In this document: piece by piece, positions 1-64,000 of the stretch
Numbering within the stretch: the stretch's first letter is position 1
How the letters are laid out: the number at the start of each line of letters is the position of its first letter
The notes under the pieces: generated by a model
Told to the model about the DNA's origin: nothing
Seen by the model: only the letters and a program-made list of their open reading frames with translations
Databases searched by the model: none
Origin: Candidatus Magasanikiibacteriota bacterium
GTDB taxonomy: Bacteria > Patescibacteriota > Patescibacteriia > Magasanikbacterales > UBA922
Length of the DNA: 64,000 bases
Assembly: GCA_018652595.1 (NCBI GenBank)
Contig: JABIBU010000016.1
Location: 26,911 to 90,910 of the forward strand
Reading direction: 5' to 3'
Program-made: the position numbers and the translations under genes

Positions 1-548
1 GTGGAGAAAAATATAGAAACTCAGATTTACTAAAGGCAATGCTAGTCTCGTCTCTAAATACACCTGCTAGAATACTAGTAGATTCGGTAGAAGAAGATGA
101 GGCCAGCTTTATATCCAGCATGAACAAGCAAGCCAAAGATTGGGGCTTGGGAGAAACCAACTTTACCGATGTGTATGGTTATGATTTGGGAAACATAAGT
201 ACTGCTCGTGAATTTTTGACACTGTACTCAAAAGCAGAAAAAAATAAAACAGTTCGTGAAAATCTAGGTATGAAAAGTTACCAATATAATGAATTAAAGG
301 ATAAGGACGGCAAATCCAGCCATCACGACAATCATAGCAATAAGTTGGTAAATAAAGCTGGATTAAATTTTAATATAATTTCCAGTAAAACTGGATACCT
401 AAACGAGGCTGGTTCTGGATTAATAATGCTGATCGAAAGAAAGACTGATAATAAAAAATTTGTTGTAATAACTATGGGAAATCCAGATTACACAAATCGC
501 TTTGATGAACCTGAAAGACTGTCTGAATGGTCAATAGATAATTTTTAA
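1..548 (+). CDS. serine-type D-Ala-D-Ala carboxypeptidase / beta-lactamase-fold hydrolase, 5'-truncated by window edge
   Basis: Frame open to position 3 with no upstream stop. Has a KTG motif (ISSKTGYLNEAGSGL) and the C-terminal G..G..V..G pattern of peptidase S11/PBP5-like proteins. The N-terminal SxxK motif lies outside the window. Confidence 0.55.
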   Translation, partial: GEKYRNSDLLKAMLVSSLNTPARILVDSVEEDEASFISSMNKQAKDWGLGETNFTDVYGYDLGNISTAREFLTLYSKAEKNKTVRENLGMKSYQYNELKDKDGKSSHHDNHSNKLVNKAGLNFNIISSKTGYLNEAGSGLIMLIERKTDNKKFVVITMGNPDYTNRFDEPERLSEWSIDNF

Positions 549-574
549 AAGTTAATAATTATAACACGATCACT

Positions 575-1363
575 ATGCTTGTATTCTCCGCTATTGTCCC
601 CCACCCACCAGTTCTTATACCAAGTATTGGTAAGGATGAAATTAAAAAAATAGAAAAAACAAAACAGGCTATTGAACAACTTGAGCAAGATTTGTACTTG
701 TCCAAGCCTGATATTATTATAATTATCTCTCCACATGGCAGTTTGTTTACAGATGCTTTTTCTATCAACGCTCACACCCACTTTGTTTCAGACTTTGAAC
801 AGTTTGGGGATCTTACCACCAAACTAGAGTGGACAGGAGCAGATTCATTGGCTGCCAAGATAAAACAAGGAATCGAAAATGAAGATGTACCATTACAACT
901 TATTAGCCAAGAACAGCTAGATCACGGCTCTACTATTCCTTTATATGGCCTAACCAAACATTTACCAGATATCAAAATTTTACCAATAGGATATTCAGAG
1001 CTCGAATCAAAAATACACTTAAAATTTGGAGAGTCTCTCAAAGAAGTTATAATGGAATCAAACAAACGTATTGCTGTTATTGCATCTGGCGACTTATCTC
1101 ACGCATTAACAACTGATGCACCAGCAGGATTCTCAAAAACAGGCCAAGAATTTGACAATAAAATTATAGAACTTTTGGAAAACAAAAATACAACTGGGAT
1201 TGCTAATATGGATGATAAAATTGTAGATAGCGCATCAGAATGCGGATATAGATCAATTTTAATCTTACTTGGCATCCTAAAAAATATGGACTACAGCTTT
1301 AAAAACTATTCCTACGAAGCTCCTTTCGGAGTTGGCTATTTGGTAGGAAATTTTGTATTATAA
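575..1363 (+). CDS. class III extradiol dioxygenase subunit B-like / MEMO1 (AmmeMemoRadiSam system protein B) family protein
   Basis: IIISPHG and SGDLSHAL motifs typical of the LigB/MEMO fold; 262 aa. Confidence 0.55.
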   Translation: MLVFSAIVPHPPVLIPSIGKDEIKKIEKTKQAIEQLEQDLYLSKPDIIIIISPHGSLFTDAFSINAHTHFVSDFEQFGDLTTKLEWTGADSLAAKIKQGIENEDVPLQLISQEQLDHGSTIPLYGLTKHLPDIKILPIGYSELESKIHLKFGESLKEVIMESNKRIAVIASGDLSHALTTDAPAGFSKTGQEFDNKIIELLENKNTTGIANMDDKIVDSASECGYRSILILLGILKNMDYSFKNYSYEAPFGVGYLVGNFVL

Positions 1364-1682
1364 AACTATGGATGGAATCGGAAAAATTCTAAAAAAGGTA
1401 GACGAACACAAGCCTAAACAGAACAAAAACATACACTCCGAAGCTCACTACTGGGCAGATGTTATCTCTACTGCATTTGGTGAAAAAAATAAGTTTGGCA
1501 TGTACTTGGGAGTAATAAAAAAAATCGGCGCCGATAGAGCTCAGCTGATTTTTAATGAATTAAAAAATTCAAATGTAAAAAGCCCAGGAAGACTATTTAT
1601 CTGGAAAAGCAATCCCAAAAATTTTATAGATCAAAACAAAAAAAATAATACTAATAAAGCATCCCTCTTCGGGAAGAAATGA
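1353..1682 (+). CDS. hypothetical small basic protein
   Basis: ORF only. A start at M6 (1368) is also possible. No recognisable motifs. Confidence 0.3.
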   Translation: MYYKTMDGIGKILKKVDEHKPKQNKNIHSEAHYWADVISTAFGEKNKFGMYLGVIKKIGADRAQLIFNELKNSNVKSPGRLFIWKSNPKNFIDQNKKNNTNKASLFGKK

Positions 1683-1686
1683 AGCT

Positions 1687-2184
1687 ATGTTACAAATTAT
1701 AGCAATCCCAACTGAATCACTAAGAGAGGTATCAAAGGAAATTGATCGCAATTTTTTGTTATCCGCTAATACACAGCACTTTATACAGCAGTTAATTGCA
1801 ACCATGTACAACGATGACGGCGTAGGAATAGCTGCTCCGCAAGTTGAAAAAAATATCCGTATCTGCATCATTGGCACAGAAGGAATAAAGCTAGACAAAA
1901 AAACTTCAGTTAGTGCAGATGAAAACTTAATACTGGTGAACCCTGTCTGGACCAAAACCAGCATTAGAAAAGATTGGGACACCGAAGGGTGCTTGTCTGT
2001 ACCAAAAACTTATGGCAAAGTAAAACGCTACAAACATATTATGGTCAAAGCGCTCGACAAAGATGGGAATGAACTAAATTTTGAAGCCCACAACTTTTTT
2101 GCCAGGGTTATTCAACATGAAGTTGACCATCTAGATGGTATACTTTTTATTGATAAAGCTAAGGATATTTATGAAATCGATTAA
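1687..2184 (+). CDS. def: peptide deformylase
   Basis: GIAAPQV, EGCLSVP and QHEVDHLDG metal-binding motifs. Immediately followed by fmt, the classic def-fmt pair. Confidence 0.9.
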   Translation: MLQIIAIPTESLREVSKEIDRNFLLSANTQHFIQQLIATMYNDDGVGIAAPQVEKNIRICIIGTEGIKLDKKTSVSADENLILVNPVWTKTSIRKDWDTEGCLSVPKTYGKVKRYKHIMVKALDKDGNELNFEAHNFFARVIQHEVDHLDGILFIDKAKDIYEID

Positions 2185-3091
2185 AACAGTCTTCTTCGGC
2201 ACACATGACTTTGCCGTAACTATTTTACAAGGACTAATTGACAGTCCTCTTTTTGATATCGAACTTGTTATCACCCAACCAGACAAACCAGTCGGCCGAA
2301 AAAAAGAACTCACTCCACCACCAGTAAAACTTCTCGCGCAAAAACATAATATCAAAACAGACCAACCTTCTTCTCTTAAAGACTATAACCTAAAACCCAA
2401 TACTTACAACCTCGGAATTACAGCACAGTATGGCCTTCTTATACCTGAAAAGATATTAAATGCACCAATCCATGGAACACTAAACACTCACACATCTCTA
2501 TTACCAAAATACCGTGGTTCCTCCCCTATTCAGTCTGCTTTAATTGATGGTGAAACTGAGACTGGAGTAACAATAATGAAGATGGACAAAGGTCTGGATA
2601 CAGGACCTATAATTCTCCAAAAATCAATCAAAATAGAGCCAAACGACACTTATATCGACTTGGACAAAAAACTAGCTAAAATAGGCATTTCTGCCCTTCT
2701 AGAAGCAGTTCCAGCTTATGTTTCGGGTGAACTACAACCTTCCCACCAAGATGATTCACAAGCTACGACCTGCAAACAATTTACGCGTGAAGATGGGAAA
2801 GTTCATTGGAATAAAACTGCCAAAGAAATTTACAATCTCTATCGCGGTCTGACACCTTGGCCTGGTGTTTGGTCTATTTGGAAAGATAAGCGCCTAAAAC
2901 TTTTGAAAATTAAACCAGTTGACTTAGAATTAGAACCCGGTTTAGTAAAAACAGAAAATGGCAAGCTATATATAGGAACCACAGACAAATCAATTGAAGC
3001 TCTTGAATTGCAGCTGGAAGGCAAACAAAAAATGGATATTAAACAATTTATAAACGGCTACAAAAATATTGATAAGCAAATTTTAAAATAG
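2171..3091 (+). CDS. fmt: methionyl-tRNA formyltransferase
   Basis: N-terminal formyltransferase domain with HTSLLPKYRG motif. The longer ORF (2135) overlaps def; M13 (MKSIKTVFFGT) gives a canonical start overlapping the def stop. Confidence 0.88.
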   Translation: MKSIKTVFFGTHDFAVTILQGLIDSPLFDIELVITQPDKPVGRKKELTPPPVKLLAQKHNIKTDQPSSLKDYNLKPNTYNLGITAQYGLLIPEKILNAPIHGTLNTHTSLLPKYRGSSPIQSALIDGETETGVTIMKMDKGLDTGPIILQKSIKIEPNDTYIDLDKKLAKIGISALLEAVPAYVSGELQPSHQDDSQATTCKQFTREDGKVHWNKTAKEIYNLYRGLTPWPGVWSIWKDKRLKLLKIKPVDLELEPGLVKTENGKLYIGTTDKSIEALELQLEGKQKMDIKQFINGYKNIDKQILK

Positions 3092-3105
3092 GAACACAAA
3101 TTAGT

Positions 3106-4587
3106 ATGCAAAAATTTCTAACTGAAAAATCAATCTTTTTTCAAAAACAAACTATGTTACTACTAGTTTTGTTTTTTTTACTCCGATTTGGTTCTTTTTT
3201 CTTGAATGGACATCTAATAATTCAAGGCATAATGGTTTTTGCACTACTAATGCTACTTGGAATTCTGTATTTCAAAAATCCTGATTGGGCATGGATGCTG
3301 GTATTGGGCGAAATATTTCTTGGTGGATCGGGTCACTATTTGGAATTCATTGGACTCTCAATTAGAACGCTATTCATTGGTTTCTTTTTATTCCTCTGGG
3401 CATCCGACAATATAGGCCGGAGTATACTGAAAAAAAGACTAAAAATTCACAAATATACAAACTGGATAATTTCACTATTATTTTTATCCTTATTTTTTGC
3501 TTTTGTAAATGGAATTTATCATGGCCACGAAGCTCATCGAGTGATTCAAGACTTTATGCCATTTACTTTTTTATTTCTTATTTTTCCATCTTATCACCTG
3601 TTCAAAGAAACAAAGATTCAAAACTATCTGGCTCGTCTAATGCTAGTCTTTATTATTGGGACAGCTATTTTTTCACTGTTTTCTTTTGGGCTTTTTTCAT
3701 TAGGAATTACCGAGATTCATGAGCCTTTTTACAATTGGTACAGAGACATCGATGTCGGAAAAATAACAGACATGGGAACTGGTTTTTTTAGAATAGTAGA
3801 GACAACCCATCTAATGATCGTACCTTTAATTTTAATAATATCATCACTATTAATGAGGAATGAGAAACACCATAAAATGTGGCGACTACTCCTAATACTA
3901 TCAATTATAATTCTAGTGCTAAATCTATCTCGTGGTTATTTCCTTGCTTTAGGGGTTGGGCTCCTAGTCTTGAAATACAAACACAAATGGAAACAGTGGA
4001 TAAAAGAATCGCTATACACAATACTGTTAGTTGTTGTAATTTTTTCTAGTCTACATTTTATGGCTAGCGCTGGACAGTCTTTTGGTTGGGAATTGTTCGG
4101 TGTTCGATTAAAAAGCTTTACTCAACCGCAAATTGAAGTTAGTACCAATACTCGAATGATGATCCTACCAAACATAGTACAAATGATTGGTCAAAATCCA
4201 GTCTTGGGTATAGGGCTTGGTGCAACTGTTACTTTTATAAATTACAACACATACGAAAGCCTTACAACACCACATTTTGACTGGGGGTATCTAGAAATGT
4301 GGGCAGAACTAGGCCTACCAGGCACTCTGATGCTTATATTTTTATATTGCTTTGTTGCGTATGCTCTAATAAAAAAAATAAAAGCCATCCCTGAGTGGCA
4401 TGACTTTGATGTTGGATTGCTAGCTGCTATTATATCCCTTCTAGTGATGAATATTACGATCGCAGCACTATTTCATGTCTTTGGAATTTTATTCCTGATC
4501 TTCGCACTCACTATTGCGACAAAATATACTGAAATTTTTGATAGAACCACAGCTTTGCTTTATCAGATGTTTAATCGAATGAAATAA
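3106..4587 (+). CDS. O-antigen ligase (Wzy_C) family polytopic membrane protein
   Basis: About 12 TM helices. Wzy_C-like loop motifs NLSRGYF, RMMILPNIVQMIGQNPVLGIGLGA and HFDWGYLEMWAELGLPG. Confidence 0.55.
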   Translation: MQKFLTEKSIFFQKQTMLLLVLFFLLRFGSFFLNGHLIIQGIMVFALLMLLGILYFKNPDWAWMLVLGEIFLGGSGHYLEFIGLSIRTLFIGFFLFLWASDNIGRSILKKRLKIHKYTNWIISLLFLSLFFAFVNGIYHGHEAHRVIQDFMPFTFLFLIFPSYHLFKETKIQNYLARLMLVFIIGTAIFSLFSFGLFSLGITEIHEPFYNWYRDIDVGKITDMGTGFFRIVETTHLMIVPLILIISSLLMRNEKHHKMWRLLLILSIIILVLNLSRGYFLALGVGLLVLKYKHKWKQWIKESLYTILLVVVIFSSLHFMASAGQSFGWELFGVRLKSFTQPQIEVSTNTRMMILPNIVQMIGQNPVLGIGLGATVTFINYNTYESLTTPHFDWGYLEMWAELGLPGTLMLIFLYCFVAYALIKKIKAIPEWHDFDVGLLAAIISLLVMNITIAALFHVFGILFLIFALTIATKYTEIFDRTTALLYQMFNRMK

Positions 4588-4604
4588 AATATTTTATAAA
4601 TGAC

Positions 4605-4640
4605 AATGCCGAGGATCCTCCAGGTCCTCGGCTTTTTTGT
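4605..4640 (+). terminator. rho-independent terminator
   Basis: gccgagga-tcctccagg-tcctcggc followed by TTTTTTG. Confidence 0.7.
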
Positions 4641-5035
4641 CCCTCCGTACCATAGAGGTCTTGCAGCGAAATAGCTACTACCTCACGGCCTGTCTCAACC
4701 CGTCGGTGGTTTTCCTCCTCAGGGTTTCCGCCTCTCCAGAAGCCTCTTGTCGTGCCCGCTCACGAGCCCGCTCCAGGGCTTCCAGCATAGGCTCGCCGGT
4801 GAAAGGAGATGTAACACTCTCGTGTTCGAACCCCTCTCCGTACCCATTGGCTCCGTGCCCTCTCTTGTAGCTCCAAAATGACCGCATCCCACACCTCTTC
4901 TCAGAGAAAAAGTTAAGGATGCATCTTCCCTCGTCTCACGACGAAGAGCTGATTACCACCTTGCCAGAAAACCTCCGGTAGGTTGGCGGGTTGAGACCAG
5001 CTACTCCATATCCCTTCTAGATGCAAACACTTGCC
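4641..5035. ncRNA. candidate structured ncRNA, class undetermined (about 58% GC island in 35% GC genome)
   Basis: 400-nt GC-rich island with no credible ORF (overlapping antisense ORFs of low-complexity R/A/S/P composition). 11-bp long-range complementarity 4692-4702 :: 4987-4997, extendable by a second helix 4705-4715 :: 4966-4976. Loose RNase-P-like strings (CAUAGG, GGUGAAAGG, CCAGAAAACCUCCGG) but no canonical P4. Confidence 0.4.
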
Positions 5036-5141
5036 ACACAGCAAGACAAAATAAACTTAAAAATTTACTTTGTCCTACTGTGAACAAAAATATAGTAACA
5101 AAAAAAGACTAAAAAGTCAATACCACCGCTGTGAATTATAA

Positions 5142-5843
5142 TTATTTTAATTTATGCTTTTCTAAAACAACCTTTTTTGCATCTTCGTACTCTCTCACTC
5201 GCTTTGAAATTCCAGGTAAACACTTGAAAGGAACCCCATAAGCAATTCTTGGCAACCAACCACTCATTGTACCGCCACCTAGTATTGTAAATAAATATTC
5301 ATCTACCCAAACGCCAGCCTTACCTTTCTCAGCCATACCCAACCAAAGATCCCAATCTTGAAACCTCTTCAAGCTCTCATCCCATTTCATCACATCTTTT
5401 CTACGGATTAAACTGGTGCTGTGAATATAATTATTTTTTTCCAATTCACTCTCATCAAATTTTCTAGCAGGAATTTTTTTTGTTATATATTTTATGATAG
5501 ATGTCTCATGATTGCAATATGCATAACTCGCTTCACTATTCTCTTGCAACTCACCACACATCTTTTCCAACATTTCAGACTCTCCAATCACATCCGCATC
5601 CCAAAATATCACATACTCACCTTTTGCTTCTTCCAACCCCCTGTTCCTGGCACTCGGCGCTCCCTTATTTTCTTGTCTGATTAATTTAACAGAATCATCT
5701 ACCTCAACTTTCTCATCACTACCATCATCTACTACTATGATTTCAATGTTTTTATAAATTTGTCTTTTTATTGAATCTAAAACCTTAGGCAACAAATGCA
5801 CTCGGTTATATATTGGAATAATTACACTGATTAATTCTTTCAT
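5142..5843 (-). CDS. glycosyltransferase family 2
   Basis: ISVIIPIYN...VVDDGSDE...WDADV GT-A signature. The ORF extends to 5936 but a start at M32 (MKELISVIIP) fits family N-termini. Confidence 0.7.
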   Translation of the reverse strand: MKELISVIIPIYNRVHLLPKVLDSIKRQIYKNIEIIVVDDGSDEKVEVDDSVKLIRQENKGAPSARNRGLEEAKGEYVIFWDADVIGESEMLEKMCGELQENSEASYAYCNHETSIIKYITKKIPARKFDESELEKNNYIHSTSLIRRKDVMKWDESLKRFQDWDLWLGMAEKGKAGVWVDEYLFTILGGGTMSGWLPRIAYGVPFKCLPGISKRVREYEDAKKVVLEKHKLK

Positions 5844-6000
5844 AGAAAATGTGTCATTGCGAGGAGTGAGTATACACAACGCGGCAATCTCATACATTAA
5901 TAGCGATACTAATGTATCAAAAACTGAGATTGCCACGCAAAAAATTTTCTTTCAGAAATTTACTGCTCGCAATGACAGTGTTTTTATAATTTGGATCACC

Positions 6001-7140
6001 CTACATCCACTTACCAATCACTTTCATCTGACTATCCCACTTAAAATTTGCCCGAACCCTGATCCTTGCATTCTCAGATAATCTCTTGGCATATTCATCA
6101 TTATCAAACATTTCTGCAATTGATTTTATTACACTCTTGTCGCCCTTATATATATCGACTAGAACACCAGTCTGTGTGTGAAGCACTGCTTCTTCTACAC
6201 CACCACTCTTACCTGCCACAACAGGCAATCCAGCTGCCGCTGCCTCCAGATAGACCAAACCTAACCCCTCTTCTCTACCTTCATCTGGATGAGTAAGCAA
6301 TACAAACAAATCTGCCAAATGATAAAACTTGTTCAATTCTTCGTGTGGTACCTCACCAATAAACCTAACTACACTCTGCAAAGAATTCTTTTGTATTTCT
6401 TTTAACAAAAAATCTTTCTTCGGACCATCACCAACCACAAACCAAACCAAATTTGGAACTTCTTTCAATATCTCTGGCAACATTCTAATAAGATGAGTGT
6501 AACCCTTACCCTCATCCAGCCTGGCAACAGTTAGCATTACTTTTTTCCCTTCCAAGGCATACTGCGCCTTTAGACTATTATTTTCTTCCTCGCTCATTTC
6601 ATCATAAAAAATCTGCTCTGGACAAGGATACAGCACACTTGCCTTACTCTCATACTCGGGCAATACTTTTAATAGTCTGTGTTTCAAATTTTTGCTGTTA
6701 AATACAATCTGCTCAGAATCTTCCAAAACTTTTTTTAACATTCCTCGTTTCCACCTAGATCTGGTAGCATACTCTATATCTGTACCATGTGAAAAAACCA
6801 GATAAGGAATTTTTTTGAACTTTTTTATAAGCCTGGCTACATGCCCAACTGGCAATACGTGATGCAAATAAATTATCTCGATTTTTTCTTTTTTTATAAT
6901 TCGTAACACCTGAAAAAATAACTTGATCCATCTAGGCCAAATAAAGACCGGGAAAAGCATGTTTTTTCTAATTGTCTTAAATTTTTCCCCCTTATCAAAT
7001 TCTTTTGCATTCTTGTAGCCCGGTGCCAATACGACAACATCAGCTGGATCTAGCTCGCCAGCAAATTGACGAACATAACTAGCTATTCCACCAATCTTTG
7101 GTGGATACTCAAATGTAATAATTAATTTTTTCATAAACAA
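6001..7140 (-). CDS. glycosyltransferase family 4 (GT-B)
   Basis: C-terminal EGLGLVYLEAAAAGLPVVAGKSGG motif of GT1/GT4 enzymes. Confidence 0.8.
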   Translation of the reverse strand: MFMKKLIITFEYPPKIGGIASYVRQFAGELDPADVVVLAPGYKNAKEFDKGEKFKTIRKNMLFPVFIWPRWIKLFFQVLRIIKKEKIEIIYLHHVLPVGHVARLIKKFKKIPYLVFSHGTDIEYATRSRWKRGMLKKVLEDSEQIVFNSKNLKHRLLKVLPEYESKASVLYPCPEQIFYDEMSEEENNSLKAQYALEGKKVMLTVARLDEGKGYTHLIRMLPEILKEVPNLVWFVVGDGPKKDFLLKEIQKNSLQSVVRFIGEVPHEELNKFYHLADLFVLLTHPDEGREEGLGLVYLEAAAAGLPVVAGKSGGVEEAVLHTQTGVLVDIYKGDKSVIKSIAEMFDNDEYAKRLSENARIRVRANFKWDSQMKVIGKWM

Positions 7141-7159
7141 ATACTTTAAAAACTTTATC

Positions 7160-7184
7160 AGAGCATACCGATGCCCTGTGGGTA
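7160..7184. repeat. core copy of the 27-nt repeat family (gatgccctgtgggta)
   Basis: agagcataccgatgccctgtgggta in the intergenic region between the GT4 and flippase genes. Confidence 0.6.
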
Positions 7185-7195
7185 TAAACTAGCAA

Positions 7196-8629
7196 TTATT
7201 TTTTTACCAAAACCAAGGCCTCTTTTAGTTGCTCAGTAGTAATAGCACGAGTCACAAACAACATTATAGGATAGATAGCAGCACCAATCAGAATTGCAAC
7301 TGTATAGTGAGAAATTTGATTTATAAAATATACTACCAGACCCATTACTATCGCTGAAATAAAAATTTGCAAAAATGACTTGAACAAAAACCAATGGGAT
7401 ATTTTTGTAATACTTGGCATTACAAGATAGCCAAATAAGGTTAGACAAAAATTACCAACGAGGGCTGATACCGCTGCCCCAACCACGCCAATTCTAGGAA
7501 TTAAAATTAAATTCAAAATAATATTAATCACCATTACAAAAAATACTATTACCGTCTGTGTGATCTGACGATTACAGGCGTTAAGAAAAGCCCCGATTGG
7601 AAAGCTAACATATGAAAAGATAAGACCTGCGAGTAATATTTGCAAAGGCAAAATGGAATTAATATACTCTGCAGTATAGAGAGACAAAATAATATCTCTC
7701 GCCAACACACCAATCCCAATTGCAATTGGAAAAACAATTATAAGCAAATACTTCATCCCACGCTCAAAAATATAGGATAGCTTTTCTTTATCTTTTTCAA
7801 AGTACTCACTAAACTTGGGATAGAGTGCCGCAACTAAGGCTAATGGCATAAATTGAAAAGCATAAGTAATCTTATAGGGAATACTGTACCAGCCCACTGC
7901 AATATCTCCAGCAAGCTTGGAAAGCAAAATTGAATCTATATAAGAATAGACTCGACCGAATATAGCGGTAAGAGCAAATGGAATAGCAATCAAAGCCATA
8001 AATCGTAGGGCTTGTTTGTCCAATTTTGGCTGGAATCTAATTTTATATTTTTTGAACAATACCGTCGCACTATATACAACATTCAAAAAACTAGGAATTG
8101 TAAAGGCAGCTATCAACCAAATAAGCGGCATTTTTAAATACAAAAATGTCGTACCCAAGATAAGAGTCATAAACTGACTAGCAGTAATTGCAATTGCCTC
8201 ATACTTCAAATTTCCAATCGCTCGCAATACTCCATAAATAGTGAGATGGAGTGAATCAAAAAGCATCGTGATAGCTGAAAGATAGACCAAATGTTTGGTC
8301 TCCACTGGATAGCCCATAATATTTATCACAAGCAAAGCTAAAAGGTATGTAATAACTCCCAAAAATATTTTTGTAAACAAAACACTAGAAAAATATTTTT
8401 GCAATCTATCCTTACCCTTTGCACCTTCACGGATCAAAACCTGTGTTAATCCGAGATCAATAAACACTACAAATACCGTAGTAAAGGACAATGCAAAAAA
8501 ATACTTCCCAGTCCCCTCTGCACCGATGTTTCGTGCTATCAAAGTAAAGTAAACAAAAGAAATCACCTTCTGTCCCACAGAGGCAATCGTCATAAATGCT
8601 GTATTTTTTGCAATAGATTTTCCTTCCAT
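7196..8629 (-). CDS. oligosaccharide/polysaccharide flippase (Wzx-like, MOP superfamily)
   Basis: 477 aa with about 12-14 TM helices. N-terminus typical of polysaccharide biosynthesis protein family. Sits in a GT cluster. Confidence 0.65.
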   Translation of the reverse strand: MEGKSIAKNTAFMTIASVGQKVISFVYFTLIARNIGAEGTGKYFFALSFTTVFVVFIDLGLTQVLIREGAKGKDRLQKYFSSVLFTKIFLGVITYLLALLVINIMGYPVETKHLVYLSAITMLFDSLHLTIYGVLRAIGNLKYEAIAITASQFMTLILGTTFLYLKMPLIWLIAAFTIPSFLNVVYSATVLFKKYKIRFQPKLDKQALRFMALIAIPFALTAIFGRVYSYIDSILLSKLAGDIAVGWYSIPYKITYAFQFMPLALVAALYPKFSEYFEKDKEKLSYIFERGMKYLLIIVFPIAIGIGVLARDIILSLYTAEYINSILPLQILLAGLIFSYVSFPIGAFLNACNRQITQTVIVFFVMVINIILNLILIPRIGVVGAAVSALVGNFCLTLFGYLVMPSITKISHWFLFKSFLQIFISAIVMGLVVYFINQISHYTVAILIGAAIYPIMLFVTRAITTEQLKEALVLVKK

Positions 8630-8669
8630 ATTTAACTATATTTTACGCTAAAATGGAGGAAAAATCAAA

Positions 8670-8698
8670 TTGACAAATTACCAAATAACTGCTAATAT
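8670..8698 (+). promoter_or_regulatory. sigma70-type promoter for the 8738 gene
   Basis: TTGACA-17 nt-TAATAT, about 40 nt upstream of the ATG. Confidence 0.55.
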
Positions 8699-8737
8699 AT
8701 TTTTAGGCAATAAGGCCATCAAAATACAGGTGACAAA

Positions 8738-9127
8738 ATGAACAAAAAGGAGAAAACGAGTGAGCTGAACCTAACAACCAGGAGACGAAGCTACAGAAAA
8801 AGAACTATCAAATTCAGAGGGCGCTTCTATCGCCTGAATGGGATAGAAAGAGAATTTGATTGCGTTGTGGCTGGTGACAGACTCATCACCAAACTCACCT
8901 GCCCGAACCACCCTCAAAGGGCTTACGGCCAATGGGAACTGGAAGTGGCTGACGTGGTACCGTGCAAAGACTACGAAGATCTTGTGTACATGACATGTTT
9001 CCTGCGTTACAACTACAGCCCTCACGACCTCAGAAAAGTTGTATTCATCACCCTCTTTGCTTATCCAGACGGAAGAGGCTGGATTCACTCAATCTGCCAC
9101 ATGGAACGTGAGAAGAGGAGGAAATAA
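8738..9127 (+). CDS. hypothetical protein (GC-rich islet, basic N-terminus)
   Basis: 129-aa ORF with elevated GC (about 48%) relative to surroundings. Own consensus promoter at 8670-8698 and tandem terminators. No recognised domain. Confidence 0.5.
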   Translation: MNKKEKTSELNLTTRRRSYRKRTIKFRGRFYRLNGIEREFDCVVAGDRLITKLTCPNHPQRAYGQWELEVADVVPCKDYEDLVYMTCFLRYNYSPHDLRKVVFITLFAYPDGRGWIHSICHMEREKRRK

Positions 9128-9190
9128 GGTAGAATAACAACTACCACAACCAACGCAGCCTGTTTTAGGCAGAAGACAATGAATCATCCG

Positions 9191-9296
9191 TCAACTGCTC
9201 CAGCTCTGAAATTATTCAGATCTGAAGTAGGAGAATTTACGGATGGTTTTTTGTTTTAAAACAAAAAACCCTGCTTTCGCAGGATTTTGTATTTTA
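9191..9296. terminator. tandem terminators; the second is bidirectional (ends the 8738 gene and rpsI)
   Basis: catccgt…acggatg + GTTTTTTGTTTT, then aaaaaa-ccctgc-tttc-gcagg-attttgtatttt. Confidence 0.6.
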
Positions 9297-9310
9297 TTCC
9301 ATGTATACTG

Positions 9311-9337
9311 TCCCCGTAGAGGGATGCTCTGTGGGTA
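9311..9337. repeat. 27-nt dispersed repeat tccccgWagagRgatgcYctgtgggta (copy downstream of rpsI)
   Basis: tccccgtagagggatgctctgtgggta. 24/27 identical to 44052-44078; 15-nt core gatgcYctgtgggta also at 7170-7184. Confidence 0.7.
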
Positions 9338-9346
9338 AATCGTGTT

Positions 9347-9754
9347 CTAACGCTTTCTCCACTGATGAGCTCTTCTAGCACGATGAAGTCCTGGTTTCTT
9401 TCTTTCTTTTGCTCTTGGATCACGTGTCATATAGCCTTCAGCTTTCAAAGCTGGTTTCCATTCTTCATTCCACTTTACCAATGCACGAGAAATTCCATGG
9501 CGTACTGCCTCAGCTTGAGAGTTTACACCACCACCAATTACTTTTACACTTACATCAAAATCTTTTTCTTTTCCTACAGCCTTTAGGGGTGCTATTACTT
9601 TGTCACTCCAAAGATCTACAGGAAAATATTCTGGTAATGTTTTACCATTAATAGTAACAACTCCTTTTCCTAAAGTAATTTTTACTCTGGCAGCAGATGT
9701 CTTTCTTCTTCCGACGGCTCTCACTAAATTTTGATCTTCTTTTACCATATTCAA
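9347..9754 (-). CDS. rpsI: 30S ribosomal protein S9
   Basis: GRRKTSAARV motif and C-terminal ...RARRAHQWRKR, typical of S9. Confidence 0.95.
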   Translation of the reverse strand: MNMVKEDQNLVRAVGRRKTSAARVKITLGKGVVTINGKTLPEYFPVDLWSDKVIAPLKAVGKEKDFDVSVKVIGGGVNSQAEAVRHGISRALVKWNEEWKPALKAEGYMTRDPRAKERKKPGLHRARRAHQWRKR

Positions 9755-9761
9755 ACTGATT

Positions 9762-10124
9762 TTATGCTTTAATAGTAAGACGTTTCATCATCTCGTTACG
9801 CAATCTGTTTTTTGGAAGCATTCCATTAACAGCTCTACGCAAAACTTCGGTTGGATCACTATCAAAAACTTTTTTCAAAGGAGTGCGACGCAATCCACCT
9901 GGATACATAGTATGATGAAAATAATCTTTTTGTACTAATTTTTTACCAGTAAATTTCATCTTTTTAGCGTTGATTACTTTTACATAATCTCCACTATCAA
10001 TATGTGGTGAAAAATCTGGTCTATTTTTGCCACGCAAAGCCATAGCCACCTGGGTAGCAATTCTACCAGCAGCTCTATCTGTGGCATCAATCTCAATTTT
10101 ATTTCTTTTTATTTCTTTTGTCAT
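9762..10124 (-). CDS. rplM: 50S ribosomal protein L13
   Basis: L13 signature (…RAAGRIATQVAMALRGKNRPDFSPH…); directly upstream of rpsI. Confidence 0.95.
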   Translation of the reverse strand: MTKEIKRNKIEIDATDRAAGRIATQVAMALRGKNRPDFSPHIDSGDYVKVINAKKMKFTGKKLVQKDYFHHTMYPGGLRRTPLKKVFDSDPTEVLRRAVNGMLPKNRLRNEMMKRLTIKA

Positions 10125-10155
10125 ATTCGTAAATTCGGATATTAGTAGATTCGGA

Positions 10156-10506
10156 TTAGACTAACTCTATTCTGGCCATCTCAGCAGAATCTGAATCGCG
10201 ATGAGACAACTTAATTATTCTGGTATAACCACCATTTCTTTCCTTATACTTAGGTCCCAGCTCATCCATCAATTTATTGACAGCATCGTCAGTAAATAAG
10301 GCCTTTATTAATCCACGTCTAGCAGCCAATGTACCGGCTTTAGCTTTTGTGATCAAAGGTTCTACTACTGTACGCAAAGCTTTTGCTTTGGCCTTTGTAG
10401 TCTTGATATTGCCATGCAAAATCAAACTCTCAGCCAAATTTTTCATCATAGCCTCGCGATGAGCTCTCTCTCTTCCTAAAGTAAATTTTTTCTTTTGATG
10501 TCGCAT
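10156..10506 (-). CDS. rplQ: 50S ribosomal protein L17
   Basis: MRHQKKKFTLGR...GYTRI motif. Start taken at M3 of the ORF. Confidence 0.9.
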   Translation of the reverse strand: MRHQKKKFTLGRERAHREAMMKNLAESLILHGNIKTTKAKAKALRTVVEPLITKAKAGTLAARRGLIKALFTDDAVNKLMDELGPKYKERNGGYTRIIKLSHRDSDSAEMARIELV

Positions 10507-10548
10507 ATACAAATCATTTTTTAGACTTTCTTACTTGTCCGGCGTAGC

Positions 10549-11364
10549 CTAAGCGGAGACGGACTCGTCTTTCTTTTTAGTAGTTTTTTTAACTGCTTTC
10601 TTTTTTGGTTTTTTTTCTACCTCTTCTTCTGCTTCCTCTACAACTTCTTCCGTTTTTGGAACAGCAGCACCAGAATCAGATGCTTCTAATACTAGACCTA
10701 GGTAATCCATCAAAATCTTTGTTGACTGGCTCAATGCCTCTTTTGGACTAATAGTACCGTTGGTCTCTACTTTCAAAGTCAACTTTTCGTAATTGGTAAC
10801 ATCACCAACACGAGTCATATCCACCTTATAACCAACATCTATAATTGGAGTATAGAAAGAATCAATCAAAATAGTACCTAGATCAAGACTTTTAGCATCT
10901 TTTTCGCTCACTGGCACATAGCCTGAACCTTTTCCAACAGTTACTTCCATGTCTATTTCTTTTTTATCATCAGTTACTGTCATTATTTTTAAATCTGGGT
11001 TGGAAATTTCAACATCAGAGTTTTTTTCAAAATCAGCTGCTGTAATATCACCCTTACCTTTTTTGCTCAAATTTAGCACAATTGATTCGTCACTATGGCA
11101 TTTAATTGCCAGCTGTTTTAAATTTAAAATAACCTCTACCATATCTTCTTGCACACCATCAATAGCAGAAAACTCATGGCTGGTGCCATTTATTTTTACA
11201 GACTCTACTGCTGCACCAGGTAAAGATGAGAGCAATACTCTGCGCAAAGAATTACCAAGTGTCGTACCATAACCTTGTTGACAAGGTGTAATAACCACTT
11301 TTGCTACATTTTTTTCATCGGTATCTTGGAATTCAATTGTAGAAGGTAGTAATATATGTTCCAT
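10549..11364 (-). CDS. rpoA: DNA-directed RNA polymerase subunit alpha (N-terminal domain only, Lys-rich tail)
   Basis: GYGTTLGNSLRRVLLSSLPGAA and dimerisation/assembly-domain motifs. No alpha-CTD; ends in an acidic/K-rich tail. Conserved position between rpsD and rplQ. Confidence 0.85.
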   Translation of the reverse strand: MEHILLPSTIEFQDTDEKNVAKVVITPCQQGYGTTLGNSLRRVLLSSLPGAAVESVKINGTSHEFSAIDGVQEDMVEVILNLKQLAIKCHSDESIVLNLSKKGKGDITAADFEKNSDVEISNPDLKIMTVTDDKKEIDMEVTVGKGSGYVPVSEKDAKSLDLGTILIDSFYTPIIDVGYKVDMTRVGDVTNYEKLTLKVETNGTISPKEALSQSTKILMDYLGLVLEASDSGAAVPKTEEVVEEAEEEVEKKPKKKAVKKTTKKKDESVSA

Positions 11365-11438
11365 ATAGTTTTTGCTATATCCCGATTGAATCGGGGTGGG
11401 ATACCCTCCCTAAATAAGAAGCTTAATTTATAAAAACT

Positions 11439-12062
11439 TTATCTAGCTGAATAGTACTCAATAATCAACTTGACATCAAACACCTTATCAAAATCTTGTT
11501 CAGCAGGTAGATTCAATACTTTGCCGGATTTTTTGGCAGGATCTACACTGATCCATGATACTGTATCTACTTTACTTAATTTTTCTGTTATCTCTTCAAA
11601 AATTTTCTTTTTTTGTTTATTTTCTCTTAGCTCTATTACATCTCCTACTTTCAAAATATGAGAAGGGATGTTCATCTTCTTTCCATTTAGAAAAAACATA
11701 CTATGGGAAACAAATTGACGGGCTTGCGCACGAGTATCAGCAAAACCAAGCCTATAAATAACATTGTCCATTCTAAGTTCTAATAGTTTTTGCAAATTTA
11801 CACCAGAGTCACCATCTTGACGATTGGCTTCGGTTACATAACCTCTAAATTGCTTTTCTCTAAGACCATAGATATATTTGGCTTTTTGTTTTTCTAAAAG
11901 CTGTTTACCATAACTAGAGCTAGACGCACGTCTCTTTTTTGGACCATGAACACCAGGCTGTTGAGACAGTCTACGGGCAACCTTAGTAGCATTGGTTTTC
12001 AAACCTAGGTTTACACCAAATCTTCTAGCAATTTTATTTTTTGGACCAATATATTTTCCCAT
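11439..12062 (-). CDS. rpsD: 30S ribosomal protein S4
   Basis: Canonical S4 N-terminus MGKYIGPKNKIARR and S4 domain. Confidence 0.95.
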   Translation of the reverse strand: MGKYIGPKNKIARRFGVNLGLKTNATKVARRLSQQPGVHGPKKRRASSSSYGKQLLEKQKAKYIYGLREKQFRGYVTEANRQDGDSGVNLQKLLELRMDNVIYRLGFADTRAQARQFVSHSMFFLNGKKMNIPSHILKVGDVIELRENKQKKKIFEEITEKLSKVDTVSWISVDPAKKSGKVLNLPAEQDFDKVFDVKLIIEYYSAR

Positions 12063-12102
12063 ATCCTATTTGATTCGTAAATTCGAATAATTCGTATATT
12101 AA

Positions 12103-12498
12103 TTAAACACGACGTCTCTTTCTTGGACGACAACCGTTGTGTGGAATTGGAGTAGTATCCTTTACTGACAAAACTTGCAAACCGTTGGCATTAAAAGCGC
12201 GGATAGCACCTTCACGACCAGCGCCAATACCTTTTACAAAAACATTTACTTCCTTTACTCCATGTGGTTCCAAAGCCTCTACCACCTTCTTTACTACTTG
12301 ACCAGCTGCATAAGGAGTAGCCTTTTTAGGACCCTTGAACCCTACCATGCCAGCACTAGCCCAACCCAATACATCACCATTTTGATCTGTGACTGTAATA
12401 ATAGTATTGTTGAAGGTAGCCTGAATATAAGCTCGTCCGTGACTAACTTTTTTTATAATTTTTTTCTTATTGGTTTTTTTAACTTGCTTTTTTACCAT
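12103..12498 (-). CDS. rpsK: 30S ribosomal protein S11
   Basis: …GWASAGMVGFKG…GIGAGREGAIRA… S11 signature. Confidence 0.95.
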   Translation of the reverse strand: MVKKQVKKTNKKKIIKKVSHGRAYIQATFNNTIITVTDQNGDVLGWASAGMVGFKGPKKATPYAAGQVVKKVVEALEPHGVKEVNVFVKGIGAGREGAIRAFNANGLQVLSVKDTTPIPHNGCRPRKRRRV

Positions 12499-12534
12499 AC
12501 CTTTTTAGTCTGAAAAAATCTTTGATTAAAATTC

Positions 12535-12921
12535 TTAAGTCTTTTGTGATGTAGGTTTCTTTCCACTAGTAGCCATGTTTCTCTTATTACCTCTTACAGT
12601 TCTAGAGTTTGTCTTAGTTCTCTGACCACGCACAGGCAATCTCTTGGCATGTCTGATACCACGATAACATTTGATATCTTTCATACGCTTGATATTACCA
12701 GCTACTTCACGACGAAGGTCACCTTCTGTCTTGTGTGTCTTCTCAATAATATTGCGAATCAAATCCTGCTCTTCTTGAGAAAGATCTTTTACGCGAGTAT
12801 TCACATCAATCTTGGCTTCTGCCAAAATCTTAGTGGAAGTAGTAGGACCAATACCGTAAACATAGGTCAAACTAACACCTACTTTTTTTTCTTTTGGAAT
12901 TGTTACACCTGAAATTCTCAT
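12535..12921 (-). CDS. rpsM: 30S ribosomal protein S13
   Basis: [25 protein letters not shown]… S13 signature. Confidence 0.95.
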
Positions 12922-12935
12922 ATTTATATCAAAAT

Positions 12936-13073
12936 TTAAGCGGCTTTTTTTCTAATCTTTGTACCTTGACGTTGTTTGTGTCTTGGATTTTCACAGATAA
13001 CATGAAGAACACCTGCTCGGCGCACTATCTGACAATTCTTACATCTTTTTTTGACTGATGACTTTACTTTCAT
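12936..13073 (-). CDS. rpmJ: 50S ribosomal protein L36
   Basis: Hand-translated 45-aa ORF absent from the track (below length cutoff): [45 protein letters not shown]. Matches L36 zinc-ribbon consensus and the canonical infA-rpmJ-rpsM order. Coordinates +/-2 nt. Confidence 0.8.
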
Positions 13074-13160
13074 AATTTTTTAACAAAAAATACCAACCAC
13101 TGCCGCGATATCACAGCTCTGCCAACTAGGGCTAAGCTCCACCGCACTGGTTGATACTCT

Positions 13161-13376
13161 TTAGAATCTAAAGGTTATACGTCCTTTGGATAAATCATAA
13201 GGAGTCAGCTCGACTTTTACCTCGTCGCCTACCCCTAATCTGATACGATACATTCGCATTTTACCCGAAAGATGGGCAATAATCTCATGATCGTTTTCTA
13301 ATTTTACACGAAAAGTGGCTCCTGGTAACAACTCTTCAATTGTACCACGAATCTCCACTACGTCTGTTTTAGCCAT
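13161..13376 (-). CDS. infA: translation initiation factor IF-1
   Basis: 71 aa, S1-like OB fold sequence (…[34 protein letters not shown]…). Confidence 0.95.
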
Positions 13377-13404
13377 GATTAGCTTATCGGATTAATCTGG
13401 CGAT

Positions 13405-13433
13405 ATTTTACTATAATATGATAAAACTGTCAA
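13405..13433 (-). promoter_or_regulatory. sigma70-type promoter for the infA-rpmJ-rpsM-rpsK-rpsD-rpoA-rplQ operon
   Basis: Minus strand TTGACA-17 nt-TAAAAT, about 30 nt upstream of the infA ATG. Confidence 0.5.
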
Positions 13434-13493
13434 GTAAAATAACTCCAGAGGCTGTGAATAACTTTTTTTAGCTAAAATAAGCCTATTAATAAC

Positions 13494-13898
13494 CTATGTC
13501 TTATACACCCAATATTTATACAAAAAGAAGTTCCAACTTACTGCTAGCGCGATACTACATACCCTAACAAGCCTATAATCAAAGCCTATTTTATCGCTAA
13601 ATACAAACATTAGTAATACCGCCAAAAGATAGTTGAAAGCGAAAAGGGTCATATACCTCACAAACTGCTTCTGAGGTAAAGCTTTATTCTTGAATGACCA
13701 ATATTTGTTCAAGGTAAAATTATAAGCAACAGCAATAATCTGATTCAAAACCACAGCCAAAGCAGCGCCCAAAAGGAATACCTCCTTAAAAAAAACTAGA
13801 GTTGCTATATCCAAAAACAACCCAGAAAAACCAATTACAAAGTATTTTCCAAACTCAAAACGCACGCCCCAGAAATAGTTTATTAATTTTTTTATCAT
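13494..13898 (-). CDS. GtrA-family polysaccharide synthesis membrane protein
   Basis: 134 aa, 4 TM helices, NF.LNKYWSF motif of GtrA family. Overlaps the alaS stop by 4 nt. Confidence 0.65.
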   Translation of the reverse strand: MIKKLINYFWGVRFEFGKYFVIGFSGLFLDIATLVFFKEVFLLGAALAVVLNQIIAVAYNFTLNKYWSFKNKALPQKQFVRYMTLFAFNYLLAVLLMFVFSDKIGFDYRLVRVCSIALAVSWNFFLYKYWVYKT

Positions 13899-15796
13899 TC
13901 TAATATAGCTTTTATTCTCCTAACACCGGACGAAGAACTTTCTTCTTTTTTGATTCTAAAGTGTCCCATATTGCCCAGATCTTCAACATGTGGTCCACCA
14001 CAAATTTCTTTGCTAGCGATATCATCACCTGAGCCAATTGTATAAACTTTTACTTTTTCTCCATACTTATCACCAAACAAGCCAATCGCATCTTTATCTT
14101 TTGCCTCTTCCACGCTCATTTCTTCCATTGAAACAGAAAGTTTTTTGTCTATTGAATCGTTTACAAGATCCTCTACTTGCTTTTTTTGTTCATCTGTCAT
14201 CTTTTCACCGTGAGTAAAATCAAACCTAAGACGATCAGCAGTAATATTACTACCCTTTTGTTCTACATGCTCACCCAAAACATTTCGCAAGGCTGAATGT
14301 AAAAGATGTGTCGCTGTGTGATATTTTGTACTCATCTCACCAGAATCAGCTAATCCACCTTTAAATTTTTGTTCAGCACCAGCTCGGGAGAGATCTTGGT
14401 GTTTTTGAAATGCCTCCTCAAAACCTTTCATATATACTACCATATTGTTTTCTTTTGCTAGGTCTTCTGTCAACTCAACAGGAAAACCATAGGTATCATA
14501 TAACTTAAAGGCTTGTTTACCAGAGATTTCAATAATTTTTTTACCGGTTTTTTCTTCGGCAATTCTAAAACCATTTAATAGTTTTTCAAATTCTTTTATA
14601 CCTTGTTCCAAGGTTGTTCTAAACTTTTCTTCTTCCTTTTTCATCTCGCCAAAAATCAAATCTTCTTTATTTTCCAGATAACCTCCAACATTCCCATAAG
14701 TTTCTATGTATGACTTGGCAATACTTGCAGTAAATAAGTCATTAATTCCAAGATTATCAGCAAAGCGCACTGCCCTGCGGATAAGACGGCGAGTAAAATA
14801 ACCTTGATCCTTGTTGGATGGCACGGCTCCATCGGCGATAAGAAATGTAGCCGCACGCAAATGATCTAGAATAACTCTAAAGGCAAAAGTTTCTTTTTCA
14901 TTTTCGCCATATTTTTTACCAGACAATTCTTCTAGCTTTTCTTTTGCCTTGGTGAATAAATCAATATTAAAAATATCTGGACTGTCCAGCAATGCTGCCG
15001 CCATTCTCTCTAGACCACCACCGAAATCAATATTTTTTTGTTTCAATTCCTCAAATCCACCTTCTTTCTTTATGTACTGCATAAATACATTGTTACCAAT
15101 CTCCATAAACCGACCACAATCACAATTTACATGACAAACCTTATCTTTCCACTCAGACTTTTCATGCAAACTAGACTCTTCACCAAAATCCCAAAACATC
15201 TCGCTATCTGGCCCACCAGGTTCACCCACAGGCATGTTTCCTGGCACACCAGCACGACTCCACCAGTTCTTGGTAGCATCGTAGTAAAAAATTCTAGCAT
15301 CTTGCATGCCTTTTTCCTCAGCCATATCAGCTATGCTAGCATTTACATTATTTGATTCAAAAAGCTGTTGCCATTTTTGAGCACCCTCTTCATCACGAGG
15401 GATATTATTTTTTTCATCTCCGCGAAAACAAGTTATATAAATTTTGTCTGGGTCTAATCCAATTTCTTTGGTTAAAAATTCAAACATCCATTCAATTTCT
15501 TCGACTTTGAAATAATCCCCCAGAGACCAATTACCAAGCATCTCAAAAAAAGTAGTATGGCGATTATCCCCCACTTCTTCCATGTCAACTGCACGAAAAC
15601 ACTTTTGAGAGTCAGCAATACGTACACCTTGAGGGTGTTTTTCACCCAAAAGATATGGAACCATCGGCTGCATACCAGATCCAGTAAAAAGTGTTGTAGG
15701 ATCATTCTCAGGAATAAGAGAAGCCGAAGAAATCACAGTGTGTTTTTTTGATTCAAAAAACTCCAGATACTTCTGGCGCAAATCATTTGTTTTCAT
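13895..15796 (-). CDS. alaS: alanine--tRNA ligase (short form lacking C-Ala domain)
   Basis: Class II AlaRS catalytic core (FTGSGMQPMVPY, NWSLGDY). The editing domain has HxxxH (TATHLLHSALRNV) and CGGPH motifs. At 633 aa it lacks the C-terminal C-Ala domain. Confidence 0.9.
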   Translation of the reverse strand: MKTNDLRQKYLEFFESKKHTVISSASLIPENDPTTLFTGSGMQPMVPYLLGEKHPQGVRIADSQKCFRAVDMEEVGDNRHTTFFEMLGNWSLGDYFKVEEIEWMFEFLTKEIGLDPDKIYITCFRGDEKNNIPRDEEGAQKWQQLFESNNVNASIADMAEEKGMQDARIFYYDATKNWWSRAGVPGNMPVGEPGGPDSEMFWDFGEESSLHEKSEWKDKVCHVNCDCGRFMEIGNNVFMQYIKKEGGFEELKQKNIDFGGGLERMAAALLDSPDIFNIDLFTKAKEKLEELSGKKYGENEKETFAFRVILDHLRAATFLIADGAVPSNKDQGYFTRRLIRRAVRFADNLGINDLFTASIAKSYIETYGNVGGYLENKEDLIFGEMKKEEEKFRTTLEQGIKEFEKLLNGFRIAEEKTGKKIIEISGKQAFKLYDTYGFPVELTEDLAKENNMVVYMKGFEEAFQKHQDLSRAGAEQKFKGGLADSGEMSTKYHTATHLLHSALRNVLGEHVEQKGSNITADRLRFDFTHGEKMTDEQKKQVEDLVNDSIDKKLSVSMEEMSVEEAKDKDAIGLFGDKYGEKVKVYTIGSGDDIASKEICGGPHVEDLGNMGHFRIKKEESSSSGVRRIKAILE

Positions 15797-15971
15797 AATA
15801 TATCTTACTTCAAATATTTAAAAGCAACCAATGTGATAATTCCAACCAAAATCAAAATTGGCCAAATGGACCACAATAGATTGCCTATTGTATAGCCTGT
15901 TTCCATATTTTTTTAATTAATCCCCATCTATTTTAACAATTTCTCTTGTTTTAGTCAAAAAGTAATACATA

Positions 15972-17084
15972 TTACTTAATAACTCCCCCACCCAAACATT
16001 CACCATCCAAATAAAACACACAAAACTGCCCCGGTGCCACAGCCCTTTGTTTTTCTTCAAATTCAACAATTAACTTGTCATTCTTCATTTTGCATTCTGC
16101 ATTTTGCATTTCTTGTCTATGTCTCAACCTGACATCACATTTCAAAGGCATATCCGGAGTTTGACCAGTAATCCAATTTACATCTTCAATTTCAATCTCA
16201 CTCTTAAATAATAACGGATCATTATCATACCCCACAACCAATTCATTTGTCTCAAATCTCTTTTCAACCACAAACAATGATTTTGTATCATTACTCTGAA
16301 CACCTAAATGTCTCTGTCCTATAGTATAAAAAGCCAAACCCTCGTGCTCGCCAATTACTTCCCCACTACTCATAACAATTTTTCCGGGTTTTAGTTTTAT
16401 TTTACTTTGCAAAAATTCTTTCATATCCACCTCACCCACAAAGCAAATCCCCATGCTCTCCTCCTTATTAGCTGTAGGAAGATCAAATCTATTGGCCAAC
16501 TCTCTTACCTCATCTTTTTTATAATCACCAAGAGGGAACAATGTCCGACTCAATTGTTCTTGATTTAACTGGTGCAAAAAATATGTTTGATCCTTATTAT
16601 CATCTTTTGCCTGCATCAAGGTGTGAAGCCCAGAATCTGCGGTCTGAAGTCCGGCATAGTGCCCTGTCGCAATCTTGTCAAAACCTAAATCTCTTACTTT
16701 ATCCAACCAAAATCCAAATTTCACCCATCGGTTACACATCACATCTGGATTTGGTGTTCTTCCCTTTTTGTATTCATCAAACATATACTTGAGGACTGTC
16801 TCCTCATACTCTTTTTTAAAATCTAATTTTAAGAGTGGAATACCAAGCTTCGCTGCCACACGAGTAGCATCACGATAATCACCAACCCAACAGGGCTTCG
16901 CTTCGCTATGCCCTGTAAACTCATCATCTGAACTTGTCGGGCCTAGTCCAGAAGACGAAGTCTGATAATTTATCATATAAGCCCCAGTGACATCATATCC
17001 ATGTTCCACTAGCAAAGCAGCAGCTACAGACGAATCCACACCACCACTCATAGCAACTAATATTTTTTCCTTTTTTATCTTCAT
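15972..17084 (-). CDS. mnmA: tRNA 2-thiouridine(34) synthase MnmA
   Basis: PP-loop SGGVDSS, conserved Cys residues, C-terminal beta-barrel. Confidence 0.9.
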   Translation of the reverse strand: MKIKKEKILVAMSGGVDSSVAAALLVEHGYDVTGAYMINYQTSSSGLGPTSSDDEFTGHSEAKPCWVGDYRDATRVAAKLGIPLLKLDFKKEYEETVLKYMFDEYKKGRTPNPDVMCNRWVKFGFWLDKVRDLGFDKIATGHYAGLQTADSGLHTLMQAKDDNKDQTYFLHQLNQEQLSRTLFPLGDYKKDEVRELANRFDLPTANKEESMGICFVGEVDMKEFLQSKIKLKPGKIVMSSGEVIGEHEGLAFYTIGQRHLGVQSNDTKSLFVVEKRFETNELVVGYDNDPLLFKSEIEIEDVNWITGQTPDMPLKCDVRLRHRQEMQNAECKMKNDKLIVEFEEKQRAVAPGQFCVFYLDGECLGGGVIK

Positions 17085-17722
17085 AAATTCACCTTATCTA
17101 TTTTTGACTTTAGATATTTATTAAGTCTTTTTTCAGTTTCAGGCATCAGCTTGTCGGCAATTTGCCTAGCTGTTTTTGTTCTCAAAAAATAATAACAACT
17201 AAAGACATTGCGCAAATGCTGATCCCAAGCATTATCATTATCTTTAAACAACTTCCAAACCCTTTCTAACCCAACATCACCAAATAAATCTAATTTATCA
17301 GCATCACGTAAAATCCAAGCGGTATCATACTTATCAGCGGCATCATTCCAATGATAGCGGACTGCGTAAAGCAATTCTTTCTTTTCTTCTTTGGAAAGAA
17401 TATCAAAGCTACTATCATCCTCAAACCACTTATTTAATAATTCATAAGATAATTCGTGATGTTTCCTACTAGTTTCTCCAGGATTATCCTCCAAAGTCCT
17501 ACCAATATCATGAAACCAAGCTGATAACTCACAAAGAAAGGGTTTATTAGCCCCCTCTTGACTGATAATTTTATTAACTGCACTTGCGACCCTCTCAATG
17601 TGGTCTATACCATGTGCGGGATCAGAATAGTCTTCAAATATTTTTTTTACTTTGGAAATAGCATGATTCAAAAGATCCTGCTCTTCATTTGTATATTTTA
17701 TTTTTTCTTTTTTATTTTTCAT
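17081..17722 (-). CDS. HD-domain phosphohydrolase
   Basis: H…HD metal-binding motif (HGIDHIERV … WFHDIGR). 4-nt overlap with mnmA suggests an operon. Confidence 0.7.
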   Translation of the reverse strand: MKNKKEKIKYTNEEQDLLNHAISKVKKIFEDYSDPAHGIDHIERVASAVNKIISQEGANKPFLCELSAWFHDIGRTLEDNPGETSRKHHELSYELLNKWFEDDSSFDILSKEEKKELLYAVRYHWNDAADKYDTAWILRDADKLDLFGDVGLERVWKLFKDNDNAWDQHLRNVFSCYYFLRTKTARQIADKLMPETEKRLNKYLKSKIDKVNL

Positions 17723-17769
17723 AATAAATCTAGTTTAACCCAAAACAAAATAAAAATCAACAAAAAAAC

Positions 17770-17830
17770 CACCTCATCCTCCCATTTCAAAATTAAATGA
17801 TTAATTCTGAAATGGACGGAGGTGATTTTT
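17770..17830 (-). terminator. terminator of the zinc-ribbon gene (minus strand)
   Basis: cacctc-atcctcc-catttc … gaaatgg-acg-gaggtg hairpin, followed on the minus strand by a T-run. Contains an acctcatcct 10-mer shared with the double-hairpin repeats. Confidence 0.5.
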
Positions 17831-17896
17831 TCTTGAACCCCTCGTCCGCCCGCCTTTTTGTATGTTGGCGGGGAAAAAGAGAGTGAGGCAGCCCCA

Positions 17897-18157
17897 CTAA
17901 TCACTTGTGGGCATTCCGTGGACCGTATCGGTGAGCACGACCTCATTTCCATCATCCGAAGCTGCAGGGAGTTCCGCCATGGTCTGAGCCTTGTCCCCAT
18001 CAGGACCCAGATCATCACCAGGAATCTCGACGGAGTTAACCCCCGACATGTCATGCATGACAGGAACATGAAGCTTTGTCCCGCAATTCCCGCAGAAGTT
18101 GTGAGAATAAGGATTCTCCTGACCACACTTGCTACACTTTTTCATTCTACCTTCCAT
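17897..18157 (-). CDS. zinc-ribbon domain protein
   Basis: CSKCGQEN…CGNCGTKL CxxC-x13-CxxC. Good RBS (AGGAGG, 7 nt). Acidic C-terminus. Sits in a GC-rich islet. Confidence 0.55.
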   Translation of the reverse strand: MEGRMKKCSKCGQENPYSHNFCGNCGTKLHVPVMHDMSGVNSVEIPGDDLGPDGDKAQTMAELPAASDDGNEVVLTDTVHGMPTSD

Positions 18158-18229
18158 CTCTTACCCTCCTAGTTCATGTTTATATTTATCTTATATTTTT
18201 TCTCCCAAACTGTCAATTATTTATAAAAA

Positions 18230-18265
18230 TAAAAAACTCCCCGTTCCCGGGGAGTTTTTTATTTT
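18230..18265. terminator. bidirectional terminator
   Basis: aaaaaa-ctccccg-ttcc-cggggag-ttttttatttt. Confidence 0.7.
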
Positions 18266-18274
18266 CCAAAATAT

Positions 18275-18547
18275 TTAGGCATTATTACGGCGGGCCTGCA
18301 TGCAATCTCTGCAATATACTGGCTTGTCACCGGTAGGCTGGAAAGGAAGCTGTGAAATGTGAGTACCACATCCAGCACAATCCACATCTACTTCGTGCAT
18401 CTGGGCTTGTGGCTTGTCATTGCTTCTGCTCTCACGATAAGAGCGATTGCAGTCTGCACAATAAACAGGACGGTCACCAGAAGGTTGGAAAGGCAATTGT
18501 GAGATATGGGTATTGCACTTGGCGCAATTTATGTCCACATCATGCAT
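18275..18547 (-). CDS. tandem double zinc-ribbon protein
   Basis: Two about 40-aa repeats MH[DE]VD[IV][ND]CA[KG]C[NG]THISQLPFQP[ST]GD[RK]PVYC[AR]DC, each CxxC-x17-CxxC. GGAG RBS before M8; the ORF may extend to 18568. Confidence 0.55.
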   Translation of the reverse strand: MHDVDINCAKCNTHISQLPFQPSGDRPVYCADCNRSYRESRSNDKPQAQMHEVDVDCAGCGTHISQLPFQPTGDKPVYCRDCMQARRNNA

Positions 18548-18732
18548 TTGTCTGTCTCCAAAAGTCATATTTGATATATGTTTGTGTTCCCAATGTTTTG
18601 AGAATTTTTTGTTAAATTCGACCTTCCCGACGCTAAATCGGGATAAATTGGGAACTACTTATATTTGTTACCCATATATATTATAGGACATTTTTGACCA
18701 AAAGTCAACCCCGCACCAAAATTGGTGCTGGG

Positions 18733-19533
18733 TCAAGTATTAGACAATTCCACAACCCTCTCAAAAGCCTCGTTTATTACCTCTTTCCAAAGTTCTTTTA
18801 ATTTTGCTTCTTGTAAAATTTTAAGACCTGCTTCTGTCACACCACCTTTTGAAGTTACTTGCTCACGCAACTCAGATACACCCCCGCCTTTTTGCAATAA
18901 ATCATTTGATCCATCTATGGTCTGCAATAACAGCATTTTTGCATCACTCTCAGAAAAACCAAACTCTTCTACAGCTTTTAGCCACTCTTCTACTACTGTA
19001 AAGAAAAATCCCGGACCACTACCAGCCACGGCAGTTGCTTTATTTAATTTTTCTTCTGTCTCCAAAAATAATTCTTCTCCCATTGAGCTTAACAGCTTTT
19101 TAATTAGGTTCTTATCTTCTTCACCAACCTGCCCTAAACAAGTCCAGGTTGTCATAGACTTCCCTACTCTAGCACCAAGATTTGGCATAGTACGAACCGC
19201 CTTTTCAATTTCAAGATCGCCCTTTAGTTTTTTTAGACTTACACCAGCCATGACTGAGATAACTAATACATCTTGCTTTAGTGATCCTTTTATTTCTTTT
19301 GCAACTTCTAAAAAATTCTGAGGCTTGCAAGCTAGAATAGTTAGATCAGAATTTTCTACTGCCTGCCTGTTGTCTTGTAATACTTCTATACTTGTAAATT
19401 CTTGCTTCAATTTTTGTACAGACTCATCTGAATTTACTGTGGCTGTAATTTTTGCACCAGAAAAAATATTCTGACAAGCTTGCAAGAATATTTTTCCCAT
19501 TGTACCTGCTCCTATGATTGTTATTTTTTTCAT
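18733..19533 (-). CDS. proC: pyrroline-5-carboxylate reductase
   Basis: N-terminal IIGAGTMG Rossmann motif plus the ProC C-terminal dimerisation domain (SGPGFFF…). Confidence 0.85.
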   Translation of the reverse strand: MKKITIIGAGTMGKIFLQACQNIFSGAKITATVNSDESVQKLKQEFTSIEVLQDNRQAVENSDLTILACKPQNFLEVAKEIKGSLKQDVLVISVMAGVSLKKLKGDLEIEKAVRTMPNLGARVGKSMTTWTCLGQVGEEDKNLIKKLLSSMGEELFLETEEKLNKATAVAGSGPGFFFTVVEEWLKAVEEFGFSESDAKMLLLQTIDGSNDLLQKGGGVSELREQVTSKGGVTEAGLKILQEAKLKELWKEVINEAFERVVELSNT

Positions 19534-19537
19534 AGTT

Positions 19538-20731
19538 TTATAATACTTTCTTAATTTTATTCAATGCCCAATCAATTTCTTCTCTGGTAATAACTAGAGG
19601 AGGTGCAATACGAATCACATGTTCATGAGTTTCTTTGCAAAGCAATCCCAGTTTCATAAGTTCTTCACAATAAATTCTCGCACCACCTGCATCATTATTT
19701 AATTCTACACCAATCCAAAGCCCTTGTCCACGAATTTCTTTTATTTTAGCACTATCAATTTTTCTAAGTTCTTCCATCATATATTCACCCAACACCCTAG
19801 AATTCTCTACAAGATTTTCTTCTTCAATTACTTCTAAAGCTGCCAGACCAACAACGGCTGCCACAGGATTACCACCATAAGTAGAACCATGATCACCAGG
19901 ATTAAATACATTCATATATTTGCCATCAGCAAGGACTGCAGAAACTGGATAAACCCCGCCAGACAAAGCTTTACCAACAATCAGGGCATCTGGCCTGATA
20001 TTATCATGTTCATAGCAAAATAATTTTCCAGTACGACCTAGTCCACTTTGAATTTCGTCTAGCATGAACATTATATTTTCCTCATCACAAATTTTTCTAA
20101 CCTCTCGCAAATATCCACTACCAGGAAAAATAATTCCGCCTTCGCCTTGTGCAGGCTCCAGCAATATTCCAACTGTATTTTTATTTATGGCCTTTTTCAA
20201 ATCTTCCACATCACCGAACCTTACTATCTTAAATCCTGGTGTAAAAGGACCAAAACCATCCTTATATTGCTCTTCTGATGAAAAACCAACAATGGTGGTG
20301 GTACGACCATGAAAATTTCCATCAGCAACAATAATCTCTGCCCCATTGTCTTCGACTTGTTTTTTCTTGTAACCCCATTTGCGAGCCAGCTTGATTGCGG
20401 TTTCCACTGCCTCGGCTCCACTATTCATTGGCAAACATTTTTCAAAGCCAGTCATGGTACAAATTTTCTCATAAAACAAGCCTAGCTTATCGTTACGAAA
20501 AGCGCGAGAAGTAAGAGTTAGTTGATCAATTTGTTCTTTTGCGGCTGAAATAATTTTTTTGTGGCAATGACCTTGGTTCACCGCACTATAGGCTGCAAGG
20601 AAATCCATATATTTATTCCCCTCAGTATCCCACACCCAAACCCCCTCACCCCTGGAAATCACAACATCAAGAGGTTTGTAATTATTAGCTCCGTATTTGT
20701 CTTCTAGTTTTATATAATCTTTTGAATTCAT
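19538..20731 (-). CDS. rocD: ornithine aminotransferase-like class III PLP aminotransferase
   Basis: AYSAVNQGHCHKKII motif typical of ornithine--oxo-acid transaminase, plus PLP-lysine region. Adjacent to proC. Confidence 0.75.
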   Translation of the reverse strand: MNSKDYIKLEDKYGANNYKPLDVVISRGEGVWVWDTEGNKYMDFLAAYSAVNQGHCHKKIISAAKEQIDQLTLTSRAFRNDKLGLFYEKICTMTGFEKCLPMNSGAEAVETAIKLARKWGYKKKQVEDNGAEIIVADGNFHGRTTTIVGFSSEEQYKDGFGPFTPGFKIVRFGDVEDLKKAINKNTVGILLEPAQGEGGIIFPGSGYLREVRKICDEENIMFMLDEIQSGLGRTGKLFCYEHDNIRPDALIVGKALSGGVYPVSAVLADGKYMNVFNPGDHGSTYGGNPVAAVVGLAALEVIEEENLVENSRVLGEYMMEELRKIDSAKIKEIRGQGLWIGVELNNDAGGARIYCEELMKLGLLCKETHEHVIRIAPPLVITREEIDWALNKIKKVL

Positions 20732-20799
20732 AAAGTTAAATTAAAAATAAATAATTCTTCTCTTTCTTTGATAAACCCGAGGGAGATAAATTTGCAAAC

Positions 20800-20838
20800 A
20801 TATTAATATAAATAAAAAAACAGTCCCGAATTAATTTC
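20800..20838 (-). terminator. terminator downstream of the SPFH gene
   Basis: acagtcccgaa-ttaat-ttcgggactgt; T-run on the minus strand. Confidence 0.65.
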
Positions 20839-20979
20839 GGGACTGTCTATTGAATAAAGTTAAACTAAAGCCATGGGCTAACTCAATAGATAGTCCATGC
20901 TTGGCGGTACAATTTGTGAATAATTATTTTTCATAACTACAAATAGTATAAACTAAGGTTATCTGAATGTCAAACTAGT

Positions 20980-22017
20980 CTAAACCCCCCTAAACAAAGG
21001 CATACCATTACTTGCATTAGTTGGGACATAGATAGTACCTTCTCTATCTTTCAAGCTATTGATATAAAGATATTCCAAGTAGCGAGCAGTCAAACTTTGA
21101 TTGATGATCTGCTGTGCATCACGCTGACCTTCGGCTTCAATTATTTTTCTTTCAGCTTCTTTTGTTTCTTTTTGTAAAATAAAATCATATCTCTCAGCCT
21201 CTTGTTCAGCTTGCAATTTTTGTTGGATACTTCCAGCCAAATCAGTTGGCAACTCAACATGGCGCAATAGCACATCTTCCACTTCAATTCCCCTTGGTTC
21301 TAATTTTGATATTAGAGAATCTAAGATACCCTTGCTTGCTTCTTGGCGTTTTTCAGAATAAATATCTTTGGCCTCATACTCAGCAATCACCTCTCTAATT
21401 ATACTTCTAATTTGTGGACGAATAATTACCTCATCATAATTTAAACCTACATCACGATAAATATCAGATGCTTTTTCTTGTACTAGATGATAGAGAACTG
21501 TAATATCCAAATCTACACTCAAACCTTCTTTGGTAAGAGCAGAAATTACATCTGAACCATATTTTTTACCCTCACCCTGAGCTATACTCATGGTGTAATC
21601 TTGGGTCCTCACATTCATTTTAGTAATTTTGACTAGTGGATTTTTCAAATGAAAGCCAGAACTAAATTCATTGTCTTTGACTTTACCAAAGAAAGATTGA
21701 ACTCCTGTCTCACCTGAATCAACTACAACGAAAAAGGCCGTTATAAAACTTAGAAAAATTACAAGTAACACCCCCAATGTTATCCATAATCCCATCTTCT
21801 TCCCCGCCAGTGGATTTATTGTTTCCATATGCTTTGTTGGATTAGTATTTAAATTAAATTTATTTTTTAAATCATTTATTTTATTTTTATCAAAATTCTT
21901 CCAAGCCAAAAACATGGCGAGTAAAATCAAGAATCCTGACTTACTCATTATACCTAGTATAAATAATGCGATTATTATATACCAAATTTTGTCTTTTAGG
22001 TTATTTAATTCATTCAT
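20980..22017 (-). CDS. SPFH/band-7 (prohibitin/HflC-like) membrane protein
   Basis: SPFH domain followed by a long coiled coil with EAE/QR repeats. N-terminal TM segment; an alternative start at M63 is possible. Confidence 0.7.
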   Translation of the reverse strand: MNELNNLKDKIWYIIIALFILGIMSKSGFLILLAMFLAWKNFDKNKINDLKNKFNLNTNPTKHMETINPLAGKKMGLWITLGVLLVIFLSFITAFFVVVDSGETGVQSFFGKVKDNEFSSGFHLKNPLVKITKMNVRTQDYTMSIAQGEGKKYGSDVISALTKEGLSVDLDITVLYHLVQEKASDIYRDVGLNYDEVIIRPQIRSIIREVIAEYEAKDIYSEKRQEASKGILDSLISKLEPRGIEVEDVLLRHVELPTDLAGSIQQKLQAEQEAERYDFILQKETKEAERKIIEAEGQRDAQQIINQSLTARYLEYLYINSLKDREGTIYVPTNASNGMPLFRGV

Positions 22018-22021
22018 AACA

Positions 22022-23275
22022 CTACTGTTTACTTATTTTAGCACCAACCGACTGCAGTCTCTCCACCAAATCCTCATAGCCACGTTCAATATGTTGAATT
22101 TCATTTACAATAGTAGTATTGTCTGCAACCAAACCTGCCAAAACCAGGGCAGCACCAGCACGCAAGTCTGTGGCTGAAACTTCTGCTCCAATGAAATCAA
22201 CCGGACCATTTATACTTGCCTTGTTTCCCTCCAATTTTATTTTTGCACCCATTCTATTCAATTCCAATACATGCATAAAACGATTTTCAAAAATTGTTTC
22301 TTTCAGCTCACTTTTACCATTTGTTAAACTAAGTAAAACCATGGTTTGAGCCTGTAAGTCAGTTGGAAAACCCGGATAAGGTTCAGTGCTAATTTTTACT
22401 GGTTTTAATTTTTCTAAATCAGCTTTTATTTTTAACCTATCATTGTTAAATTCAAATTCTACTCCCATTTTTTCTAGTTTTTTTATAAAACCTTTCAAAT
22501 GTTCTTTTATGACCCCTTGAATTTCCAAATCACCGTCATTTATAATTGATGCAATAATAAAAGTTCCAGCTTCAATTCTGTCAGGAATAATACTATGCTT
22601 ACATGGAATTAATTTTTCTACGCCTTGAATTTTTAATTCATCTGTACCAATCCCAGAAATATTTGCACCCATTTTATTTAAAAAACTAGACAAATCATCT
22701 ATCTCTGGCTCACGAGCAGCATTCAAAATTGTTGTTTCACCTTTTGCCTTCACTGCTGCCATGAGTATATTCTGTGTAGCACCAACACTAGGAAATGGCA
22801 ATTTAACCCTAGCGCCTACAAGTTCTACAGCTTCTGCAGTTACAAAACCATGATCCAAAACAATCTTTGCTCCTAATTTTTCAAATCCCTGCAAATGAAA
22901 ATCTATTGGTCTGGTGCCAATAGCACAACCACCTGGTAAAGATACGCGCGCTTTTTTTACATGCGCCAAAAGTGACCCCATGACAACAAAAGATGCTCTC
23001 ATTTCCTTTACTAGCTCATAGGGAGCTTCTATATCTTTTACACCGCTATTTGTTATTTTATATGAATGGTCATCTGTCTTTTCTGCTTTCAACCCAAATG
23101 TTTCCAATAATTTTATCATGGTTCTAATATCCTTCAAATCAGGAATATTATCAATACTGTACTCACCTTCGGCTATCAAAGTAGCTGCCAAAATTGGTAA
23201 AGCTGAATTTTTGGCACCATTTACAGACAAAGTTCCGTTTAATTTTCCACTGCCATTAATAACGATTTTATTCAT
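22022..23275 (-). CDS. murA: UDP-N-acetylglucosamine 1-carboxyvinyltransferase
   Basis: EPSP-synthase-fold MurA sequence (…LPGGCAIGTRPID…). Confidence 0.9.
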   Translation of the reverse strand: MNKIVINGSGKLNGTLSVNGAKNSALPILAATLIAEGEYSIDNIPDLKDIRTMIKLLETFGLKAEKTDDHSYKITNSGVKDIEAPYELVKEMRASFVVMGSLLAHVKKARVSLPGGCAIGTRPIDFHLQGFEKLGAKIVLDHGFVTAEAVELVGARVKLPFPSVGATQNILMAAVKAKGETTILNAAREPEIDDLSSFLNKMGANISGIGTDELKIQGVEKLIPCKHSIIPDRIEAGTFIIASIINDGDLEIQGVIKEHLKGFIKKLEKMGVEFEFNNDRLKIKADLEKLKPVKISTEPYPGFPTDLQAQTMVLLSLTNGKSELKETIFENRFMHVLELNRMGAKIKLEGNKASINGPVDFIGAEVSATDLRAGAALVLAGLVADNTTIVNEIQHIERGYEDLVERLQSVGAKISKQ

Positions 23276-23281
23276 AAAAAC

Positions 23282-23310
23282 TTGATTTTTTGTTCTATTT
23301 ACGGTAGTAT
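23282..23310 (+). promoter_or_regulatory. sigma70-type promoter for the histidine phosphatase gene
   Basis: TTGATT-17 nt-TAGTAT in the divergent murA/phosphatase intergenic region. Confidence 0.4.
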
Positions 23311-23346
23311 TGTATATGAAAACAATTATTTAATCAAGTAGTCACC

Positions 23347-23886
23347 ATGAGTGTAAAAATAACATATTTTGTCCACGGCACCACCACTGACAATGAAAAT
23401 GGCCTATCCACTGGCTGGGCCCAAGGAAAATTATCTGAATTGGGCATAAACCAAGCCAAGGAACTAGGCAAATTGACCAAAGATCAGCAATTTGATGTTG
23501 TTTTTTGTTCAGATTTGAATCGAGCTGTTCACTCTGCTGAGCTTGGCTTTGCCGATAAGCATAAAATAATCATAGATGAGAGACTGAGAGAATGTAATTA
23601 TGGAGACCTAAACGAAGCAAGTGAACATGATGTTATTTATGAAAACCATATTAATGAGCCATTTCCGAATGGTGAAAATTTAAAAGATGTAAAAAAACGT
23701 ATAGCAGATTTTTTGGAATTTTTAAAAAGTAATTATGATGGCAAACATATTGCAATACTCGCCCACAAAGCACCTCAATTAGCTTTGGAAGTACTATTAA
23801 ATAATAAGACCTGGGAACAGTCTATCGACACAGACTGGCGCAAAACCAAATCCTGGCAACCTGGCTGGAAATACAATGCCCAATAA
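23347..23886 (+). CDS. histidine phosphatase family protein (phosphoglycerate-mutase-like)
   Basis: N-terminal catalytic His motif (FVHGTT, an RHG variant) and the overall length of branch-1 histidine phosphatases. Confidence 0.6.
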   Translation: MSVKITYFVHGTTTDNENGLSTGWAQGKLSELGINQAKELGKLTKDQQFDVVFCSDLNRAVHSAELGFADKHKIIIDERLRECNYGDLNEASEHDVIYENHINEPFPNGENLKDVKKRIADFLEFLKSNYDGKHIAILAHKAPQLALEVLLNNKTWEQSIDTDWRKTKSWQPGWKYNAQ

Positions 23887-23921
23887 TTACTCCTTATTCT
23901 TTATTTCTTTCTCCTTGTAAA

Positions 23922-25253
23922 ATGACCTATCCCAAAACAATTCTAACTCGTAAGATCCGCCTAACAATAATGGGATTACTTTTTATCTTATTTTTTGTTA
24001 TATCGCCGTTAGTTATTATGTATACTGCTGGCTATCGCTGGGATCCAGTAAGTAAGAAGATAAAGGAAACAGGAGTACTAAGTGTTAACATAGAACCAGA
24101 GGATTCTGAAGTTTTTTTGAATGATATAAAAATACAAAAAAATTTACCACTCTATCTACCAAATCGAGCACCTGGAAGTTACAGGATAAAATTAGCTTTG
24201 CCCGGATACAAAACCTGGGAAAAAGATATTGATATAGAGAGCAAAAAAACAACTTATATAAAAGACATAACGCTTTTTAAGGATAATCTACCAACAAAGA
24301 TATCTGAAACAGATGAACTAGACATAGATACTATCTATCCTTCTAATAGTGGGCGCTATATACTACTGGTTTCACAAAAAAATAATGTCTATGAAACAGA
24401 CATTTTTGATACACAGAATAAAGACTTGGAAACACTTTCACGCATCAAATCTGATTTAAAACCAGAAGTAATCTGGTCCCCTTTTGCTAATTATTTGATT
24501 TTACAGACTAAATCCGGCAAACAAACTAATTTGCAAATAATAGATACTGAAAACAATAACTCGACTTCTTATACTTTTTATTACCCGATCGAAAATATAG
24601 CATGGTCAACAAATACCTCTGAACCATTAGTGTTTGCTGAAGACAGAAATATTATCTATACCCTAGATTTAAATACCAAAAAGAAAATTACAAGCTCAGT
24701 AAATAATTCTTGGCTATTGGATGACAAACAAAATCTATGGTCAATTGATAAACAAAATAATTTGACTACTGTAATAGATGGTAAAATCACAAAGCTAGGA
24801 AATCTATCAGAAAAAATTGAAAAGATAGTTGATATAAATGAAAATAGAATAATTTTAAAAACTGATAGAGATGTGATAATTGCCAAAATAAATAATCTTG
24901 AGATAGAAAGTGTTCAATCGCTAAACACACAAGAAATTTTTTACAATCAAAATACTGATGAATGGCTCACATGGTCAGCGTGGGAACTATGGAGTATTTA
25001 TAAAAATGGCGAAACATCACTGCTCAATCGTACTGGCAATAGAATAGATCAAGTATTACCTCTAGATGAACATGGTGTGGTATTATTATCATCAGAAAAT
25101 AAAATCGTCGGCTTTAATCCGGGATATTACACAGAACATGAGCTATTCAAAAACGGCAGCATAGAAAAAGTTGGGGTAAACTTTGAAACTAGAAAAATAT
25201 TTTTCCTAGGCGAAGTGGCTGGTAAGCACGGCCTATTTGAACTAGATTACTAA
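23922..25253 (+). CDS. membrane-anchored PEGA-domain protein with probable beta-propeller region
   Basis: N-terminal TM helix, PEGA-like segment (…YRIKLALPGYKTWEKDIDI…), then a repeat-rich W/D-containing region. Confidence 0.45.
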   Translation: MTYPKTILTRKIRLTIMGLLFILFFVISPLVIMYTAGYRWDPVSKKIKETGVLSVNIEPEDSEVFLNDIKIQKNLPLYLPNRAPGSYRIKLALPGYKTWEKDIDIESKKTTYIKDITLFKDNLPTKISETDELDIDTIYPSNSGRYILLVSQKNNVYETDIFDTQNKDLETLSRIKSDLKPEVIWSPFANYLILQTKSGKQTNLQIIDTENNNSTSYTFYYPIENIAWSTNTSEPLVFAEDRNIIYTLDLNTKKKITSSVNNSWLLDDKQNLWSIDKQNNLTTVIDGKITKLGNLSEKIEKIVDINENRIILKTDRDVIIAKINNLEIESVQSLNTQEIFYNQNTDEWLTWSAWELWSIYKNGETSLLNRTGNRIDQVLPLDEHGVVLLSSENKIVGFNPGYYTEHELFKNGSIEKVGVNFETRKIFFLGEVAGKHGLFELDY

Positions 25254-25269
25254 GTCAAAAAAAATAAAA

Positions 25270-25305
25270 ACAAAAAATTCCGTTTATAGCGGAATTTTTT
25301 GTTTT
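25270..25305. terminator. bidirectional terminator (PEGA gene / nucleotidyltransferase)
   Basis: aaaaaa-ttccg-tttatag-cggaa-ttttttgttttt. Confidence 0.7.
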
Positions 25306-25318
25306 TATTATTTGTAAT

Positions 25319-26410
25319 TCATAATTCTAGTATAGTCTTATCCCCCACTATCATCTTATGACCCTCAGCCTCTTTTGTTTTTTTCTTTACAATCTTCACA
25401 CCTCTACCGATCAAACTGTCTGTAATCTGAATATCACAATTGATATCACAATTTTCCAAAATAATATTATCTCTTAATTTTGCATCTTTTACTTCGGTGC
25501 CAGAACCAATTGTAATAAATGGACCTACCTCACAATTTTCTAATACACAATTCTCACCAATAATAGCTGGGCCTGTAATTTTTACACTTTTACCAATAAC
25601 TGAACCAATACCGATTCTAACATTCCCGCTAATATCAGCACTTTCATAAATAGAACCATGATTTGGAAATTCACTTCCTTCCATTCTTTCCAAAAGCATT
25701 TTGTTAGCCAAAAGTAAGTCATCTGCCAGGCCAGTATCTTTCCACCAGCCAGTAATTTCTTTATGTCCAACCTTATAATTGTTTTTCAAAAAATGTGAGT
25801 GAATACTAGAAATTTCATACTCTCCACGCGAACTCTTTTCAATATTATCAAATGCCTTAAAAAATACTTTTGGCCCATAAAGATAAATTCCAGTCACAGC
25901 AAAATCACTTGGTGGGTTCTCTGGCTTTTCCAACACATCAATCAAATTGCCCCCCTCACAAAATACTGGAACACCAAACCGATTCGGATCAGGTACTTTT
26001 GACAACGCCAACATACAATCTTGATTCCCACTATTAAATTCATCTACCATTTCCTTTATGCTTCCAAAGATAATATTATCGGACAAATAAAATATAAACG
26101 GATCATTATCAATAAATTTTTCTGCTTCTTTTACGACATGGGCAATTCCCTGCGGTCCGCCAGTCTGCTCAAAAAATTTGATCTTAATTCCCCAATGACC
26201 ACCATCACCAATAAATTTTTGGAGTTCTGTATCACCAGGATTTACATTAATAAAAATCTCTTCCACGCCAGCCTCTACCACTTTTTCTATAGCATGAAAA
26301 ATCATCGGCTTATTGGCCAATGGCAGTAAATGCTTGTTAATCGTAGTCGTGATTGGGTAGAGCCTCGTTGCTCTCCCGCCACCTGTTAGTATTGCTTTTT
26401 TAATACGCAT
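25319..26410 (-). CDS. sugar-phosphate nucleotidyltransferase with C-terminal left-handed beta-helix (RmlA/GlmU-like)
   Basis: GGRATRL nucleotide-binding motif (G-x-G-T-R-L) N-terminally; C-terminal hexapeptide repeats. Confidence 0.75.
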   Translation of the reverse strand: MRIKKAILTGGGRATRLYPITTTINKHLLPLANKPMIFHAIEKVVEAGVEEIFINVNPGDTELQKFIGDGGHWGIKIKFFEQTGGPQGIAHVVKEAEKFIDNDPFIFYLSDNIIFGSIKEMVDEFNSGNQDCMLALSKVPDPNRFGVPVFCEGGNLIDVLEKPENPPSDFAVTGIYLYGPKVFFKAFDNIEKSSRGEYEISSIHSHFLKNNYKVGHKEITGWWKDTGLADDLLLANKMLLERMEGSEFPNHGSIYESADISGNVRIGIGSVIGKSVKITGPAIIGENCVLENCEVGPFITIGSGTEVKDAKLRDNIILENCDINCDIQITDSLIGRGVKIVKKKTKEAEGHKMIVGDKTILEL

Positions 26411-26413
26411 AAC

Positions 26414-27505
26414 CTACCAAAATATTACAAATTTAACAATTACAAAATAAAATTTCATCACCGGATTACCAACATACTTAAGTAAGGGATTCTCCATTGA
26501 TTTCTCCTGAAAATTTATTTCAGCTACAGCAATTTTTAATAAATCCTTATCCTTAATCTTTTTAATTTTCTGAATATTTTTTCTTTTACCTAGCCAGAGT
26601 TTCCAGCTAGATAATTTTAACCAATATTTATAAACCTTCACTCGTTCTTTCCACCAACCGCCTCTGAAAGCAAATAACCAAAGACCACACTCAAGAGCCA
26701 GTTCTATTGGTAAAAATAAAAGCAAAGTTGGCCATTTGAAAAACATAAGCATCACACCATATCTATTTCTTTCCATCCAGTAAAACTTCTGTATACTGCG
26801 ACTAAATTGATATTTGTGATAAAAAATTGAATCCTTTACAAGCTTTATACTATATCCAGCTACACGTAGGCGGAATGAATATTCAAGATCTTCATGATAC
26901 AAAAAGAAATCATGATCCCAATGTCCAAATTCCCGCAATAAATCTGCCCTCATCATAATTGCAGCACCACTAGCATAAGCAATATCTTTTACAGCTGGTA
27001 AATTTAATTCACTAAATCTTTCTCTATAGCCACCACAAAAACCAAAGCCCAAATACTGAAACTCGTTTCCAGTGCTATTGATATACTCAGTATCAGGATG
27101 TAATAGCATTAACGACTGTGTTGCGCCAATGGTCTTGTCAGATTCCATTGTATCAACCAGAGATTCCAAAGCGTTTGCAGCTAAAAATCCATCATTATTG
27201 TGCAAATAAATATAGTCATATCCATTTTCCAGTGCCCATTTTATTCCCTCATTGTTACCACCAGCAAAACCTAAGTTTTCTTTTTGTGACAAAATTGTAA
27301 CATGAGGAATTACATCACCTGACAATGGCATTACGTTTTCTTGTAAGTGTCGAACTGACGAGCCATATTCTGGGTGCGGATTATCCACTATAACAAACTC
27401 GACCTTATCTCGCGAATAAGTTAATTTTTTCAAAGCAGATACCACATCGTCTATGTACGGCTCACAATGGTAAGAAAGATAGATTATAGCAACTTTAGGT
27501 TTCAT
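26414..27505 (-). CDS. glycosyltransferase family 2 with C-terminal TM region
   Basis: VAIIYLSYH…VIVDN GT-A fold; DxD-like region. Confidence 0.7.
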   Translation of the reverse strand: MKPKVAIIYLSYHCEPYIDDVVSALKKLTYSRDKVEFVIVDNPHPEYGSSVRHLQENVMPLSGDVIPHVTILSQKENLGFAGGNNEGIKWALENGYDYIYLHNNDGFLAANALESLVDTMESDKTIGATQSLMLLHPDTEYINSTGNEFQYLGFGFCGGYRERFSELNLPAVKDIAYASGAAIMMRADLLREFGHWDHDFFLYHEDLEYSFRLRVAGYSIKLVKDSIFYHKYQFSRSIQKFYWMERNRYGVMLMFFKWPTLLLFLPIELALECGLWLFAFRGGWWKERVKVYKYWLKLSSWKLWLGKRKNIQKIKKIKDKDLLKIAVAEINFQEKSMENPLLKYVGNPVMKFYFVIVKFVIFW

Positions 27506-28354
27506 TTATTTATATTTATATTTGTAATACTTATTTGTCCCTCTCCACTTCCATAGAAATTTGAACCAACTATTCAAATGGATACGAGCTAATTTATTTT
27601 TAAACAGTGCTTTGAAAATTCCAGGTACTTTTGCTGATTCCCTAGCATGAACATGTTTGATTACTATATCATGAACATAGTAGACTGGCCAGCCAATGTC
27701 CCACATACGACGACACCAATCGCAATCTTCCAAATACATAAAATATCTATCATCAAAAAAACCAATCTCATCTACCACTTCCTTGCGGACCATGATAGCG
27801 GCACCCAAAACCCAATCAACAGGCCTGGTTTCTTTGTGGTCAAAATCTTTCATCACCAATTTGTCGGCATGCTTTTTTACCCACTTATATTTTTTATCAA
27901 AATGAATTTGTTTTAATGGCTTTATCAAAATTGATGGCAAATCAAATCGATAACACGAATACTGCAAGCTCCCATCCATATTAACAAGTTTTGGTCCTAT
28001 ACAACCAATCTTTGGATGACTATCCATAAACTCAATAAGTCTTTCTATTGTACGAGAATTTTCTGGAATTACAGTGTCTCGATTTAAAGCAAAATAATAA
28101 CGTGCTTCAGTTTCTTTGAAACCATTATTGTTACCTTTACCAAAACCAACATTGCCACGTGAATCAACATACTTTACTTGTGGAAAATTTGTCATCAGCT
28201 GATTTCTAAGCCCATCACGATTTTCTGAATTATCCGCCACGGTCAACTGCACATCGTACTTGCACATTTCCAAGTCCCGAACCAAAGACTGGACAGCTTG
28301 CAGGATGTCATCTTTACATTCGTAATTTAGTAATACAATATTTAGGTCTTTCAT
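27506..28354 (-). CDS. glycosyltransferase family 2
   Basis: LNIVLLNYE…TVADNSE GT-A signature. Abuts the previous GT2 with no gap. Confidence 0.7.
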   Translation of the reverse strand: MKDLNIVLLNYECKDDILQAVQSLVRDLEMCKYDVQLTVADNSENRDGLRNQLMTNFPQVKYVDSRGNVGFGKGNNNGFKETEARYYFALNRDTVIPENSRTIERLIEFMDSHPKIGCIGPKLVNMDGSLQYSCYRFDLPSILIKPLKQIHFDKKYKWVKKHADKLVMKDFDHKETRPVDWVLGAAIMVRKEVVDEIGFFDDRYFMYLEDCDWCRRMWDIGWPVYYVHDIVIKHVHARESAKVPGIFKALFKNKLARIHLNSWFKFLWKWRGTNKYYKYKYK

Positions 28355-28360
28355 ATATTA

Positions 28361-28981
28361 TTATTTGCACTTACTTTCTACTTCAGACATTATTTCAACT
28401 AAAACTGAATTAGTCACTTGGTTTCTTTTTTTAATATTATCAATAAATTCTCTTGCTCGTACATCTGTTCCGTATTGCTCGTATTCGTACGCCTTCAACA
28501 CTGCTTGTAATTTATCCATTTCTTTTAGAAGTTTGCCTTCTGGGGTGCTTTGCTCTTCAAATTCTAACCAAAGTTTCATAACATCCTCTCCTTCATTACC
28601 AAGCTTAGAACAAATCGACTCCATGGCTTTTAACTCATCTGATTTCTTTTGTGCTACTAATTGCTTCTCTTTTTCTCCGCTATAAATTACTGTAACCCTA
28701 TCACCCACATCTGGGTTACCCTCTGCCCAATCATGGATCTGAATAATCCTTATCATTCTATTTCGATCAAACTCTTTGTCTGGATCAATCTCGTCAATTA
28801 CAGATTCAAACAATGCAATCATGGAATCAGTGTGTTCTCCTACTGTTTCTGCTTTATCTTTTCCAATTCCATGATTGAGCCATCCAGTTCGAGGTACTTT
28901 ATACAAATCACCAACAGATTTTCTTGCCTGCTCAAATTCCGATGTATTAAATAGCTCAATAATTTGCTCTCTTTCTCTCAT
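28361..28981 (-). CDS. HD-domain protein, YfbR-like 5'-deoxynucleotidase family
   Basis: RTGW…GEH…HD metal-binding pattern (VPRTGWLNH…VGEHTDSM…IQIHDWAEG). Confidence 0.55.
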   Translation of the reverse strand: MREREQIIELFNTSEFEQARKSVGDLYKVPRTGWLNHGIGKDKAETVGEHTDSMIALFESVIDEIDPDKEFDRNRMIRIIQIHDWAEGNPDVGDRVTVIYSGEKEKQLVAQKKSDELKAMESICSKLGNEGEDVMKLWLEFEEQSTPEGKLLKEMDKLQAVLKAYEYEQYGTDVRAREFIDNIKKRNQVTNSVLVEIMSEVESKCK

Positions 28982-29005
28982 ATATTTTTATATATCAATT
29001 GATTA

Positions 29006-29998
29006 TTAAAACCAAAACCTTAATCCACTCCAGTCAACTTTTCTCAACTCCTTAATCTTCAATCTTTCGGTCTTCAGTCTTTTTCTGTTCTTCCAAACTT
29101 CTCCCAAACCCTTCAAAACACTTCTATCAAATAATAAAAACCAGGCAAACTTCTTTAATTCATACCATAAAATCCAAGGCAAGTCAAGCAAAAAGTTTTG
29201 CCAGTATTCATTTTTATAGAGTGCGGTCAGCTGATTTTTGTAACTGTGATACTTGACCCAATCGGATTGTTTTTTCTTATTCTTTGACGCAGACCGATCA
29301 CTTTTCTTTTCTAAACCTTCTGCAGATCTATCATGATAAGCAACTGAATCTAACAAAACAAATGCCTTGTGACCAGCACTACGCAATCTAAAAGCCAAGT
29401 CTACATCTTCTTTATAACTACCAAAACTCTCGTCAAACAAATCCACTCTATCAATTACTGATTTTCGAAACATTGGCAGAGCACCAGAAACACCAAATAC
29501 CTCACACACTTGGGCGCTTTTTTCATTCCATTCTTCACCAGTAGCAATTTCAGTTACTCGCCTGCTACGAGAAACTCTTAATCCTAATGTGTCTATTTTA
29601 TTAGTAAATTCTTTATTAACAAAATCCCACCTCATAAGACGAGGGCTGACAACCGCTATGTCTGTATTCTGGTCCGTAAACTTTGCCAACTTCTCCAAAC
29701 AATCCGGTTTCAAATACACATCCTGATTTAGCAACAAAAAATATTCTGAACTATTTTTCTTATTAAGTTCATTGTGTCCTTTTGCAAAGCCTAAATTTTC
29801 TTTACCTTTTGTAAAATTTATATCAACAGGAAAACTTTTAATTTCTTTTTCAATTTTTTCTACAGTTTTATCTGTTGAACCGTTATCTAAAATCTTTAGT
29901 TCCCAATCAGCGAAACTTTGCTTTCTAAGAGATTCAAAAAGAAAAGGAATATACTTTTCTCCGTTCCAGGTTACAAGATGTACTGACATTTTTTTCAT
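29006..29998 (-). CDS. glycosyltransferase family 2
   Basis: SVHLVTWNGEKYI…ILDNGSTD GT-A signature. Confidence 0.7.
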   Translation of the reverse strand: MKKMSVHLVTWNGEKYIPFLFESLRKQSFADWELKILDNGSTDKTVEKIEKEIKSFPVDINFTKGKENLGFAKGHNELNKKNSSEYFLLLNQDVYLKPDCLEKLAKFTDQNTDIAVVSPRLMRWDFVNKEFTNKIDTLGLRVSRSRRVTEIATGEEWNEKSAQVCEVFGVSGALPMFRKSVIDRVDLFDESFGSYKEDVDLAFRLRSAGHKAFVLLDSVAYHDRSAEGLEKKSDRSASKNKKKQSDWVKYHSYKNQLTALYKNEYWQNFLLDLPWILWYELKKFAWFLLFDRSVLKGLGEVWKNRKRLKTERLKIKELRKVDWSGLRFWF

Positions 29999-30004
29999 AA
30001 CATT

Positions 30005-30856
30005 CTATTTTTTAAACAAATCATTCACCCAAGCCAAACCAACACCAAAAGGTCGCAGTATCGCAATCCAAATCCATTTATACATCGGTTCCCATTTTTT
30101 GAAATAGGTCAGCATAGATCGAGTGAATTGTTTTTGTTTCCACAATGTTTTTCTTTTTTTGAAACTCTGTCCGACATAGTCTATCGCAGATATCACTGGT
30201 GTATACATGACTTTATAATTCAAACGTTTTGCTTCACGACATATGTCGACATCCTCATACCAAATAAAATATCTTGGATCAAATGCCCATCCAAGCTTGT
30301 CGACAAATTCACGACGCATGAGCATGAATGATCCACGCACACTATCCACCTCTTGTTCTTTTTCAATATCTAAATCTTTCATGTGATATGAATTCAAGGT
30401 ATTTGGAAATATATGTGGAATCTTCAAAATAAGTGCGAGCTGCTCCCAGAGTTTTGGGAATCGACGAGGTGAGGCATCCCAATTGAATTTTCCATATTGA
30501 TCCAAAAGTTTTGGACATACTATTCCCACATCCTTATTTTTTTTCATCCAATCTAAAATACCATCTAAACTTCCTTCTTCAACCATCATATCTCCATTGA
30601 GAAATAACAAAAATTCACCTTGTGCAATTTTCAATCCTTGATTATTTCCCGCACCAAATCCTATGTTTTCTTTATTTTCTATCAATTTCACATGTGGAAA
30701 TTGATTCTTCACAATCTCAATGGTCTGATCACTCGATCCACTATCTACGATGATCTCCTCACACGTCACATCTTTGCATCCAGCAAAAACAGACGCGATC
30801 TGACGCGCAATTTCTTTTTCATTATTCCAAGTGACAGTGATTATACTTAGATCCAT
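30005..30856 (-). CDS. glycosyltransferase family 2
   Basis: LSIITVTWNNEKEI…IVDSGSSD GT-A signature. Start taken at M21 of the ORF (MDLSIITV); the longer ORF would overlap the GxxExxY gene. Confidence 0.7.
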   Translation of the reverse strand: MDLSIITVTWNNEKEIARQIASVFAGCKDVTCEEIIVDSGSSDQTIEIVKNQFPHVKLIENKENIGFGAGNNQGLKIAQGEFLLFLNGDMMVEEGSLDGILDWMKKNKDVGIVCPKLLDQYGKFNWDASPRRFPKLWEQLALILKIPHIFPNTLNSYHMKDLDIEKEQEVDSVRGSFMLMRREFVDKLGWAFDPRYFIWYEDVDICREAKRLNYKVMYTPVISAIDYVGQSFKKRKTLWKQKQFTRSMLTYFKKWEPMYKWIWIAILRPFGVGLAWVNDLFKK

Positions 30857-31309
30857 ACACTGATTACGTTGATTAATTTGGATTACACTGATTTTTATAA
30901 GTCTTGTAATTTCCAAAACGTTTTACTTCTAGACTGGGATTACCAAAATTTATAAGCAAACCAACTTCCAGACCACTAGCTTTTAAATAAGAAACTGTCT
31001 GGGTTTTAAATATTTTCGATACTTCCCCACTTACAGCTTTCAATTCAACAACAACCTTACTGTTTACCAACAAATCAACCCTAAAAACTCCTATTATTTT
31101 ATTGTTATATACTACATCAAACTTTTTTTCTGTTTCGACAGCATATTCTTGTTCAGTTAAATCATCTAACAATGCTGTATGATAAATTTGTTCCTTAAAA
31201 CCTGGGCCCAACCCCCTATGAATCTTCATTGCAATACCAATTATTTCACGTGTTAGTTTGCTCCCTTTTTACATATTCAGTGTAATCTATTATAATCTGT
31301 CAATCAGTG
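30857..31309 (-). mobile_element. inverted-repeat-flanked mini-cassette carrying the GxxExxY gene
   Basis: cactgatt-N16-attacactg (30857-30889) versus cagtgtaat-N14-caatcagtg (31278-31309). Terminal 8-9 nt are perfect reverse complements and the interior is AT-rich and similar. The right IR overlaps the stop of the PGI/PMI gene; the left IR encodes the last 7 codons. Confidence 0.5.
30873..31229 (-). CDS. GxxExxY family protein (PD-(D/E)xK-like), N-terminally short
   Basis: LGPGFKEQIYHTAL (GxxExxY), VDLLVN…VELKAV, LLINFG motifs. The conserved N-terminal segment (…TREIIGIA) is encoded in frame upstream of the ATG after a TAA, with no canonical start. Confidence 0.7.
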   Translation of the reverse strand: MKIHRGLGPGFKEQIYHTALLDDLTEQEYAVETEKKFDVVYNNKIIGVFRVDLLVNSKVVVELKAVSGEVSKIFKTQTVSYLKASGLEVGLLINFGNPSLEVKRFGNYKTYKNQCNPN

Positions 31310-32368
31310 TTTCATTTCTTTCTTAAAAAAATCTACATAAGGAATATCTGTTGGATCAATATTTTTTAGCAGTGCGCTGTAATAGCTAATATAACTTCCC
31401 AAAACTAAAGCTTCACAAGCCTGAAGTAATGCATCTTTTTCTTTCATATTATAAATTTCGTTTTGAATTCCATTTTTGTTTAGAACTTTTTTGGTCACAT
31501 CATAGCGCTTGCCGACCCTCTTGTGATACAAATCTGATTTTAACATTATAAATAACAAACTGCGCTTATTGCTAGCTGGATTCATCATCCCTTCCATTAG
31601 ATGATGATTGAGCTCTGGAATTGCAAAATATGCTGCCATACGCTTGGCATTCTCATTCATTTGGTTTGCCGCTATATGAGCATTGCCGAGTAAATGCTCT
31701 GACGCAACATACAGAATACTCTTGCTAATTGTTTTTCTGGCTAATTGCTTTGCAATATTTTCCTTTTCTGGAGTAAGTACACCAAAAAGACCATCATAGT
31801 ACGCAAGTGTCTTAATTACCTCTTTTACTTTTTTCTGAGAAAGTTTTAGTAATCCAACTCTAGAAAATAAAATCAACTGACCCATAATTGAATAGCCCAA
31901 ACCCATACGAGGTGAACCACAAGGATTATTCTCTGTGGTAAAAATTAAGGCAGGCAAATTATTTCTCTTAGCAAAAGCCTTTAACTTTCCACCTGCAGAA
32001 ATAACAACAATCTTGGCTTTTTTTATTTTTGCTTTTTTGACAGCTTCGACAACCTCTTCTGTTCCACCGGAATAGCTAGAAGCAATTACCAGAGTCTTAC
32101 TATTAGCAAATTTTGGAACATCATATCCATTTATAATGTCAACTGGCAACTTTAATTCACTAGAAAATAAATTTCTAATCAAATCTGCGCCTATAGCAGA
32201 CCCACCCATTCCCAAAACTACTACGTTTTGAATATTTTTATAATTTGTAGGAATTTTCAAATCCTGAGCAGTATTATAAATTTGCTCTACTTGTTTTGAA
32301 AGTAATTGCAAACTTCCAAGCATATTTTGTGAATCTAGTTTTTTTATTTTTGTTATATTGTCTAGCAT
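31304..32368 (-). CDS. bifunctional phosphoglucose/phosphomannose isomerase (SIS domain)
   Basis: SIS-domain VLGMGGSAIGADL and a second SIS half. Archaeal-type PGI/PMI architecture. Confidence 0.7.
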   Translation of the reverse strand: MLDNITKIKKLDSQNMLGSLQLLSKQVEQIYNTAQDLKIPTNYKNIQNVVVLGMGGSAIGADLIRNLFSSELKLPVDIINGYDVPKFANSKTLVIASSYSGGTEEVVEAVKKAKIKKAKIVVISAGGKLKAFAKRNNLPALIFTTENNPCGSPRMGLGYSIMGQLILFSRVGLLKLSQKKVKEVIKTLAYYDGLFGVLTPEKENIAKQLARKTISKSILYVASEHLLGNAHIAANQMNENAKRMAAYFAIPELNHHLMEGMMNPASNKRSLLFIMLKSDLYHKRVGKRYDVTKKVLNKNGIQNEIYNMKEKDALLQACEALVLGSYISYYSALLKNIDPTDIPYVDFFKKEMKH

Positions 32369-32386
32369 AATTTTTTAATTAGTCTA

Positions 32387-33607
32387 TTAAAATTGTTTTG
32401 TTAGTGGTATTATTTTTACTTGATCATCACCCGCATCAAGAATTTCTTTAACCGTCTTAAAATAAGCTGCTGCGTTAATTGGATAACCACCATAACCATA
32501 CTCGCACATACCCAAACCCTCTTTAGAGCACCCAGAGATCGCGTTAACTCCATTATCATGTAAAAAAGAAGGCCATCCACCTGGATACTTTTTTCCGACT
32601 TCGTCCACAAAAATTCTTTTTTCTTTTCCAGTTTCTTTGTCCTTAACTTTTTTACTCCCAACATCCCATTTTTTTGGTTTTTCCTCTATTTTACCAGACT
32701 TAAAAAGTTTTTCTTGATATTTATACAATCTATGAGCAACTGACGTCCTAAAATTCCCTGGACCAGTATTATATGCCATCGCAGCCAACCCATAATTACC
32801 AGTATATTTTTTATTCAAATAAGCCATATAACCAATACCAACTCTAATATTATCTTCCAAATCATCTATATCTATCTCATCCCATTTTTCACCATTAAAT
32901 TTAACTCTGGCTAACTGGTCAGCTGCATCTTGTTTGATTTGAAAAATACCATGTGCATTTTTATGAGAAACCATATTATTATCACCACCCGACTCGACAC
33001 CTATAATACCCAAAGCAACCGAAATTGGAACACCATATAGCTGACAATATTTTTCTACATATTTTTTTACCTGCTCTCTATATTCTTTATCTTCAATCAA
33101 ATGCTTAAAATATTTTTCCATATAATGAGTTGTTGAATCAACCCCATTAGCAGGTTTGGAAAACATTTTATGTGAATAAGACTCTACAACCTTTGGGACC
33201 ACTCGTTTGGTCTCAGATTTCATATTGAACCCCACCAAGCGCTCACCATCAGCACTATCTTGTATCTCTTGTATTAGATAATTTTCATTTTTATCTTCTG
33301 CAGCTTCTTTTTGTTCAGCTTTTTTTAACTCTACTTCTTTTGGTAAATTCTCTTTTATCAAATCACTTCCCGTTTCTTTCGAATCGTCAACTGAATCAGA
33401 ATCAGTTGACCCTCCTGTTCCATCCTCAGGTACAAAAAAAACATCATCCTCTGGATCAATTGTTTCTTCTCCTTTATAAATTTCAACTTTTGCAGAATCT
33501 TGTTTTAAGTCTTCTACGCCTTTGGCACTAGTCTCCTCGCTAGCACAACCAGCACTAGCCAAAAAAGTACCTAAAACTGCTTCTTTTAGGCCAAATCTTT
33601 TTTTCAT
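32387..33607 (-). CDS. lytic transglycosylase (SLT domain) lipoprotein
   Basis: Lipobox LASAGC. SLT motifs ES…, HGIFQI (GLMQ-like), AYNTGPGN. Acidic low-complexity linker. Confidence 0.7.
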   Translation of the reverse strand: MKKRFGLKEAVLGTFLASAGCASEETSAKGVEDLKQDSAKVEIYKGEETIDPEDDVFFVPEDGTGGSTDSDSVDDSKETGSDLIKENLPKEVELKKAEQKEAAEDKNENYLIQEIQDSADGERLVGFNMKSETKRVVPKVVESYSHKMFSKPANGVDSTTHYMEKYFKHLIEDKEYREQVKKYVEKYCQLYGVPISVALGIIGVESGGDNNMVSHKNAHGIFQIKQDAADQLARVKFNGEKWDEIDIDDLEDNIRVGIGYMAYLNKKYTGNYGLAAMAYNTGPGNFRTSVAHRLYKYQEKLFKSGKIEEKPKKWDVGSKKVKDKETGKEKRIFVDEVGKKYPGGWPSFLHDNGVNAISGCSKEGLGMCEYGYGGYPINAAAYFKTVKEILDAGDDQVKIIPLTKQF

Positions 33608-33712
33608 AATTTTACTTTACTAACAGTACTATATTACCAAAAATAGCTTATTTTGTAAATAAAAACCCATAACCTGGTTATGGGTTTTAGTTTTTGGGTT
33701 TTATGTGGTGCA

Positions 33713-34582
33713 CTAACAGACCAAAACATCATCACTACTTTCACCAGCCTTCTTCGCCTCAGCATACTTACTCATAGTATCTCGCATGGCATCATGTACT
33801 TCGCGCATTTTTATACCGACTTTTTCCAAATTTTCTGATGCTAAAAAGTTATTTGATCTATGTTTTTTGGCCAACCCCTGATCAACTAGATCATCCTCTG
33901 TTATCCACTCGCAAGTAAAATCTGGATCAACTAGTTCTTGGTACAAATCTATAATCTCTCTATGCTTCAAAGTTCCTGGATTGGTCACATGAAAAATTCC
34001 TTCAGATTTTTTCTCCATTAACTGATAAAAGACCTCTACCATATCGTCAATAATTGTCACACTATTTTCCACATCTATAACCTTTGGAAAAGATGACAGC
34101 TTGTCTATCATGTTACTTGGTGATGGAATATAGTCAATTGGCATTCTTATTCTTCCTATTCCAATATTTGGCATTGTTTGTAGAGCAAGATCAGCTGCGT
34201 ATTTTGCTTTGGAATAGACTGCTTTTGGATTGGCAAAATCATTCTCACGCCATTTTTTATCTTCATGTGATGAATCACCATAAAAAACACAGCCAGATCC
34301 AATATGAAGTAGATAGATGTTCCTTTCCTGACAGGCTTGGGCAATCATAATTGGTAAAACCGTATTACCAAGAATTGTTTCCATCTGATGATCCTCACAC
34401 CAATCTACATTTGGTTTACCACGAACCCCAGCGGCATTTAGAACTGCATCGGGATTGTGCTCATCCAGCAATTCCAAAACATCTTGTTTTGTCTCAACAC
34501 GTTTTTCTGCCAAGACTGAATCCTGCCATGCTTTGTGACAGCGTTCACCAATATATCCTTTACCTATTATTAATATTTTCAT
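33713..34582 (-). CDS. NAD-dependent epimerase/reductase, dTDP-4-dehydrorhamnose reductase (RmlD)-like
   Basis: Short Rossmann N-terminus and YSKAK catalytic motif. 4-nt overlap with the upstream rmlB. Confidence 0.6.
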   Translation of the reverse strand: MKILIIGKGYIGERCHKAWQDSVLAEKRVETKQDVLELLDEHNPDAVLNAAGVRGKPNVDWCEDHQMETILGNTVLPIMIAQACQERNIYLLHIGSGCVFYGDSSHEDKKWRENDFANPKAVYSKAKYAADLALQTMPNIGIGRIRMPIDYIPSPSNMIDKLSSFPKVIDVENSVTIIDDMVEVFYQLMEKKSEGIFHVTNPGTLKHREIIDLYQELVDPDFTCEWITEDDLVDQGLAKKHRSNNFLASENLEKVGIKMREVHDAMRDTMSKYAEAKKAGESSDDVLVC

Positions 34583-35580
34583 ATATTATATTGCCTCTTA
34601 TAGTATTCCTTATATTCCCCACTCTTACAATTCTTTACCCATTCATAATTATCCTTATACCATTTTACCATTTCTTTTAGTCCGTCTTCAAAGCTAATTT
34701 CTGGCTCCCAACCCAATTCATTTTTAATCTTACTAAAATCAATTGCATACCTTTTATCATGCCCGGCTCTATCCTCAACATGCTCTATCATCTCCTCGCC
34801 CCTGCCAACGGCTTGTAAAATTTTGAAAGTTAAATCTTTGTTAGTCAATTCATTATTTCCTCCAAGACAGTATGTCTCACCAATTTTTCCTTTGTGAATT
34901 ATGAGATCTACTCCACGATTGTGATCATCTACATGGATCCAATCACGAATGTTCATTCCATCACCATACAAAGGTACTTTTTTATTTTCAAATAAGTTGG
35001 TAATAAAAAGTGGAATAACTTTTTCTGGAAACATACAAGGTCCATAATTGTTTGAGCAATTGGAGATAGTTATTGGAAGATTGTGTGTATGATAGTATGC
35101 ACGGACCAAATGATCTGATGCGGCTTTGGAAGCTGAATATGGGCTACGCGGATCATAAGGAGTCTCTTCATTGAATCCAGGATCATCTGGTCCAAGCGAA
35201 CCAAAAACTTCATCAGTAGAAACATGGTGAAAACGAGTTCCAAATTCTTTTGCTGAGTCCAACAATACTTGTGTGCCAATCACATTAGTCACCACGAAGG
35301 CTTGTGAATCTAAAATTGATCTATCTACATGCGACTCAGCGGCAAAGTGAACTATAATATCTACATCCTTTACCAAATTATTTACTAAATCACGATCACA
35401 AATATCACCTTTTACAAATTTATAATTTGGATTATCTTCAAAATCTTTTAGATTTTCCAAATTTCCTGCGTATGTCAAAGCGTCCAGATTAGTAATTTTA
35501 TAATCTGGATATTTGTTTATTATATAGCGAATAAAGTTGGAGCCGATGAACCCAGCACCACCTGTTATGAGTAAGCGCAT
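34579..35580 (-). CDS. rmlB: dTDP-glucose 4,6-dehydratase
   Basis: ITGGAGFIGSNF Rossmann motif, YSASK catalytic triad region, typical RmlB length. Confidence 0.9.
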   Translation of the reverse strand: MRLLITGGAGFIGSNFIRYIINKYPDYKITNLDALTYAGNLENLKDFEDNPNYKFVKGDICDRDLVNNLVKDVDIIVHFAAESHVDRSILDSQAFVVTNVIGTQVLLDSAKEFGTRFHHVSTDEVFGSLGPDDPGFNEETPYDPRSPYSASKAASDHLVRAYYHTHNLPITISNCSNNYGPCMFPEKVIPLFITNLFENKKVPLYGDGMNIRDWIHVDDHNRGVDLIIHKGKIGETYCLGGNNELTNKDLTFKILQAVGRGEEMIEHVEDRAGHDKRYAIDFSKIKNELGWEPEISFEDGLKEMVKWYKDNYEWVKNCKSGEYKEYYKRQYNI

Positions 35581-35628
35581 AAAATTTTATTTAATATTTT
35601 TTTATAAACCACGACAGGTGGTGCTGGG
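35551..35628 (-). promoter_or_regulatory. 15-bp perfect inverted repeat bracketing the rmlB ribosome-binding site and start codon
   Basis: cccagcaccacctgt (35551-35565, codons 6-10 of rmlB) and acaggtggtgctggg (35614-35628, 5' UTR) are perfect reverse complements separated by 48 nt that contain the SD and ATG (35580). Confidence 0.45.
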
Positions 35629-35670
35629 TGAATCCTGCCCCGCCGGTAACTAGTAAATGCATAATAGTTT

Positions 35671-36108
35671 ATCCTGAGCGTAGCGAAGGATCTCTCCTAC
35701 CTCAGATTTTATTTAATAATTAAAATAATGGTCTAATTTTTGACATTGTAACCACATTGTCGTATAAATCATTCCAATCTTTATTGTTCTTTTCAATAAG
35801 TTCTATTTTTCTTTTTCTAAGCCACCCCTTCAATTCTCTTTCTCTATTCATTGCTTCATGTTTAAAATGAAAATGTTCCCAATATATCAATCTATTAACT
35901 TTGTATTTCTTTGTGAAAGCATTATCAAATGTGCCTTTTTTATGTTGGTTAATTCTTTTTACTAGACAATTTGTAAAACCAATATAAATTACTTTGCTTA
36001 TGCTAGCAGTCACGTATACATAATAATTTTTCCTCCTAGGTATCATATTAAAATGTAAGTATTTATTCTTCGAAAGATCCTTCCTCGGTCTTGAGACCTC
36101 CTCAGGAT
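35671..36108 (-). mobile_element. inverted-repeat-flanked mini-cassette carrying the GIY-YIG nuclease gene
   Basis: atcctgagcgtagcgaaggatct (35671-35693) versus agatccttc-N17-ctcaggat (36075-36108). Termini agatccttc / ctcaggat are perfect reverse complements. The right IR overlaps the NUDIX stop codon. Confidence 0.5.
35720..36046 (-). CDS. GIY-YIG nuclease family protein (small, homing-endonuclease-like)
   Basis: YYVYV…IYIGFT…R…H…G…E GIY-YIG catalytic motifs in a protein of about 100 aa. Start taken at the internal M (MIPRRKNYYVY); the longer ORF overlaps the NUDIX gene. Confidence 0.7.
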   Translation of the reverse strand: MIPRRKNYYVYVTASISKVIYIGFTNCLVKRINQHKKGTFDNAFTKKYKVNRLIYWEHFHFKHEAMNRERELKGWLRKRKIELIEKNNKDWNDLYDNVVTMSKIRPLF

Positions 36109-36653
36109 TGTGAGTCCTTATGTAAAAAATTATGATGCACCATGGCCCAAGCTGCCAAAGTCTGCCCATCCCAAATTTCATTCTTTCTAATCATCGTATC
36201 AATCTCATCTGGCCTACGATACATTACTTCTATCTCCTCTGTGTCATCTAGCTGCTGTGCCTCTTGTTCTGTCACATAAGCCAAAAATACATGACACATA
36301 TCCTTTACCAATCCATTCAATCCTTCAAATTCACCTATCTTGATATATTCGTCTGCAACATAACCAGTCTCTTCCAAAAGCTCTCGCTTGGCCGCATCTA
36401 ACACACCCTGACCTTCAAATATTCCACCGCAAGGAAATTCTATGCTTTGTTTTTCGCGCAGATAACGCTGCTGCAAAACAAGAACAATCCTACCGTCATC
36501 CAACACAGGCACAACCATGGCATTGCCAGGTGTCTCACCATAATAGTAATCCCCTTCTTCACCATTAGGCTTTTCGTATTTATCATGTTTATAAATCCAC
36601 CAAGGATTCTTATGAATTGTTTCCTCAGATATTTTTTTTAAATGTTTTGGCAT
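36102..36653 (-). CDS. NUDIX hydrolase
   Basis: Nudix box GGIFEGQGVLDAAKRELLEETGY. Start at M29 avoids overlap with the HIT gene. Confidence 0.75.
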   Translation of the reverse strand: MPKHLKKISEETIHKNPWWIYKHDKYEKPNGEEGDYYYGETPGNAMVVPVLDDGRIVLVLQQRYLREKQSIEFPCGGIFEGQGVLDAAKRELLEETGYVADEYIKIGEFEGLNGLVKDMCHVFLAYVTEQEAQQLDDTEEIEVMYRRPDEIDTMIRKNEIWDGQTLAAWAMVHHNFLHKDSQS

Positions 36654-36678
36654 GTTTTTAAATAGTTTAAATTTTTGG

Positions 36679-37095
36679 TTATAGTGAACTAGCTGCAAAT
36701 AACTTACCCAATTCTTCGACAGTTTTTTCTCCAGCACTGTTAATTATTGAATGCATGCTCCCCCCACCATCACCCTCATAACGAGGCATAATGTGAATAT
36801 GTAGATGAGGGACAACTTGCCCAGCCACAAGACCTTGATTCCAGCCCACATTATAACCATCTGGACTTAAGACTTTATCGATTTTCTCCATAGTTCTTTT
36901 TATCCCAATTGACAAGTGCCCTAACAGATCCTCATTCAAATCAAAATAATTTTCTGCATGAACTTTTGGAATTACGACTGTATGACCCTTTGCATGTGGA
37001 TGAATATCAAGAAATGCCAAAACTTTTTCATCCTCATAGACAGTGTAATTTGGAATTTCACCATTTGTTATTTTACAAAAAATACAGTCAATCAT
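36679..37095 (-). CDS. HIT-family (histidine triad) nucleotide hydrolase
   Basis: HLHIHI histidine triad and N-terminal CIFC zinc-binding motif. Confidence 0.85.
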   Translation of the reverse strand: MIDCIFCKITNGEIPNYTVYEDEKVLAFLDIHPHAKGHTVVIPKVHAENYFDLNEDLLGHLSIGIKRTMEKIDKVLSPDGYNVGWNQGLVAGQVVPHLHIHIMPRYEGDGGGSMHSIINSAGEKTVEELGKLFAASSL

Positions 37096-37131
37096 ATAGT
37101 TTATATTTTAATATATATTAAACATCTTACC

Positions 37132-39348
37132 TTATTTTTCTAAGTTTTTCAACCCCTCTTCCCAAACTAATAATCCATCAACTTTTTGCACTTCGCTATC
37201 CATAATTTCATTAATTCTACTTACAATCTCAATATCTAAATAATCTTCATATACTACTACACACTTTCCACCGCCGGTTAACCCTTTCATCCTGTGCAAA
37301 TCCTCTACTGCTGGATATTTTGCAAATTTATTAAACATATCAACTCGCTCTGTCTGTCCAAACTGATAATCAATAGGAAAACCACCACCCACAATCTCAC
37401 CCGAACTAACACCCTCCAAAGCTAGTAAAAACCAGGTGTCGCCCAATACGCAACCTGGCTTTTCTACCCAAACTTTTTGAGCAACTTCATACTCATTGAC
37501 TGAAATGACCCTATCGTCCAACCCGCTCGCATATACAAAAGTTCCAAACCAAGAAAATATAATCAAACAAACTACTGTACCAATTCTGACAAATAAATCT
37601 CGTGCTCGCCATCTAACTAGCGATCTTTGTAGCACATAAACTATCAGAACTATCCAGAGAAAAGAAAACATAAGCTCGAGCCTACGAGTAAATAACTTAT
37701 CTCCGGCTAAAATAAACCAACCAATCACATATCCACCAACTACTGTGGAAGTTAAGAATAAAATAAGCAAATGAATTTTATTTTTCTTTTTTAATATTTT
37801 GAAAACACCAAACTTGGATAGCCCAACCATGATTATCATAAATGGAATCAGCCACCAGCGCCAAGTATTAAAAATATTTGAGACAAACGCATAGTCTGGT
37901 GTGTGATTGAACAAAACATTTCCACCTAGAATATCATGTGGTCGAATCATTTGTGCGTAGAAAAACCCGGTAAACCTACCAATAATTTGCTTCAAACCAA
38001 ACCACCATTCAATACTATCTGGAATAAAACTTATTTTACTAACAATCTCGATAATAGGAAAAATAAAGATTGATAAAAATAGTAAACTATATTTTGAAAT
38101 GTTTTTTGGGATTGAAGCTTTTGGAAAATATTTAATTATAATTGAAAACAAAATTGCTAACCAAATCAAAATAAAATAAAGTGAATAGCCAAACAGCATT
38201 AGCACTGCAAAAAATAATGTTAGATTCCTTTGTGTTTTATTACCATCACGCAAATACTGCAACCACAGCATTAGAGCAAACAGAAATGTGATAAAACCAA
38301 GACTAACTGGCAAAGTAAGCCCGCCCCAAGCCTGAAATGGAAATGCAAGAAACATAAACCATGGCAACCACAATCCCCGCCTGACCGAACCAAACAAAAT
38401 CCAACCAAGACGAAACAAAATAAACGGCATACACATTGACCAAAGTATCGGGACAAGCCAGCGATTAACTACAAGTAAATCTACTTGCAAAGTTTGTGAA
38501 AGCAAAACAGAACCACCCCAAAGCTGTCCATAAGTGTACTTGTGTGGCTTTGTAAGGACTTCTGGAATGTCGACTCCCGCTACTTCTACCCACTGGGCGT
38601 CTTCACCGACTAGCACTGGCAAAATCTGTTCTTCTTGCATTAGTATCTTTTCATTTGCCAAATGTCGCCAAACATCTCCACCCCAAGGCATCTGATGTGA
38701 CATTGGGATATATAAGTGAAGTAAAATTGATTGAAAAAGAAAAATAAATAAAATTGTCTTAGTCTTATATTTGGAAAATAAAAATATTCCAGAAAACAAA
38801 GTCAAAACAAAAAATATTAATAAATAATATTCACTAATAGCTTGCCAAGGTGAGCGTAAAATCTCGCTTGATTTACTAATATATAAAAAATAAAAGCCAA
38901 TCACCCATAAAATAAAGTAAGTAATTGGCAAAACAAAAGTTTTTTTGAAAATAACTAGGTTCTCGTCTCTAACATCCAATAAGACTGGTTTTTTTCTTTT
39001 GGAATTTTGGACGAAATAAAAAATTACCAGAGACAAGACAGTGGTCACAGCATATGTGAACCAAACCAAAGACAAACTCAAACGATCAAAAACAATAAAA
39101 ACAGAACTAATAAAACTTAAGAGTAAAAAAACTGACAGATAGGAAAATATTCTCGTCATCCACAAACGCCTACTGAGCCACAAAACCTTTCTATAGACCA
39201 TTTGCCAATACTCACCAACTAATAGCAGATAACTCGCAAATAAAATCCAACCCAACCAAGAATATGACCAAAAATTTAAATTAAAAAATAACAAAATCAA
39301 GACTGATAGTAATCCAATAATTTTTATTTGTTTTTGAAAAAAATTCAT
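37132..39348 (-). CDS. large polytopic membrane protein (about 18 TM plus C-terminal soluble domain), possible GT-C-type glycosyltransferase
   Basis: 738 aa, highly hydrophobic. Conserved loop HQMPWGGDVWRH after the early TMs. Paralogous architecture to 41170-43305. Confidence 0.45.
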   Translation of the reverse strand: MNFFQKQIKIIGLLSVLILLFFNLNFWSYSWLGWILFASYLLLVGEYWQMVYRKVLWLSRRLWMTRIFSYLSVFLLLSFISSVFIVFDRLSLSLVWFTYAVTTVLSLVIFYFVQNSKRKKPVLLDVRDENLVIFKKTFVLPITYFILWVIGFYFLYISKSSEILRSPWQAISEYYLLIFFVLTLFSGIFLFSKYKTKTILFIFLFQSILLHLYIPMSHQMPWGGDVWRHLANEKILMQEEQILPVLVGEDAQWVEVAGVDIPEVLTKPHKYTYGQLWGGSVLLSQTLQVDLLVVNRWLVPILWSMCMPFILFRLGWILFGSVRRGLWLPWFMFLAFPFQAWGGLTLPVSLGFITFLFALMLWLQYLRDGNKTQRNLTLFFAVLMLFGYSLYFILIWLAILFSIIIKYFPKASIPKNISKYSLLFLSIFIFPIIEIVSKISFIPDSIEWWFGLKQIIGRFTGFFYAQMIRPHDILGGNVLFNHTPDYAFVSNIFNTWRWWLIPFMIIMVGLSKFGVFKILKKKNKIHLLILFLTSTVVGGYVIGWFILAGDKLFTRRLELMFSFLWIVLIVYVLQRSLVRWRARDLFVRIGTVVCLIIFSWFGTFVYASGLDDRVISVNEYEVAQKVWVEKPGCVLGDTWFLLALEGVSSGEIVGGGFPIDYQFGQTERVDMFNKFAKYPAVEDLHRMKGLTGGGKCVVVYEDYLDIEIVSRINEIMDSEVQKVDGLLVWEEGLKNLEK

Positions 39349-39433
39349 AACACTTGACTTCTTTTATTTTTAATGGTAAAAATTAGTAAACAGCTCTTTG
39401 AACATTAACCTTTTTATAGAAGGAAAACATACG

Positions 39434-40168
39434 ATGGAAGAAACTAAGACCAATGACCCTCTCTCGTTTTTGATCAACACCTTCAACCTGATATATGGAG
39501 GACTCAGGTGGTTCTTTGCACCCGCAGTACCCTACCTATTCCCTCGTCGCAAGCTACCTCTCTGGATGACTCGCGGACGACATGTAGAGGTAATTACCGC
39601 AAACCAGATTACAGTGTTCAGAACCGCCATGGTAATCCCGATCTCTATGCTGGTCTACCATCACCACTACAAAACTGCATTTATTACCTTCGTTATTGCC
39701 GCTGTACTAGACTTTGTCGATGGCCTGGTCGCCACCGTACACCGACGACTTGGCTTCCAAGACAGCTCAGACCTGGGAAAATTCTTAGATGCATTCTGCG
39801 ACAAAATCTTCTACATCCTGACACTAAGCCTCGTTCTACTCTCTAGTAGATACGAAACAATGGGTCAATGGGCAATCGCCGCGCTGGTCATTGTCTCACT
39901 TCTAAGCATGGGCTGCGAAGTCTGGTTAGCGGTAGTCAGAGTCGAGGACTACTACTACAACAAGCTCAACGGCGCAAGCGGTGCCAGAGAGCTGAAAGCG
40001 AAAGGAGCTGGCAAGCTCAAGTTCGCACTCGAGATGGTTGGTGTCGGCGGCCTTTACCTATCGCTCCCCTCCTCCAATCATTGGAGCTTCTATGTGGGGT
40101 TTGCGTGCCTCATCTGCTCCTTCCCCTTCGCTGTGGCCAGCCTGAAGCAGAAACTTCAGCAACGCTAG
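39434..40168 (+). CDS. CDP-alcohol phosphatidyltransferase family protein (GC-rich, likely acquired)
   Basis: D-x2-DG-x2-AR…G-x3-D-x3-D motif (DFVDGLVATVHRRLGFQDSSDLGKFLDAFCD). About 50% GC versus about 35% background. RBS AGGAAA before M13. Confidence 0.7.
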   Translation: MEETKTNDPLSFLINTFNLIYGGLRWFFAPAVPYLFPRRKLPLWMTRGRHVEVITANQITVFRTAMVIPISMLVYHHHYKTAFITFVIAAVLDFVDGLVATVHRRLGFQDSSDLGKFLDAFCDKIFYILTLSLVLLSSRYETMGQWAIAALVIVSLLSMGCEVWLAVVRVEDYYYNKLNGASGARELKAKGAGKLKFALEMVGVGGLYLSLPSSNHWSFYVGFACLICSFPFAVASLKQKLQQR

Positions 40169-40294
40169 CCCACCCACCCTATAACCCCGCCTCGTTCACA
40201 GCCATCCTGGCTGAGTCTATCGAAGCGCGGGTTTTCCTTTTTCTAAGGATATTATTGCATTTTCTTAATATAAATTCAAGTTTGTTTATAAGTT

Positions 40295-40434
40295 CCCCTC
40301 TCCTTTATAAGGAGAGGGGCTAGGGGTGAGGTCTCACAGAAGCAACGTAATATCTTCACTGTAAAACCCTACTCCCACGCTCATTTTAACCTCATCCTGT
40401 CCTTCTCCTTGTTAAGGAGAAGGAACGTTCTAAG
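40295..40434. repeat. double-hairpin repeat element, copy A (module 1 40295-40333; module 2 40384-40434)
   Basis: Module 1: cccctctcc-tttataa-ggagagggg + ctaggggtgaggt. Module 2: ttttaacctcatcctgtccttctcc-ttgttaa-ggagaagg-aacgttctaag. Nearly identical copy at 52706-52814; half copy at 49118-49154. Confidence 0.7.
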
Positions 40435-40518
40435 ATTTTTATTAATAATTTGTTATGTAACAAAAAAACCACCATAAAGTGATTCAAAGCCTAATACCTA
40501 ACCCACCTAAACACCTAA

Positions 40519-41145
40519 TCAAATCCCCTGTGCAAACAAACTAACAATAGCAAATCCAATTGCTAGGCCAAATACCCAAGCTGCTGCAGTGAGTAAGTAA
40601 GGAATTTGCCAAACTAAAGCAAACAATGTTAAACAAACAGCAAAAACTTGCAAAATCATTTTTATCTTTCCCCACCCATTAGCCATCTTTACTTTCTTAA
40701 ACTTATAACTAGCAATAAGAGCTGTAATTATAAATACTATTTCCAAGCCCAAAATAACAAAACCTAACCAAAAATTAAAATACTTAAAAACCAGAATCAA
40801 AACCATTGAACCAATCAAGAGCTTGTCAGCCAGTGGATCAAACATCATTCCAAATCTAGTAATTTGATTTCTAGTTCTAGCCATCGAACCATCCAGAGCG
40901 TCCGTAAATGCAACCAAAACAAAACACAAAACACCCAACTTGTAGTGCCCATACAAAATTATAAGAAAAACTACCGGAGTTGCAAAAACACGAAAGGCTG
41001 TTACACGATTTGGCGTAAATATCTTTTTTGGTAAAAGCTTTAAAAACGTCCTGGCTAGCCAATGATCATGCGGATGCACCTCATCTGCTGAGAGATAAGT
41101 AAACAAATCTGGGTGTTTTTTTACAAAGTACTTGATTCTTCCCAT
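40519..41145 (-). CDS. CDP-alcohol phosphatidyltransferase (PgsA-like)
   Basis: DALDGSMARTRNQITRFGMMFDPLADK canonical motif; 208 aa, 4-5 TM. Confidence 0.75.
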   Translation of the reverse strand: MGRIKYFVKKHPDLFTYLSADEVHPHDHWLARTFLKLLPKKIFTPNRVTAFRVFATPVVFLIILYGHYKLGVLCFVLVAFTDALDGSMARTRNQITRFGMMFDPLADKLLIGSMVLILVFKYFNFWLGFVILGLEIVFIITALIASYKFKKVKMANGWGKIKMILQVFAVCLTLFALVWQIPYLLTAAAWVFGLAIGFAIVSLFAQGI

Positions 41146-41169
41146 ATATTTGGTAAAATAGAGTATAGT

Positions 41170-43305
41170 ATGAATAACAAACTCCTCTTTAACGGAAAGT
41201 ATATCATCTTTGGAACGTTTTTGACAACATTAGCGCTGTTTTCATTGTGGAGCAATACCTCATCTTGGTGGCAAATACTAGTAAGTCTTTTTTATTTTGG
41301 ATTTTTTGGTATTTATCTTGGAGGTTGGTTTTTAAATAAGGAAAGAAAAATCTGGCAACTAGTTTTTGGTGTGATATCCTTATTTGGATTATTAATAATA
41401 GTTCTATCTGGCATATATTGGTTTTATAGGATCGATAAGGAAATAATCGCTTTTGTTTTGGTGCTTTTGCCAATACTTATATCTCTGCAAAAAAACAAAG
41501 AACTAGAACTCTTTGATGATGTCACAAAGATCGATCTAGAAGCATACAGCTATATCAAATCGCATTTGGGGACCAAGATTCTAGGCCTAATTGTTTTTGG
41601 TGGGCAAGCACTACTATTTTATACTTTATTTACAAAAAGATTCACTGATACACTGATATCTCCCTGGACAATTATTGGACCTAAATTTTTCTTGGTATTT
41701 TTTATTACTTCGATACTACTCCTATGGGTGGTACAGAAATCCAAACACACCCTATCAAACTTATTACTCATAGTAATCCACACTTCTCTAATTTTAAATG
41801 TTGCACTAATAATTTTTAAAATTGGTTTTGGTTTTGACCCATTCATTCATCAGGCTACCGAAAAATGGATATCTGAAAATGGCTTTATCTTACCAAAACA
41901 ACCTTACTATATAGGGCAATACATGCTAATAGTCGCTCTAAATTTTATTACCAAAATTAGCATAACATCATTAGATAAATCACTGGTGCCTGTTTTATCT
42001 GGAATAATTACTCCGCTCGTAGCTTATTTTGGACTATCAAAAATTAATTTGAGACACAAGCTTATTCCAGCATTAGCCCTAGTTCCCCTACTGCCAATGT
42101 CATTTTTTATAATGACCACACCAAATAATCTAGCGCTTCTACTCAGTCTTGTGATTGTATTTTGGATCTGGTACGAAATAAAAAATAATAACAACAAAAC
42201 AAATTTGTTTGGACTAATACTAGTGTTCACAACTATTTGCATTCATCCTCTGGTTGGGTTGCCTTTGTTTTTCATTTATACAGGTTCAATACTATACAAA
42301 AAAACAAAATTTAAAATATTTTTTTACTCTCTTTACACAACAATACTAACCCTAATACTGCCTCTTACTTTTTATTTAAATGCGAAAAGACTAGGGCAGG
42401 ATACTAATTTTGGTAATCCCCTAAGAGGTCTTGATGGTTTTTGGTCACTATTTGCCCGACCACACTACTACTGGATAGACAAAGGTGATTGGTTTTGGAG
42501 ATCGCTTTATTACTATCGCGATGCTATAGTGCCACTATTTATTATCGTTGCAATGCTCGGAATATTTTTTGCTACCAGAAAATATAAAATCAAACAAACC
42601 TATTTTTTTGTTACAACCATAGTTGGTTTGTTTATTTCAGCTTTTATACTATCGGCTAGTCTAAATTTTACTGATGTAATTTTTTATGAACAAGGGAGTT
42701 ATGCTGGACGAATGCTAACAATGATCTTGATAATTTTATTACCATTTTTTATTATAAGCCTTCGAGAATTATTTATTTTTGTAAAAAAACAACCAACAAA
42801 ACAATTTGGTCTGGCTATTATCTTTTCTGCACTACTACTAGTATCTTGGTATTTTACTTATCCTACTCGCGATCAAGTTTCTTATCATACTGGCCACAGT
42901 GTTAGATCGGCCGACATTACTACGGTGCACTTTATAGATAATTTGAACAAAGGAAAGAAAGATTATATAGTACTCACCAATCAATTGGTCTCAGCTGCAG
43001 CTCTTAGGGAATTTAGTTTTGTGAACTATCTAAAAACTCCAGCTGGCGAACAATATTTTTACTCGGTCCCAACTGGTGGACCGCTGTATCAATACTTCCG
43101 CAAGATGGTATATCAAGAACCAAAACGACAGTGGATGGAACAAGCCATGAATTTTGCGGGTGTAAAAAAAGCCTACTTTGTACACACCAACTACTGGGCC
43201 CCAGCCGGTGAAATTCGTGACGCAGCAAAACTAGAATCTGACAACTGGTGGGAATTGGAAAATGGCAGAGTTTGGGTTTATGAATATCTGCTTAATGCAA
43301 AATGA
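41170..43305 (+). CDS. large polytopic membrane protein, paralog-like to 37132-39348
   Basis: About 712 aa with more than 16 TM helices. Loop motif DPFIHQ. Start taken at MNNKLLF to avoid a divergent overlap with the pgsA-like gene. Confidence 0.45.
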   Translation: MNNKLLFNGKYIIFGTFLTTLALFSLWSNTSSWWQILVSLFYFGFFGIYLGGWFLNKERKIWQLVFGVISLFGLLIIVLSGIYWFYRIDKEIIAFVLVLLPILISLQKNKELELFDDVTKIDLEAYSYIKSHLGTKILGLIVFGGQALLFYTLFTKRFTDTLISPWTIIGPKFFLVFFITSILLLWVVQKSKHTLSNLLLIVIHTSLILNVALIIFKIGFGFDPFIHQATEKWISENGFILPKQPYYIGQYMLIVALNFITKISITSLDKSLVPVLSGIITPLVAYFGLSKINLRHKLIPALALVPLLPMSFFIMTTPNNLALLLSLVIVFWIWYEIKNNNNKTNLFGLILVFTTICIHPLVGLPLFFIYTGSILYKKTKFKIFFYSLYTTILTLILPLTFYLNAKRLGQDTNFGNPLRGLDGFWSLFARPHYYWIDKGDWFWRSLYYYRDAIVPLFIIVAMLGIFFATRKYKIKQTYFFVTTIVGLFISAFILSASLNFTDVIFYEQGSYAGRMLTMILIILLPFFIISLRELFIFVKKQPTKQFGLAIIFSALLLVSWYFTYPTRDQVSYHTGHSVRSADITTVHFIDNLNKGKKDYIVLTNQLVSAAALREFSFVNYLKTPAGEQYFYSVPTGGPLYQYFRKMVYQEPKRQWMEQAMNFAGVKKAYFVHTNYWAPAGEIRDAAKLESDNWWELENGRVWVYEYLLNAK

Positions 43306-43315
43306 TAAATTTAAT

Positions 43316-43357
43316 ACAAAAAAATAGAGACGTACCATTGCACGTCTCTATTTTTTT
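43316..43357. terminator. bidirectional terminator (membrane protein / GT4)
   Basis: aaaaaaa-tagagacgt-accattgc-acgtctcta-ttttttt. Confidence 0.75.
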
Positions 43358-43371
43358 GTATTTTTGTTTAT

Positions 43372-44442
43372 TTAAATTTTACCAACCAATTCTTCGATAT
43401 TACCCGGCTCCACCAAAATATCATCCTCACAAACAATCTCCCTCACCCCACCGGTGTCACTCGCGATTACTTTCAAACCATGTTCATGTGCTTCATGAAT
43501 AACGGTTGGATTATTCTCTATACAAATTGAAGGAAAAATTAAAGTACTGCATTTTTTATAAATACTTTCCAAATCTTCTCCTTCTAATCTACCATAAACT
43601 TTTACATTATTCTTATTATACGCCCAGCTCTCCAATTCTTCTCGCAAAACCCCATCACCAGCAATATGGAATTCTTTATCACCACCAACCTTATCCCATG
43701 CCTGCATCAAAATACGAATGCCTTTGTGTTTCACTAACGATCCTACGAATAAATATTTTTGATTTGGCACATCTTGCCTTCGTTGTACTGAACAGGCATG
43801 CCTGTTCCCTACCACCACATTCCATTCTGCATTTTTAAAAAACCCTCTCTCTTCATAAAACTTCTTCAAAAATCTTGAAGGTGAAATCACATCACCGACT
43901 CCTATAAATTTCCTCTTCATAATCCCCGAATATATTCTCTGCCAAACATTATCCTTCTCATGATTCCACGGCAATACCCCACTAGGCTCCACCAACTGAA
44001 CATCGTGCAGATAATGAATCCATTTCCCTGTGAACTCCGAACTGTGAACTCTCCCCGAAGAGAGATGCCCTGTGGGTACGAACTCATACCCAATCCCCAT
44101 CAAATTATGTGTCTCCACTACATCTGGTTTTTCTTCTACCAAAATCTCTTCAATAGCTTTCGGTTTTTTAAAAATGTCTATAAAATGCCAAATTAATTTC
44201 AAAACAAATCCGTGCTTACTCAGATCTTTATAGTAAAAAATATTTGGTATCCAAACTCTATATACTGTAATACCATTTTCATTATTTTTTTCTATTTTGG
44301 GATTCTTGTCAGCTTTAGTTGTAATTACAATAACACTATCCCCTTTTTTCTTGTATTCCAAAGCTCGAGCTTGAACTACTATTTCAGCTCCACCAACAGC
44401 GTTATCCCCGTATAAATTATTTATTAAGCAGACTTTAGCCAT
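43372..44442 (-). CDS. glycosyltransferase family 4
   Basis: GT-B fold; C-terminal EAHEHGLKVIASDTGG motif. Contains an in-frame copy of a 27-nt repeat (44052-44078). Confidence 0.75.
   Translation of the reverse strand: MAKVCLINNLYGDNAVGGAEIVVQARALEYKKKGDSVIVITTKADKNPKIEKNNENGITVYRVWIPNIFYYKDLSKHGFVLKLIWHFIDIFKKPKAIEEILVEEKPDVVETHNLMGIGYEFVPTGHLSSGRVHSSEFTGKWIHYLHDVQLVEPSGVLPWNHEKDNVWQRIYSGIMKRKFIGVGDVISPSRFLKKFYEERGFFKNAEWNVVVGNRHACSVQRRQDVPNQKYLFVGSLVKHKGIRILMQAWDKVGGDKEFHIAGDGVLREELESWAYNKNNVKVYGRLEGEDLESIYKKCSTLIFPSICIENNPTVIHEAHEHGLKVIASDTGGVREIVCEDDILVEPGNIEELVGKI
44052..44078. repeat. 27-nt repeat copy embedded in-frame in the GT4 CDS
   Basis: tccccgaagagagatgccctgtgggta, encoding …GHLSSGRVHSS… on the minus strand. 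Confidence 0.65.
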
Positions 44443-44487
44443 ATATTTATATATACAGTATAGACGAACTAACTATTTAATTCAATA

Positions 44488-44503
44488 TCCCCAGTTTCCC
44501 CAC
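44488..44503. promoter_or_regulatory. second GTGGG-type direct-repeat pair, between the GT4 gene and dnaB
   Basis: tccccagtttccccac (minus GTGGGGAAACTGGGGA), same 10-bp periodicity as the repeats upstream of mraZ. Lies about 30 nt upstream of the dnaB promoter -35. Confidence 0.35.
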
Positions 44504-44523
44504 ATTTTATTAAGTTTTTGGTA

Positions 44524-44552
44524 TTGATAAAAAACTTCATATAAGCTAATAT
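44524..44552 (+). promoter_or_regulatory. sigma70-type promoter for dnaB
   Basis: TTGATA-17 nt-TAATAT, 10 nt upstream of the dnaB ATG (near-leaderless). Confidence 0.45.
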
Positions 44553-44562
44553 ACCTACACTT

Positions 44563-46008
44563 ATGGCGAATATTAACGAACTACAGAAAATTCCTCCACA
44601 AAATCTGGAAGCAGAGATGTCTCTTTTGGGTTCTGTTTTGATTGACAAAGACGCAATGATAAAAATTGCTGACGAGGTAGATGAAGATGATTTTTATAAA
44701 AATTCTCACAGGACAATTTTTGAGACTGTAACAGAAATTTATAATAAAAATGAACCAGTCGATGTACTAACAATAGGAAATAGATTGGAAGAAAAAGGAG
44801 TTTTAGAAAAAATTGGGGGCAGAAGCTATCTGACAAGCCTATCAAATACAGTCCCAACTTCTTCTCACATTGAACAGTATGCGAAGATTGTTCGTCGCAA
44901 ATCTACACTCCGAAAACTACTATCAGCTGCCACAGAAATCACCAAGCTAGGATATAAAGAAGAGGCAGATGATGTGGAAGGGTTATTGGACCAAGCCCAA
45001 CAAGAACTGTACGGCGTAACTGAAAAACACCTAAAACAAACTTTTACTCCGATTAGGAGTGTATTGAGCAATGCCTTCGAAAGAATCGATGAATTACACA
45101 GAGAAAAAGGTAAGTTACGCGGTGTTTCCACTGGTTTCAAACAGCTGGACAACTTACTAGCCGGACTTCAAAATTCTGATCTGGTCATTCTTGCAGCTCG
45201 TCCTTCTGTTGGTAAGACCTCTCTAGCGTTAGATATTGCCCGCCATGCCGGGGTTAGAGGCAATGTCGCTGTAGGACTATTCTCACTTGAGATGAGCAAG
45301 GAACAATTGGTAGACAGGATGCTTTGTGCAGAAGCAGATGTAGATTTGTGGAAGATGAGAACTGGAAATTTGTCTGACAGACCCGATAGTCAAGATTTTC
45401 CACGTATTGGACATGCCATGGGAGTGCTATCCGAAGCACCAATATATATTGATGACAGCCCAGGAAACAATGTAATGCAAATAAAAACCAAAGCTCGTCG
45501 TCTGAAAGCAGAACATGGATTGGGCCTAATAATAGTAGATTACTTACAACTAATGGATTCACATAATAAACGTAATTCTGACAATCGTGTTCAAGAAGTT
45601 GCAGAGATGAGTAGAAATTTGAAAGGGATTGCTCGTGAACTAGATGTTCCTGTTCTGGCCCTGTCTCAATTGTCTCGCTCAGTAGAATCCAGAAAACCTG
45701 CCATACCAAAATTATCTGACTTGCGTGACTCTGGCTCTATTGAGCAGGATGCTGATGTGGTTATGTTTATTTATCGTAAATCTTCTGATAGAAACTACCG
45801 CGAAGAAGATATACCACCAGATGAATTAAATATTGGTGAAATTCATGTTGCCAAACATAGAAACGGCCCGACTGGTGTAGTAAAACTATTCTTTGACGGT
45901 ACCAGAGCTAGTTATAAAAATCTGGACACACAATTCGAAAATCCACCACCAATACCACAACAACCGGCCACAAATAAACCAAACGAACCAAAAGTCCCAG
46001 CATTTTAA
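44563..46008 (+). CDS. dnaB: replicative DNA helicase
   Basis: DnaB N-terminal domain, Walker A ARPSVGKTSLAL, and the RecA-like fold motifs. Confidence 0.9.
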   Translation: MANINELQKIPPQNLEAEMSLLGSVLIDKDAMIKIADEVDEDDFYKNSHRTIFETVTEIYNKNEPVDVLTIGNRLEEKGVLEKIGGRSYLTSLSNTVPTSSHIEQYAKIVRRKSTLRKLLSAATEITKLGYKEEADDVEGLLDQAQQELYGVTEKHLKQTFTPIRSVLSNAFERIDELHREKGKLRGVSTGFKQLDNLLAGLQNSDLVILAARPSVGKTSLALDIARHAGVRGNVAVGLFSLEMSKEQLVDRMLCAEADVDLWKMRTGNLSDRPDSQDFPRIGHAMGVLSEAPIYIDDSPGNNVMQIKTKARRLKAEHGLGLIIVDYLQLMDSHNKRNSDNRVQEVAEMSRNLKGIARELDVPVLALSQLSRSVESRKPAIPKLSDLRDSGSIEQDADVVMFIYRKSSDRNYREEDIPPDELNIGEIHVAKHRNGPTGVVKLFFDGTRASYKNLDTQFENPPPIPQQPATNKPNEPKVPAF

Positions 46009-46020
46009 ACAAAATAATTT

Positions 46021-46068
46021 AAGCCTTTCAAGCTTCTCAGGCTTCTCAGGCATTTTAAGCATTTTATT
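46021..46068 (+). repeat. AT-rich intergenic motif family (aagcctttcNagcttYtc…ggcattttaagc…ttatt) copy 1
   Basis: aagcctttcaagcttctcaggcttctcaggcattttaagcattttattt directly precedes the ybaB ATG. Related copies at 53230-53275 and 59693-59731. Confidence 0.55.
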
Positions 46069-46069
46069 T

Positions 46070-46366
46070 ATGTTCAACAAGCTAAAGCAGTTCAAAGACA
46101 TCCGCGACCAAGCCAAAGACATGCAAAACAAACTAGCAGAAGAAAGCGCCAATGCTGAAAGTGGTGGAGTATCTCTTACTATGGATGGTAATTTGAAACT
46201 TACAAAAGTAAATGTTAGCCCAGAATTACTCAACCCAGACAAAAAAGCCAAGTTAGAAAAAGCTTTTCGAGATGCTCACGATGACGTAAGTAAAAAAATC
46301 CAAAAAATAATGGCTACCAAAATGAGAGAAATGGGTGGCATGCCAAATATTCCTGGGCTAAGTTAA
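46070..46366 (+). CDS. ybaB: YbaB/EbfC family nucleoid-associated protein
   Basis: MFNKLKQFKDIRDQAKDMQNKLAEE… matches YbaB. The upstream part of the ORF (45893-46069) overlaps the dnaB end and is unlikely to be coding. Followed by recR. Confidence 0.8.
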   Translation: MFNKLKQFKDIRDQAKDMQNKLAEESANAESGGVSLTMDGNLKLTKVNVSPELLNPDKKAKLEKAFRDAHDDVSKKIQKIMATKMREMGGMPNIPGLS

Positions 46367-46370
46367 ATAA

Positions 46371-46964
46371 ATGTATTCCAAACCAATAGATGAATTAATA
46401 CAAGCCTTTTCGCGACTACCATCGGTTGGTGAGAGAACCGCCGAAAGGTTTGTTTTTTATTTATTAAAATCTGGCAAAAAAGACGTGGCAGAGATGACCT
46501 TGTCACTAAAAAACCTAATAGAAGAGATCAAAAGTTGTGAAGTTTGCTGGGATTTTACCGACGAATCCCCCTGTTCTATTTGTGCTGATGAAAAACGAGA
46601 CAAATCTACAATTTGTATAGTTCAAGAACCACAAAACTTACAAGCAATAGAAAAAACTGGGGATTACAATGGTCTATACCATGTCTTACGTGGCACATTG
46701 AAACCTGGCCATGATCTAGTGCCGAGGTATTTGAAAATAAATGAATTATTATCACGCGTAAAAAAACCAGAAACAAAAGAAGTAATTCTTGCACTCAATC
46801 CTGATTTGAACGGAGAAACAACTATGATGTTTTTGGAAAAAAGAATAAAAGATACCAATCCACAAGTAAAAGTCTCCCGCCTGGCTCGAGGACTCGCCAT
46901 GGGCAGTGATTTACAATATGCTGATGAAATTACTCTGGGAAGCGCACTAAAAAATAGAATTTGA
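46371..46964 (+). CDS. recR: recombination protein RecR
   Basis: HhH motif (SVGERTAERF), C4 zinc finger (CEVC…CSIC), Toprim domain. Confidence 0.9.
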   Translation: MYSKPIDELIQAFSRLPSVGERTAERFVFYLLKSGKKDVAEMTLSLKNLIEEIKSCEVCWDFTDESPCSICADEKRDKSTICIVQEPQNLQAIEKTGDYNGLYHVLRGTLKPGHDLVPRYLKINELLSRVKKPETKEVILALNPDLNGETTMMFLEKRIKDTNPQVKVSRLARGLAMGSDLQYADEITLGSALKNRI

Positions 46965-46974
46965 AAAAAACCCA

Positions 46975-47005
46975 AACAAAAACCCGCATTACAGCGGGTT
47001 TTATA
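46975..47005. terminator. terminator (recR / rplU convergent)
   Basis: acccgc-attaca-gcgggt flanked by A/T runs; the T-run is stronger on the minus strand. Confidence 0.6.
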
Positions 47006-47042
47006 ATCTGTATAATCTTTCGAAATCCGTGTAATCAGTGTT

Positions 47043-47357
47043 TTATTTTACTTCCTTTATCTTGATCTTGGTCTTGTGTTGACGGTGTCCTATAACACGT
47101 TTATAACGCACTTTTCTTTTGAATTTTACTACGCGAATCTTTTTATCGCGAGTTTGTTCTTCGACAGTAGCAGCAATACTAACGCCGTCTAAATATGGAG
47201 TGCCGATTTTGACATCTGTACCATCTTCTTTAGCCAAAAGAAGAACTTTATCAAAAACAACGTCTTTTCCAGCTTCAACGTCAAGCTTTTCTACTTTCAA
47301 AGTATCTCCGGTTTTGATCAAATATTGCTTTCCACCGGTTTCAATGACTGCAAACAT
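47043..47357 (-). CDS. rplU: 50S ribosomal protein L21
   Basis: MFAVIETGGKQY…KFKRKVRYKR L21 signature. Confidence 0.95.
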   Translation of the reverse strand: MFAVIETGGKQYLIKTGDTLKVEKLDVEAGKDVVFDKVLLLAKEDGTDVKIGTPYLDGVSIAATVEEQTRDKKIRVVKFKRKVRYKRVIGHRQHKTKIKIKEVK

Positions 47358-47427
47358 AATTTTATATTTTATATTTTAGTTATTAGAGCTTGACCCAAAG
47401 GGAAGTCGAATCAATCTAAGTGGCAAT

Positions 47428-47456
47428 ATTATATAATAAATAACTTTTTTTGTCAA
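47428..47456 (-). promoter_or_regulatory. sigma70-type promoter for rplU
   Basis: Minus strand TTGACA-17 nt-TATAAT (perfect consensus), about 70-nt leader before the rplU ATG. Confidence 0.6.
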
Positions 47457-47470
47457 TAGTACAGCAATAA

Positions 47471-47941
47471 TCATTTCACAACCTCAACCATATCCCCTAT
47501 CTTGAGCCCATTTTCTACCATCCAACCAGCCGGAAGCTCTAAGACTGCATTAGCTTCAACTCTAGGATAATAACGCCTCAAATTGGCTTCTGAGGTCACT
47601 GGGTCAAGCTCTACATCTGGAGCGATGTCTACCACAGCGCCATTTGACATCCAGACAATATCTATCTTAAATTCCATATCTCGCATAACCATAGGATGCT
47701 CGCCCATTTGATCAAACACAAACAACATACCATCATATTCACCCAAGTCTTTTCTACCACTAAGTCCTTTTAGCAGATGATAAGAATCCTTAGCCACCAA
47801 GACTTTCAAATTTTGCCCAGATAATTTTATTTCAGCTTCTGGCCACTGCAGAGAATATAATTTTAAACTAAAAAAAGATATTATAATCAGCAACAGCACA
47901 ATCCAATGCCAACCTTTAATTTTTTTATCTTCATCAGACAT
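47471..47941 (-). CDS. DUF192 domain protein
   Basis: GLSGR…GMLFVF…MRDMEFKIDIVWM…VLELPAG matches DUF192/COG1430. Start at M13 avoids overlap with the upstream gene; the ORF extends to 47977. Confidence 0.55.
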   Translation of the reverse strand: MSDEDKKIKGWHWIVLLLIIISFFSLKLYSLQWPEAEIKLSGQNLKVLVAKDSYHLLKGLSGRKDLGEYDGMLFVFDQMGEHPMVMRDMEFKIDIVWMSNGAVVDIAPDVELDPVTSEANLRRYYPRVEANAVLELPAGWMVENGLKIGDMVEVVK

Positions 47942-47951
47942 AGGATATATA

Positions 47952-49001
47952 TTACTTTTTTCTAGAAAAATAAACACCCAACAACATCATCAAAACAAAC
48001 AGAAAAGTCAGGGCAATAAGCTTTTGACTACTTTGCAAAAACAAAGTACTAACACCAAACAAAAATGCAATCGTATAAAATAACAATACTGCCTGCTTTT
48101 GACTAAAACCTGACTGAAGCAAACGAAAGTGCAAATGTTCACTATCCCCCTCATAAAAAGGTTTTCCTTTTTTTATTCTCTCAATAATTACTCGTACCAT
48201 ATCCATGAGAGGCAACCCTAACACAAGTAAGGTCGTAGCAATCTTACCACCAGAAATAATCGCAAGTCCACCGAGCATAAAGCCCATAAACAAACTTCCG
48301 CCTTCACCCAAAAATATTTTGGCCGGATGCCAATTCCAAATCAAAAAACCAAGGCAACTGCCGGCAAAAACAAATGATAGCAATGCAACATCTGGCTGTA
48401 GCCACTTATCTTGCAGACTAAGAAAACCAATCATCATGGCACCAATCGAGACTATTCCAGTCACAAGACCATCTAACCCATCCAATAGCTTGGTAGTAAA
48501 CATCATAACCATAAGCCATACGAACACAACAAGATCTGCCAACCAAAACCAATTAACAACATTACTCAAAGTAAGCTGAAAGATCTGCAAATTAATCACT
48601 CCACCAACCGGATTAGTAATAATATCAGGTCCCACCCCAAAAGCAATAACAACTAAAGTTGCCAAAATTGGTGCTACTATCTGTTGTTTTGCTTTCAGCC
48701 TATATTTGTCATCCAAGAATCCTCCTATCATCAAAATCAACCCACCAACAAAAAATCCTAGCAAATGATTGAGTCCAACATTATCTTGTAATTTATCAGT
48801 AAAAAATAAAATTGAAAATACAATTAGAAAAAAACTTATAAAAATAGCTGAGCCCCCACCCAATGGAATGCGTTTCTTGTGAATTTTTCGCTTTTCAAGT
48901 TTTGGTTCGTCTACAATCTTAAAACGCCGCATCACCACTCGGATAATCGGCGTTATTAAAAAACACAATAAAAATGCTAGTAAAAAATATCCAAAATACA
49001 T
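47952..49001 (-). CDS. MraY/WecA-family polyprenyl-phosphate N-acetylhexosamine-1-phosphate transferase
   Basis: 10 TM. DDKYRL…LLDGLDGL signature of the GT4 MraY/WecA family. Not embedded in a mur cluster. Confidence 0.75.
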   Translation of the reverse strand: MYFGYFLLAFLLCFLITPIIRVVMRRFKIVDEPKLEKRKIHKKRIPLGGGSAIFISFFLIVFSILFFTDKLQDNVGLNHLLGFFVGGLILMIGGFLDDKYRLKAKQQIVAPILATLVVIAFGVGPDIITNPVGGVINLQIFQLTLSNVVNWFWLADLVVFVWLMVMMFTTKLLDGLDGLVTGIVSIGAMMIGFLSLQDKWLQPDVALLSFVFAGSCLGFLIWNWHPAKIFLGEGGSLFMGFMLGGLAIISGGKIATTLLVLGLPLMDMVRVIIERIKKGKPFYEGDSEHLHFRLLQSGFSQKQAVLLFYTIAFLFGVSTLFLQSSQKLIALTFLFVLMMLLGVYFSRKK

Positions 49002-49117
49002 ATCTTAAAATTTCTAACTATCTAATTCACCTAATTTCTAATAAAATTCTAAATTCCAAATCTTGCTTCTTATATTTTACCTAAAATCTCAACATTTAAC
49101 AAGTTTACTTAGCACGT

Positions 49118-49154
49118 CCCCTCTCCTTTATAAGGAGAGGGACAGGGTGAGGTA
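49118..49154. repeat. double-hairpin repeat element, copy B (module 1 only)
   Basis: tcccctctcc-tttataa-ggagaggga-cagggtgaggt, in the divergent region between the MraY/WecA-like gene and the GC-rich secreted-protein gene. Confidence 0.65.
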
Positions 49155-49253
49155 TCGCAGTAACTTGACAAAGTGAGGAAAATGTTGTTAAATAAAGATA
49201 AAGTTTTGAGAAAACCGACCCGGCTTTGGGTCACAATCGCATGGAGGTTTATC

Positions 49254-49736
49254 ATGCGCGTTTCACCGCTTGGTGGAGAAAACACTCGGTTCATCTTTCA
49301 GATGACCTTCTGTCCCCCTCTTGTGCTTGTGCTTATCATGGTTCTTGGCTCAATCTCCTCTTGCCATGAAGCCCAAGCTGCCAACCCCGCCATCGACAAG
49401 TGCTGGAACGAAATGATGGAGGAGAAACGGATCAAGCGCGTGCTGGAGGACGCGCCCGTGGTTCAGCAGACCGCCATCGACTTCGTCCAAGCCTTCGATG
49501 ACCTGTCTGACCAGAAGACGGAACTCGAAGGGCAGATCGAACTTCTCCATATCCAGATCAGCCAGCTTGAGGAGGATAAGCTGCTAGCTGAGCTGGATGA
49601 GCTAATGGCGGATTCGCACATCGACAGCGAAATCTGCAACAACGATCAAGACGATGACGGTGACGGCTGGATCGACTGCCACGACTGGAACTGCGACAGG
49701 GACCCCGCCTGCAGTACTACCGGAATCAGCTTCTAG
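49254..49736 (+). CDS. secreted acidic coiled-coil protein (GC-rich, hypothetical)
   Basis: GGAGG RBS 7 nt before ATG. Hydrophobic signal-like segment LVLVLIMVLGSISSC, coiled coil, Asp/Cys-rich C-terminus (DQDDDGDGWIDCHDWNCDRDPAC). About 55% GC. Confidence 0.5.
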   Translation: MRVSPLGGENTRFIFQMTFCPPLVLVLIMVLGSISSCHEAQAANPAIDKCWNEMMEEKRIKRVLEDAPVVQQTAIDFVQAFDDLSDQKTELEGQIELLHIQISQLEEDKLLAELDELMADSHIDSEICNNDQDDDGDGWIDCHDWNCDRDPACSTTGISF

Positions 49737-49854
49737 TATCCACCTGCCCACTCTCAAAACCCACCAAGGAGACTCTCGGAGCGTTTCAGCTCCATCAAAT
49801 CCCCAGGACCGCGAACAACTCGCCCCTGGGGTTGTTCAATTATAAAACAAATAC

Positions 49855-49907
49855 TTGTCCCCTCCTTGTTGGGGGGGGACAAAAAAATAGCCTTTAGGCT
49901 ATTTTTT
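49855..49907. terminator. tandem hairpins, bidirectional terminator (secreted protein / clp convergent)
   Basis: gtcccctcc-ttgtt-ggggggggac-aaaaaaa, then tagcc-ttta-ggcta-tttttt. Confidence 0.65.
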
Positions 49908-49922
49908 CATTTAATCATCTTA

Positions 49923-52685
49923 TTACTTACCGCGTTCAATCCTAACTTCCAAGCCTTCCCCCAAAACCACCACATCTCTTCTCTCAAACTTATTTTGCAA
50001 AATAAGATCGGCTAATTTATTTTCTACATGCTCTTGAATTGCGCGTCTCATCGGTCTGGCGCCAAACTCTGGATCAAATCCAACTTCTGCCAAGGCAACT
50101 AGAGCAGGTTCTTCTACTCTAAATCCAACCCCACGCTTTTCCAGATCCCTGGTTACTCGCTTGAGCATTAGGCCAGCAATTTGTTTTATTTCTTCTTTTT
50201 CAAGTGATTTAAACAAGACTATACCATCAAAACGATTCAAAAATTCTGGACGATAGTATTTTTTTAATTCTCCACGAACCAAAGTCTGTCTAATTTCTTC
50301 CAAACTCTTTCCAGCCACAATCTGCTCTTGGACATAATTTGTGCCTGCATTAGATGTAGCAATAATAATACTATTAGTAAAATCAACCACCTTACCAACA
50401 CTATCGGTCAATCTGCCATCATCAAAAACTTGCAAAAACAAATTCAAAACATCTGGATCAGCTTTTTCTAATTCATCTAACAAAATGAGAGAAAATGGCT
50501 GTTGTCGAACTGCTTCAGTCAAAATACCACTACCCTGCTGTCCAGGCTGACCAATGAGACGATATATTCCAGACTTGTCTTGATATTCACTCATATCAAT
50601 CCTAATCATACGCTCTTCTCCACCAAAGTATGTGCTAGCTATTGTCTTAGCAAGCTCTGTCTTACCCACACCAGTAGGACCAAGAAATAAAAAGTTTGCA
50701 ATTGGTTTTTTTTGCGAACGCATCTCAGTCCTAGCTCTACGCAAAGCACTCGAAACCAGCAAAACAGCCTCGTCTTGGCCTATTATGCGCTCGTGCATCT
50801 CTTCTTCCAAACGCATCAGTTTGTCAGATTCATGCTCCGTTATATTGGTAGTAGGAATACCAGTTTTACTTGAGACTATTCGACCGACATCCTCAGCCGT
50901 TACCAAATGGTTGGCACCTTTTTCATTCTTTGTCAGACTTGCCGACTCTGTCATTACTGATATAGCACTCTCTGGCAAATTTTGATCATAGAGAAACTTC
51001 TCGGCCAGAGATACTGACTTTTCTAGTGCATCATAAGAAAAAAATACATTATTTTTATATTCTACATAACCAACTTTTGATTCCAAAACTTGAATTGCCT
51101 GATTTTTGTCCATCTCCTTTATGTCAACACGAGACAAGACAGAACCAATCTCAGAATTAACAATATGACGCTTATAACCCTCTGAAGTAGTAGTCGCAAA
51201 AGTTAGAAACTTACCTGGACCGAGATATTCAGCTAATGTTTCAGAAACATCCAAGCCCTCTTGTGAATCGTCCGAACTAATCGTAATCAAATCCTGAATA
51301 TTTTTTATAAATAAAATTATATTTCTAGCACGCGAAACCTCGTGCATTATTTTTATAAGTCTCTCTTGTGCTCCACTTACAGTGGTCCCAGCAAGCAATG
51401 CTGAAGTAGAAAGCTGTACTAGACGCTTTTCCTTGAGTCTCTCTGGCACATCTTCTTCTACCATTTTGCGAGCAATACCCTCTATAATACTCATCTTTCC
51501 GACCCCTCGCTCACCAACCAAAATAATACTCTGTCTACCACCTTCTACTATCCTAAACACTTCTTCAATTTCTTTTTCACGAGCCACGCAGGCTGACAGA
51601 TTGCCATATTTAGCAGCCATAGTAAGATCTTCACTATAACTATTGAGATAAGGCGTGGCAACAGCTGTCATCGCTCTGTCAAGTCCATATTTGCTACGAT
51701 GCGAACCAGCTTTTTGTAATTTTTTATACTGTCTACGCAATTTCTCTCTAATGCGCATCCACTCTACTACATTATTTAGTTTTTCTTTATCAATTTTTAG
51801 ATCATAGAGTAATTCTTGGATAGGTTGGGACTGCTTTACTGTAGCAATAAGCAACTCTGTAACATCTACATACTCTTGTCTATCAGCATATGCTTTTTCA
51901 TAAGAATTAAACAAAATTTGCTGAAGATCTTCGGAGATTATTGGTGGTTTTTTATCTTCCGACTTTACAAAAAACTTTGCCAGACGCGCTTGCAAAGGGT
52001 GAACCGGGATTCCCAAACGAATAAATATATTTGAAACCCTAGTAGAAGAAAGTAAGGCATGAAAAACATGGGCCGGATCAACTGTTGGGCTTTCATTTTT
52101 ATAAGCCTGATTATATGCCTCTTCCAAAACTTGTCTGGCACTATAAGAAAAAGTTGTAGCTATATTTTGTCTTTTACGACGAGACAGTTTGAAAACTTCA
52201 GCCCAAGTCTGCATGTTTTGTTCATCTTTTTCTTCTAGTAATTTCTTATCTTCTTTATACTCATGAGCCTCTACTGTCTTTGGTTCTGGATTCATTACAA
52301 CCAAACGATAAGCCAAATAACCAAAAGCTATGAGAGCACCCCAAAAGAAAAATGGCAAAGGATTGCCCTGCAACTGCCAAAAACGAGCCGTAAGCACATC
52401 TACCAACATTCCCTTGCTATATGCCAACCAGACAAATAATCCCAAAAAGCCAACACCAAAAACAAGAGTGCCAATAATACGAAAATGATTGAGCCAACGA
52501 CGCGCTCGCCTAACACTAATATGATAATAAGTAAGTGGCTCACCCCAATACAAAAATTTCTTTCGAGCAAATCGCCCCATACTCATACCCTTGCACTCCG
52601 GACACTTACGAATACCAGAATAACCCGAACCTTGGCAGGTCGAACATTGGAGTAAATTCAGTGGAATTTGTTTTTCAAATAGCAT
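49923..52685 (-). CDS. ClpC/ClpA-like AAA+ ATPase with N-terminal zinc ribbon and two TM helices
   Basis: Two AAA+ modules (GERGVGKMS, GPTGVGKTELAK), Clp_N repeat, sensor motifs. The N-terminus has CSTCQGSG…CPECKG plus two hydrophobic helices. Confidence 0.85.
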   Translation of the reverse strand: MLFEKQIPLNLLQCSTCQGSGYSGIRKCPECKGMSMGRFARKKFLYWGEPLTYYHISVRRARRWLNHFRIIGTLVFGVGFLGLFVWLAYSKGMLVDVLTARFWQLQGNPLPFFFWGALIAFGYLAYRLVVMNPEPKTVEAHEYKEDKKLLEEKDEQNMQTWAEVFKLSRRKRQNIATTFSYSARQVLEEAYNQAYKNESPTVDPAHVFHALLSSTRVSNIFIRLGIPVHPLQARLAKFFVKSEDKKPPIISEDLQQILFNSYEKAYADRQEYVDVTELLIATVKQSQPIQELLYDLKIDKEKLNNVVEWMRIREKLRRQYKKLQKAGSHRSKYGLDRAMTAVATPYLNSYSEDLTMAAKYGNLSACVAREKEIEEVFRIVEGGRQSIILVGERGVGKMSIIEGIARKMVEEDVPERLKEKRLVQLSTSALLAGTTVSGAQERLIKIMHEVSRARNIILFIKNIQDLITISSDDSQEGLDVSETLAEYLGPGKFLTFATTTSEGYKRHIVNSEIGSVLSRVDIKEMDKNQAIQVLESKVGYVEYKNNVFFSYDALEKSVSLAEKFLYDQNLPESAISVMTESASLTKNEKGANHLVTAEDVGRIVSSKTGIPTTNITEHESDKLMRLEEEMHERIIGQDEAVLLVSSALRRARTEMRSQKKPIANFLFLGPTGVGKTELAKTIASTYFGGEERMIRIDMSEYQDKSGIYRLIGQPGQQGSGILTEAVRQQPFSLILLDELEKADPDVLNLFLQVFDDGRLTDSVGKVVDFTNSIIIATSNAGTNYVQEQIVAGKSLEEIRQTLVRGELKKYYRPEFLNRFDGIVLFKSLEKEEIKQIAGLMLKRVTRDLEKRGVGFRVEEPALVALAEVGFDPEFGARPMRRAIQEHVENKLADLILQNKFERRDVVVLGEGLEVRIERGK

Positions 52686-52705
52686 AAATAGATCATTCCT
52701 TTATT

Positions 52706-52814
52706 CCCCTCTCCTTTACAAGGAGAGGGGTTAGGGGTGAGGTCAATCACTTTAGGTTTCTAGTTTTAACCTCATCCTGTCCTTCTCCTTGTTAAGGAGA
52801 AGGGACGTTCTAAG
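52706..52814. repeat. double-hairpin repeat element, copy C (module 1 52706-52744; module 2 52764-52814)
   Basis: cccctctcc-tttacaa-ggagagggg-ttaggggtgaggtc … ttttaacctcatcctgtccttctcc-ttgttaa-ggagaagg-gacgttctaag, located between the clp ATPase start and the upstream gene. Confidence 0.7.
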
Positions 52815-52824
52815 TTTTTTAATT

Positions 52825-53172
52825 TTAAACTAGTAGTAGCATATACACTACAAATATAGGCAAAGCCAAATAAACTAAAAATAAAAACAAGACTACAAAA
52901 GTCCATAACAATAAAAAAATGGAACGAAAAATCACGTTCCAAAATCTAACAAACACACTCATAAGAACCCCTTGAATATCACGCTGACCATACATGGGTA
53001 CAAAAATATTTTTCATCCAAAGAAATGGCACAAACTGAGCATTACCATCTTGGATCAAACGAAAACAAAACAAGGCCGCTCGCTTGGCTCCGCCGGTATA
53101 CCACCACAGCGGAAAATAAAGCAGATCAAGAAAAAATTCCAAAAACATTCGTTGTAATACGAGAATCCACAT
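52825..53172 (-). CDS. hypothetical small membrane protein
   Basis: Hydrophobic 116-aa ORF. The longer start (53232) would be encoded by the 53186-53240 inverted-repeat element, so the shorter start is preferred. Confidence 0.35.
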   Translation of the reverse strand: MWILVLQRMFLEFFLDLLYFPLWWYTGGAKRAALFCFRLIQDGNAQFVPFLWMKNIFVPMYGQRDIQGVLMSVFVRFWNVIFRSIFLLLWTFVVLFLFLVYLALPIFVVYMLLLV

Positions 53173-53185
53173 AGTTAAAATGCTT

Positions 53186-53275
53186 GAAAGGCTTGAAAAG
53201 CCCAAAAGGCTAGAAAGGCAAAAGTATTTCAAGCCTTTCCAGCTTTTCTGGCATTTTAAGCCTTTGTATTATATC
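53186..53275 (+). repeat. AT-rich intergenic motif family copy 2 with preceding 13-bp inverted repeat
   Basis: gaaaggcttgaaa (53188-53200) :: tttcaagcctttc (53227-53239), then caagcctttccagcttttctggcattttaagcctttgtattat. Confidence 0.55.
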
Positions 53276-53286
53276 ACAAAAATAAA

Positions 53287-53326
53287 CCCAGCACCACTTT
53301 TTTTCTTTTAAAAAAGTGGTGCTAGG
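53287..53326. repeat. long A/T-loop hairpin sharing the cccagcaccac 11-mer with the rmlB leader repeat
   Basis: cccagcaccac-tttttttcttttaaaaaa-gtggtgctagg. Stem about 10 bp, extendable via T6/A6. Confidence 0.45.
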
Positions 53327-53412
53327 TAAAAAAACTCCCATAAAAATAGTCGCTATAATAAAAATGTGCTATAATATAATTGACAAGCTAATTAATTCTT
53401 AATTTATATCTT

Positions 53413-53760
53413 ATGTCATTCGTAAGAATCCTTATGGGTATTTTGATGGTAGCATCTATCGTCACAACTTTGGTCATGTGGATCATAGCCCTGATACAAG
53501 CAGCCAGCCGTGAAGATCTAAAAAACAACAAGGTATTGTGGATAATCCTAATTATCTTCGTATCGCCAATTGGACCAATTATTTATTTCTTCGTAGAGGG
53601 TAGGAAAAAATATGGCTGGATAACTCTAGTCGCCGCACTAGCCACACCTATCGTCTTATCAGTATATGCTATTCAAGCATTTACAAGTGATCAATTGCAG
53701 TCCGCTATTCAAGCTGATTCACAAAATGTGATTGAGGTTCAACTACCGACAGAAAATTAA
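53413..53760 (+). CDS. PLD-nuclease N-terminal (PLDc_N) domain small membrane protein
   Basis: Two TM helices with the PLDc_N-like motif KVLWIILIIFVSPIGPIIYFFVEGRKK. Confidence 0.55.
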   Translation: MSFVRILMGILMVASIVTTLVMWIIALIQAASREDLKNNKVLWIILIIFVSPIGPIIYFFVEGRKKYGWITLVAALATPIVLSVYAIQAFTSDQLQSAIQADSQNVIEVQLPTEN

Positions 53761-53771
53761 AGAATTTCAAA

Positions 53772-53810
53772 AAAATAAAAACCACCAGACAAAAGCTGGT
53801 GGTTTTTTGA
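53772..53810. terminator. bidirectional terminator
   Basis: aaaaa-accaccag-acaaaag-ctggtggt-tttttg. Confidence 0.7.
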
Positions 53811-53820
53811 TGGTAGTTTT

Positions 53821-54654
53821 TTAGTTAGGACATTCACCTAACTTTATAGAATCGCCCCAACTATCATCATGCAACACTTCTCCTGTATTTTCAATCTTTA
53901 TACCATTAACAATCTTAGTCTCTCCTTTTAGGATAGTATCTTGCACTCCCTCCACCTCAACAGTTACGCTCCCATCATCTCCGATTTCTTTGTTCATGAT
54001 TAACTTACCCATACTACCAAAGCCACCACCCTCTTCAAAATAATTATATGTACACTGTGCTTTAAATTCCTTAAGAGCCTCCAAATAAGTACCTGTACAC
54101 TGACTTTCTCTGTAGGCCTCGTCCAACCAAATTTTCATGTAAGCATCAGATGAGTTAGCTGCTATTTCAGACTTACTTAGAGGGCAATCAAAATAAGTAC
54201 CATTAAATATGGTCATGTCTACCCCTTCGTTAGTATATTCATTACCCGCTTGCTGTTTAAATCTACAAGTATCCCCACCATCAAAAGAAGTGATCGAAAA
54301 AGCAGGACCAATAAAACTAAAAGGAGTATTTAAAAGATTACAATTTTCTACCCCCTTGGCGAAACAATCCATATCACCCAAAACACATGTCACTTTTTTT
54401 GCCTCAACAACAGGTTCAACTTCTTTCTTTTCAACCACCGGCTTAGGTGTAGGCTGAACAACTGGTTTTACTTCAGGTTGTTTAACTTTTACTGGCTTAG
54501 TGGCTACTTGTTTGACCTCATCTTGAACTACTTCTTGAATAGGTTCTTGAGCTACTTCCTCCTGATTTAAATCTTTTGTTTTATCCAAATTAACACTACA
54601 CCCAGCACCCAACAAAAGAATACTAGCCACTCCCAATACAAAATATTTTTTCAT
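53821..54654 (-). CDS. lipoprotein, hypothetical
   Basis: Lipobox LLGAGC; Pro/Val/Lys-rich linker; Cys-rich C-terminal domain. Confidence 0.5.
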   Translation of the reverse strand: MKKYFVLGVASILLLGAGCSVNLDKTKDLNQEEVAQEPIQEVVQDEVKQVATKPVKVKQPEVKPVVQPTPKPVVEKKEVEPVVEAKKVTCVLGDMDCFAKGVENCNLLNTPFSFIGPAFSITSFDGGDTCRFKQQAGNEYTNEGVDMTIFNGTYFDCPLSKSEIAANSSDAYMKIWLDEAYRESQCTGTYLEALKEFKAQCTYNYFEEGGGFGSMGKLIMNKEIGDDGSVTVEVEGVQDTILKGETKIVNGIKIENTGEVLHDDSWGDSIKLGECPN

Positions 54655-54683
54655 ATTTTAAAGTTATAACTTGATTTAAATAT

Positions 54684-55802
54684 CTATTTTTTAATTTTTT
54701 TACTCTTTTTCACCAGATAGAAGATAACTATCAAACTAACCACAATCACTATCAACAATGCTAATACACTATGTAAAATCATTGAAATAAGTATGGTCAC
54801 GGAAGACAAGACCAAAGCAACAAGAAAGGCTAGTAATCCAAAACCGAATCTGCCCATACTACCTATTATAGGCACAACATCCAACAAAACACTAATTGGC
54901 GCTAAAACCATTATTAAACCAAGCCACATTAAGCAAAAACCCACAATTCTACCTACCCAACCAGCGGCTTTATATTCTTGTTTCATCTTCATAACACCCT
55001 GGTCTCTATTACCGAGAGTTAGCCTCAATAATGACTCCCCCTTAGGACTTGCATACTTTTGAATAGTTTTTTTATTCAAAGAACCAAAGACTGTTACAAA
55101 TTCACCATCTTTGACAACACTATAACTAATACGAAGATCTCCGATTTCGGGTGCGGTAAGATTACCCTTTCCAACATAGATATAATTATCATTTAAGAGT
55201 AGTTTTTCATTTGTTGGCAAATTCACAATATCATTATTCAAAGTCAATTTTCTAAATTCATCGTCTGTTAATGATAGACCGTTCATATTTATCTCATAAC
55301 CATCTATTTCAATTAAACTAGACGCAAATTCTTCGCTTTTAATCTCCTGCAAAGGATTGGTATGGCCTTCTTTGTGCTTGAAACTAGCAGAATTGCCTGG
55401 TTTATCTGTCCATTCTTTAACATATTCGTATGTTGTTTCTCTGGTTTCTGATCCTCCTAATTTCTTTTTACTTTTTGTACTTTTTTCTTCTTCCCAAGAA
55501 TACATTTCTACAACTCTTTCAACAAAAGCATAGTCACCTTCTTTTAAATATTTCCTGTCTCCTAATTTCTCACCAACATCCAACTTACCACTTACATATA
55601 CCAAATCTCCATCAACCACCTCCACAGAACCAACCTCAACTGCCTGAGAAGCAATCTTACTATAATCCACTCTCCCTTCTGTAACATACAAGACCACAAA
55701 AGAAATCAGGAATAACAAAATACCGAAAACAACTCCTTTTATAGAATTTCCAAGACGGCTTCCTAAGCCAACATTTGTGACCTCTGTAAATTTATCTGGC
55801 AT
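54684..55802 (-). CDS. membrane protein (N-terminal TM, extracytoplasmic domain, C-terminal multi-TM), hypothetical
   Basis: Topology only; no motif recognised. Occupies the position where ftsI would follow ftsL. Confidence 0.45.
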   Translation of the reverse strand: MPDKFTEVTNVGLGSRLGNSIKGVVFGILLFLISFVVLYVTEGRVDYSKIASQAVEVGSVEVVDGDLVYVSGKLDVGEKLGDRKYLKEGDYAFVERVVEMYSWEEEKSTKSKKKLGGSETRETTYEYVKEWTDKPGNSASFKHKEGHTNPLQEIKSEEFASSLIEIDGYEINMNGLSLTDDEFRKLTLNNDIVNLPTNEKLLLNDNYIYVGKGNLTAPEIGDLRISYSVVKDGEFVTVFGSLNKKTIQKYASPKGESLLRLTLGNRDQGVMKMKQEYKAAGWVGRIVGFCLMWLGLIMVLAPISVLLDVVPIIGSMGRFGFGLLAFLVALVLSSVTILISMILHSVLALLIVIVVSLIVIFYLVKKSKKIKK

Positions 55803-55817
55803 AGTTTTTGATTAAAA

Positions 55818-55845
55818 ATAAAAAAACCCCGAAAGGGGTTTTATG
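55818..55845. terminator. terminator downstream of ftsL
   Basis: aaaaaa-cccc-gaaa-gggg-ttttatg (GNRA tetraloop hairpin). Confidence 0.6.
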
Positions 55846-55851
55846 TTTATA

Positions 55852-56187
55852 CTATCTCATAGCAACTGCCGATCCAACCAGTGTCACATACTCTACATTG
55901 CCACCAGCCTCTACCATATTTAGACTTGCTAGACGGTTCTGAATACTATTCATGGACCTGTGCGAGGCAATTTCCAATTCTAGACGTTGATTTCCTTGTT
56001 CTAGGACTTGAACCTGCTTCTCAAGATCATTTATTTCATAGCCTTTTGTAGAAAGTGAGCTAGTTTTGACCACATACATGAACCCAAACGCCAATACTAC
56101 TGTCAAAAGTACAGCTCTGAATGTGGTTCCCAAGAGCCACTGCCTTACGGCTTGTCTTTTTTGTCGAAGTGTCTGATGATTGGTCAT
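55852..56187 (-). CDS. ftsL: cell division protein FtsL-like (septum formation initiator)
   Basis: Short bitopic protein with TM plus coiled coil, located immediately downstream of rsmH as in dcw clusters. Confidence 0.6.
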   Translation of the reverse strand: MTNHQTLRQKRQAVRQWLLGTTFRAVLLTVVLAFGFMYVVKTSSLSTKGYEINDLEKQVQVLEQGNQRLELEIASHRSMNSIQNRLASLNMVEAGGNVEYVTLVGSAVAMR

Positions 56188-57095
56188 AATTTTTCAATAA
56201 CCCTTAATTTTGCAGATCTGGCTCGAGGATTTTCTTTTCCCTCTTCATCACTGCAAACTATTGGTTTTTTATTTATTATATTTAGTATTTTTCCGTTTTG
56301 TTTTTTGAAATAAGTTTTTGCAATTCTATCCTCGCCCGAATGAAAACTAATTACTGCGAGTCGCCCACCTGGAGCTAGAGCTTCTACAGCTTGAGGCAAT
56401 GTTTGCTCCAATACTTTTAGCTCATCGTTCACTGCAATTCGGAGGGCCTGAAAAACTTTTGTAGCCGGATGTATACCACCTATCCACGGAATTTCTTTTT
56501 CGGTCTTCAATTTATCTCTATAAACTTGCAAAACAATTTCTACCAATTCACCGACTGTCTCAATTCTTTTTTCTTTTCGTTTATCTACTATTGCCTTAAC
56601 AATTTGTTTGCTCAAATTTTCTTCTCCGTATTTTTTGAATATAATCACCAGCCTTCCAAAATCCAATTCATTTACAATGTCCGCTGCTGACATCTTCATT
56701 TCATTGCCAGCAAAACGCATATCTAGCTTTTCTTCTGGTTGTAAAAAACTAAACCCCCTTCCTCTGTCCTCAAACTGTGGCGTAGACCAACCCAAATCCA
56801 TCAAAATTCCATTCGCTGGACCAAAATTATTTTCCTCTAGAATACTACCTAAATTTACAAAATTATCTCGAACAAATACCACTCTATCTTCATTTTTATA
56901 GAGGAACTGCTTGGCTCGCAAAACCGCTTCCATGTCAGCATCAATCCCCAGCAATTTTCCATATGGTGCTGTTGCTTCCAAAATCTTTTCTGCATGTCCT
57001 GCATCGCCCAATGTACAATCGATGACATTCATTCCAGTTTTTAATTGCAATAATTCCAAAACTTCCTTTAATAATACTGGAACGTGCTTACTCAT
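56184..57095 (-). CDS. rsmH: 16S rRNA (cytosine1402-N4)-methyltransferase
   Basis: VPVLLKEV…DCTLGDAGHA and SAM-binding motifs of RsmH/MraW. Confidence 0.9.
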   Translation of the reverse strand: MSKHVPVLLKEVLELLQLKTGMNVIDCTLGDAGHAEKILEATAPYGKLLGIDADMEAVLRAKQFLYKNEDRVVFVRDNFVNLGSILEENNFGPANGILMDLGWSTPQFEDRGRGFSFLQPEEKLDMRFAGNEMKMSAADIVNELDFGRLVIIFKKYGEENLSKQIVKAIVDKRKEKRIETVGELVEIVLQVYRDKLKTEKEIPWIGGIHPATKVFQALRIAVNDELKVLEQTLPQAVEALAPGGRLAVISFHSGEDRIAKTYFKKQNGKILNIINKKPIVCSDEEGKENPRARSAKLRVIEKL

Positions 57096-57133
57096 AATTT
57101 TCAGGGTACACTGATGCCCAAGGTATCAATTAT

Positions 57134-57565
57134 TTAAATTCCCAACTCAAACATATCTTCTGCAATATTCTCACTTTCTTTTTCACTCTTTGTCTTATAT
57201 GCTTCCCAATTTTTCTGATCCCAAAGCTCGAGACGGTTGTATAGCCCTGCCACGACAACTTGTTTCTTGAGACCAGCAAAACTGCGAAGATACTCTGGCA
57301 ACATTACTCTACCTTGCTTGTCCACACCCACATCCATGGCACCAGCCAGCATCAGACGTGCAAAAGCACGGGCTTTGGCTTGTGAAAATGGCAAAGTAGC
57401 CAATTTGTCAGCCAATTTTTTCCACTCAATCTTGGTATACAGGAACAGACAATTGTCCAAACCACGAGTGACTACTGCCCCCTTACTCAAATCAGCCCTA
57501 AATTTCTTTGGTACTGCAAGTCGCCCCTTCTCGTCTAAATTGTGGCTATATTCACCTATGAACAC
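57134..57565 (-). CDS. mraZ: transcriptional regulator MraZ
   Basis: Duplicated MraZ domain (DEKGRLAVP… and DKQGRVMLP…). Confidence 0.9.
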   Translation of the reverse strand: MFIGEYSHNLDEKGRLAVPKKFRADLSKGAVVTRGLDNCLFLYTKIEWKKLADKLATLPFSQAKARAFARLMLAGAMDVGVDKQGRVMLPEYLRSFAGLKKQVVVAGLYNRLELWDQKNWEAYKTKSEKESENIAEDMFELGI

Positions 57566-57631
57566 AAGATTGTAATTATTGATAAATAGACAAGCACCTT
57601 ATTTATCAACTTAATGCGCAAGGTTAGTAGT

Positions 57632-57648
57632 TCCCCACTTTTCCCCAC
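57632..57648 (-). promoter_or_regulatory. GTGGG-type direct repeats (MraZ-box-like, 2 x GTGGGGA, 10-bp period) upstream of mraZ
   Basis: Plus strand tccccacttttccccac = minus GTGGGGAAAAGTGGGGA, about 70 nt upstream of the mraZ ATG. Additional GGGTGTG-type repeats at about 57705-57717 and 57737-57747. MraZ is known to bind GTGGG-type direct repeats upstream of its own operon. Confidence 0.45.
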
Positions 57649-57746
57649 GTACTTCCATTATATACCACTTTAAAACACTTAGCAACCCTTTTTAGGGTTG
57701 TTTATCCACACCCTAAAGACAATAATTTAATTATTCACACCCACTC

Positions 57747-57775
57747 TTGACAAAACCTTTGTTTTGTGCTATAAT
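57747..57775 (+). promoter_or_regulatory. perfect-consensus sigma70 promoter driving the candidate ncRNA
   Basis: TTGACA (57747-57752), 17-nt spacer, TATAAT (57770-57775). Confidence 0.65.
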
Positions 57776-57782
57776 GCTTTGT

Positions 57783-58186
57783 TAAGTTAAATAAGTCAAG
57801 ATCCTGTGTGTATATAATAATTTGTCTATACACAGGGCCTTGGGTGGCCAGACGACGTGCACCCAGTACGGGCAGGCAGTAAAAAATGGTTCACAATCGC
57901 GAAAATGCGAGGAAAAACCAGATCAATCATGATCCTGGAGAACCATCTAATCTGCAGCCACGCAGGGCAGTTCACCAGAACCGTCGACCAGCAATCTGGC
58001 CACCCAAGCCCCACTCAATTCCGCCCTTTTTAGGAGCAAGTAGCAGGCGTGCACCTCCCAAGCCATCTCGGCAATCCATGGGAACCCTTTCGCACAACAA
58101 AAGCCTGCTACTTGCTCCATGAAACTCTTTGACTATTTAAGTAATTAAAGAGTAATAAAAAACCAGCGATAACGCTGGTTTTTTAA
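57783..58186 (+). ncRNA. candidate structured ncRNA with consensus promoter and terminator, class undetermined
   Basis: Perfect TTGACA-17-TATAAT at 57747-57775; intrinsic terminator at 58162-58184. 12-bp 5' hairpin (57803-57837). Long-range helices 57835-57852 :: 57995-58012 (17 bp, one mismatch) and 58033-58048 :: 58103-58118 (16 bp perfect). The only ORFs are Pro/Arg-rich low-complexity. Confidence 0.55.
58155..58186. terminator. bidirectional terminator (ncRNA candidate / beta-CASP RNase)
   Basis: aaaaa-accagcg-ataa-cgctggt-tttttaatt. Confidence 0.7.
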
Positions 58187-58206
58187 TTATCAATTTTACC
58201 TAAAAA

Positions 58207-59562
58207 CTAAATCTCAAACTCCTCACCAAACTCAGGTATAAAAGCCTCCACTTTATACTTATCCCTCAAACGATGTGCAAATTCTGTAGCTGCATGTGAT
58301 TCGCCGTGTATGCAAAAAATCTTTTTAGGTGTGTTTCCACTAGATCCTGCCCAGTCAATTAATTTTTTCTGATCACCATGAGCAGACAGAGCGCCGATGG
58401 CTTTTATTGTACATCTCACATCCACATCGGCACCCATAATTTTTACTTTTTCTTTTCCTTCATAAAGCTTTCTACCCAAAGTCCCACTGGCCTGATAACC
58501 GACAATTATAAGTGTGGAATTTGGATCTGGGAGATAGCGGAAAGCATGATGAATAATTCTACCACCATTCATCATACCGGCTCCGGCAATTATCATTTTG
58601 GAACCACGAATATGATTAATTTGTTTGGACTCTTCACGTGTATGGGTCATTTTTAATCCAGGAAAATCCAGGAAATCATCCCCAACCATATGCAGACGCA
58701 TGGCTTCTTCATCATAGTATTCTGGATATTTTCCATATACTGCAGTAGCATCAATTGCCAGCGGACTATCCAAGAAAATTGGAATCTTTGGAAGTTCCTT
58801 ATCATGCTCACTAAGCTTATTTAGCTCATACAAAAATTCTTGTGTACGCTCCAAAGAAAAAGCTGGTATCATAATGGCCCCACCTTTTTTTACACCCTCT
58901 TTTATTAATTTTAGAATAACTTCACGCCTCACCTCAATTGGTTCGTGAATCCTGTCGCCATAAGTTGATTCACAAAGCAATACATCTATATCATTACTTA
59001 ATTTTTGTGTATCTTTCAATATTGGGACATTTTCATTTCCAATATCTCCTGAAAACGCAATCTTCTTACCGTCTACTGACAATTCTATAAAGGCTGCGCC
59101 AAAAATATGTCCAGCATCTTTCCAAATGGCTTTTACGCCGGGCAAGACTTCTGTCTTTTCATTATAGTTTATTCCAGTGCAATAAGATTTTGCTACCGCA
59201 ATATCTGCCTCACCAAACAATACTGGCGTGCCATAACGCTTCAAATTTTCTTTCATAATATGCCAACCATCCACCCAAATAAGCTCAGCAAATTCGCAAG
59301 TTGCTTTGGTCATCCAAATCTTTCCCTTGAAGCCATCCTTTATTAATTTTGGTATTCTACCAACATGATCTAGATGTCCGTGAGTAACCAGAAGAACGTC
59401 AATCTCTGCTGGATTGAAAGGAAAATCTTCGTGATTTTTGCCCTCATTAAACTTACCCCCTTGGAACATCCCACAATCTACTAGGATCTTGTACTTGTCT
59501 GTCTCTAGAAGATGACAAGAACCCGTCACCCCACCAGCCGCTCCACAAAATTTTAATTTCAT
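58207..59562 (-). CDS. beta-CASP family MBL-fold ribonuclease (COG1236, RNase J/CPSF-like)
   Basis: THGHLDH metallo-beta-lactamase motif, beta-CASP motifs, C-terminal His. Confidence 0.75.
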   Translation of the reverse strand: MKLKFCGAAGGVTGSCHLLETDKYKILVDCGMFQGGKFNEGKNHEDFPFNPAEIDVLLVTHGHLDHVGRIPKLIKDGFKGKIWMTKATCEFAELIWVDGWHIMKENLKRYGTPVLFGEADIAVAKSYCTGINYNEKTEVLPGVKAIWKDAGHIFGAAFIELSVDGKKIAFSGDIGNENVPILKDTQKLSNDIDVLLCESTYGDRIHEPIEVRREVILKLIKEGVKKGGAIMIPAFSLERTQEFLYELNKLSEHDKELPKIPIFLDSPLAIDATAVYGKYPEYYDEEAMRLHMVGDDFLDFPGLKMTHTREESKQINHIRGSKMIIAGAGMMNGGRIIHHAFRYLPDPNSTLIIVGYQASGTLGRKLYEGKEKVKIMGADVDVRCTIKAIGALSAHGDQKKLIDWAGSSGNTPKKIFCIHGESHAATEFAHRLRDKYKVEAFIPEFGEEFEI

Positions 59563-59649
59563 AAAAATTAATTAATACTAAAGTAAATAGAGTATACCAC
59601 AAAACAGAGCCTACACAAAAACCAAAAACTATGGTATTATATCTACAGT

Positions 59650-59731
59650 GCTTTTTCTAAAAAGCCTTTTTAGCTCTACCTGTCGGTAGACAGGCTTTTC
59701 CAGCTTTTCAAGCCTTTTAGGCATTTATATT
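59650..59731 (+). repeat. AT-rich intergenic motif family copy 3
   Basis: Hairpin cctgtc-ggta-gacagg followed by ggcttttccagcttttcaagccttttaggcatttatattATG (start of the 59732 gene). Confidence 0.55.
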
Positions 59732-60406
59732 ATGCGTCGAAATATCGAACAAATAGAGATCAAGGAGCCACCTATTCAAGAACTGGGCAAAAAAAGATCT
59801 TGTCTAAAAAGAACTTGTTTTACTGGCTGTGGCTGCATAGTTATCTTTATTATTGCTTCTATTTTGTTATTAAAATTTGCTACTGGACCCAGAACAAAAA
59901 AATTGAATGAAGTTCCAGATAATTTTCCTGAATCAGTCCCGCTTTATGATTCAGACAATATTGAAGAAATAACCTTTACTTCCGGAAAAGAAAAAGGTCG
60001 TGCACTAGAGATTGTCGCCTTTGTTCCAAAATTAATCCTATCTCCTATTATTTTAGGGCTTGACAAGGAGGATAACTCTGGAACTGGTATCAGCATGAAT
60101 ATTAAAAAGACAGGCACTTGGAAAAACTTTGTAAACATAATGAAAGAACCTGTAGTCGATCACCGCGATACAATCCAAATAGAATGGACTGAGATGCCTG
60201 CCGAACCTTGGTTTGTGCAGAGCTACTATGAAACAGAATTAAAAAGTTTTGAGCACATCACAGAAAGAGATAATGAAAAAGATAATACCATTCGTAGGTT
60301 GAATTTTGAATTAGATGAAATAGAAGGTATACTATATATAGAAGACAATCCCACACAAGGTGGAACTGATTATGTATTGTTAACCGTAAAAACCCCTATA
60401 AAATAA
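59732..60406 (+). CDS. membrane-anchored hypothetical protein
   Basis: ORF with N-terminal TM. Start immediately follows an intergenic repeat motif. Confidence 0.4.
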   Translation: MRRNIEQIEIKEPPIQELGKKRSCLKRTCFTGCGCIVIFIIASILLLKFATGPRTKKLNEVPDNFPESVPLYDSDNIEEITFTSGKEKGRALEIVAFVPKLILSPIILGLDKEDNSGTGISMNIKKTGTWKNFVNIMKEPVVDHRDTIQIEWTEMPAEPWFVQSYYETELKSFEHITERDNEKDNTIRRLNFELDEIEGILYIEDNPTQGGTDYVLLTVKTPIK

Positions 60407-60423
60407 AGAATAATTTAAACCAT

Positions 60424-61344
60424 ATGTCTATCAAAGTCTTGAAACAAAAAGAACTAACCTGGGTCAACATCGACAAACTCGATAATGAGGCTTTGGCTTA
60501 TCTAAAAGAAAATTATAACTTCCACCACTTGGACTACGAAGATTTGCAAGGTGAGGTACAGACCCCAAAAATAGACGTATATAAAAATTATCTATTTCTG
60601 GTCTTTCATTTTCCTCATTGGAATTCTGTTTCACAAAAAGTAAAATCTCATGAAGTAGACGTATTCATGGGAGATGGATATCTAATCACAATCCAACACA
60701 CCAAGAGCAAAGAAATAAAAAACTTTTTTTATCGCTGTACAAAAAACAAAAAAGTAAAAGCTGACTGGATGCAAACAGGCCCAGGCCATCTATTATACAG
60801 ACTCACAGAGGCACTATTTAGAAATAGCCAGCCAATATTAGACACTATTGGAAAACAAATATCTGAGCTAGAAAATGAGATTTACTCTGGAGAACAAGAT
60901 ACTAAGACTGTAAAAGAACTTGCTATTCATCGTAGAAATATTTTGCAATTTAGAAGAATACTAGACCCACAACGATATCTAATTAGTAATCTTACTCATA
61001 TTCGCAAATCCTTTTTGGATGAAAGCTTGGCAATTTATTTTGATAATGTTAGCGATTATTTGAGCAAAATCTGGTCTATTACAGACACTTACCGAGATAC
61101 AATAGATGGATTACATGTAACAGTAGAATCTCTTATAAATCACAGGACAAACAAAGTAATTAGTGCTCTAACAGTTATTTCTGTCTCACTACTACCTCTT
61201 ACTTTGCTTTCTGGTATTTATGGCATGAACATCGCTGGTCTACCACATGCCCAAAATCCTTTTTGGGTCTGGATGATGTTTATAGGGATGCTATCTTTTA
61301 TACTAATAGTGATAGCTGTGATGAAGAAGAAGAAGTGGTTGTAA
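60424..61344 (+). CDS. corA: magnesium/cobalt transporter CorA
   Basis: C-terminal two TMs with the YGMNIAG (GMN) signature. Confidence 0.85.
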   Translation: MSIKVLKQKELTWVNIDKLDNEALAYLKENYNFHHLDYEDLQGEVQTPKIDVYKNYLFLVFHFPHWNSVSQKVKSHEVDVFMGDGYLITIQHTKSKEIKNFFYRCTKNKKVKADWMQTGPGHLLYRLTEALFRNSQPILDTIGKQISELENEIYSGEQDTKTVKELAIHRRNILQFRRILDPQRYLISNLTHIRKSFLDESLAIYFDNVSDYLSKIWSITDTYRDTIDGLHVTVESLINHRTNKVISALTVISVSLLPLTLLSGIYGMNIAGLPHAQNPFWVWMMFIGMLSFILIVIAVMKKKKWL

Positions 61345-61346
61345 TA

Positions 61347-61757
61347 AGTAGAAAGGTAAAAGTATAAAGTAGAAAGATTATGTCTTTAGAAAAATTTGAA
61401 GATATAATTGCCTGGCAAAAAGCTGGCAAACTTACTTTAAGTGTCTATAAAACCTTTAAATGTTGTAAGGACTATAATTTTAAAGATCAAATACAAAGAG
61501 CTACAGTATCAATAATGAATAATATTGCCGAAGGGTTTGAAAGGAAATCAAATAAAGAGTTTATAAGATTTTTGTACATTGCAAAAGGATCTTGCGGAGA
61601 AGTTCGATCAATGCTCTATTTGGCAATTAAATTAAATTATATAAAAGAAGAAGATTTTCAAGAGTTTTATAATAAATCAGTAGAAATTTCCAAGATACTT
61701 TCCGGATTAATTAAATCACTCAAATAACTTTCTACTTTTACCTTTATACTTTCTACT
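61347..61757 (+). mobile_element. inverted-repeat-flanked mini-cassette carrying the four-helix-bundle gene
   Basis: IR-L agtagaaaggtaaaagtataaagtagaaag (61347-61376) and IR-R ctttctacttttacctttatactttctact (61728-61757); terminal 9-mers perfect and duplicated. The cassette fills exactly the corA-murJ intergenic gap. Confidence 0.55.
61380..61727 (+). CDS. four-helix-bundle protein (23S rRNA intervening-sequence protein family, TIGR02436-like)
   Basis: AWQKA…VY…RATVSIMNNIAEGFERKS…EFIRFLYIAKGSCGE matches the family consensus. Flanked by 30-nt inverted repeats. Confidence 0.75.
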   Translation: MSLEKFEDIIAWQKAGKLTLSVYKTFKCCKDYNFKDQIQRATVSIMNNIAEGFERKSNKEFIRFLYIAKGSCGEVRSMLYLAIKLNYIKEEDFQEFYNKSVEISKILSGLIKSLK

Positions 61758-61764
61758 GATTTTC

Positions 61765-63378
61765 ATGATCAAAAGAATATTGTCTTCACAATCAAATTCT
61801 ATAACAGGCGCTGCCGTAGTTCTCGGTCTAGCGTCTTTTATAAGTCGATTAATTGGTATAGTCCGTGATCGCCTCTTTGCTCACCACTTTGGAGCTGGAG
61901 ATGTATTGGATGCATACTATGCAGCATTTAGAATTCCTGATCTAGTTTACAATTTGATAATTGTCGGAGCCCTGTCAGCTGGTTTTATTCCTATCTTTAT
62001 GAAATTGCTGGTAAAAGACAAGGAAGAAAGCTGGAAAGTAACCAATAGTATAATAAATATTTTAGGATTGATACTAGTGATTACTTGTGGAATTTTTTTC
62101 TGGTTTACACCTGGGCTAATGAAACTGATAGTACCTGGTTTTGATGGCGAGAAAATGCAGATGACTGTCACTCTAACTAGAATAATGTTCCTAAGTCCAA
62201 TCTTGCTTGGTATCAGTGGTATTGCTAGCAGTGTATTGCAATCTTTTAAAAATTTCTTGATCTACTCCCTCACACCAATCATGTATAATTTGGGAATTAT
62301 TATTGGTGTGATTTTTTTTGTACCAATTTGGGGAATAAACGGCTTAGCGTACGGTGTGATACTTGGCGCACTACTGCATCTTGCTATTCAAATCCCCTCT
62401 CTATATCATCACGGCTTTCGTTATCAAGCATTGTTTTTGTGGAAAAACAAATATGTCCGTGAAATTGGTCGTCTCATGATACCACGAACTTTGGGCATGG
62501 CTGTTAGTCAAATCAATTTATTAGTAATTACAATTTTAGCTTCAACTCTCACAGCCGGAAGTATTGCGATTTTTAATTTGGCCAATAATTTACAATTTTT
62601 TCCCATTGGCTTAATCGGCATTTCTTTTGCTATTGCGGCATTCCCTACTTTGGCAAAATTTGTCGCTGAAGACAATAAGCAGGAAATGATAAACCAACTA
62701 TCCTCGACCATTCGTCAAATTTTATTTTTTATAATTCCTCTCACTGTCGCCTTTTTACTATTACGCGCCCAGATTGTTCGCGTAGTTTTGGGCTCTGGTC
62801 AGTTTGATTGGAATGACACAATTCTCACTGCCAATACTTTAGCTTTTTTCTCAATCTCACTTTTTGCCCAGTGCTTAATTCCACTACTCGCTCGTGCTTT
62901 TTATGCTCTACACGACACATGGACACCATTTTTTGTAGGACTTGTCAGTGCCGGAGTAAATGTAATTGGAGTACTATATTTCAGACAGCTTTTAGGTGTC
63001 AGTGGTCTAGCACTTGGTTTTTCAATAGCTATGATTGTACAGATGTCCCTGCTCTGGCTACTTCTAAGAGGAAAACTTGGGACTCTGCACGAATCAAAAA
63101 TAATTATGTCGCTTTATAAAATTTCTGTAGCTGGAGTAATTATGGCCATATCCGTGCAAATTTTAAAAATCCCCCTAGCCAATCTAGTAGACATGACCAA
63201 GTTTTGGGGAATTCTAACTCAGGGATTCGTAGCCGGTGGAGCAGGCTTGATTATATACGGATTTATCTGCTGGATTTTAAGACTAGAAGAAATGCACCGA
63301 TTCTTTGGAAGTTTGAAACGTAGATGGTTAAAATTAACAAATGTACAAGGTGAAATTAATAGAGCGGATGAAATTTAG
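61765..63378 (+). CDS. murJ: lipid II flippase MurJ
   Basis: 14 TM. N-terminal RD motif region (GIVRDRLFAHHFGAG) characteristic of MurJ/MviN. Confidence 0.85.
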   Translation: MIKRILSSQSNSITGAAVVLGLASFISRLIGIVRDRLFAHHFGAGDVLDAYYAAFRIPDLVYNLIIVGALSAGFIPIFMKLLVKDKEESWKVTNSIINILGLILVITCGIFFWFTPGLMKLIVPGFDGEKMQMTVTLTRIMFLSPILLGISGIASSVLQSFKNFLIYSLTPIMYNLGIIIGVIFFVPIWGINGLAYGVILGALLHLAIQIPSLYHHGFRYQALFLWKNKYVREIGRLMIPRTLGMAVSQINLLVITILASTLTAGSIAIFNLANNLQFFPIGLIGISFAIAAFPTLAKFVAEDNKQEMINQLSSTIRQILFFIIPLTVAFLLLRAQIVRVVLGSGQFDWNDTILTANTLAFFSISLFAQCLIPLLARAFYALHDTWTPFFVGLVSAGVNVIGVLYFRQLLGVSGLALGFSIAMIVQMSLLWLLLRGKLGTLHESKIIMSLYKISVAGVIMAISVQILKIPLANLVDMTKFWGILTQGFVAGGAGLIIYGFICWILRLEEMHRFFGSLKRRWLKLTNVQGEINRADEI

Positions 63379-63404
63379 TACACGATACAATATACACGAA
63401 ACAA

Positions 63405-63440
63405 GATAGTACGTACTTTAAGTACGTACTATTTATTTTT
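63405..63440 (+). terminator. terminator downstream of murJ
   Basis: agtacgtact-tta-agtacgtact-atttattttt. Confidence 0.6.
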
Positions 63441-63498
63441 ATATCAACCCTTGTCAAGACCAAAAAATAATGCTAAAATATAGTCAAAATAGCTTTTT

Positions 63499-64000
63499 AT
63501 GAATATCCGAAACTTCTGTATTATTGCCCATATTGACCATGGCAAGTCCACTCTAGCGGACCGTCTTTTGGAATTGACTGGAACCATAGAAAAGAGAAAC
63601 ATGAAAGCTCAGCTCCTAGACCAGATGGACATAGAACAAGAGCGTGGTATTACCATCAAATTACAGCCAGTAAGGATGGCTTACAAGGACTATGTTTTGA
63701 ACCTAATAGATACTCCGGGTCATGTAGACTTTACTTATGAAGTTTCACGTTCCCTTGCAGCTGTAGAAGGTGCAATTCTTCTAGTCGATTCTACCCAAGG
63801 TGTACAGGCTCAAACTATTGGTAATCTATACTTAGCTCTAGAACAAGATCTTAAAATTATTCCAGTCCTAAATAAAATTGATCTGCCAAATGCAGATGTA
63901 GAAAAAGTAAGCGATGAAATTATTCATCTGATTGGCTGTAAAAAAGAAGACATACTCACCTGCTCTGCCAAGACTGGCGAAGGAGTGGAAGAAGTTTTGA
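63499..64000 (+). CDS. lepA: elongation factor 4 (LepA), 3'-truncated by window edge
   Basis: Hand-translated ORF absent from the track (no stop in window): [24 protein letters not shown]…DTPGHVDF…NKIDLP GTPase G1-G4 motifs typical of LepA. Confidence 0.85.

Follow-up and report, generated by a model that had tools for sequence, protein, structure and literature searches.

Dispersed repeats assigned to the BoxC/PIT/TM class in a candidate-phyla-radiation bacterium, and an association of such repeats with DUF559 nuclease genes

The stretch of DNA analysed here, referred to as the window, comprises 64,000 nucleotides of a contig (JABIBU010000016.1) from a Candidatus Magasanikiibacteriota bacterium and has a GC content of about 0.36. 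A single module of about 37 nt occurs in it five times, as two convergent pairs and one solo copy. In the module a 9-nt pyrimidine block is followed by a loop, a complementary purine block, a second loop of 1-3 nt and a mirror-image purine block, and all five copies show 9/9 allowed triads (G*G:C, A*A:T, T*A:T). The first loop measures 3 nt on an 11-bp stem, or 7 nt on a 9-bp stem if the TT/AA pairs are left outside the stem.

Pair A (40295-40434) lies between two convergent CDP-alcohol phosphatidyltransferase genes, with the G-rich tails of its two modules pointing inward across a 56-nt spacer. The left module, a G-variant on the plus strand (40295..40332), reads CCCCTCTCC / TTTATAA / GGAGAGGGG / CTA / GGGGTGAGG / T, also written CCCCTCTCC-TTTATAA-GGAGAGGGG-CTA-GGGGTGAGGT; it forms a perfect 11-bp hairpin, and its nine purine-motif triads lie between GGAGAGGGG and GGGGTGAGG. 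The spacer (40333..40388) is variable. The right module, an A-variant on the minus strand (40389..40424), reads TCCTTCTCC / TTAACAA / GGAGAAGGA / C / AGGATGAGG / T and is bordered by a conserved outer flank, CTTAGAACGT on the minus strand (40425..40434). The initial annotation, whose sequences are all present where it placed them, had described two hairpin modules here and had taken the second for a different kind of module. When reverse-complemented, this second unit is CTTAGAACGT-TCCTTCTCC-TTAACAA-GGAGAAGGA-C-AGGATGAGG-T and so repeats, on the opposite strand, the hairpin-plus-G-rich-tail unit of the first. A and B thus each consist of two copies of a single module in convergent, inverted order.

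Pair B (52706-52814) is located in the clpC leader region, with a small ORF on one side and the clpC start on the other, and has the same inward orientation of the tails with a spacer of 25 nt. Its left module is a G-variant on the plus strand (52706..52743; CCCCTCTCC / TTTACAA / GGAGAGGGG / TTA / GGGGTGAGG / T), and its right module is an A-variant on the minus strand (52769..52804) that reaches 9/9 triads in the best register, followed by the conserved outer flank CTTAGAACGT, again on the minus strand (52805..52814). The B spacer (52744..52768) is unrelated to that of A except for its final TTTTA. Both pairs thus join two different variants, a G-variant and an A-variant. The recurrence of both units of A at B, which had been claimed, was borne out: the 38-nt left unit matches with 0 mismatches at 40295-40332 and 2 mismatches at 52706-52743, and with none of 100 dinucleotide-preserving shuffles, and the right units (40384-40448 and 52764-52828) are 92% identical over 65 nt.

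The solo copy C with its outer flank (49108..49153, plus strand) lies in a divergent intergenic (promoter) region and reads CTTAGCACGT / CCCCTCTCC / TTTATAA / GGAGAGGG / ACA / GGGTGAGGT. It is the third copy, at 49116-49156, that had been described as a solo recurrence of the left module. One kind of arm bears the conserved outer flank CTTAGMACGT (M = A or C), which is found as CTTAGAACGT at A and again at copy B, at copy C (as CTTAGCACGT) and in L203, a relative with 88% identity. A hairpin on the minus strand at 49857..49880, GTCCCCCCCC-AACAA-GGAGGGGAC, has no third block and appears to be a remnant; judged by position and sequence similarity, it is probably the positional counterpart of variant modules that lie just after clpC in four relatives (L127, L129, L203 and L204). 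A search for GC-rich hairpins revealed no further copies in the window, and a fuzzy module search of the flanking source contig, about 80 kb in all, revealed none there. A 10-mer at 17771-17780, which had been counted with the element, is no member of the family: it is part of a hairpin that has a T run after it, with neither a pyrimidine-left/purine-right hairpin beside it nor a mirror purine block, and one exact 10-mer per 128 kb of two-strand sequence fits chance.

Comparison with close relatives showed that the modules come and go at these sites. L203 has element A at the same site with identical stems and tails, but most of the spacer is changed, only about 12 nt beside the left module being conserved (tgcttctgYgag on the minus strand), and the loops differ (TTAACAA to TTGTA, and TTATAAA to TACGA). 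The site of element A is empty in L205, an 81% relative, and in L204, an 83% relative, both element A and the neighbouring gene are missing while a variant module is present at another place. Neither copy B nor copy C turned up in the relatives whose compared locus spans its site, copy C being absent at the homologous position in L127, L129, L203 and L204. Modules are therefore gained and lost on a short timescale among close Magasanikbacteria relatives, with stems and tails held constant. They lie in indel-prone spots, in agreement with a published link between such repeats and local variability. The elements do have a MITE-like look, as had been suggested, with inverted arms, a variable centre and presence or absence differing among relatives. 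Inverted arms are present at the pairs, and a related form that bears a gene encodes a nuclease rather than a known transposase (see below); no target-site duplication is visible at A or B, where the exact insertion boundary is not definable.

The region upstream of clpC (52686-52824, compared with L127:5890-6000, L129:5830-6000 and L130:3925-4060) is a hot spot in its own right. Three different kinds of sequence occupy it in four genomes: AT-rich TAAAGTC-type repeats in two relatives, a GC-rich palindrome (gtcatcccgagcgaagc...) in one, and pair B in the window. Just 3' of clpC (L204:443-700, L127:8764-8960, L129:8761-8960, L203:713-1000), relatives carry the variant modules mentioned above, in which a long second loop, sometimes a small hairpin, parts the third block from the hairpin.

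We analysed the base relationships among the three blocks in copies collected by genome and viral scans. The pair and triad statistics were computed directly, with copies detected either by the tail alone or by the hairpin alone as a guard against circularity; in a gap-free MAFFT alignment of 110 modules the left arms were misplaced because loop lengths vary. In 187 distinct copies from many phyla, the bases of left arm, right arm and tail covary, with C/G/G in 171, T/A/A in 13 and mixed combinations in 3 (Fisher p = 4e-17), that is, C-G*G changes to T-A*A. This three-way covariation, the outcome of a check proposed with the initial annotation, is typical of a purine-motif DNA triplex. A 3' flank able to form 8/8 triads was present in 42% of 830 hairpins with a pyrimidine left arm, compared with 19% when flanks were swapped between hairpins and 0.6% when they were shuffled. 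Where the arm sequence is one of the rarer ones, the hairpin-anchored test gave 35% with own flanks and 2.4% with swapped flanks. Stem pairs switch only between C-G and T-A, flips to purine-left make up less than 3%, and right arms are 97% purine (300 copies). The likeness of the arms to Shine-Dalgarno and anti-Shine-Dalgarno sequences, to which attention had been drawn, probably follows simply from the purine and pyrimidine composition of the blocks.

Folding under Watson-Crick rules gave either three hairpins or one long imperfect hairpin (z -5.3 to -7.5); these calculations cover Watson-Crick and wobble pairs only, and no triplex. An alternative helix between left arm and tail was rejected, as the G-variant would carry two mismatches. 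Purine-motif triplexes are reported not to form in RNA (PMC4666352), which, together with the triad covariation, points to a constraint at the level of DNA. Judged from their sequence, the modules could fold, as single-stranded DNA, into a hairpin with the third block bound, an intrastrand purine-motif triplex. The element as first described, a dispersed repeat family with the potential for a three-helix fold, is in this respect upheld.

The three-block architecture and the three-way triad covariation identify the window modules as probable copies of a known class of intrastrand-triplex repeats, BoxC/PIT/TM, of which they would be a sequence variant. BoxC, PIT elements and TM_ECO are one and the same repeat, in which a pyrimidine block is followed by two purine blocks, the first of them complementary to it (Holder et al. 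2015, PMC4666352); it was described by Bergler 1992 and by Hoyne and Maher 2000 and 2002, as cited in PMC4666352. A BoxC single strand forms an intrastrand purine-motif triplex in vitro, as seen by CD and NMR, and the triplex of the E. coli variant went undetected in double-stranded DNA and by in vivo footprinting (PMC4666352). The 23 copies in K-12 are all intergenic and without strand bias, their stems are more conserved than their loops, and they include five inverted pairs, each of two types (PMC4666352). According to the same work, the surroundings of BoxC are unusually variable, 3610 copies occur in 262 proteobacterial genomes, cyanobacteria are rich in related motifs, and no gene association and no phage or plasmid link is reported (PMC4666352). 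Earlier work, as cited there, found no promoter, terminator or other activity of PIT elements (PMC4666352).

The window modules share with this class the 9-nt pyrimidine block, the complementary and mirror purine blocks and the short loops. The purine side, GGAGAGGGG-YTA-GGGGTGAGG here, is nearly identical to the GGGGAGAGGG-TTA-GGGTGAGGGG found beside ycjD in E. coli. Like BoxC, the window modules are intergenic and without strand bias, have loops less conserved than stems, form inverted pairs of two variants and lie in variable regions. They differ in several respects. Their block register is off the strict TM_ECO consensus, having CCCCTCTCC and not CCCTCNCCC, so that CCCTCNCCC-N3-6-GGGNGAGGG-N3-GGGNGAGGG does not describe the window blocks CCCCTCTCC / GGAGAGGGG / GGGGTGAGG. 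Loop 1 is 7 nt here, or 3 nt with the TT/AA pairs counted in the stem, against published lengths of 3-6 nt for loop 1 and 3 nt for loop 2 (PMC4666352). The window arms bear the extra outer flank, and the host is a candidate-phyla-radiation (CPR) bacterium with 36% GC. Finally, we found modules on viral contigs and a strong association with DUF559 genes, neither of which is in the published work. What is new here is a member of the class in a CPR bacterium; the kind of element was already known.

The element is by no means confined to the window. The hairpin-plus-tail pattern occurred at at least 120 genome loci in contigs chosen as one genome per species, compared with about 5 matches expected by chance, as estimated from the database size. 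The phyla and lineages among the matches listed were Cyanobacteria, many CPR lineages, Melainabacteria, Bacteroidota, Alphaproteobacteria, Chloroflexota, Armatimonadota and Verrucomicrobiota. The same module with near-identical sequence ranges from 36%-GC CPR bacteria to 65%-GC alphaproteobacteria and phage contigs. The pattern was present in 68 viral contigs; in six related phage contigs (L132, L142, L143, L177, L180 and L198) the distance between a module and the major capsid gene is 15-34 nt, and L132, the one checked, has it 15 nt past the end of that gene. We found no report of the module in CPR bacteria or viral contigs in the searchable literature. Across 212 copies there was no orientation preference relative to genes, and there was a tendency toward gene 3' ends on either strand, modules often lying less than 50 nt from a stop codon. 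Short-spacer convergent pairs were common among random module loci, and cyanobacterial copies have a nested arrangement like that of the relatives' variant modules with the long second loop. It is conceivable that 37-mers shared across phyla could seed chimeric joins in metagenome assemblies.

The ORFs next to the modules pointed to one gene family. When neighbouring ORFs of the 120 genome loci listed were clustered by BLASTP, DUF559 (PF04480, a Vsr-like PD-(D/E)XK nuclease family) was the sole recurrent family, its ORFs adjoining modules at 5 of these loci; the neighbour clusters at viral loci merely reflect related phages. Among 80 metagenomic DUF559 loci, 50 had a module within 250 bp, but these 80 are relatives of three proteins first found beside modules (a three-sequence alignment served as query), so that the association may hold for one subfamily only. 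Module density was 1.99 per kb near the gene and 0.114 per kb farther away, a 17-fold enrichment. Thirty-three loci were flanked on both sides, with the tails inward in 21 and other orientations in 12; orientation was counted on tblastn match coordinates because the ORFs run into the downstream module. The resulting cassette of module, gene and inverted module measures 415-550 bp, and the stop codon often lies inside the downstream module. This arrangement is the layout of the gene-less pairs in the window, with a spacer in place of the gene.

The three DUF559 proteins that were profile-scanned each also match a restriction-endonuclease family, REase_MTES_1575. In the DUF559 alignments the D, E-x-D-G and H positions are invariant, and the closest solved structure is 3HRL, an uncharacterised 'endonuclease-like protein'. 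To our knowledge, a PD-(D/E)XK nuclease alone does not carry out transposition. A DUF559 protein of Caulobacter causes DNA damage in vivo (PMC12907096). No literature was found that links a DUF559, ycjD or COG2852 nuclease to repeats, and no report of an association between DUF559 and the module was found in the searchable literature. No DUF559 gene lies in 80 kb of the source contig around the window, and the window copies may therefore be orphans. On one metagenome contig (L243:1-2100), repeated back-to-back module pairs delimit three successive small ORFs, one a DUF559 gene and two unrelated, which hints that cargo other than DUF559 can sit between modules. Stand-alone small nuclease-type genes also occur in the window (35720-36046, minus strand; 30873-31229, minus strand) and at L202:2794-3060; two are GIY-YIG and one is PDDEXK_3, and none adjoins a triplex module.

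The same gene family appeared in E. coli. Among the best matches listed for the module consensus, 14 of 15 lie at the 3' end of ycjD, a DUF559 gene that takes its final codons from the module; two further modules follow in the direction of fabI, the place from which BoxC was originally described. The E. coli variant occurs in 5426/5426 genomes at a median of 19 places per genome, and it gave 34-366 plasmid matches depending on the threshold; ycjD is present in 3378/5426 genomes. In a spread sample the number of BoxC-type modules per genome was bimodal, 43 genomes having 10-26 and 17 having 1-4. Three of the low-count strains, Nissle, NCTC9022 and SaT040, belong to phylogroup B2. In published work, phylogroups other than A, B1 and C have eefRABCD at the site of ycjD; even so, 12 module copies are present in O157 strains. 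The relation between the presence of ycjD and the number of modules in E. coli is suggestive only, as phylogeny confounds it.

Taken together, we consider that these data are best explained jointly if the modules are DNA-level repeats of the BoxC/PIT/TM class and the gene-less pairs are non-autonomous relatives of DUF559 cassettes, a reading to which we give a probability of about 0.7. Most likely the modules are selfish or structural DNA-level repeats rather than genes. We infer that the gene-less pairs are MITE/REPIN-like, non-autonomous relatives of the cassettes because they have the same layout of module, spacer and inverted module as the 415-550-bp cassettes. In a possible mechanism, the modules would fold, as the triads suggest, when replication, transcription or DNA uptake leaves the DNA single-stranded; such single-strand folding has been shown in vitro for the E. 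coli variant only (PMC4666352). The folded structure might then be nicked or cut, or replication might stall there, and repair or template switching could copy, convert or delete modules and nearby DNA. A DUF559 nuclease would be the protein that recognises the modules. We tentatively propose, with the odds somewhat against it, that the DUF559 proteins, E. coli YcjD and its relatives, are the missing partner enzymes of BoxC/PIT/TM repeats, the nuclease recognising the folded motifs and driving their copying, conversion or loss. If so, this would be a REP/RAYT-like system with a different enzyme and a three-stranded DNA structure, spread over many bacterial phyla and some phages. The pairs in the window would be its gene-less offspring, which would explain why the repeats mark unstable regions.

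Other explanations account for parts of these observations. The gene-less pairs might be empty homing sites, with the DUF559 gene acting as a free-standing homing endonuclease gene that cuts the centre of a pair and is copied in by repair, the pairs having spread in some other way. Homing predicts the identical layout of module, gene and inverted module; Vsr-like folds are found in the known homing endonuclease family I-Bth0305I (PMC3239194); and some pair spacers are too short to be what is left of a gene, one in E. coli KE51 measuring 5 nt. This explanation is nevertheless unlikely, since it does not account for the spread of pairs and solo modules, the gene at Bosea-type loci lies between two complete pairs and not inside one, and 12/33 double-flanked loci have other orientations. 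Mobilisation as REP/REPIN-type elements by a RAYT (Y1, IS200-like) transposase would suit short intergenic palindromes that occur as inverted doublets and singlets, lie nearer to the 3' than to the 5' ends of genes in both orientations, and outnumber the flanked gene as repeats do in the REP/RAYT situation. We hold it to be very improbable, as a search with E. coli RayT detected no homologue in the 2.09 Mb surrounding modules and DUF559 genes (12,252 ORFs), the Y1_Tnp family is absent from the gene lists for 80 kb of the source contig, and the gene flanked by modules is DUF559 instead of RAYT. Nor is there a GTAG or CGTC tag; the palindromes are flanked by ATT/GTT on one side and by the G-rich third block on the other. 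It had also been suggested that the copies are boundary elements of transferred cassettes, which in integron-attC-like form would make them recombination sites around horizontally acquired GC-rich genes. Two stretches of the window (39398-40250 and 49173-49850) do have a GC content of 0.50-0.58 compared with about 0.36 elsewhere, A and C adjoin them, and relatives have variant modules at one end of the second island. The claim that copies sit beside GC-rich genes holds, however, for A and C but not for B, which has no island. Homologues of the GC-rich CDP-alcohol transferase of island 1 occur only in Magasanikbacteria-labelled or unlabelled assemblies (42-89% identity), and island 2, at 49 kb, is diverged but present in four relatives and absent in one. 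The phyletic patterns of islands and modules differ, L205 having island 1 without element A and L127, L129, L203 and L204 having island 2 without module C, and no integrase is present in the 80-kb gene lists. These distributions give no support to cassette borders, which we regard as scarcely probable at all, or to a foreign origin of the GC-rich genes, for which no foreign homologue was found and which appear lineage-specific rather than acquired, as had been thought.

Two further explanations place the function of the modules in the transcript. A family of structured small RNAs or cis-regulatory RNAs with a three-helix fold, one of the possibilities raised by the initial annotation, would agree with RNA folding of both strands of A and B far better than shuffles (z -5.9 to -7.5), with the use of G.U pairs by the long hairpin of the plus strand, and with the position of B in the clpC leader. 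Yet Rfam 15 had no match in the window at gathering or relaxed thresholds, the best relaxed match scoring 20 bits against a cut-off of 50, and no matches on the modules in 18 other loci. Relative to flanking genes the copies lie in both orientations, the intergenic regions concerned being convergent, tandem or divergent, and no promoter-like site was found for copy B. Stems that never flip to purine-left and a third block that covaries are not required by a plain RNA helix, and they belong to a triplex type that is reported absent in RNA; an RNA family is very unlikely on these grounds. Host-serving hairpins at gene ends, acting as terminators, attenuators or stabilisers of mRNA 3' ends, would fit the short distances to stop codons and to the phage major capsid gene and the position of copy A between convergent genes. 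No window module, however, has a hairpin-plus-T-run (terminator-like) site, copies C and B are placed in a divergent promoter region and upstream of clpC, respectively, earlier studies cited by PMC4666352 saw neither terminator nor promoter activity with PIT elements, and the conserved third block would be left unexplained. We therefore think this explanation improbable and keep to the reading of the modules as BoxC/PIT/TM-class DNA repeats related to DUF559 cassettes.

The modules resemble other repeat systems in part. Like REP, BIME and REPIN elements they are short intergenic palindromic repeats that occur as singlets and inverted doublets, and as in REP/RAYT systems the flanked enzyme gene appears to be far rarer than dispersed gene-less copies. 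The flanked gene is, however, a Vsr-like PD-(D/E)XK nuclease and not an HUH/Y1 transposase, and the modules lack the GTAG tag of REPs but have a third, mirror block. REPs are usually species-specific, whereas the module sequence is kept across phyla. Fungal mitochondrial GC-rich palindromic clusters and double-hairpin elements are likewise pairs of hairpins scattered in AT-rich DNA, and are suspected to be mobile and linked to endonuclease genes. We know of no triplex-type third block described for them; with other hosts and other sequences, they are like the modules by analogy only.

Since 1992 the BoxC repeat of E. coli has remained an orphan, with no function, spreading mechanism or associated gene reported. 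As a known repeat in a new host, the window element is of modest interest. The link to DUF559 is a lead worth pursuing, since K-12 carries ycjD and the link is directly testable in E. coli, and it offers a candidate cause for the instability reported around BoxC repeats.

Two other arrangements of repeats were observed in the window. A gene for a 115-aa four-helix-bundle protein (PF05635, the 23S rRNA intervening-sequence protein family; 61380-61727, plus strand) lies at 61341-61761 and is exactly bracketed by an inverted repeat of 30-34 nt (61341-61376 and 61727-61761), so that it resembles a small cassette. Arrays of a motif with a 9-nt period (AAGCYTTTC / AGGCTTCTC) occur at 46012-46080, 53170-53281 and 59683-59742, mostly in intergenic DNA and in both direct and inverted order, and may be operator arrays for one regulator.

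Follow-up and report, generated by a model that had tools for sequence, protein, structure and literature searches.

A 27-nt hairpin repeat, probably a miniature mobile element, in spacers and glycosyltransferase genes of Magasanikbacteria

The repeat in its genomic setting

The DNA analyzed here, called the window throughout, is a stretch of 64,000 nucleotides from a Candidatus Magasanikiibacteriota bacterium with 36% G+C and a uniformly negative GC skew. Positions 43372 to 44442 on its minus strand carry a gene for a GT4-family glycosyltransferase of 356 aa, which is intact as judged by the gene call, domain matches, an alignment of orthologs and an AlphaFold model, its match to the GT4 N-terminal domain being weak (29.6 bits at a cut-off of 28.5 for PF13439 and 21.6 bits for PF13579, below the cut-off of 29.7). 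Within this gene, positions 44052-44078 read tccccgaagagagatgccctgtgggta, and an earlier note made from the sequence alone had pointed to their likeness to positions 9311-9337, tccccgtagagggatgctctgtgggta. Direct comparison bears out the identity of 24 in 27 positions. The threefold occurrence of a 15-nt core, GATGCCCTGTGGGTA, has to be qualified in that the match is exact at 7170-7184 and 44064-44078 but has one mismatch at 9323-9337.

That such a recurrence is not accidental, as the note had held, was substantiated with dinucleotide-preserving shuffles of the window (n = 100). At up to two mismatches, 0.03 occurrences of the 15-mer are expected and four were observed, a number reached in none of the shuffles; the 27-mer at up to three mismatches found no match in any of the 100. 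One of the four, at 38587-38601 and in opposite orientation, was rejected as a copy because it encodes a conserved motif (DAxWVEV) of a 738-aa protein, present in the orthologs too, and is therefore unrelated to the repeat; three remain. Chance similarity or a shared coding constraint does explain many exact matches to the 15-mer elsewhere, since in GC-rich genomes these are ordinary coding sequence (e.g., for YPQGI), and a scan of GTDB genomes for the exact 15-mer returned at least 119 stretches that are mostly of this kind. For the repeat itself this explanation is refuted and its probability is next to nil: beyond the expected value given above, two copies in the window are non-coding, the copies in coding sequences are read in different frames, and the tails are conserved as well. 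Nor is the repeat in the GT4 gene an assembly artefact, because the same gene with the same element and flanks is present in nine independent assemblies (NCBI, ENA, Logan). Presence/absence polymorphism at the population level was not seen among them; every assembly with this GT4 gene has the element.

Three intact copies, designated A to C, lie in the window. Each has the sequence TACCCACAGRGCATC on the minus strand, and for all neighboring genes this is the sense strand. Copy C (44052..44078, minus strand, TACCCACAGGGCATCTCTCTTCGGGGA) belongs to class 1 of the two classes defined below and is the in-frame insert in the GT4 linker, where it codes for V122-R131. Copy B (9311..9337, minus strand, TACCCACAGAGCATCCCTCTACGGGGA), also of class 1, is located in the 3' UTR of rpsI and is intergenic, as had been proposed: it is non-coding, lies 10 nt after the rpsI stop codon (9347-9349) and 22 nt ahead of the intrinsic terminator of the rpsI operon (9265..9288, minus strand). 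Copy A (7158..7184, minus strand, TACCCACAGGGCATCGGTATGCTCTGA) is a class 2 element in the 55-nt intercistronic spacer between wzx and a second GT4 gene and contains the hairpin CAGGGCAU/AUGCUCUG; at 7170 only the 15-nt core had been recognized, which is present, while the true extent is 27 nt. Two further copies have decayed. A degenerate class 2 copy (57101..57125, minus strand, TACC--TTGGGCATCAGTGTACCCTGA) with a 2-nt deletion occupies the spacer between mraZ and rsmH and ends 5 nt before the rsmH start codon, and a class 1 copy (1649..1675, plus strand, TACTAATAAAGCATCCCTCTTCGGGAA) overlapping the final codons of a hypothetical ORF of 104 aa, immediately upstream of def, has decayed by changes from G/C to A/T. 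When the window was extended by 19 kb to the 83 kb examined of contig JABHXG010000002.1 from the Candidatus Magasanikbacteria metagenome-assembled genome GCA_018657365.1, these three intact and two decayed copies were the only ones found, corresponding to a density of about one per 17-20 kb. Spacing between copies in the window is 2-35 kb; they form no array and do not qualify as CRISPR repeats.

Attempts to assign the repeat to a standard category (promoter, terminator, Rfam family or tRNA) all came out negative. No copy is followed by a T-run as in an intrinsic terminator, no match to a sigma-70-type promoter (-35/-10 boxes spaced 16-18 nt apart) overlaps copies A or B, and no Rfam model reached its gathering score, whether in the window or in 20 loci, the surroundings of copy C giving no Rfam match even at E ≤ 1. 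The motif CCACAGGGCA presumably has no more than a partial resemblance to a DnaA box or to RNase P.

Element structure and entry into coding sequences

Comparison with the copies from other genomes delimits a unit of exactly 27 nt, which consists, as read on the minus strand, of a 15-nt head, TACCCACAGGGCATC, and a 12-nt tail; (A)TACCCAC is found in the head of all copies. The tails define the two classes. In class 1 (TACCCACAGGGCATC-CCTCTnnGGGGA; window copies B and C and the loci L010, L026 and L085 of related genomes), the tail CCTCTnCGGGGA makes its own hairpin with a 5-bp stem (UCCCU/GGGGA) and a variable tetraloop (CUUC, CUGC, CUUU or CUAC), and the head stays unpaired outside the palindrome. 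In class 2 (TACCCACAGGGCATC-nGTATGCTCTGA; window copy A, L012, L124 and L130), an 8-bp stem arises when the tail pairs with CAGGGCAU in the head. The very ends of the element, TACCC and GGGGA, match each other weakly over 4-5 nt, and conserved flanking inverted repeats, which the earlier note had envisaged, do not exist beyond the element's own hairpin. The proposed stem positions are paired in 97% (class 1) and 87.5% (class 2) of cells, as opposed to 31-80% in slid controls. Loops vary, the stems contain one compensatory change from C-G to U-A, and G.U pairs occur on the TACCC strand only; with 6-7 sequences, covariation support for the hairpins is not significant (149 of 500 shuffles were as good).

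In the GT4 gene, the element sits in a hypervariable linker (44013..44087, minus strand, Y119-G139) between HNLMGIG and KWIHYLHDV. When the window protein was aligned with 20 homologs, the stretch HNLMGIG-KW(I)HYLHDV proved to comprise 7-21 residues in the nearest clade, a constant 12 in distant orthologs and 21 in the window protein. The nine codons are missing in all 20 aligned orthologs, and the suspicion of a loop-like insertion relative to typical GT4 proteins was thus well founded. Its peptide needs a small correction: the 27-mer is indeed in frame and codes for V-PTGHLSSG-R, but the RVHSS quoted earlier belongs to the pre-existing linker. Removal of 44052-44078 leaves the ORF intact, in agreement with the argument that 27 nt, i.e., nine codons, preserve the frame, and creates a 12-residue linker, YEFGVHSSEFTG. 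The restored junction, TAT GAG TTC GGA GTT (YEFGV), compares with TAT CAG TTC GGA GTC (YQFGV) in the closest ortholog, which is syntenic (L010). At the junction TTCG|GAGTT, a target-site duplication is impossible. The linker contains a 14-nt tandem duplication (GAGTTCGGAGTTCA / CAGTTCGGAGTTCA) with the element inside the first unit, and the arrangement GAGTTCG-element-GAGTTCA CAGTTCG GAGTTCA was considered as a trace of target-site duplication; this was rejected because comparison with L010 and deletion of the 27 nt identify the tandem repeat as the linker's own. In this one unambiguous case, the alignments show a precise insertion of 27 nt without target duplication.

The AlphaFold2 model of the GT4 protein has a mean pLDDT of 84 and a pTM of 0.83. 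Values below 50 are confined to a single segment, residues 123-135 (PTGHLSSGRVHSS), which lies between the strands 108-112 and 140-144, and the element is therefore predicted to yield, on translation, a disordered loop at the surface of a GT-B fold that is normal in other respects. Because all six frames of the class 1 sequence lack stop codons and its length equals nine codons, a copy that enters a permissive, disordered loop, as copy C has, is translated and survives. We also considered that copy C might be bypassed or removed rather than translated, in the manner of the 'byp' elements or the hop in T4 gene 60. A length of 27 nt is at the lower end of the size of byp elements, and the insert contains a strong UUCG-type hairpin. 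Bypass elements are, furthermore, thought to be derived from GC clusters (PMC4464245), a type of repeat to which we return below. Against this, the insert is in frame and free of stop codons, the codons on either side do not correspond to take-off/landing pairs, and plain translation into a predicted disordered loop accounts for everything, so that bypassing appears hardly credible.

Other inserts are found in the same group of proteins. A 28-nt palindrome, GTAGGGAACAGGCATGCCTGTTCAGTAC, lies in frame in variable region 2 of the window GT4 gene (43785..43812, minus strand); it is possibly related to the 27-nt element, its half-site CAGGCAT resembling the core CAGGGCAT. This GTAG-headed palindrome is shared with L012, whose GT4 ortholog contains three copies. 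The sequence GGGCAGGTCGCGACCTGCCC occurs at differing positions and in differing frames in the GT4 orthologs of L012 and L136, runs of the heptad AAAATGC are present in variable regions of the ortholog group, and inserts of at least three kinds, palindromic or tandem, are distributed over three variable loops across the relatives. Window spacers, too, contain further families of GC-rich hairpin repeats.

A second entry into a coding sequence was encountered in L026, a locus from a patescibacterial metagenome-assembled genome of a marine biofilm, in which a class 1 element resides in frame within a GT2 glycosyltransferase gene. The window has an ortholog with 63% identity (29006-29998) in which the entire block is missing. 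The two genomes thus each have the element in a gene in which the other is without it, and the insertions are independent. In the GT2 gene, the element is read in another frame and gives D-THRASLCG-E as compared to VPTGHLSSGR in GT4; the conserved entity is consequently DNA or RNA and not a peptide. The insertion site in L026 is inside a pre-existing 21-nt tandem repeat, so that both coding targets are located in short tandem duplications of variable loops (14 nt in GT4, 21 nt in GT2). Together, the ortholog comparison, the restored junction, the low-confidence loop, the GT2 insertion and the further copies support the idea of a small repeat that can enter coding sequence without destroying it; neither of the two outcomes that the earlier note had named as counter-evidence was observed. 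About 12 copies are known in all, two of them inside coding sequences.

Filled, empty and decayed sites in related genomes

The search for more copies, which the earlier note had proposed, was productive both in this genome and in relatives. Intact copies are present in at least five related genomes of the candidate phyla radiation (CPR). A profile search over 594 kb of AT-rich CPR DNA retrieved nine full copies, each with E ≤ 5.5e-6, along with graded degenerate copies such as those in L219 at 1701-1727 (spacer between the genes for S11 and S4) and at 6981-7007. In 728 kb of metagenome loci anchored on GT4, the element was confined to the closest relatives, and none was present where the GT4 homologs were Magasanikbacteria-like but more distant. 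A phage origin was rejected, neither class-specific pattern having been found in IMG/VR.

Particularly informative are relatives with an 85-86% identical S9 protein that retain the gene order rpsI-orf-wzx-GT4. The spacer between wzx and GT4 contains an intact copy in the window, a 27-nt class 2 copy with two mismatches in the head and a broken stem in L219, and none in L217, where the empty site reads aaagCTA|TAAAGTTCATAAA; a duplication at this site could involve an ambiguity of 0-3 nt (ATA) at most. The 3' UTR of rpsI has an intact copy in the window, a hairpin at the same boundary that has lost its head in L217, and no element in L219. Since orthologous copies exist in relatives, copies A and B must be old. 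A third site, the spacer between a gene for a protein of about 710 aa and its terminator, is empty in the window and in L014, filled in L010 by a sense-oriented class 1 copy and in L012 by a class 2 copy that points the other way and shares the right-hand boundary. These alignments show that copies have been gained and lost at differing places across the genomes of one Magasanikbacteria clade. Most copies are positioned in AT-rich spacers, just past stop codons, ahead of terminators (by 21-28 nt for window copy B, L010 and L012) or between cistrons, and the preference shown so far is for AT-rich spacers by stop codons or terminators and for DNA rich in tandem repeats.

We regard the repeat as probably a lineage-specific miniature mobile hairpin repeat of 27 nt resembling REPs and RPEs (see below) that is tolerated in disordered protein loops. 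Heads are identical among non-orthologous copies of different genomes and old orthologous copies diverge, which argues for a family that has continued to spread or is being homogenized and against anciently fixed operators.

The same data have to be weighed for a cis-acting element of RNA or DNA that is kept by selection in the spacers, be it a stabilizer of mRNA 3' ends or intercistronic regions, a processing signal or the binding site of a clade-specific protein; the copies in coding sequences would then have been produced incidentally by the process that spread it. In at least six genomes the 15-nt head does not vary whereas neutral spacers cannot be aligned, positions relative to stop codons, terminators and cistrons are stereotyped, copies A and B are intact in this genome in spite of their age, and the G.U pairs in the stems are workable on the sense strand alone. 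Nine of 11 independent loci have the element in sense orientation (one-sided p = 0.033), a bias that hints at a role at the RNA level. A function of this kind is difficult to reconcile with the decay or loss of orthologous copies in L217 and L219 despite the same operon structure, with the two antisense copies (L012 and L085), with the unrelated nature of the genes that would be served (rpsI, wzx, mraZ, alaS and S11) and with the lack of an Rfam family, a promoter-like match or a T-run; the copies in coding sequences cannot have such a role. That A and B are perfect or nearly so here could nevertheless reflect purifying selection for function or concerted evolution and not selfish spread. We therefore consider selfish spread probable and cis-acting function a possible but distinctly less probable main cause, and the two are not mutually exclusive. 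A shared RNA- or protein-binding site, the second alternative originally suggested, is possible for the intergenic copies but not needed to explain them.

Between copies A and B, which are direct repeats with a spacing of 2.1 kb, lie wzx and a 129-aa ORF. In principle, the two copies could be sites of site-specific recombination (att sites, cassette boundaries or inverton arms) that bracket a mobile wzx cassette; the opposite orientations in the same spacer of L010 and L012 and the association with polysaccharide genes, which are often phase-variable, would fit. The synteny rpsI-orf-wzx-GT4 is, however, kept in L217, L218 and L219 irrespective of the presence, decay or absence of the element, and its conservation in L217 and L219 largely refutes A and B as cassette or att boundaries. 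A recombinase is not encoded nearby, an inverted pair does not exist within any one locus, and both flanks of the L010/L012 site are collinear, hence no segment has been inverted there. Recombination sites are accordingly a very unlikely explanation.

Still a little less credit is due to a signal for DNA uptake (similar to DUS/USS) or chromosome organization (similar to Chi, KOPS or parS). It would be consistent with a short conserved sequence common to related genomes, with coding loops that tolerate the element and with the four minus-strand copies in the window, which face one way on one replichore, as deduced from the uniformly negative GC skew. The copy at 1649 follows the orientation of its gene and not that of the replichore, and orientation flips at one and the same site in L010 and L012. 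Uptake signals occur about once per kb, far more densely than this element, of which there is not a single copy in the loci of more distant homologs in the 728-kb sample. Chi and KOPS are shorter than 15-27 nt, and the sequence, unlike parS, is not palindromic.

Comparison with known repeats, possible mechanism and significance

Close analogs of a mobile hairpin repeat of this kind are the REP (repetitive extragenic palindrome) and BIME sequences of proteobacteria, imperfect palindromes of 20-40 nt that are dispersed in 3' UTRs and between cistrons, mostly oriented with transcription, have a conserved single-stranded head beside the hairpin, cause no target duplication and are presumed to be mobilized in trans. 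With the 8-bp stem of class 2 and the 5-bp 3' hairpin of class 1, the element falls into the size range and palindromic form of REPs. It differs by a TACCC instead of a GTAG head, GTAG being seen only in the separate palindrome at 43785-43812, by a far lower density (five copies in 83 kb, decayed ones included), by the presence of some copies inside genes, REPs being strictly extragenic, and by its CPR host. A gene for the cognate RAYT (Y1 transposase, PF01797), which REPs usually flank, was not among the gene calls in 83 kb of the contig.

Yeast mitochondrial GC clusters, reportedly 30-50 bp in length and often accompanied by short flanking target repeats (a description ascribed to Weiller and colleagues, 1989), offer a second parallel. 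They are organellar and often have flanking target repeats, whereas the present element is bacterial and a duplication is impossible at the GT4 site. Like it, they are GC-rich palindromes in an AT-rich genome that are mostly intergenic, insert in frame into the hypervariable VAR1/rps3 gene, thus altering protein length, and are thought to be mobile without an enzyme of their own (PMC4464245). RPEs insert in frame in Rickettsia genes and have been described as 'selfish DNA in protein-coding genes' (PMC10969869); they share with our element a palindromic nature, in-frame occurrence in unrelated genes of a reduced AT-rich genome, fold-compatible positions and presence in spacers (PMC10969869). 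In-frame entry at permissive sites of unrelated protein genes was observed here for GT4 and for GT2 of L026. RPEs are, on the other hand, about 100-150 bp long and encode a family-specific peptide in one frame, as compared with 27 nt and two frames, and a sequence relationship to RPEs was not seen. MITEs (Correia, RUP, ERIC, Nezha) are likewise non-autonomous dispersed repeats that can create in-frame fusions, but they comprise 50-500 bp and have terminal inverted repeats and fixed target-site duplications, none of which applies to the element, and there is no IS nearby. A description of such repeats in Patescibacteria was not found in the literature searched.

Among the matches listed in the GTDB scan are four extra CPR copies and families from Lachnospiraceae and Bacteroidales. 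The latter use the identical head, TACCCACAGGGCATC, as the 5' hairpin arm (TACCC-ACA-GGGCAT ... ATGCCC-TnC-GGGTA), are intergenic and multicopy and adjoin unrelated housekeeping genes; they differ in tails, lengths and tandem arrangement and come from remote hosts. Neither a common gene nor a transposase was found among the neighbors of these copies. The shared head may be a coincidence, convergence on a common host factor or the mark of a shared enzyme family.

REP/RAYT or IS200/IS605-type single-strand chemistry leaves no target duplication. The element may be moved by similar means: the candidate is a nuclease or transposase that would act in trans on a single-stranded hairpin, as for REPs or in IS200/IS605-type reactions. 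The head beside the hairpin, which is fixed over its 15 nt, would then be the recognition module of this putative activity; of the 12-nt tail, only the ability to form a small hairpin is required. Recognition of the head by the mover would explain why heads are identical in non-orthologous copies and decay in old orthologous ones. Gene conversion or template switching could be alternative routes of spread. A match to a transposase or integrase family in Pfam was not obtained in 83 kb of the contig, which encodes a small GIY-YIG ORF besides ordinary housekeeping genes, and the low copy number over this distance also counts against mobility. We know of no characterized mobile repeat as short as 27 nt.

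The boldest formulation would be that the 27-mer is an active element mobilized in trans, the shortest mobile repeat yet described, which enters CPR spacers and coding loops precisely and without duplication, prefers sites just upstream of terminator hairpins and short tandem repeats and carries in its head the recognition site of the putative enzyme. We regard this full version as rather unlikely. If it were true, the occurrence of the same head in REP-like hairpin repeats from Lachnospiraceae and Bacteroidales would suggest that the family of cognate enzymes is widespread, and the element would be a general source of variation in loop length in surface-polysaccharide enzymes of the CPR.

Genomes of CPR bacteria (Patescibacteria) are usually called streamlined and repeat-poor. 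The window reveals a family of GC-rich hairpin repeats of very small size, which populate CPR spacers and also lengthen proteins in frame. Such inserts can be a source of error when orthologs are aligned, domains scored or phylogenies based on indels in this group. Should a mobilizing enzyme exist, it would represent a new minimal system for DNA insertion; should the head be a regulatory or processing signal, it would be among the first cis-elements defined for this phylum. In view of the varied inserts in the GT4 loops, elements of this type may be a real source of length variation in the envelope glycosyltransferases of episymbiotic bacteria.

Palindromes and heptad runs within coding sequences

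The window glycosyltransferase (GT4) gene carries, besides the 27-mer (a GC-rich repeat made of a 15-nt core and a 12-nt hairpin tail), a 28-nt palindrome, GTAGGGAACAGGCATGCCTGTTCAGTAC, which lies on the minus strand at 43785-43812 in variable region 2 of the gene, is in frame with it and encodes GNRHACSV. The half-site of this palindrome, CAGGCAT, is similar to the core of the 27-mer, and its GTAG head is REP-like. In the GT4 ortholog of L012, a locus from another genome, the same 28-nt palindrome occurs three times (at 2447, 2543 and 2675), and two of these copies border a 96-nt duplication.

A perfect 20-nt palindrome, GGGCAGGTCGCGACCTGCCC, is present in the GT4 linker of L012 (~2206-2225) and in GT4 region 3 of another locus, L136 (~3120-3139). 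It represents an in-frame insertion in the GT4 orthologs of two genomes at differing positions, and it is read in different frames, yielding GQVATCP in L012 and GAGRDLP in L136. GGGCAGGTCGCGACCTGCCC is a second family of palindromes invading coding sequences.

Runs of the heptad AAAATGC were found in the GT4 linker of L136 (2757-2785), in L026 (~760-792), where the run adjoins the 27-mer in a GT2 gene, and in the window (~16099-16140), where it is located at the 3' end of the mnmA ORF. Identity extends over at least 20 nt across unrelated genes of different genomes, and the runs within coding sequences consist of three units (21 nt), with the reading frame kept.

Dispersed repeats in spacers and beyond the phylum

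The window spacers contain a composite GC-rich repeat of ~125-155 nt, with full copies at 40293-40448 and 52704-52828, both intergenic and sharing 92-95% identity, and a solo half at 49116-49156. Its two hairpins, CCCCTCTCC..GGAGAGGGG and TCCTTCTCC..GGAGAAGGA, enclose GGGGTGAGGT and AACCTCATCC, which are complementary to each other. Candidate identities for the repeat are a MITE-like element and a small RNA gene. Hairpins of the type CCCCTC..GAGGGG, resembling those of the composite repeat, are also seen in spacers of L012, L217 and L219.

The spacer between rpsI and wzx is variable, and the versions in relatives are dense with GC-rich hairpins. In the window it harbors a 129-aa ORF (8738-9127, plus strand) that is convergent on the terminator of rpsI and has no Pfam match. 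The same position is occupied by a dissimilar 116-aa ORF in L219 and is devoid of an ORF in L217.

The exact 15-mer TACCCACAGGGCATC was also retrieved from loci of Lachnospiraceae (L036, L041, L044, L051, L057, L062, L072, L083 and L132) and Bacteroidales (L045, L128 and L133). In these gut Firmicutes and Bacteroidales, it forms the 5' arm of dispersed intergenic hairpin repeats, sometimes in tandem (63-nt and 273-nt units), for which neither an Rfam match nor a neighboring gene in common was found. Within the window, a near-match to the core at 38587-38601 (two mismatches, opposite orientation) was rejected as a 27-mer copy, as it corresponds to a conserved coding motif, DAxWVEV, of a 738-aa protein; the motif is also found in L010, L012 and L014.

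Small nuclease and Avd-like genes and arrays ahead of start codons

A stand-alone ORF for a small GIY-YIG nuclease domain is present in the window at 35720-36046 (minus strand), and a second one lies just beyond it (L216, 5325-5591). The window further encodes a PF05635 protein (23S rRNA intervening-sequence/Avd-like; 61380-61727, plus strand), and no reverse transcriptase gene is located near it. An RVT_1 gene occurs in the L010 relative, ~10 kb from GT4.

Tandem arrays of three to five 9-nt units, AAGCYTTTC or AGGCTTCTC, are found at 46012-46080, 53170-53281 and 59683-59742. They terminate in GGCATTTTAAGC and a TATTAT-like box with a start codon directly downstream. In this CPR genome they may serve as promoter iterons or as iterons bound by a regulator.

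Follow-up and report, generated by a model that had tools for sequence, protein, structure and literature searches.

A candidate strain-specific, highly structured RNA gene divergent from mraZ in a Magasanikbacteria genome

Directly beside mraZ, and divergent from it, the window examined here (the whole 64-kb stretch of DNA that was analysed) contains an element of about 375-410 nt. In our preferred reading, to which we give an even chance of being correct, this element is a strain-specific, highly structured and probably non-coding RNA gene, carried in an accessory transcription unit that resembles a phage moron. The candidate RNA gene has a promoter and a terminator of its own, and no convincing coding potential. 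The finding of both signals upholds the original prediction of a stand-alone unit that is divergent from mraZ. The signals that delimit the unit are the following.

57747-57775, + strand: sigma-70 promoter TTGACA-17-TATAAT, a 12/12 match with a TG extended -10.
About 58156-58185 (58152-58190 with flanks), both strands: bidirectional intrinsic terminator with a 13-bp stem and a 4-nt loop.

The promoter, which had been described as a perfect TTGACA-17-TATAAT facing away from mraZ, is present in exactly this form, with the TG in addition. A pattern search of the 64-kb window returned two 12/12 promoters: that of the element, and one at 47428 on the minus strand, which drives rplU (ribosomal protein L21). 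Since the sole other 12/12 match in 64 kb drives rplU, the promoter of the element can be considered to be of ribosomal-protein grade. Transcription would be expected to start near 57782, and it is solely from this promoter that the element takes its strand assignment. At the other end, the strong intrinsic terminator that had been predicted was found in its place, with T-runs flanking the stem on both sides, and it is common to the element and to the convergent beta-CASP gene on the minus strand (58207-59562). A GC content of 58% had also been claimed for the segment. This value stands as the peak of a 150-nt window, but not for the core of the element (57835-58124), which is 54% GC, compared to 36% for the 64-kb window. 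A self-search of the window revealed no second copy of the element in the 64 kb, and none was present in any of the examined loci.

The RNA read from the + strand (57782-58190) has a predicted minimum free energy of -157 kcal/mol, compared to -96 +/- 5.9 kcal/mol for dinucleotide shuffles (z = -10.3), and with the terminator removed the element still gives z = -8.5. Its longest perfect stem is 16 bp, while in 300 shuffles the longest perfect stem averaged 7.6 bp and never exceeded 13 bp, so that no shuffle contained one of at least 14 bp. The strong structure attributed to the segment is thus confirmed. Controls, consisting of housekeeping coding sequences and clearly coding GC-rich cassettes, gave z values from +0.7 to -4.2. 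The minus strand of the element also folds strongly (z = -8.3); because all the long helices are pure Watson-Crick, the minus strand, or the DNA itself, folds almost equally well. The partition function of the + strand RNA describes a well-defined architecture with high helix pair probabilities, in which P1, P2, domain 1 with P3, a linker, domain 2 with P4 and the terminator can be distinguished.

57787-57800 / 58128-58140, + strand: P1, the closing stem that pairs the two ends of the RNA, 13 bp with a bulge, pair probability 0.73-0.87.
57805-57834, + strand: P2, the 5' hairpin, 8 + 4 bp.
57835-58012, + strand: domain 1, the long-range helix P3 around a multi-branch with five short hairpins.
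57854-57878, + strand: patch A, GACGUGCACCCAGUACGGGCAGGCA, partly paired inside the RNA's own fold.
58008-58030, + strand: linker B, GCCCCACUCAAUUCCGCCCUUUU, the sole long single-stranded stretch of the RNA.
58028-58124, + strand: domain 2, helix P4 of about 25 bp around a small hairpin domain.

The two arms of P3 (57835-57852 and 57995-58012) are 18 nt long each and 94% complementary (17/18 bp), and the perfect core of P4 (58033-58048 with 58103-58118) is 100% complementary (16/16 bp). All three helices that had been proposed, namely a 5' hairpin, a 17-bp long-range helix and a 16-bp perfect helix, were therefore recovered in their places. By analogy with the cassette mRNAs of related loci, P2 is likely to be a stabiliser of the 5' end, and the length of P4 (about 25 bp) would suffice for an RNase III substrate. 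Linker B is C-rich, and 16 of its nucleotides (58012-58027) have a probability of about 0.99 of being unpaired.

The original prediction had left open whether the element is a divergent housekeeping RNA or a novel ncRNA class, and it had proposed a cmscan search. We ran this search with the 4227 families of Rfam 15, on the whole window at the gathering score, and on both strands of positions 57550-58300 at E<=10. The 64-kb window contained nothing at the gathering score. The matches at E<=10 in 57550-58300 consisted just of noise from the terminator and its flank, none of them scoring above 27.5 bits, compared with gathering scores of 40-175, and the weak matches to OrzO-P (26.8 bits, with a gathering score of 60) and AgrB correspond to the terminator hairpin. 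RNaseP_bact_a and RNaseP_bact_b gave no match at E<=10 on either strand of 57550-58300, and there was no covariance-model match to 6S, OLE, GOLLD, ROOL, HEARO, raiA or other large ncRNA models. No known family therefore claims the element. ARAGORN detected 0 tRNA or tmRNA genes in the window, and neither P4/CR-I nor T-arm/CCA signatures were present in the sequence of the element.

A divergent housekeeping RNA (RNase P RNA, tmRNA or 6S) would account for several features of the element. It resembles RNase P RNA and tmRNA in its length, in being a GC-rich island in an AT-rich genome, in its strong promoter and in the stem that closes its 5' and 3' ends, features that are all typical of stable RNAs. 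Unlike these RNAs, it is devoid of P4/CR or T-arm/tag features and is not conserved among close strains: it is missing from this position even where the neighbouring proteins are 91-97% identical, and about 100 related loci lack it as well. Because cmscan and ARAGORN gave no match, the idea of an RNase P RNA, a tmRNA or a 6S RNA is unsupported, and with the slot lacking the element in close strains we rejected it as scarcely credible. A novel ncRNA class is also not claimable, because all the copies recovered are identical and come from one population, so that there is neither a family nor covariation.

Some further identities were considered. Group I intron-bearing tRNA is known in Patescibacteria, according to the available text of the source (PMC13011429). 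The element contains no tRNA halves and matched no intron model, and this candidate was discarded. An origin of replication was also rejected, as the window shows no enrichment of DnaA boxes. The element could instead belong to a type I toxin-antitoxin or other conflict system, as a toxin mRNA inhibited by folding back on itself. It is indeed a strain-variable element in a variable islet, and its high degree of structure, its length of about 400 nt and the pairing between its 5' and 3' ends are reminiscent of hok-type mRNAs. A short hydrophobic ORF is however absent from all the + strand frames, the element contains no plausible antisense promoter, and the OrzO-P and AgrB matches are merely those of the terminator hairpin. 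We consider a conflict-system RNA highly improbable.

The candidate RNA gene contains one sizeable open reading frame.

57886-58122, + strand: 78-aa Pro/Arg-rich ORF, the sole sizeable ORF of the element and probably spurious.

An ORF of at least 78 aa on either strand is found in 15% of shuffles, which places its length within chance. Its GC content by codon position is 0.60/0.53/0.46, so that GC3 is the lowest of the three, whereas the real cassette ORFs nearby have GC3 > GC2. The slot is spanned by two assemblies, and in neither was a gene called at this ORF. A word-indexed search of 5.8 billion cluster representatives yielded no homologue, an exhaustive HMMER search against 1.84 billion representatives gave merely two matches, to unrelated repeat proteins, and no Pfam/PHROGs domain was detected in the ORFs tested, the 78-aa ORF included. 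The bias of the ORF towards Pro, Arg, His and Gln is what would be expected of a C/A-rich strand, whichever the frame. These properties agree with the earlier view that the Pro/Arg reading frames are artefacts, and we conclude that the element is probably non-coding.

If, on the other hand, the element were a small protein gene, the basic 78-aa ORF would be translated and the structure would serve only mRNA stability or translational control. Such an arrangement would have precedents, since related loci often hold GC-rich cassettes at this position, with a promoter, a 5' hairpin, a Shine-Dalgarno (SD) sequence, an ATG and a small orphan ORF. An ATG ORF of this length on the + strand occurs in just 4% of shuffles, and the GGCAGG upstream of the 78-aa ORF forms a predicted SD-like duplex of -6.5 kcal/mol, compared to a median of -5.0 kcal/mol for the ORFs of the genome. 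Unlike the coding cassettes, however, the 78-aa ORF has no canonical GGAGG at 5-9 nt, and its start codon and SD-like stretch are sequestered in high-probability helices. The folding of the element (z = -8.5) also contrasts with that of the clearly coding cassettes (+0.7 to -4.2). With the codon-position, residue-bias, gene-calling and homology results also speaking against translation, a small protein gene seems rather unlikely.

The surroundings of the candidate RNA gene were then compared among relatives. The closest records are Magasanikbacteria (CPR) MAGs, which bears out the CPR origin assumed in the original prediction, and the window is exactly identical to GCA_018657365.1 over the stretch compared. 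The element is flanked on one side by the conserved control region of mraZ and on the other by a gene that Pfam marks as beta-CASP/RMMBL ribonuclease-like. The control region comprises the mraZ promoter (57685-57657), CCCCAC repeats that recur every 10 nt and, at 57702, the box TTATCCACA, which is kept in nearly all relatives.

57702-57739, + strand: edge of the control region, with TTATCCACA at 57702-57710 and a near copy, TTATTCACA, at 57731-57739, just upstream of the -35 of the element.

In three independent contigs with an identical MraZ, originating from different sources, the sequence of the element is 100% identical over its whole length or, where a contig covers just part of it, over 209 nt. 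The population is represented in the sources of GCA_018657365.1, ERZ27237583 and SRR3724645. The wider set of relatives comprised 80 species-level loci with MraZ as the anchor (71-90% identity), 21 metagenome loci with beta-CASP as the anchor, and 6 further loci from protein look-ups. No homologue of the element was found in the 80 MraZ-anchored loci by nhmmer and blastn, nor in the 21 beta-CASP-anchored metagenome loci or the 6 others. Among the beta-CASP-anchored relatives, which are the more informative, the slot is occupied as follows.

L084, beta-CASP neighbour 97% identical: slot empty, terminator only.
L086, neighbour 91% identical: terminator plus a (ACAATATA)n repeat, otherwise empty.
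L085, neighbour 94% identical: about 470 nt of unrelated AT-rich filler.
L112 and L103, neighbours 96% and 91% identical: 1.2-kb insert with a promoter, a 5' hairpin, AAGGAG, ATG and a GC-rich orphan 175-aa ORF.
L113, neighbour 82% identical: DUF559 and transposase fragments.

Microsatellites were seen in the slot of L086 and also of L087. The homology of the window with the beta-CASP-anchored strains ends, on the mraZ side of the slot, at TTATCCACA and, on the far side, at the stop codon of the beta-CASP gene; the terminators differ too. From these limits of homology and from the turnover of the slot it follows that the element is one allele of a hypervariable slot. By this sequence comparison the element is accessory, not housekeeping, and any function that it may have would be dispensable, because close relatives do without it.

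The same turnover could mean that the element is functionless or near-neutral filler, left by a recent acquisition or rearrangement in a recombination and insertion hotspot, rich in inverted repeats and placed behind a strong promoter; its transcript, if one is made, would then have no selected role. The slot changes its content completely between strains with 91-97% identical neighbours, as illustrated by the filler of L085 and the microsatellites of L086 and L087, as well as by the transposase fragments of L113. The element is an orphan in every collection searched, its perfect Watson-Crick helices are equally a feature of the DNA, and copies of a 9-nt direct repeat, TTTAATTAT, stand at both ends of the unit. 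Against this, the terminal inverted repeats that a MITE or IS-derived element would have are not present beside this direct repeat, and there is no transposase in the element. The promoter, the 5' hairpin, the closing stem, the two domains and the terminator together look organised, the z value of -8.5 is far past those of the coding cassettes and the controls, and the sequence is 100% identical across independent assemblies of different sources. Neutral filler is in our opinion doubtful, and of the alternatives it is the one to be taken most seriously.

If the element is indeed an RNA gene, what would its product do? The RNA would presumably be abundant and stable, and it might act by base pairing, in which case the divergently transcribed mraZ mRNA would be its likeliest target. 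Two sites in the mraZ coding region are concerned.

57476-57500, - strand: site B', codons ~22-31 of mraZ, complementary to linker B.
57351-57380, - strand: site A', codons ~62-72 of mraZ, complementary to patch A.

Linker B was tested against all 40-nt windows on both strands of the 64 kb (12,792 windows). Its best non-self partner was the mraZ mRNA at 57476-57500, with a predicted 18-bp duplex of -29.7 kcal/mol; the next-best partner reached -26.8 kcal/mol and the background was -6.6 +/- 4.2 kcal/mol. Only 1 of 1000 shuffled linkers attained the value of linker B against mraZ. Patch A likewise found its best partner in the window in the mraZ mRNA, at 57351-57380, where a duplex of 8+9+3 bp with -36.0 kcal/mol is predicted. 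When the best duplex over the 25-nt windows of the element was taken, mraZ (-36.0) ranked second among 156 mRNA-sense segments, the others giving -26.5 +/- 3.0, and one non-mRNA segment scored as well as mraZ in this whole-element test. Dinucleotide shuffling of the element gave 48 sequences, none with pairing energies to mraZ as low as those observed. The corresponding p values for mraZ pairing (~0.004 and ~0.013) are modest and partly post hoc, and come from tests that are not fully independent. The structured slot RNAs of five other genomes showed no excess complementarity to their own mraZ, and both target sites in the window lie deep in the mraZ coding region, away from the ribosome-binding site. 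The observation that the element pairs best with its own mraZ allele among 87 was set aside, because the patches had been chosen on that allele (winner's curse), and the duplex prediction for the full-length RNA and mraZ was uninformative, as it produced unrealistic whole-length duplexes. Taken as modelled, these results are suggestive of the exposed linker B and, in spite of its partial burial in the RNA's own fold, patch A being able to pair with the mraZ mRNA.

The two patches would then form imperfect duplexes of 18 bp and 20 bp, respectively, within the mraZ coding region, and the outcome might be duplex-dependent cleavage, or a lowered expression of mraZ and the dcw operon. The P4 helix and the predicted intermolecular duplexes would both be suited to RNase III. 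This mraZ-antisense mechanism is our best functional lead, and we put it forward as a tentative one that we consider less likely than not.

The complementarity might have another origin, in that the element could be a decayed tandem copy of mraZ that is transcribed in antisense, giving a pseudogene-derived antisense RNA. Patches A and B and a third short block are in fact colinear with the mraZ antisense on the same strand, and a permissive local alignment places the element in the top 1.4% of genome segments. With a stricter alignment it falls to merely the top 8%, and its GC content is 54%, compared to 44% for mraZ. The MraZ protein HMM gave negative bit scores in all six frames, and nhmmer with an 87-sequence mraZ DNA profile returned nothing at E<=100. 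On the strength of these two profile searches a decayed mraZ duplicate was rejected, and we regard a pseudogene-derived antisense RNA as very unlikely.

Returning to the structured RNA gene of our preferred reading, several known systems invite comparison. IstR-1/tisB, OhsC/shoB and OrzO/zorO are type I systems with divergently encoded, partially complementary antisense sRNAs. The element shares with them an RNA gene that lies upstream of its putative target, is divergent from it and does not overlap it, and it resembles the IstR-1-type sRNAs in its imperfect complementarity patches of ~18-20 nt, its own strong promoter and its intrinsic terminator. It differs from them in its putative target, since mraZ encodes the dcw-operon transcription factor and not a small toxin. 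The RNA is moreover 4-5 times longer than the IstR-1-type sRNAs and far more structured, and the sites are deep in the coding sequence, with a pairing that is predicted. Another relevant case is UpsM of Rhodobacter sphaeroides, an sRNA that is part of the extended 5' leader preceding the dcw cluster, as far as the available text of that report describes it (PMC5089854). Like UpsM as portrayed there, the element is tied to the stretch immediately before mraZ and the dcw cluster; in contrast to UpsM, it is served by a separate promoter on the opposite strand, and no shared sequence family was detected. In the accessible parts of the reports from the Breaker laboratory, structured ncRNA candidates are drawn by computational pipelines from GC-rich intergenic regions (PMC6429828, PMC8632094, PMC11109978). 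The element has the attributes of such candidates: it occupies an extended GC-rich intergenic region of an AT-rich genome, and its predicted structure is strong. It departs from the motifs presented there, which have multiple representatives and covariation (PMC6429828, PMC8632094, PMC11109978), in being a single sequence.

If functional, the element would represent a strain-specific RNA tied to mraZ. This gene is gatekeeper to the operon for cell division and the cell wall, and an RNA tuned to its own mraZ would amount to an RNA-level brake, present in a single strain, on a master regulator of cell division. To our knowledge, regulation in CPR/Patescibacteria, which have minimal genomes, is almost unknown, and very few regulatory RNAs have been proposed in them. 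The element, if expressed and functional, would join these few. As a single orphan sequence, its present value is that of a candidate for metatranscriptomic checking.

The slot beside mraZ is more interesting than the single RNA that occupies it in the window. In many of the 80 MraZ-anchored loci this position is taken by a GC-rich island, 300-500 nt long, that is preceded by a strong divergent promoter, often TTGACAAAAC. The islands of different loci are mutually unrelated in sequence and are of two kinds. The clearly coding islands have an SD at ~7 nt, an ATG, GC3 > GC2, and z values from +0.7 to -4.2. The seemingly non-coding ones fold much more strongly, with z values of -8.0 in L044, -10.4 in L041 (where the island follows a tRNA), -7.4 in L011 and -14.2 in L043, and the element of the window (z = -8.5) belongs with these non-coding-looking islands. 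No Rfam family was found for the slot islands of other loci or for the second island of the window, and in Pfam/PHROGs all the cassette ORFs tested are orphans.

Phage morons are units made up of a promoter, a gene and a terminator, atypical in composition and inserted between conserved genes. The islands of the slot and of the window are organised in a similar manner, and no match to them was found among phage, plasmid or viral sequences. The element itself resembles morons and sRNA islets in being a self-contained unit of 54% GC in a 36% GC environment, present in or absent from near-identical strains, and placed between conserved genes. Unlike phage morons, it has no prophage context, and its cargo seems to be RNA and not protein. 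Searches of phage and plasmid sequences by blastn gave no homologue of the element, and five pattern scans of viral contigs returned chance 16- to 20-mers only. One such 20-mer is the antisense of the codons for RPYWVHVK in portal-like genes of 10 GC-rich phage contigs, with nothing in common beyond it.

It is tempting to speculate that Magasanikbacteria possess an expression hotspot directly upstream of the mraZ/dcw control region, in which unrelated GC-rich cassettes with promoters, for orphan small proteins or elaborate orphan RNAs, are exchanged between strains, and that the RNA of the window has become tuned to the mraZ mRNA of its own strain; taken as a whole, this broader proposal is unlikely to hold. 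The turnover of the slot with its ribosomal-grade promoters, together with similar islands elsewhere in the genome, may outweigh the single RNA in importance, and the cassette pattern bears on how accessory functions are acquired and expressed in ultra-small symbionts. Within the 64-kb window, four more GC-rich islands with promoters were found.

The intergenic slot that holds the element (window 57566-58206), flanked by the control region of mraZ and by the gene upstream, was compared with the beta-CASP-anchored relatives L084, L085, L086, L103, L112 and L113, with L114, and with the 80 MraZ-anchored loci L001-L080. Its content turns over completely, even where the flanking proteins of the strains are 91-97% identical. 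Among the compared loci the slot holds nothing, AT-rich sequence, GC-rich orphan ORF cassettes, or ornate RNAs, with a tRNA in L041, two RNA units in tandem in L019 and transposase fragments in L113.

Further GC-rich units occur elsewhere in the window, the products of the three islands being given in the order listed:

4590-5120, minus strand: second stand-alone GC-rich unit with its own promoter, 5' hairpin and fold
17719-18215, minus strand: GC-rich island, zinc-ribbon-like small protein
39354-40260, plus strand: GC-rich island, CDP-alcohol phosphatidyltransferase
49165-49900, plus strand: GC-rich island, 160-aa orphan whose N-terminal stretch is hydrophobic and which may be secreted

The stand-alone unit has the promoter TTGACT-17-TACTAT (5120-5092), a 5' hairpin of 24 bp and no match in Rfam; its fold scores z = -6.6, and within it lies a 69-aa orphan ORF (4678-4887) with the Shine-Dalgarno sequence GAGG. 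The three islands have a GC content of 50-60%, against 36% in the genome, and each carries a TTGAC-type promoter and a terminator of its own.

A 9-nt direct repeat, TTTAATTAT, at 57726-57734 and 58182-58190 (456 nt apart), encloses the promoter, the element and its terminator. It could be a target-site duplication, but consists of A and T only and is statistically unconvincing; terminal inverted repeats are absent. In 10 GC-rich viral contigs (L118-L127), portal-like genes contain an RPYWVHVK motif, and the 20-mer GACGTGCACCCAGTACGGGC at 57854-57873 is identical to the antisense of its codons. Because no similarity between the element and these contigs extends beyond the 20-mer, we judged this a chance match, amplified by the conserved motif.

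Besides that of the element, the window has just one promoter that matches the consensus at 12/12 positions; it drives rplU (region 47357-47456, minus strand). The two promoters share TTGACAAAA..., and the rplU leader, of about 65 nt, gave no reported match to the Rfam L21-leader. On the mraZ side, four CCCCAC / TTCCAT / TACCAC repeats with a period of 10 nt (57633-57668) overlap the mraZ -10 box (57657-57662) and are expected to be the MraZ operator. At the distal edge of this control region lies a perfect DnaA-box sequence, TTATCCACA (57702-57710), which is conserved across Magasanikbacteria in either orientation; nearly all related loci have it at the corresponding place. A near copy at 57731-57739, 29 nt from the first (direct repeat TTATyCACACCC), immediately precedes the -35 box of the element; across the whole window DnaA boxes are not enriched. 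At about 59560-59740 the genes turn from the minus to the plus strand and the cumulative GC skew ceases falling, a divergence point that resembles a replication origin; neither a dnaA gene nor a DnaA-box cluster was seen within the window.

The window has three intergenic copies of a REP-like palindrome, CCTCTCCTTTAyAAGGAGAGG, with GGGTGAGGT about 6 nt further on; all are in one orientation, and chance would give none:

40297-40332: REP-like palindrome
49120-49153: REP-like palindrome
52708-52743: REP-like palindrome

These copies adjoin GC-rich cassettes and clpB, and L040 and L080 have similar palindromes in their mraZ slots. Directly 3' of the beta-CASP gene, L085, L086, L087, L103 and L112 carry tandem octamers, (ACAATATA)n or (ACAATGTA)n, of up to about 15 copies, the length of which differs from strain to strain.

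Follow-up and report, generated by a model that had tools for sequence, protein, structure and literature searches.

The window analysed here, a stretch of 64,000 nucleotides, contains between corA and murJ a gene coding for a four-helix-bundle (4HB) protein that is bracketed by two inverted arrays of short tandem repeats. This unit is probably a selfish gene cassette of the type known as intervening sequence (IVS) from 23S rRNA, but residing in an operon of protein-coding genes. Uncultured relatives show the same packaged layout at dozens of gene junctions, which suggests that this kind of selfish cassette has not been described before. The features of the locus are the following:

60424-61344, + strand: upstream host gene corA, coding for a Mg2+ transporter (PF01544, 1.3e-60)
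61347-61376, + strand: left (5') arm, four tandem 7-nt NNNAAAG units
61380-61727, + strand: 4HB gene, 115 aa (PF05635, 3.9e-38; TIGR02436, 5.8e-37)
61728-61757, + strand: right (3') arm, four tandem CTTTNNN units, its first base right after the 4HB stop codon
61765-63378, + strand: downstream host gene murJ, coding for a lipid II flippase (PF03023, 3e-98)
63404-63434, + strand: terminator-like hairpin 3' of murJ, the sole one of the unit

The three genes are all on one strand and both intergenic gaps are occupied by the 30-nt arms. Coordinates and sequences of the cassette are those given in the original prediction, according to which the element exactly fills the corA-murJ gap. A 2-nt spacer lies between the corA stop codon (61342-61344) and the left arm and a 7-nt spacer between the right arm and the murJ ATG (61765). 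A consensus scan of the corA-murJ interval detected no promoter-like or terminator-like site. As the cassette has neither a promoter nor a terminator of its own, it is likely to be transcribed by read-through from the host operon. The products identified by Pfam within 6 kb on either side of the 4HB gene are MraZ, RsmH, a beta-CASP nuclease, CorA, MurJ, LepA and RecJ.

The left arm (AGTAGAAAGGTAAAAGTATAAAGTAGAAAG) is composed of the units TAGAAAG, GTAAAAG, TATAAAG and TAGAAAG, its array ending 3 nt upstream of the 4HB ATG, and the right arm (CTTTCTACTTTTACCTTTATACTTTCTACT) of the units CTTTCTA, CTTTTAC, CTTTATA and CTTTCTA. Depending on the register, a repeat search found the arms to be complementary over 34 nt at 79% or over 30 nt at 87%, and in the alternative register the left arm reaches position 61341 and thereby covers the corA stop codon. 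Since each arm consists of four 7-nt units, two pairing registers are possible, which accounts for the imperfect centre of the arms. The 9-mer AGTAGAAAG, originally described as repeated in the arms, is present in six copies in the window, compared to 0.75 expected (0 of 100 shuffles gave six), and four of these copies lie inside the two arms. When the upstream flank was locally aligned to the reverse-complemented downstream flank, the z-score against shuffles was 10.1. The RNA duplex between the arms has a predicted energy of -29 kcal/mol (z = -5.3; none of 500 shuffles was as low), and the predicted minimum-free-energy fold of the whole cassette is closed by the arm-arm stem. The arms do not contain the T-run typical of intrinsic terminators. 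Chance was rejected as the origin of the pattern.

The 4HB protein matches PF05635 with 130.4 bits (cut-off 33.8) over profile positions 1-106 of 106, and TIGR02436 with 126.3 bits (cut-off 24). Its structural homologues are PDB entries 2GSC (3e-13), which is reported to be a homopentameric toroid (PMC4990558), and 2RLD (9e-9). A dN/dS ratio of 0.07 compared to the orthologue in locus L012 indicates strong purifying selection. The exact protein was found in 23 contigs, in a single context (corA-4HB-murJ) and in one orientation throughout, and thus provides no evidence for recent movement. This genome recurs in samples from Saanich Inlet and other oxygen-minimum zones.

The layout was then compared in a sample of 80 metagenomic loci with 82 4HB homologous genes, the denominators given below varying by test. 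In the original prediction, the cassette was taken to look like a member of an IVS-like or MITE-with-cargo element family that inserts at the gene junctions of mRNA operons rather than in rRNA. All of the checks proposed there that could be carried out were favourable to it, and related cassettes proved to be abundant. A flanking inverted repeat with a z-score of at least 4 was present in 65 of the 82 genes, and these 65 cassettes occupy 60 distinct neighbour contexts. Co-orientation with both neighbours was observed for 51 of 57 cassettes, with gaps of about 30 to 60 nt, both neighbours were on the opposite strand for none of the 57, and no 4HB gene inside rRNA was found among the 80 loci. 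AAAG arrays of three or more units upstream together with CTTT arrays downstream were detected in 50 of 78 cases and the flipped arrangement in none. Family-wide, the commonest array has four units and the spacings are 7 and 9 nt. Arrays vary from 2 to more than 20 units across loci, those of 4-5 units making up 42 of 74 upstream arrays, and in many loci only 0-10 nt separate the array from the ATG. Periodicity at lags of 7-9 was found in both flanks and was absent in the coding sequence. The arrays are also specific for the gene, as a flanking-repeat score of at least 28 was reached by 43 of 70 4HB genes compared to 8 of 238 other genes of the same loci (Mann-Whitney p = 4e-23). Within the window, significant inverted repeats flank only two of 68 genes, namely the 4HB gene (z 7.2) and a GxxExxY gene (z 4.2) described below.

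The two arms co-vary across loci in the 'flavour' of their units, AAAGTC occurring with GACTTT and AAAGTT with AACTTT. Both arms were of concordant flavour in 37 of 56 loci, whereas the maximum of 10,000 permutations was 33. The AAAGT/ACTTT core is kept across very different loci, although a pure stem function needs no such core, and its conservation therefore hints at sequence-specific recognition. The most divergent 4HB proteins (58% identical; L073 and L091) are accompanied by other repeat cores. Among the arm mismatches, 57 G:U-compatible changes were counted for the sense and 52 for the antisense strand, which is no strand-specific excess, and the stabler duplex according to RNAduplex was the sense one in 49 loci and the antisense one in 29. 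Given the missing wobble excess and the modest sense-strand bias, a role of the repeats at the DNA level fits equally well.

In line with the insertion originally proposed, the orthologous corA|murJ junctions of relatives are found both with and without the cassette. In four of them (L008 to L011, with CorA 67-82% identical) corA is directly followed by murJ and there is no 4HB gene, the junction of L010 being a bare, unstructured spacer of 23 nt, whereas L012 carries the same cassette as the window. The L009 junction has an unrelated, ORF-less hairpin of its own, which contains TTGACA-N16-TATACT in its loop. The hairpin at the L008 junction was discarded as evidence, its fold being no better than those of shuffles (z -0.9). 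L009 (clearly) and L008 (weakly) are therefore not clean pre-insertion sites, and the 'empty site' evidence may in part reflect loss of the ORF. The distribution of the cassette among relatives is sporadic, with both gain and loss.

Between the window and L012, MurJ and the 4HB protein are each 88% identical. Synonymous divergence (pS) amounts to 0.55, but no more than 5 of the 60 arm positions are changed (hand count), which indicates constraint on the arms. These differences comprise a compensatory pair, in which TAGAAAG is changed to TATAAAG opposite a change of CTTTCTA to CTTTATA. The age of the cassette at this junction thus equals that of the divergence of the window from L012, and there is no sign of recent movement at corA|murJ. 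In unit-by-unit comparisons of the other orthologous pairs the turnover of the arms was too fast for alignment, and only the pair of window and L012 yielded a clean compensatory change.

Three further elements of the window are related to this layout:

30856-31310, - strand: GxxExxY cassette, PD-(D/E)XK fold (PF13366, 2.4e-31; TIGR04256, 1.5e-33; repeat z 4.2)
35671-36108, - strand: GIY-YIG cassette with a 108-aa gene at 35720-36046 (PF01541, 9e-14)
53175-53270, + strand: ORF-less ('solo') AAAG/CTTT-array hairpin (fold -40.4 kcal/mol, z -6.2, 0 of 200 shuffles)

The identities originally assigned to the genes were borne out by the profiles listed (PF05635/TIGR02436 for 4HB, PF13366/TIGR04256 for GxxExxY and PF01541 for GIY-YIG). 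The first two elements had been described as cassettes of the same layout, which holds for the GxxExxY cassette. For the GIY-YIG cassette it holds in the homologues L101 (z 18.6) and L103 (z 14.1), whereas the inverted repeat in the window (z 1.4), although real, is not significant alone. The GxxExxY gene extends from 30873 to 31274 and has a TAA at codon 2; its arms (30856-30893 and 31271-31310) are made of GATTA/TAATC repeats about 10 nt apart, and in GxxExxY homologues the arms are flush with the start and stop codons. Two genomes carry this type in the same operon but at different junctions, and one of the two also has an ORF-less copy. In L094 the complete GxxExxY cassette and the ORF-less copy are located at two junctions of one operon, their left ends being 93% and their right ends 83% identical. 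The arms of the GIY-YIG cassette (35671-35705 and 36071-36108) are gapped and have ATCCTGAG and GAAGGATCT[C/T]TC in common. The arms of the 4HB, GxxExxY and GIY-YIG cassettes are mutually unrelated in sequence, and no homologue of the window GxxExxY or GIY-YIG was found by tblastn among 91 loci. The solo hairpin consists of the units GCTTGAAAG, GCTTGAAAA, GCCCAAAAG, GCTAGAAAG and GCAAAAG, followed by reverse-complement units. The array type occurs twice in the 64 kb of this genome, once around the 4HB gene and once as the solo hairpin. Solo AAAG/CTTT hairpins are also present in L008, L017 and L087.

Searches against Rfam gave no match, rRNA included, anywhere in the window at the gathering threshold, and at permissive E-values the 4HB and GIY-YIG cassettes matched no known RNA family. 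The region 35550-35641 gave generic hairpin matches to plant miRNA models only. No RNase III signature motif was found within the window itself.

We propose that the unit of this IVS-type cassette is the 4HB ('IVS protein', Avd-like) gene together with a pair of inverted arrays, each of about four repeats of 7-9 nt: an (NNN)AAAG array upstream that runs up to the start codon and a CTTT(NNN) array downstream that begins at the stop codon. In the transcript the arrays most likely pair to form a stem of about 30 bp. By analogy with the terminal stem of the 23S rRNA IVS, this stem would loop the cassette out and rejoin the two host cistrons. It would be a natural substrate of RNase III, and such a layout would allow tightly coupled operons to tolerate the insertion. 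The family would spread to new junctions, then be inherited vertically under purifying selection, and decay to ORF-less hairpins.

The closest known relatives are the ORF-bearing 23S rRNA IVS (Leptospira, Coxiella burnetii, Brucella and the Xanthomonas-type S23p), whose cargo belongs to the same family (PF05635/TIGR02436) and whose discovery was dated to 1990 (PMC4990558). In the Coxiella 23S IVS, 3-4 tandem heptamers (GACAGAT), strain-variable in copy number, precede the S23p start, the stem is cut by RNase III with the ORF in the loop, and this ORF is reported to be in decay and probably not translated (PMC4990558). The 4HB cassette resembles the rRNA IVS in having its cargo in the loop of a predicted long stem of complementary termini and, as in Coxiella, tandem heptamers directly 5' of the ORF. 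Both lack a promoter of their own and appear to be part of the host transcript, both are sporadic among relatives, and ORF-less forms of both occur. They differ in that the IVS resides in an rRNA helix and the cassette at a junction of protein-coding genes in an mRNA operon, and in that the 4HB ORF is intact (dN/dS 0.07) whereas that of the Coxiella IVS is reported to decay. The cassette also has arrays on both sides and the conserved AAAGT/ACTTT core, unlike the rRNA IVS. RNase III excision has been shown for rRNA IVS, whereas for the 4HB cassette we infer it. The window element was rejected as an rRNA IVS proper, its site being corA/murJ and the window having no rRNA match.

The link to rRNA IVS drawn in the original prediction is strengthened by the Coxiella heptamers and by insertions in the 16S and 23S rRNA of CPR bacteria. 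These non-intron insertions are reported to encode 23S_rRNA_IVP or GIY-YIG proteins (PMC11270868). They come from the same clade (CPR/Patescibacteria) and share two kinds of cargo with the cassettes of the window, neither of which is associated with group I or group II introns. They are described only within rRNA genes, and the passages considered mention neither flanking arrays nor protein-coding operons. A search of the literature, subscription-only papers aside, retrieved nothing describing such cassettes outside rRNA.

Similarities to other mobile elements were also considered. Like MITEs and REP/BIME/REPIN elements, the cassettes have inverted, hairpin-forming termini, lie in intergenic regions, often within operons, include ORF-less copies apparently derived from longer elements, and may be present in several copies per genome. 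Unlike them, most cassettes carry a conserved gene under selection, have no identified transposase or RAYT partner, and possess arms made of tandem 7-9-nt arrays instead of a single palindromic unit. With free-standing homing genes, such as the GIY-YIG genes seg and mob of phage T4, they share the small size, the selfish character, the co-oriented position between host genes and the variable presence. The GIY-YIG and PD-(D/E)XK folds are those of classical homing nucleases. To our knowledge, homing genes lack such inverted-repeat arms on either side, and we know of no nuclease activity of the 4HB cargo. An integron cassette was rejected, as the arms are on both sides and are inverted copies, the cassettes stand singly in housekeeping operons, and no integrase was found among the neighbours of the window 4HB gene.

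It is unlikely that the cassette is instead a cargo-carrying MITE that moves at the DNA level and in which the RNA stem is incidental. The AAAG/CTTT arrays would then either be multi-site terminal repeats for an enzyme encoded elsewhere (a recombinase, a transposase or one of the HUH type) or function as hairpins when the DNA is single-stranded. This would suit the constancy of the AAAGT/ACTTT core over 60 contexts, the missing strand-specific wobble signal and the ORF-less derivatives, which would correspond to MITEs of autonomous elements, and in L083 a duplication of about 65 nt, comprising the host gene end and the left arm and placed after the cassette, resembles a recombination footprint. 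However, this duplication is no classical target-site duplication, no direct repeat is evident outside the window arms (TTGTAAT... compared to ...GATTTTC), and an unsystematic neighbour scan revealed no transposase or recombinase beside any of the 80 loci. Moreover, one enzyme could not serve three cargo families with unrelated arms, and arms that abut start and stop codons with near-codon precision fit a role at the level of expression better. It is less probable still that the arrays are cis-regulatory sites of the gene's own protein, a pentameric 4HB ring binding 4-5 phased AAAG repeats in a TRAP-like manner and thereby controlling translation or competing with the stem; this would be compatible with the IVS-type cassette. 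The predominance of arrays of 4-5 units ending close to the ATG, the toroid formed by the homologue 2GSC, the conserved core with variable spacers, which resembles phased protein-binding repeats, and the differing cores of the most divergent proteins all agree with such autoregulation. It accounts less well for the bracketed layout shared by GxxExxY and GIY-YIG proteins of unrelated folds, for ORF-less hairpins that persist without the protein, and for the wide range of array sizes.

If the gene were simply a resident without mobility, and the hairpins around it common intergenic regulatory elements (terminator, attenuator or promoter), this would explain the single context of the exact gene in all sampled contigs, its vertical inheritance together with the adjacent genes since the divergence from L012 under strong purifying selection, and the hairpins at the same junction in L009 and, with a fold no better than shuffles, L008. 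This is very improbable and largely refuted, since the arms contain no T-run and no terminator or promoter consensus, the same arrays accompany the gene into 60 different operons, flanking repeats are almost never found at other genes (8 of 238; among the 68 window genes, the GxxExxY gene alone besides the 4HB gene), and the gene is missing at four orthologous junctions. We consider it more improbable again that the cassette is an invertible, phase-variable segment in which an invertase flips the gene or a promoter. Inverted repeats do bracket a segment of about 350 bp and the L009 hairpin loop contains a TTGACA-N16-TATACT motif, but all 23 contigs with the exact protein have the same orientation, none of 57 cassettes is opposed to both neighbours, and the window cassette contains no promoter consensus.

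Beyond the IVS-type cassette at corA|murJ, we tentatively consider it possible that CPR/Patescibacteria harbour widespread, undescribed 'operon-riding' cassettes bounded by hairpins, in which a pair of inverted arrays of short repeats would serve as the vehicle for an interchangeable cargo (an IVS-type 4HB, a GxxExxY PD-(D/E)XK or a GIY-YIG protein) and of which the rRNA IVS would be a special case. At its strongest, this view would have the 4HB pentamer recognise its own phased AAAG repeats and control stem formation, processing or spread. Although rRNA IVS were discovered more than 30 years ago, the classical cases occur in pathogens as lone copies, many of them in decay. If the unit is common, intact and selected at mRNA junctions of CPR bacteria, it would offer hundreds of natural replicates, with filled and empty sites, ORF-less derivatives and co-varying arms from which insertion rules and the roles of stem and protein could be deduced. 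It would also represent a new way for selfish genes to inhabit the tightly packed operons of very small genomes with no damage to these operons, and would explain the puzzling small genes (4HB, GxxExxY and GIY-YIG) that interrupt conserved clusters in many bacterial annotations.

The accessory protein Avd of diversity-generating retroelements (DGR) belongs to the same four-helix-bundle fold family (PF05635) and is a pentameric nucleic-acid-binding protein. Because of this homology, a defined nucleic-acid target of the 4HB protein would be of wider interest. A DGR context of the window gene was rejected, as there is neither a reverse transcriptase nor a template/variable repeat among its neighbours within 6 kb on either side. 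The sole related hit is an RNase H/RVT_3 gene, which lies at the far end of the locus.

The original prediction had placed a four-helix-bundle (4HB) gene, bracketed by inverted repeats, between corA and murJ, and re-reading of the sequence gave the same gene order and the same 30-nt arms:

60424-61344, + strand, corA (PF01544)
61347-61376, + strand, left arm, 30 nt, units TAGAAAG, GTAAAAG, TATAAAG, TAGAAAG
61380-61727, + strand, 115-aa 4HB ORF (PF05635, 3.9e-38; TIGR02436, 5.8e-37)
61728-61757, + strand, right arm, 30 nt, units CTTTCTA, CTTTTAC, CTTTATA, CTTTCTA
61765-63378, + strand, murJ (PF03023)
63404-63434, terminator-like hairpin 3' of murJ, the sole one of the unit

The ORF is a full-length member of both protein families, which bears out its four-helix-bundle identity, and the closest solved structures are 2GSC and 2RLD. 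The arms are separated from the corA stop codon by 2 nt and from the murJ ATG by 7 nt. Four 7-nt units in tandem make up each arm and allow two pairing registers; the 'imperfect' pairing at the repeat centre does not reflect decay. The window contains six copies of AGTAGAAAG (0.75 expected), four of them in the 4HB arms. The upstream flank aligned to the reverse complement of the downstream flank with z = 10.1, the arm duplex amounts to -29 kcal/mol, a value reached by none of 500 shuffles, and the arm stem closes the minimum-free-energy fold of the entire cassette. Among the 68 window genes, inverted repeats in the flanks reach significance only for 4HB (z 7.2) and GxxExxY (z 4.2). No family was matched in an Rfam search of the arms. 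Neither promoter-like nor terminator-like sites were found between corA and murJ, and the nearest promoter-like site downstream lies past the 63404-63434 hairpin. Having no promoter or terminator of its own in this stretch, the cassette therefore relies on read-through of the host operon.

An identical 4HB protein is encoded on 23 contigs, including JABHXG010000002.1 (GCA_018657365.1), each time in the order corA-4HB-murJ, and proteins at 60-75% identity number thousands across the CPR/Patescibacteria. An alignment of 37 of the latter, scanned against metagenomes, yielded 80 loci, and of the 82 homologous 4HB genes in them 65 are flanked by an inverted repeat with z of at least 4; related cassettes are abundant. 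The arms follow a common pattern, with (NNN[NN]AAAG)n upstream, extending as far as the start codon, and a downstream (CTTTNNN[NN])n array that in 26 loci starts at the stop codon or 1 nt past it. AAAGT upstream and ACTTT downstream are the top 5-mers by a wide margin. At least three AAAG units upstream together with at least three CTTT units downstream were present in 50 of 78 loci, the reverse arrangement in none. Arrays of four units are commonest, 7- and 9-nt spacings dominate and a few arrays exceed 20 units; in both flanks the autocorrelation is highest at lags 7-9, a peak that the coding sequence lacks. The arms are specific for the cargo, as the score threshold was reached by 43/70 4HB genes versus 8/238 other genes of the same loci (p = 4e-23); most of these eight are either host genes with a cassette on each side or a different small cargo gene. 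Unit flavour co-varies between the arms (AAAGTC with GACTTT, AAAGTT with AACTTT), with 37 of 56 loci concordant against a maximum of 33 in 10,000 permutations.

In three loci the upstream AAAG array has grown to 22-25 units, or ~180 nt (L014 1955-2140, L019 2813-2989, L052 1927-2113), which indicates a minisatellite-like instability of the arms. Two loci are exceptions to the inverted rule: L077 (833-3491) contains three 4HB genes, of which two are direct neighbours, with long CTTT-type arrays between them that all run in the same direction, and in L050 (2812-3563) the 4HB gene is flanked by CTTT arrays on either side. In L083, the last ~30 nt of the upstream host gene and the AAAG left arm of the 4HB cassette (846-912) recur in direct orientation past the right arm (1288-1356), a duplication that could be the footprint of a single-crossover integration or of unequal recombination.

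Both neighbours were co-oriented with the 4HB cassette in 51 of 57 cases and both opposite in none, with gaps of typically 30-60 nt. Where both neighbours could be identified (65 cassettes), 60 different contexts were counted, and pairs ~80% identical were found in unrelated ones. No copy inside an rRNA gene was found among the metagenome loci examined.

The orthologous corA|murJ junctions show presence and absence of the insertion. In four relatives (CorA 82, 71, 70 and 67% identical) corA is directly followed by murJ and the 4HB gene is lacking; the spacer of L010 is bare, unstructured and 23 nt long. The L009 junction carries an unrelated 28-nt periodic hairpin of CAGTNNN / NNNACTG units with a 38-nt ORF-less loop (z -4.1), and the hairpin at the L008 junction was not significant in the fold test. 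A near-consensus promoter-like TTGACA-N16-TATACT lies in the loop of the L009 hairpin (5925-6022). The insertion is common to the window and L012 (MurJ 88%, 4HB 88% identical). Between these two, the 4HB gene has a dN/dS of 0.07 at a pS of 0.55, the arms differ at only 5 of 60 positions (manual count), among them a compensatory pair in the innermost helix (TAGAAAG to TATAAAG opposite CTTTCTA to CTTTATA); gene and arms are therefore both constrained. At L012 590-592, a TGA replaces the invariant Gly70 codon of the orthologous ORF, on a contig of low coverage (2.7x); this points to a sequencing error or else to a pseudogene of recent origin, and the dN/dS just given refers to the remainder of the ORF.

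Two further cassettes of the same layout, with a GxxExxY and a GIY-YIG gene, had been proposed in the window. The former holds, both by its own repeat and by its homologues, whereas the latter is strong in its homologues, with inverted arms of 40-80 nt, a GAAAGATCTTTC core and z 14-19, but weak and gapped in the window copy. The arm motifs are distinct in the 4HB, GxxExxY and GIY-YIG cassettes, and thus the layout is common to the three cargo families and the arm sequence is not.

The GxxExxY homologues of other Magasanikbacteria-like genomes form a sister family, co-oriented in operons, with arms flush with or overlapping start and stop codons (34 nt near-perfect in L092, 20 nt perfect in L098). 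In an AspRS-CTP_transf-Ham1/NUDIX operon, the gene lies after CTP_transf in L092 and before it in L094. The second junction of L094 carries an ORF-less copy in which only the initial 14 nt of the ORF separate the left arm from the right (fold z -6.6), its ends 93% and 83% identical to those of the full copy. This pair is direct evidence of copying within a genome and of decay to solo hairpins. The repeated element of L094 (2450-2461 / 3339-3350) seems to take in the stop and last codons of the host gene on its upstream side (GGTTTGGTATAA versus CGGTTGGTATAA in the two copies), and in L098 (2899-2910) the right arm reaches into a candidate start codon of the gene that follows; host-gene ends may thus be rewritten by insertion. 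The window GxxExxY ORF (31229-31274, - strand) reads ATG TAA followed by an in-frame continuation, KGSKLTREIIGIAM..., which in alignment corresponds to the N-terminus of homologues 130 aa long. With TAA at codon 2, only the internal ATG at 31229 is usable (118 aa), and this copy may be an early pseudogene.

In L024 (2100-3400), a 90-aa GIY-YIG gene (2186-2458), followed 540 bp further downstream by a 4HB cassette, has composite arms, CAAGT/AAAGT arrays outside and TCGAG-type repeats inside; it may be nested in, or share, an array hairpin. In the window, a 21-nt hairpin, 90% complementary (35545-35634), has in its loop the start codon of the epimerase gene 34579-35580. One arm encodes the Rossmann motif ITGGAGF at the 5' end of this gene, and the other belongs to the gene's 5' leader, immediately downstream of the GIY-YIG cassette.

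The data show the anatomy, its family-wide recurrence and specificity, presence/absence in relatives, constrained and co-varying arms, and, for the sister family, proliferation and decay. They support the original reading of an IVS-like cassette in an mRNA operon, and a selfish IVS-type cassette tolerated within tightly coupled operons is the best-supported interpretation. The arms would pair in the transcript, loop out the cargo and rejoin the host cistrons, and the paired stem would be a likely RNase III substrate. Such RNA-level pairing and cleavage, like the role of the 4HB protein and the mechanism of insertion, are what we infer from the sequences; the arm data are compatible with an RNA-level and a DNA-level role alike. 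The AAAGT core is conserved, a hint of sequence-specific recognition, for which a trans-acting enzyme or a pentameric 4HB protein on 4-5 phased repeats are candidates.

In the Coxiella 23S IVS, the S23p ORF lies in the loop of a stem that is cut by RNase III, and 3-4 tandem heptamers (GACAGAT), strain-variable in number, immediately precede the ORF (PMC4990558). The window element shares the IVS cargo family, the closing stem, a heptamer array and a sporadic distribution but is not located in rRNA. A literature search, mostly outside subscription journals, returned no account of such cassettes in protein-coding operons. The 4HB cassette is best described as an IVS-like element of mRNA operons whose arms are arrays and from which ORF-less forms derive.

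Solo AAAG/CTTT hairpins were found in the window and at several other loci. The window copy (53175-53270; 95 nt, ORF-less, -40.4 kcal/mol, z -6.2), located between divergent genes, consists of GCNNGAAAG units, each 9 nt long, plus the complementary units; it resembles the arms of the 4HB cassette and is apparently a relative without cargo. The element at 52700-52810, with palindromic blocks CCCCTCTCCTTTACAAGGAGAGGGG and CCTTCTCCTTGTTAAGGAGAAGGGA, mutually inverted and 51 nt apart, is REP-like and of another type than the AAAG arrays. A 146-nt nested inverted-repeat element (5842-5987) lies between two minus-strand genes, with the outer pair GTCATTGCGAGGAGT / ACTGCTCGCAATGAC and the inner pair GCGGCAATCTC / GAGATTGCCACGC.
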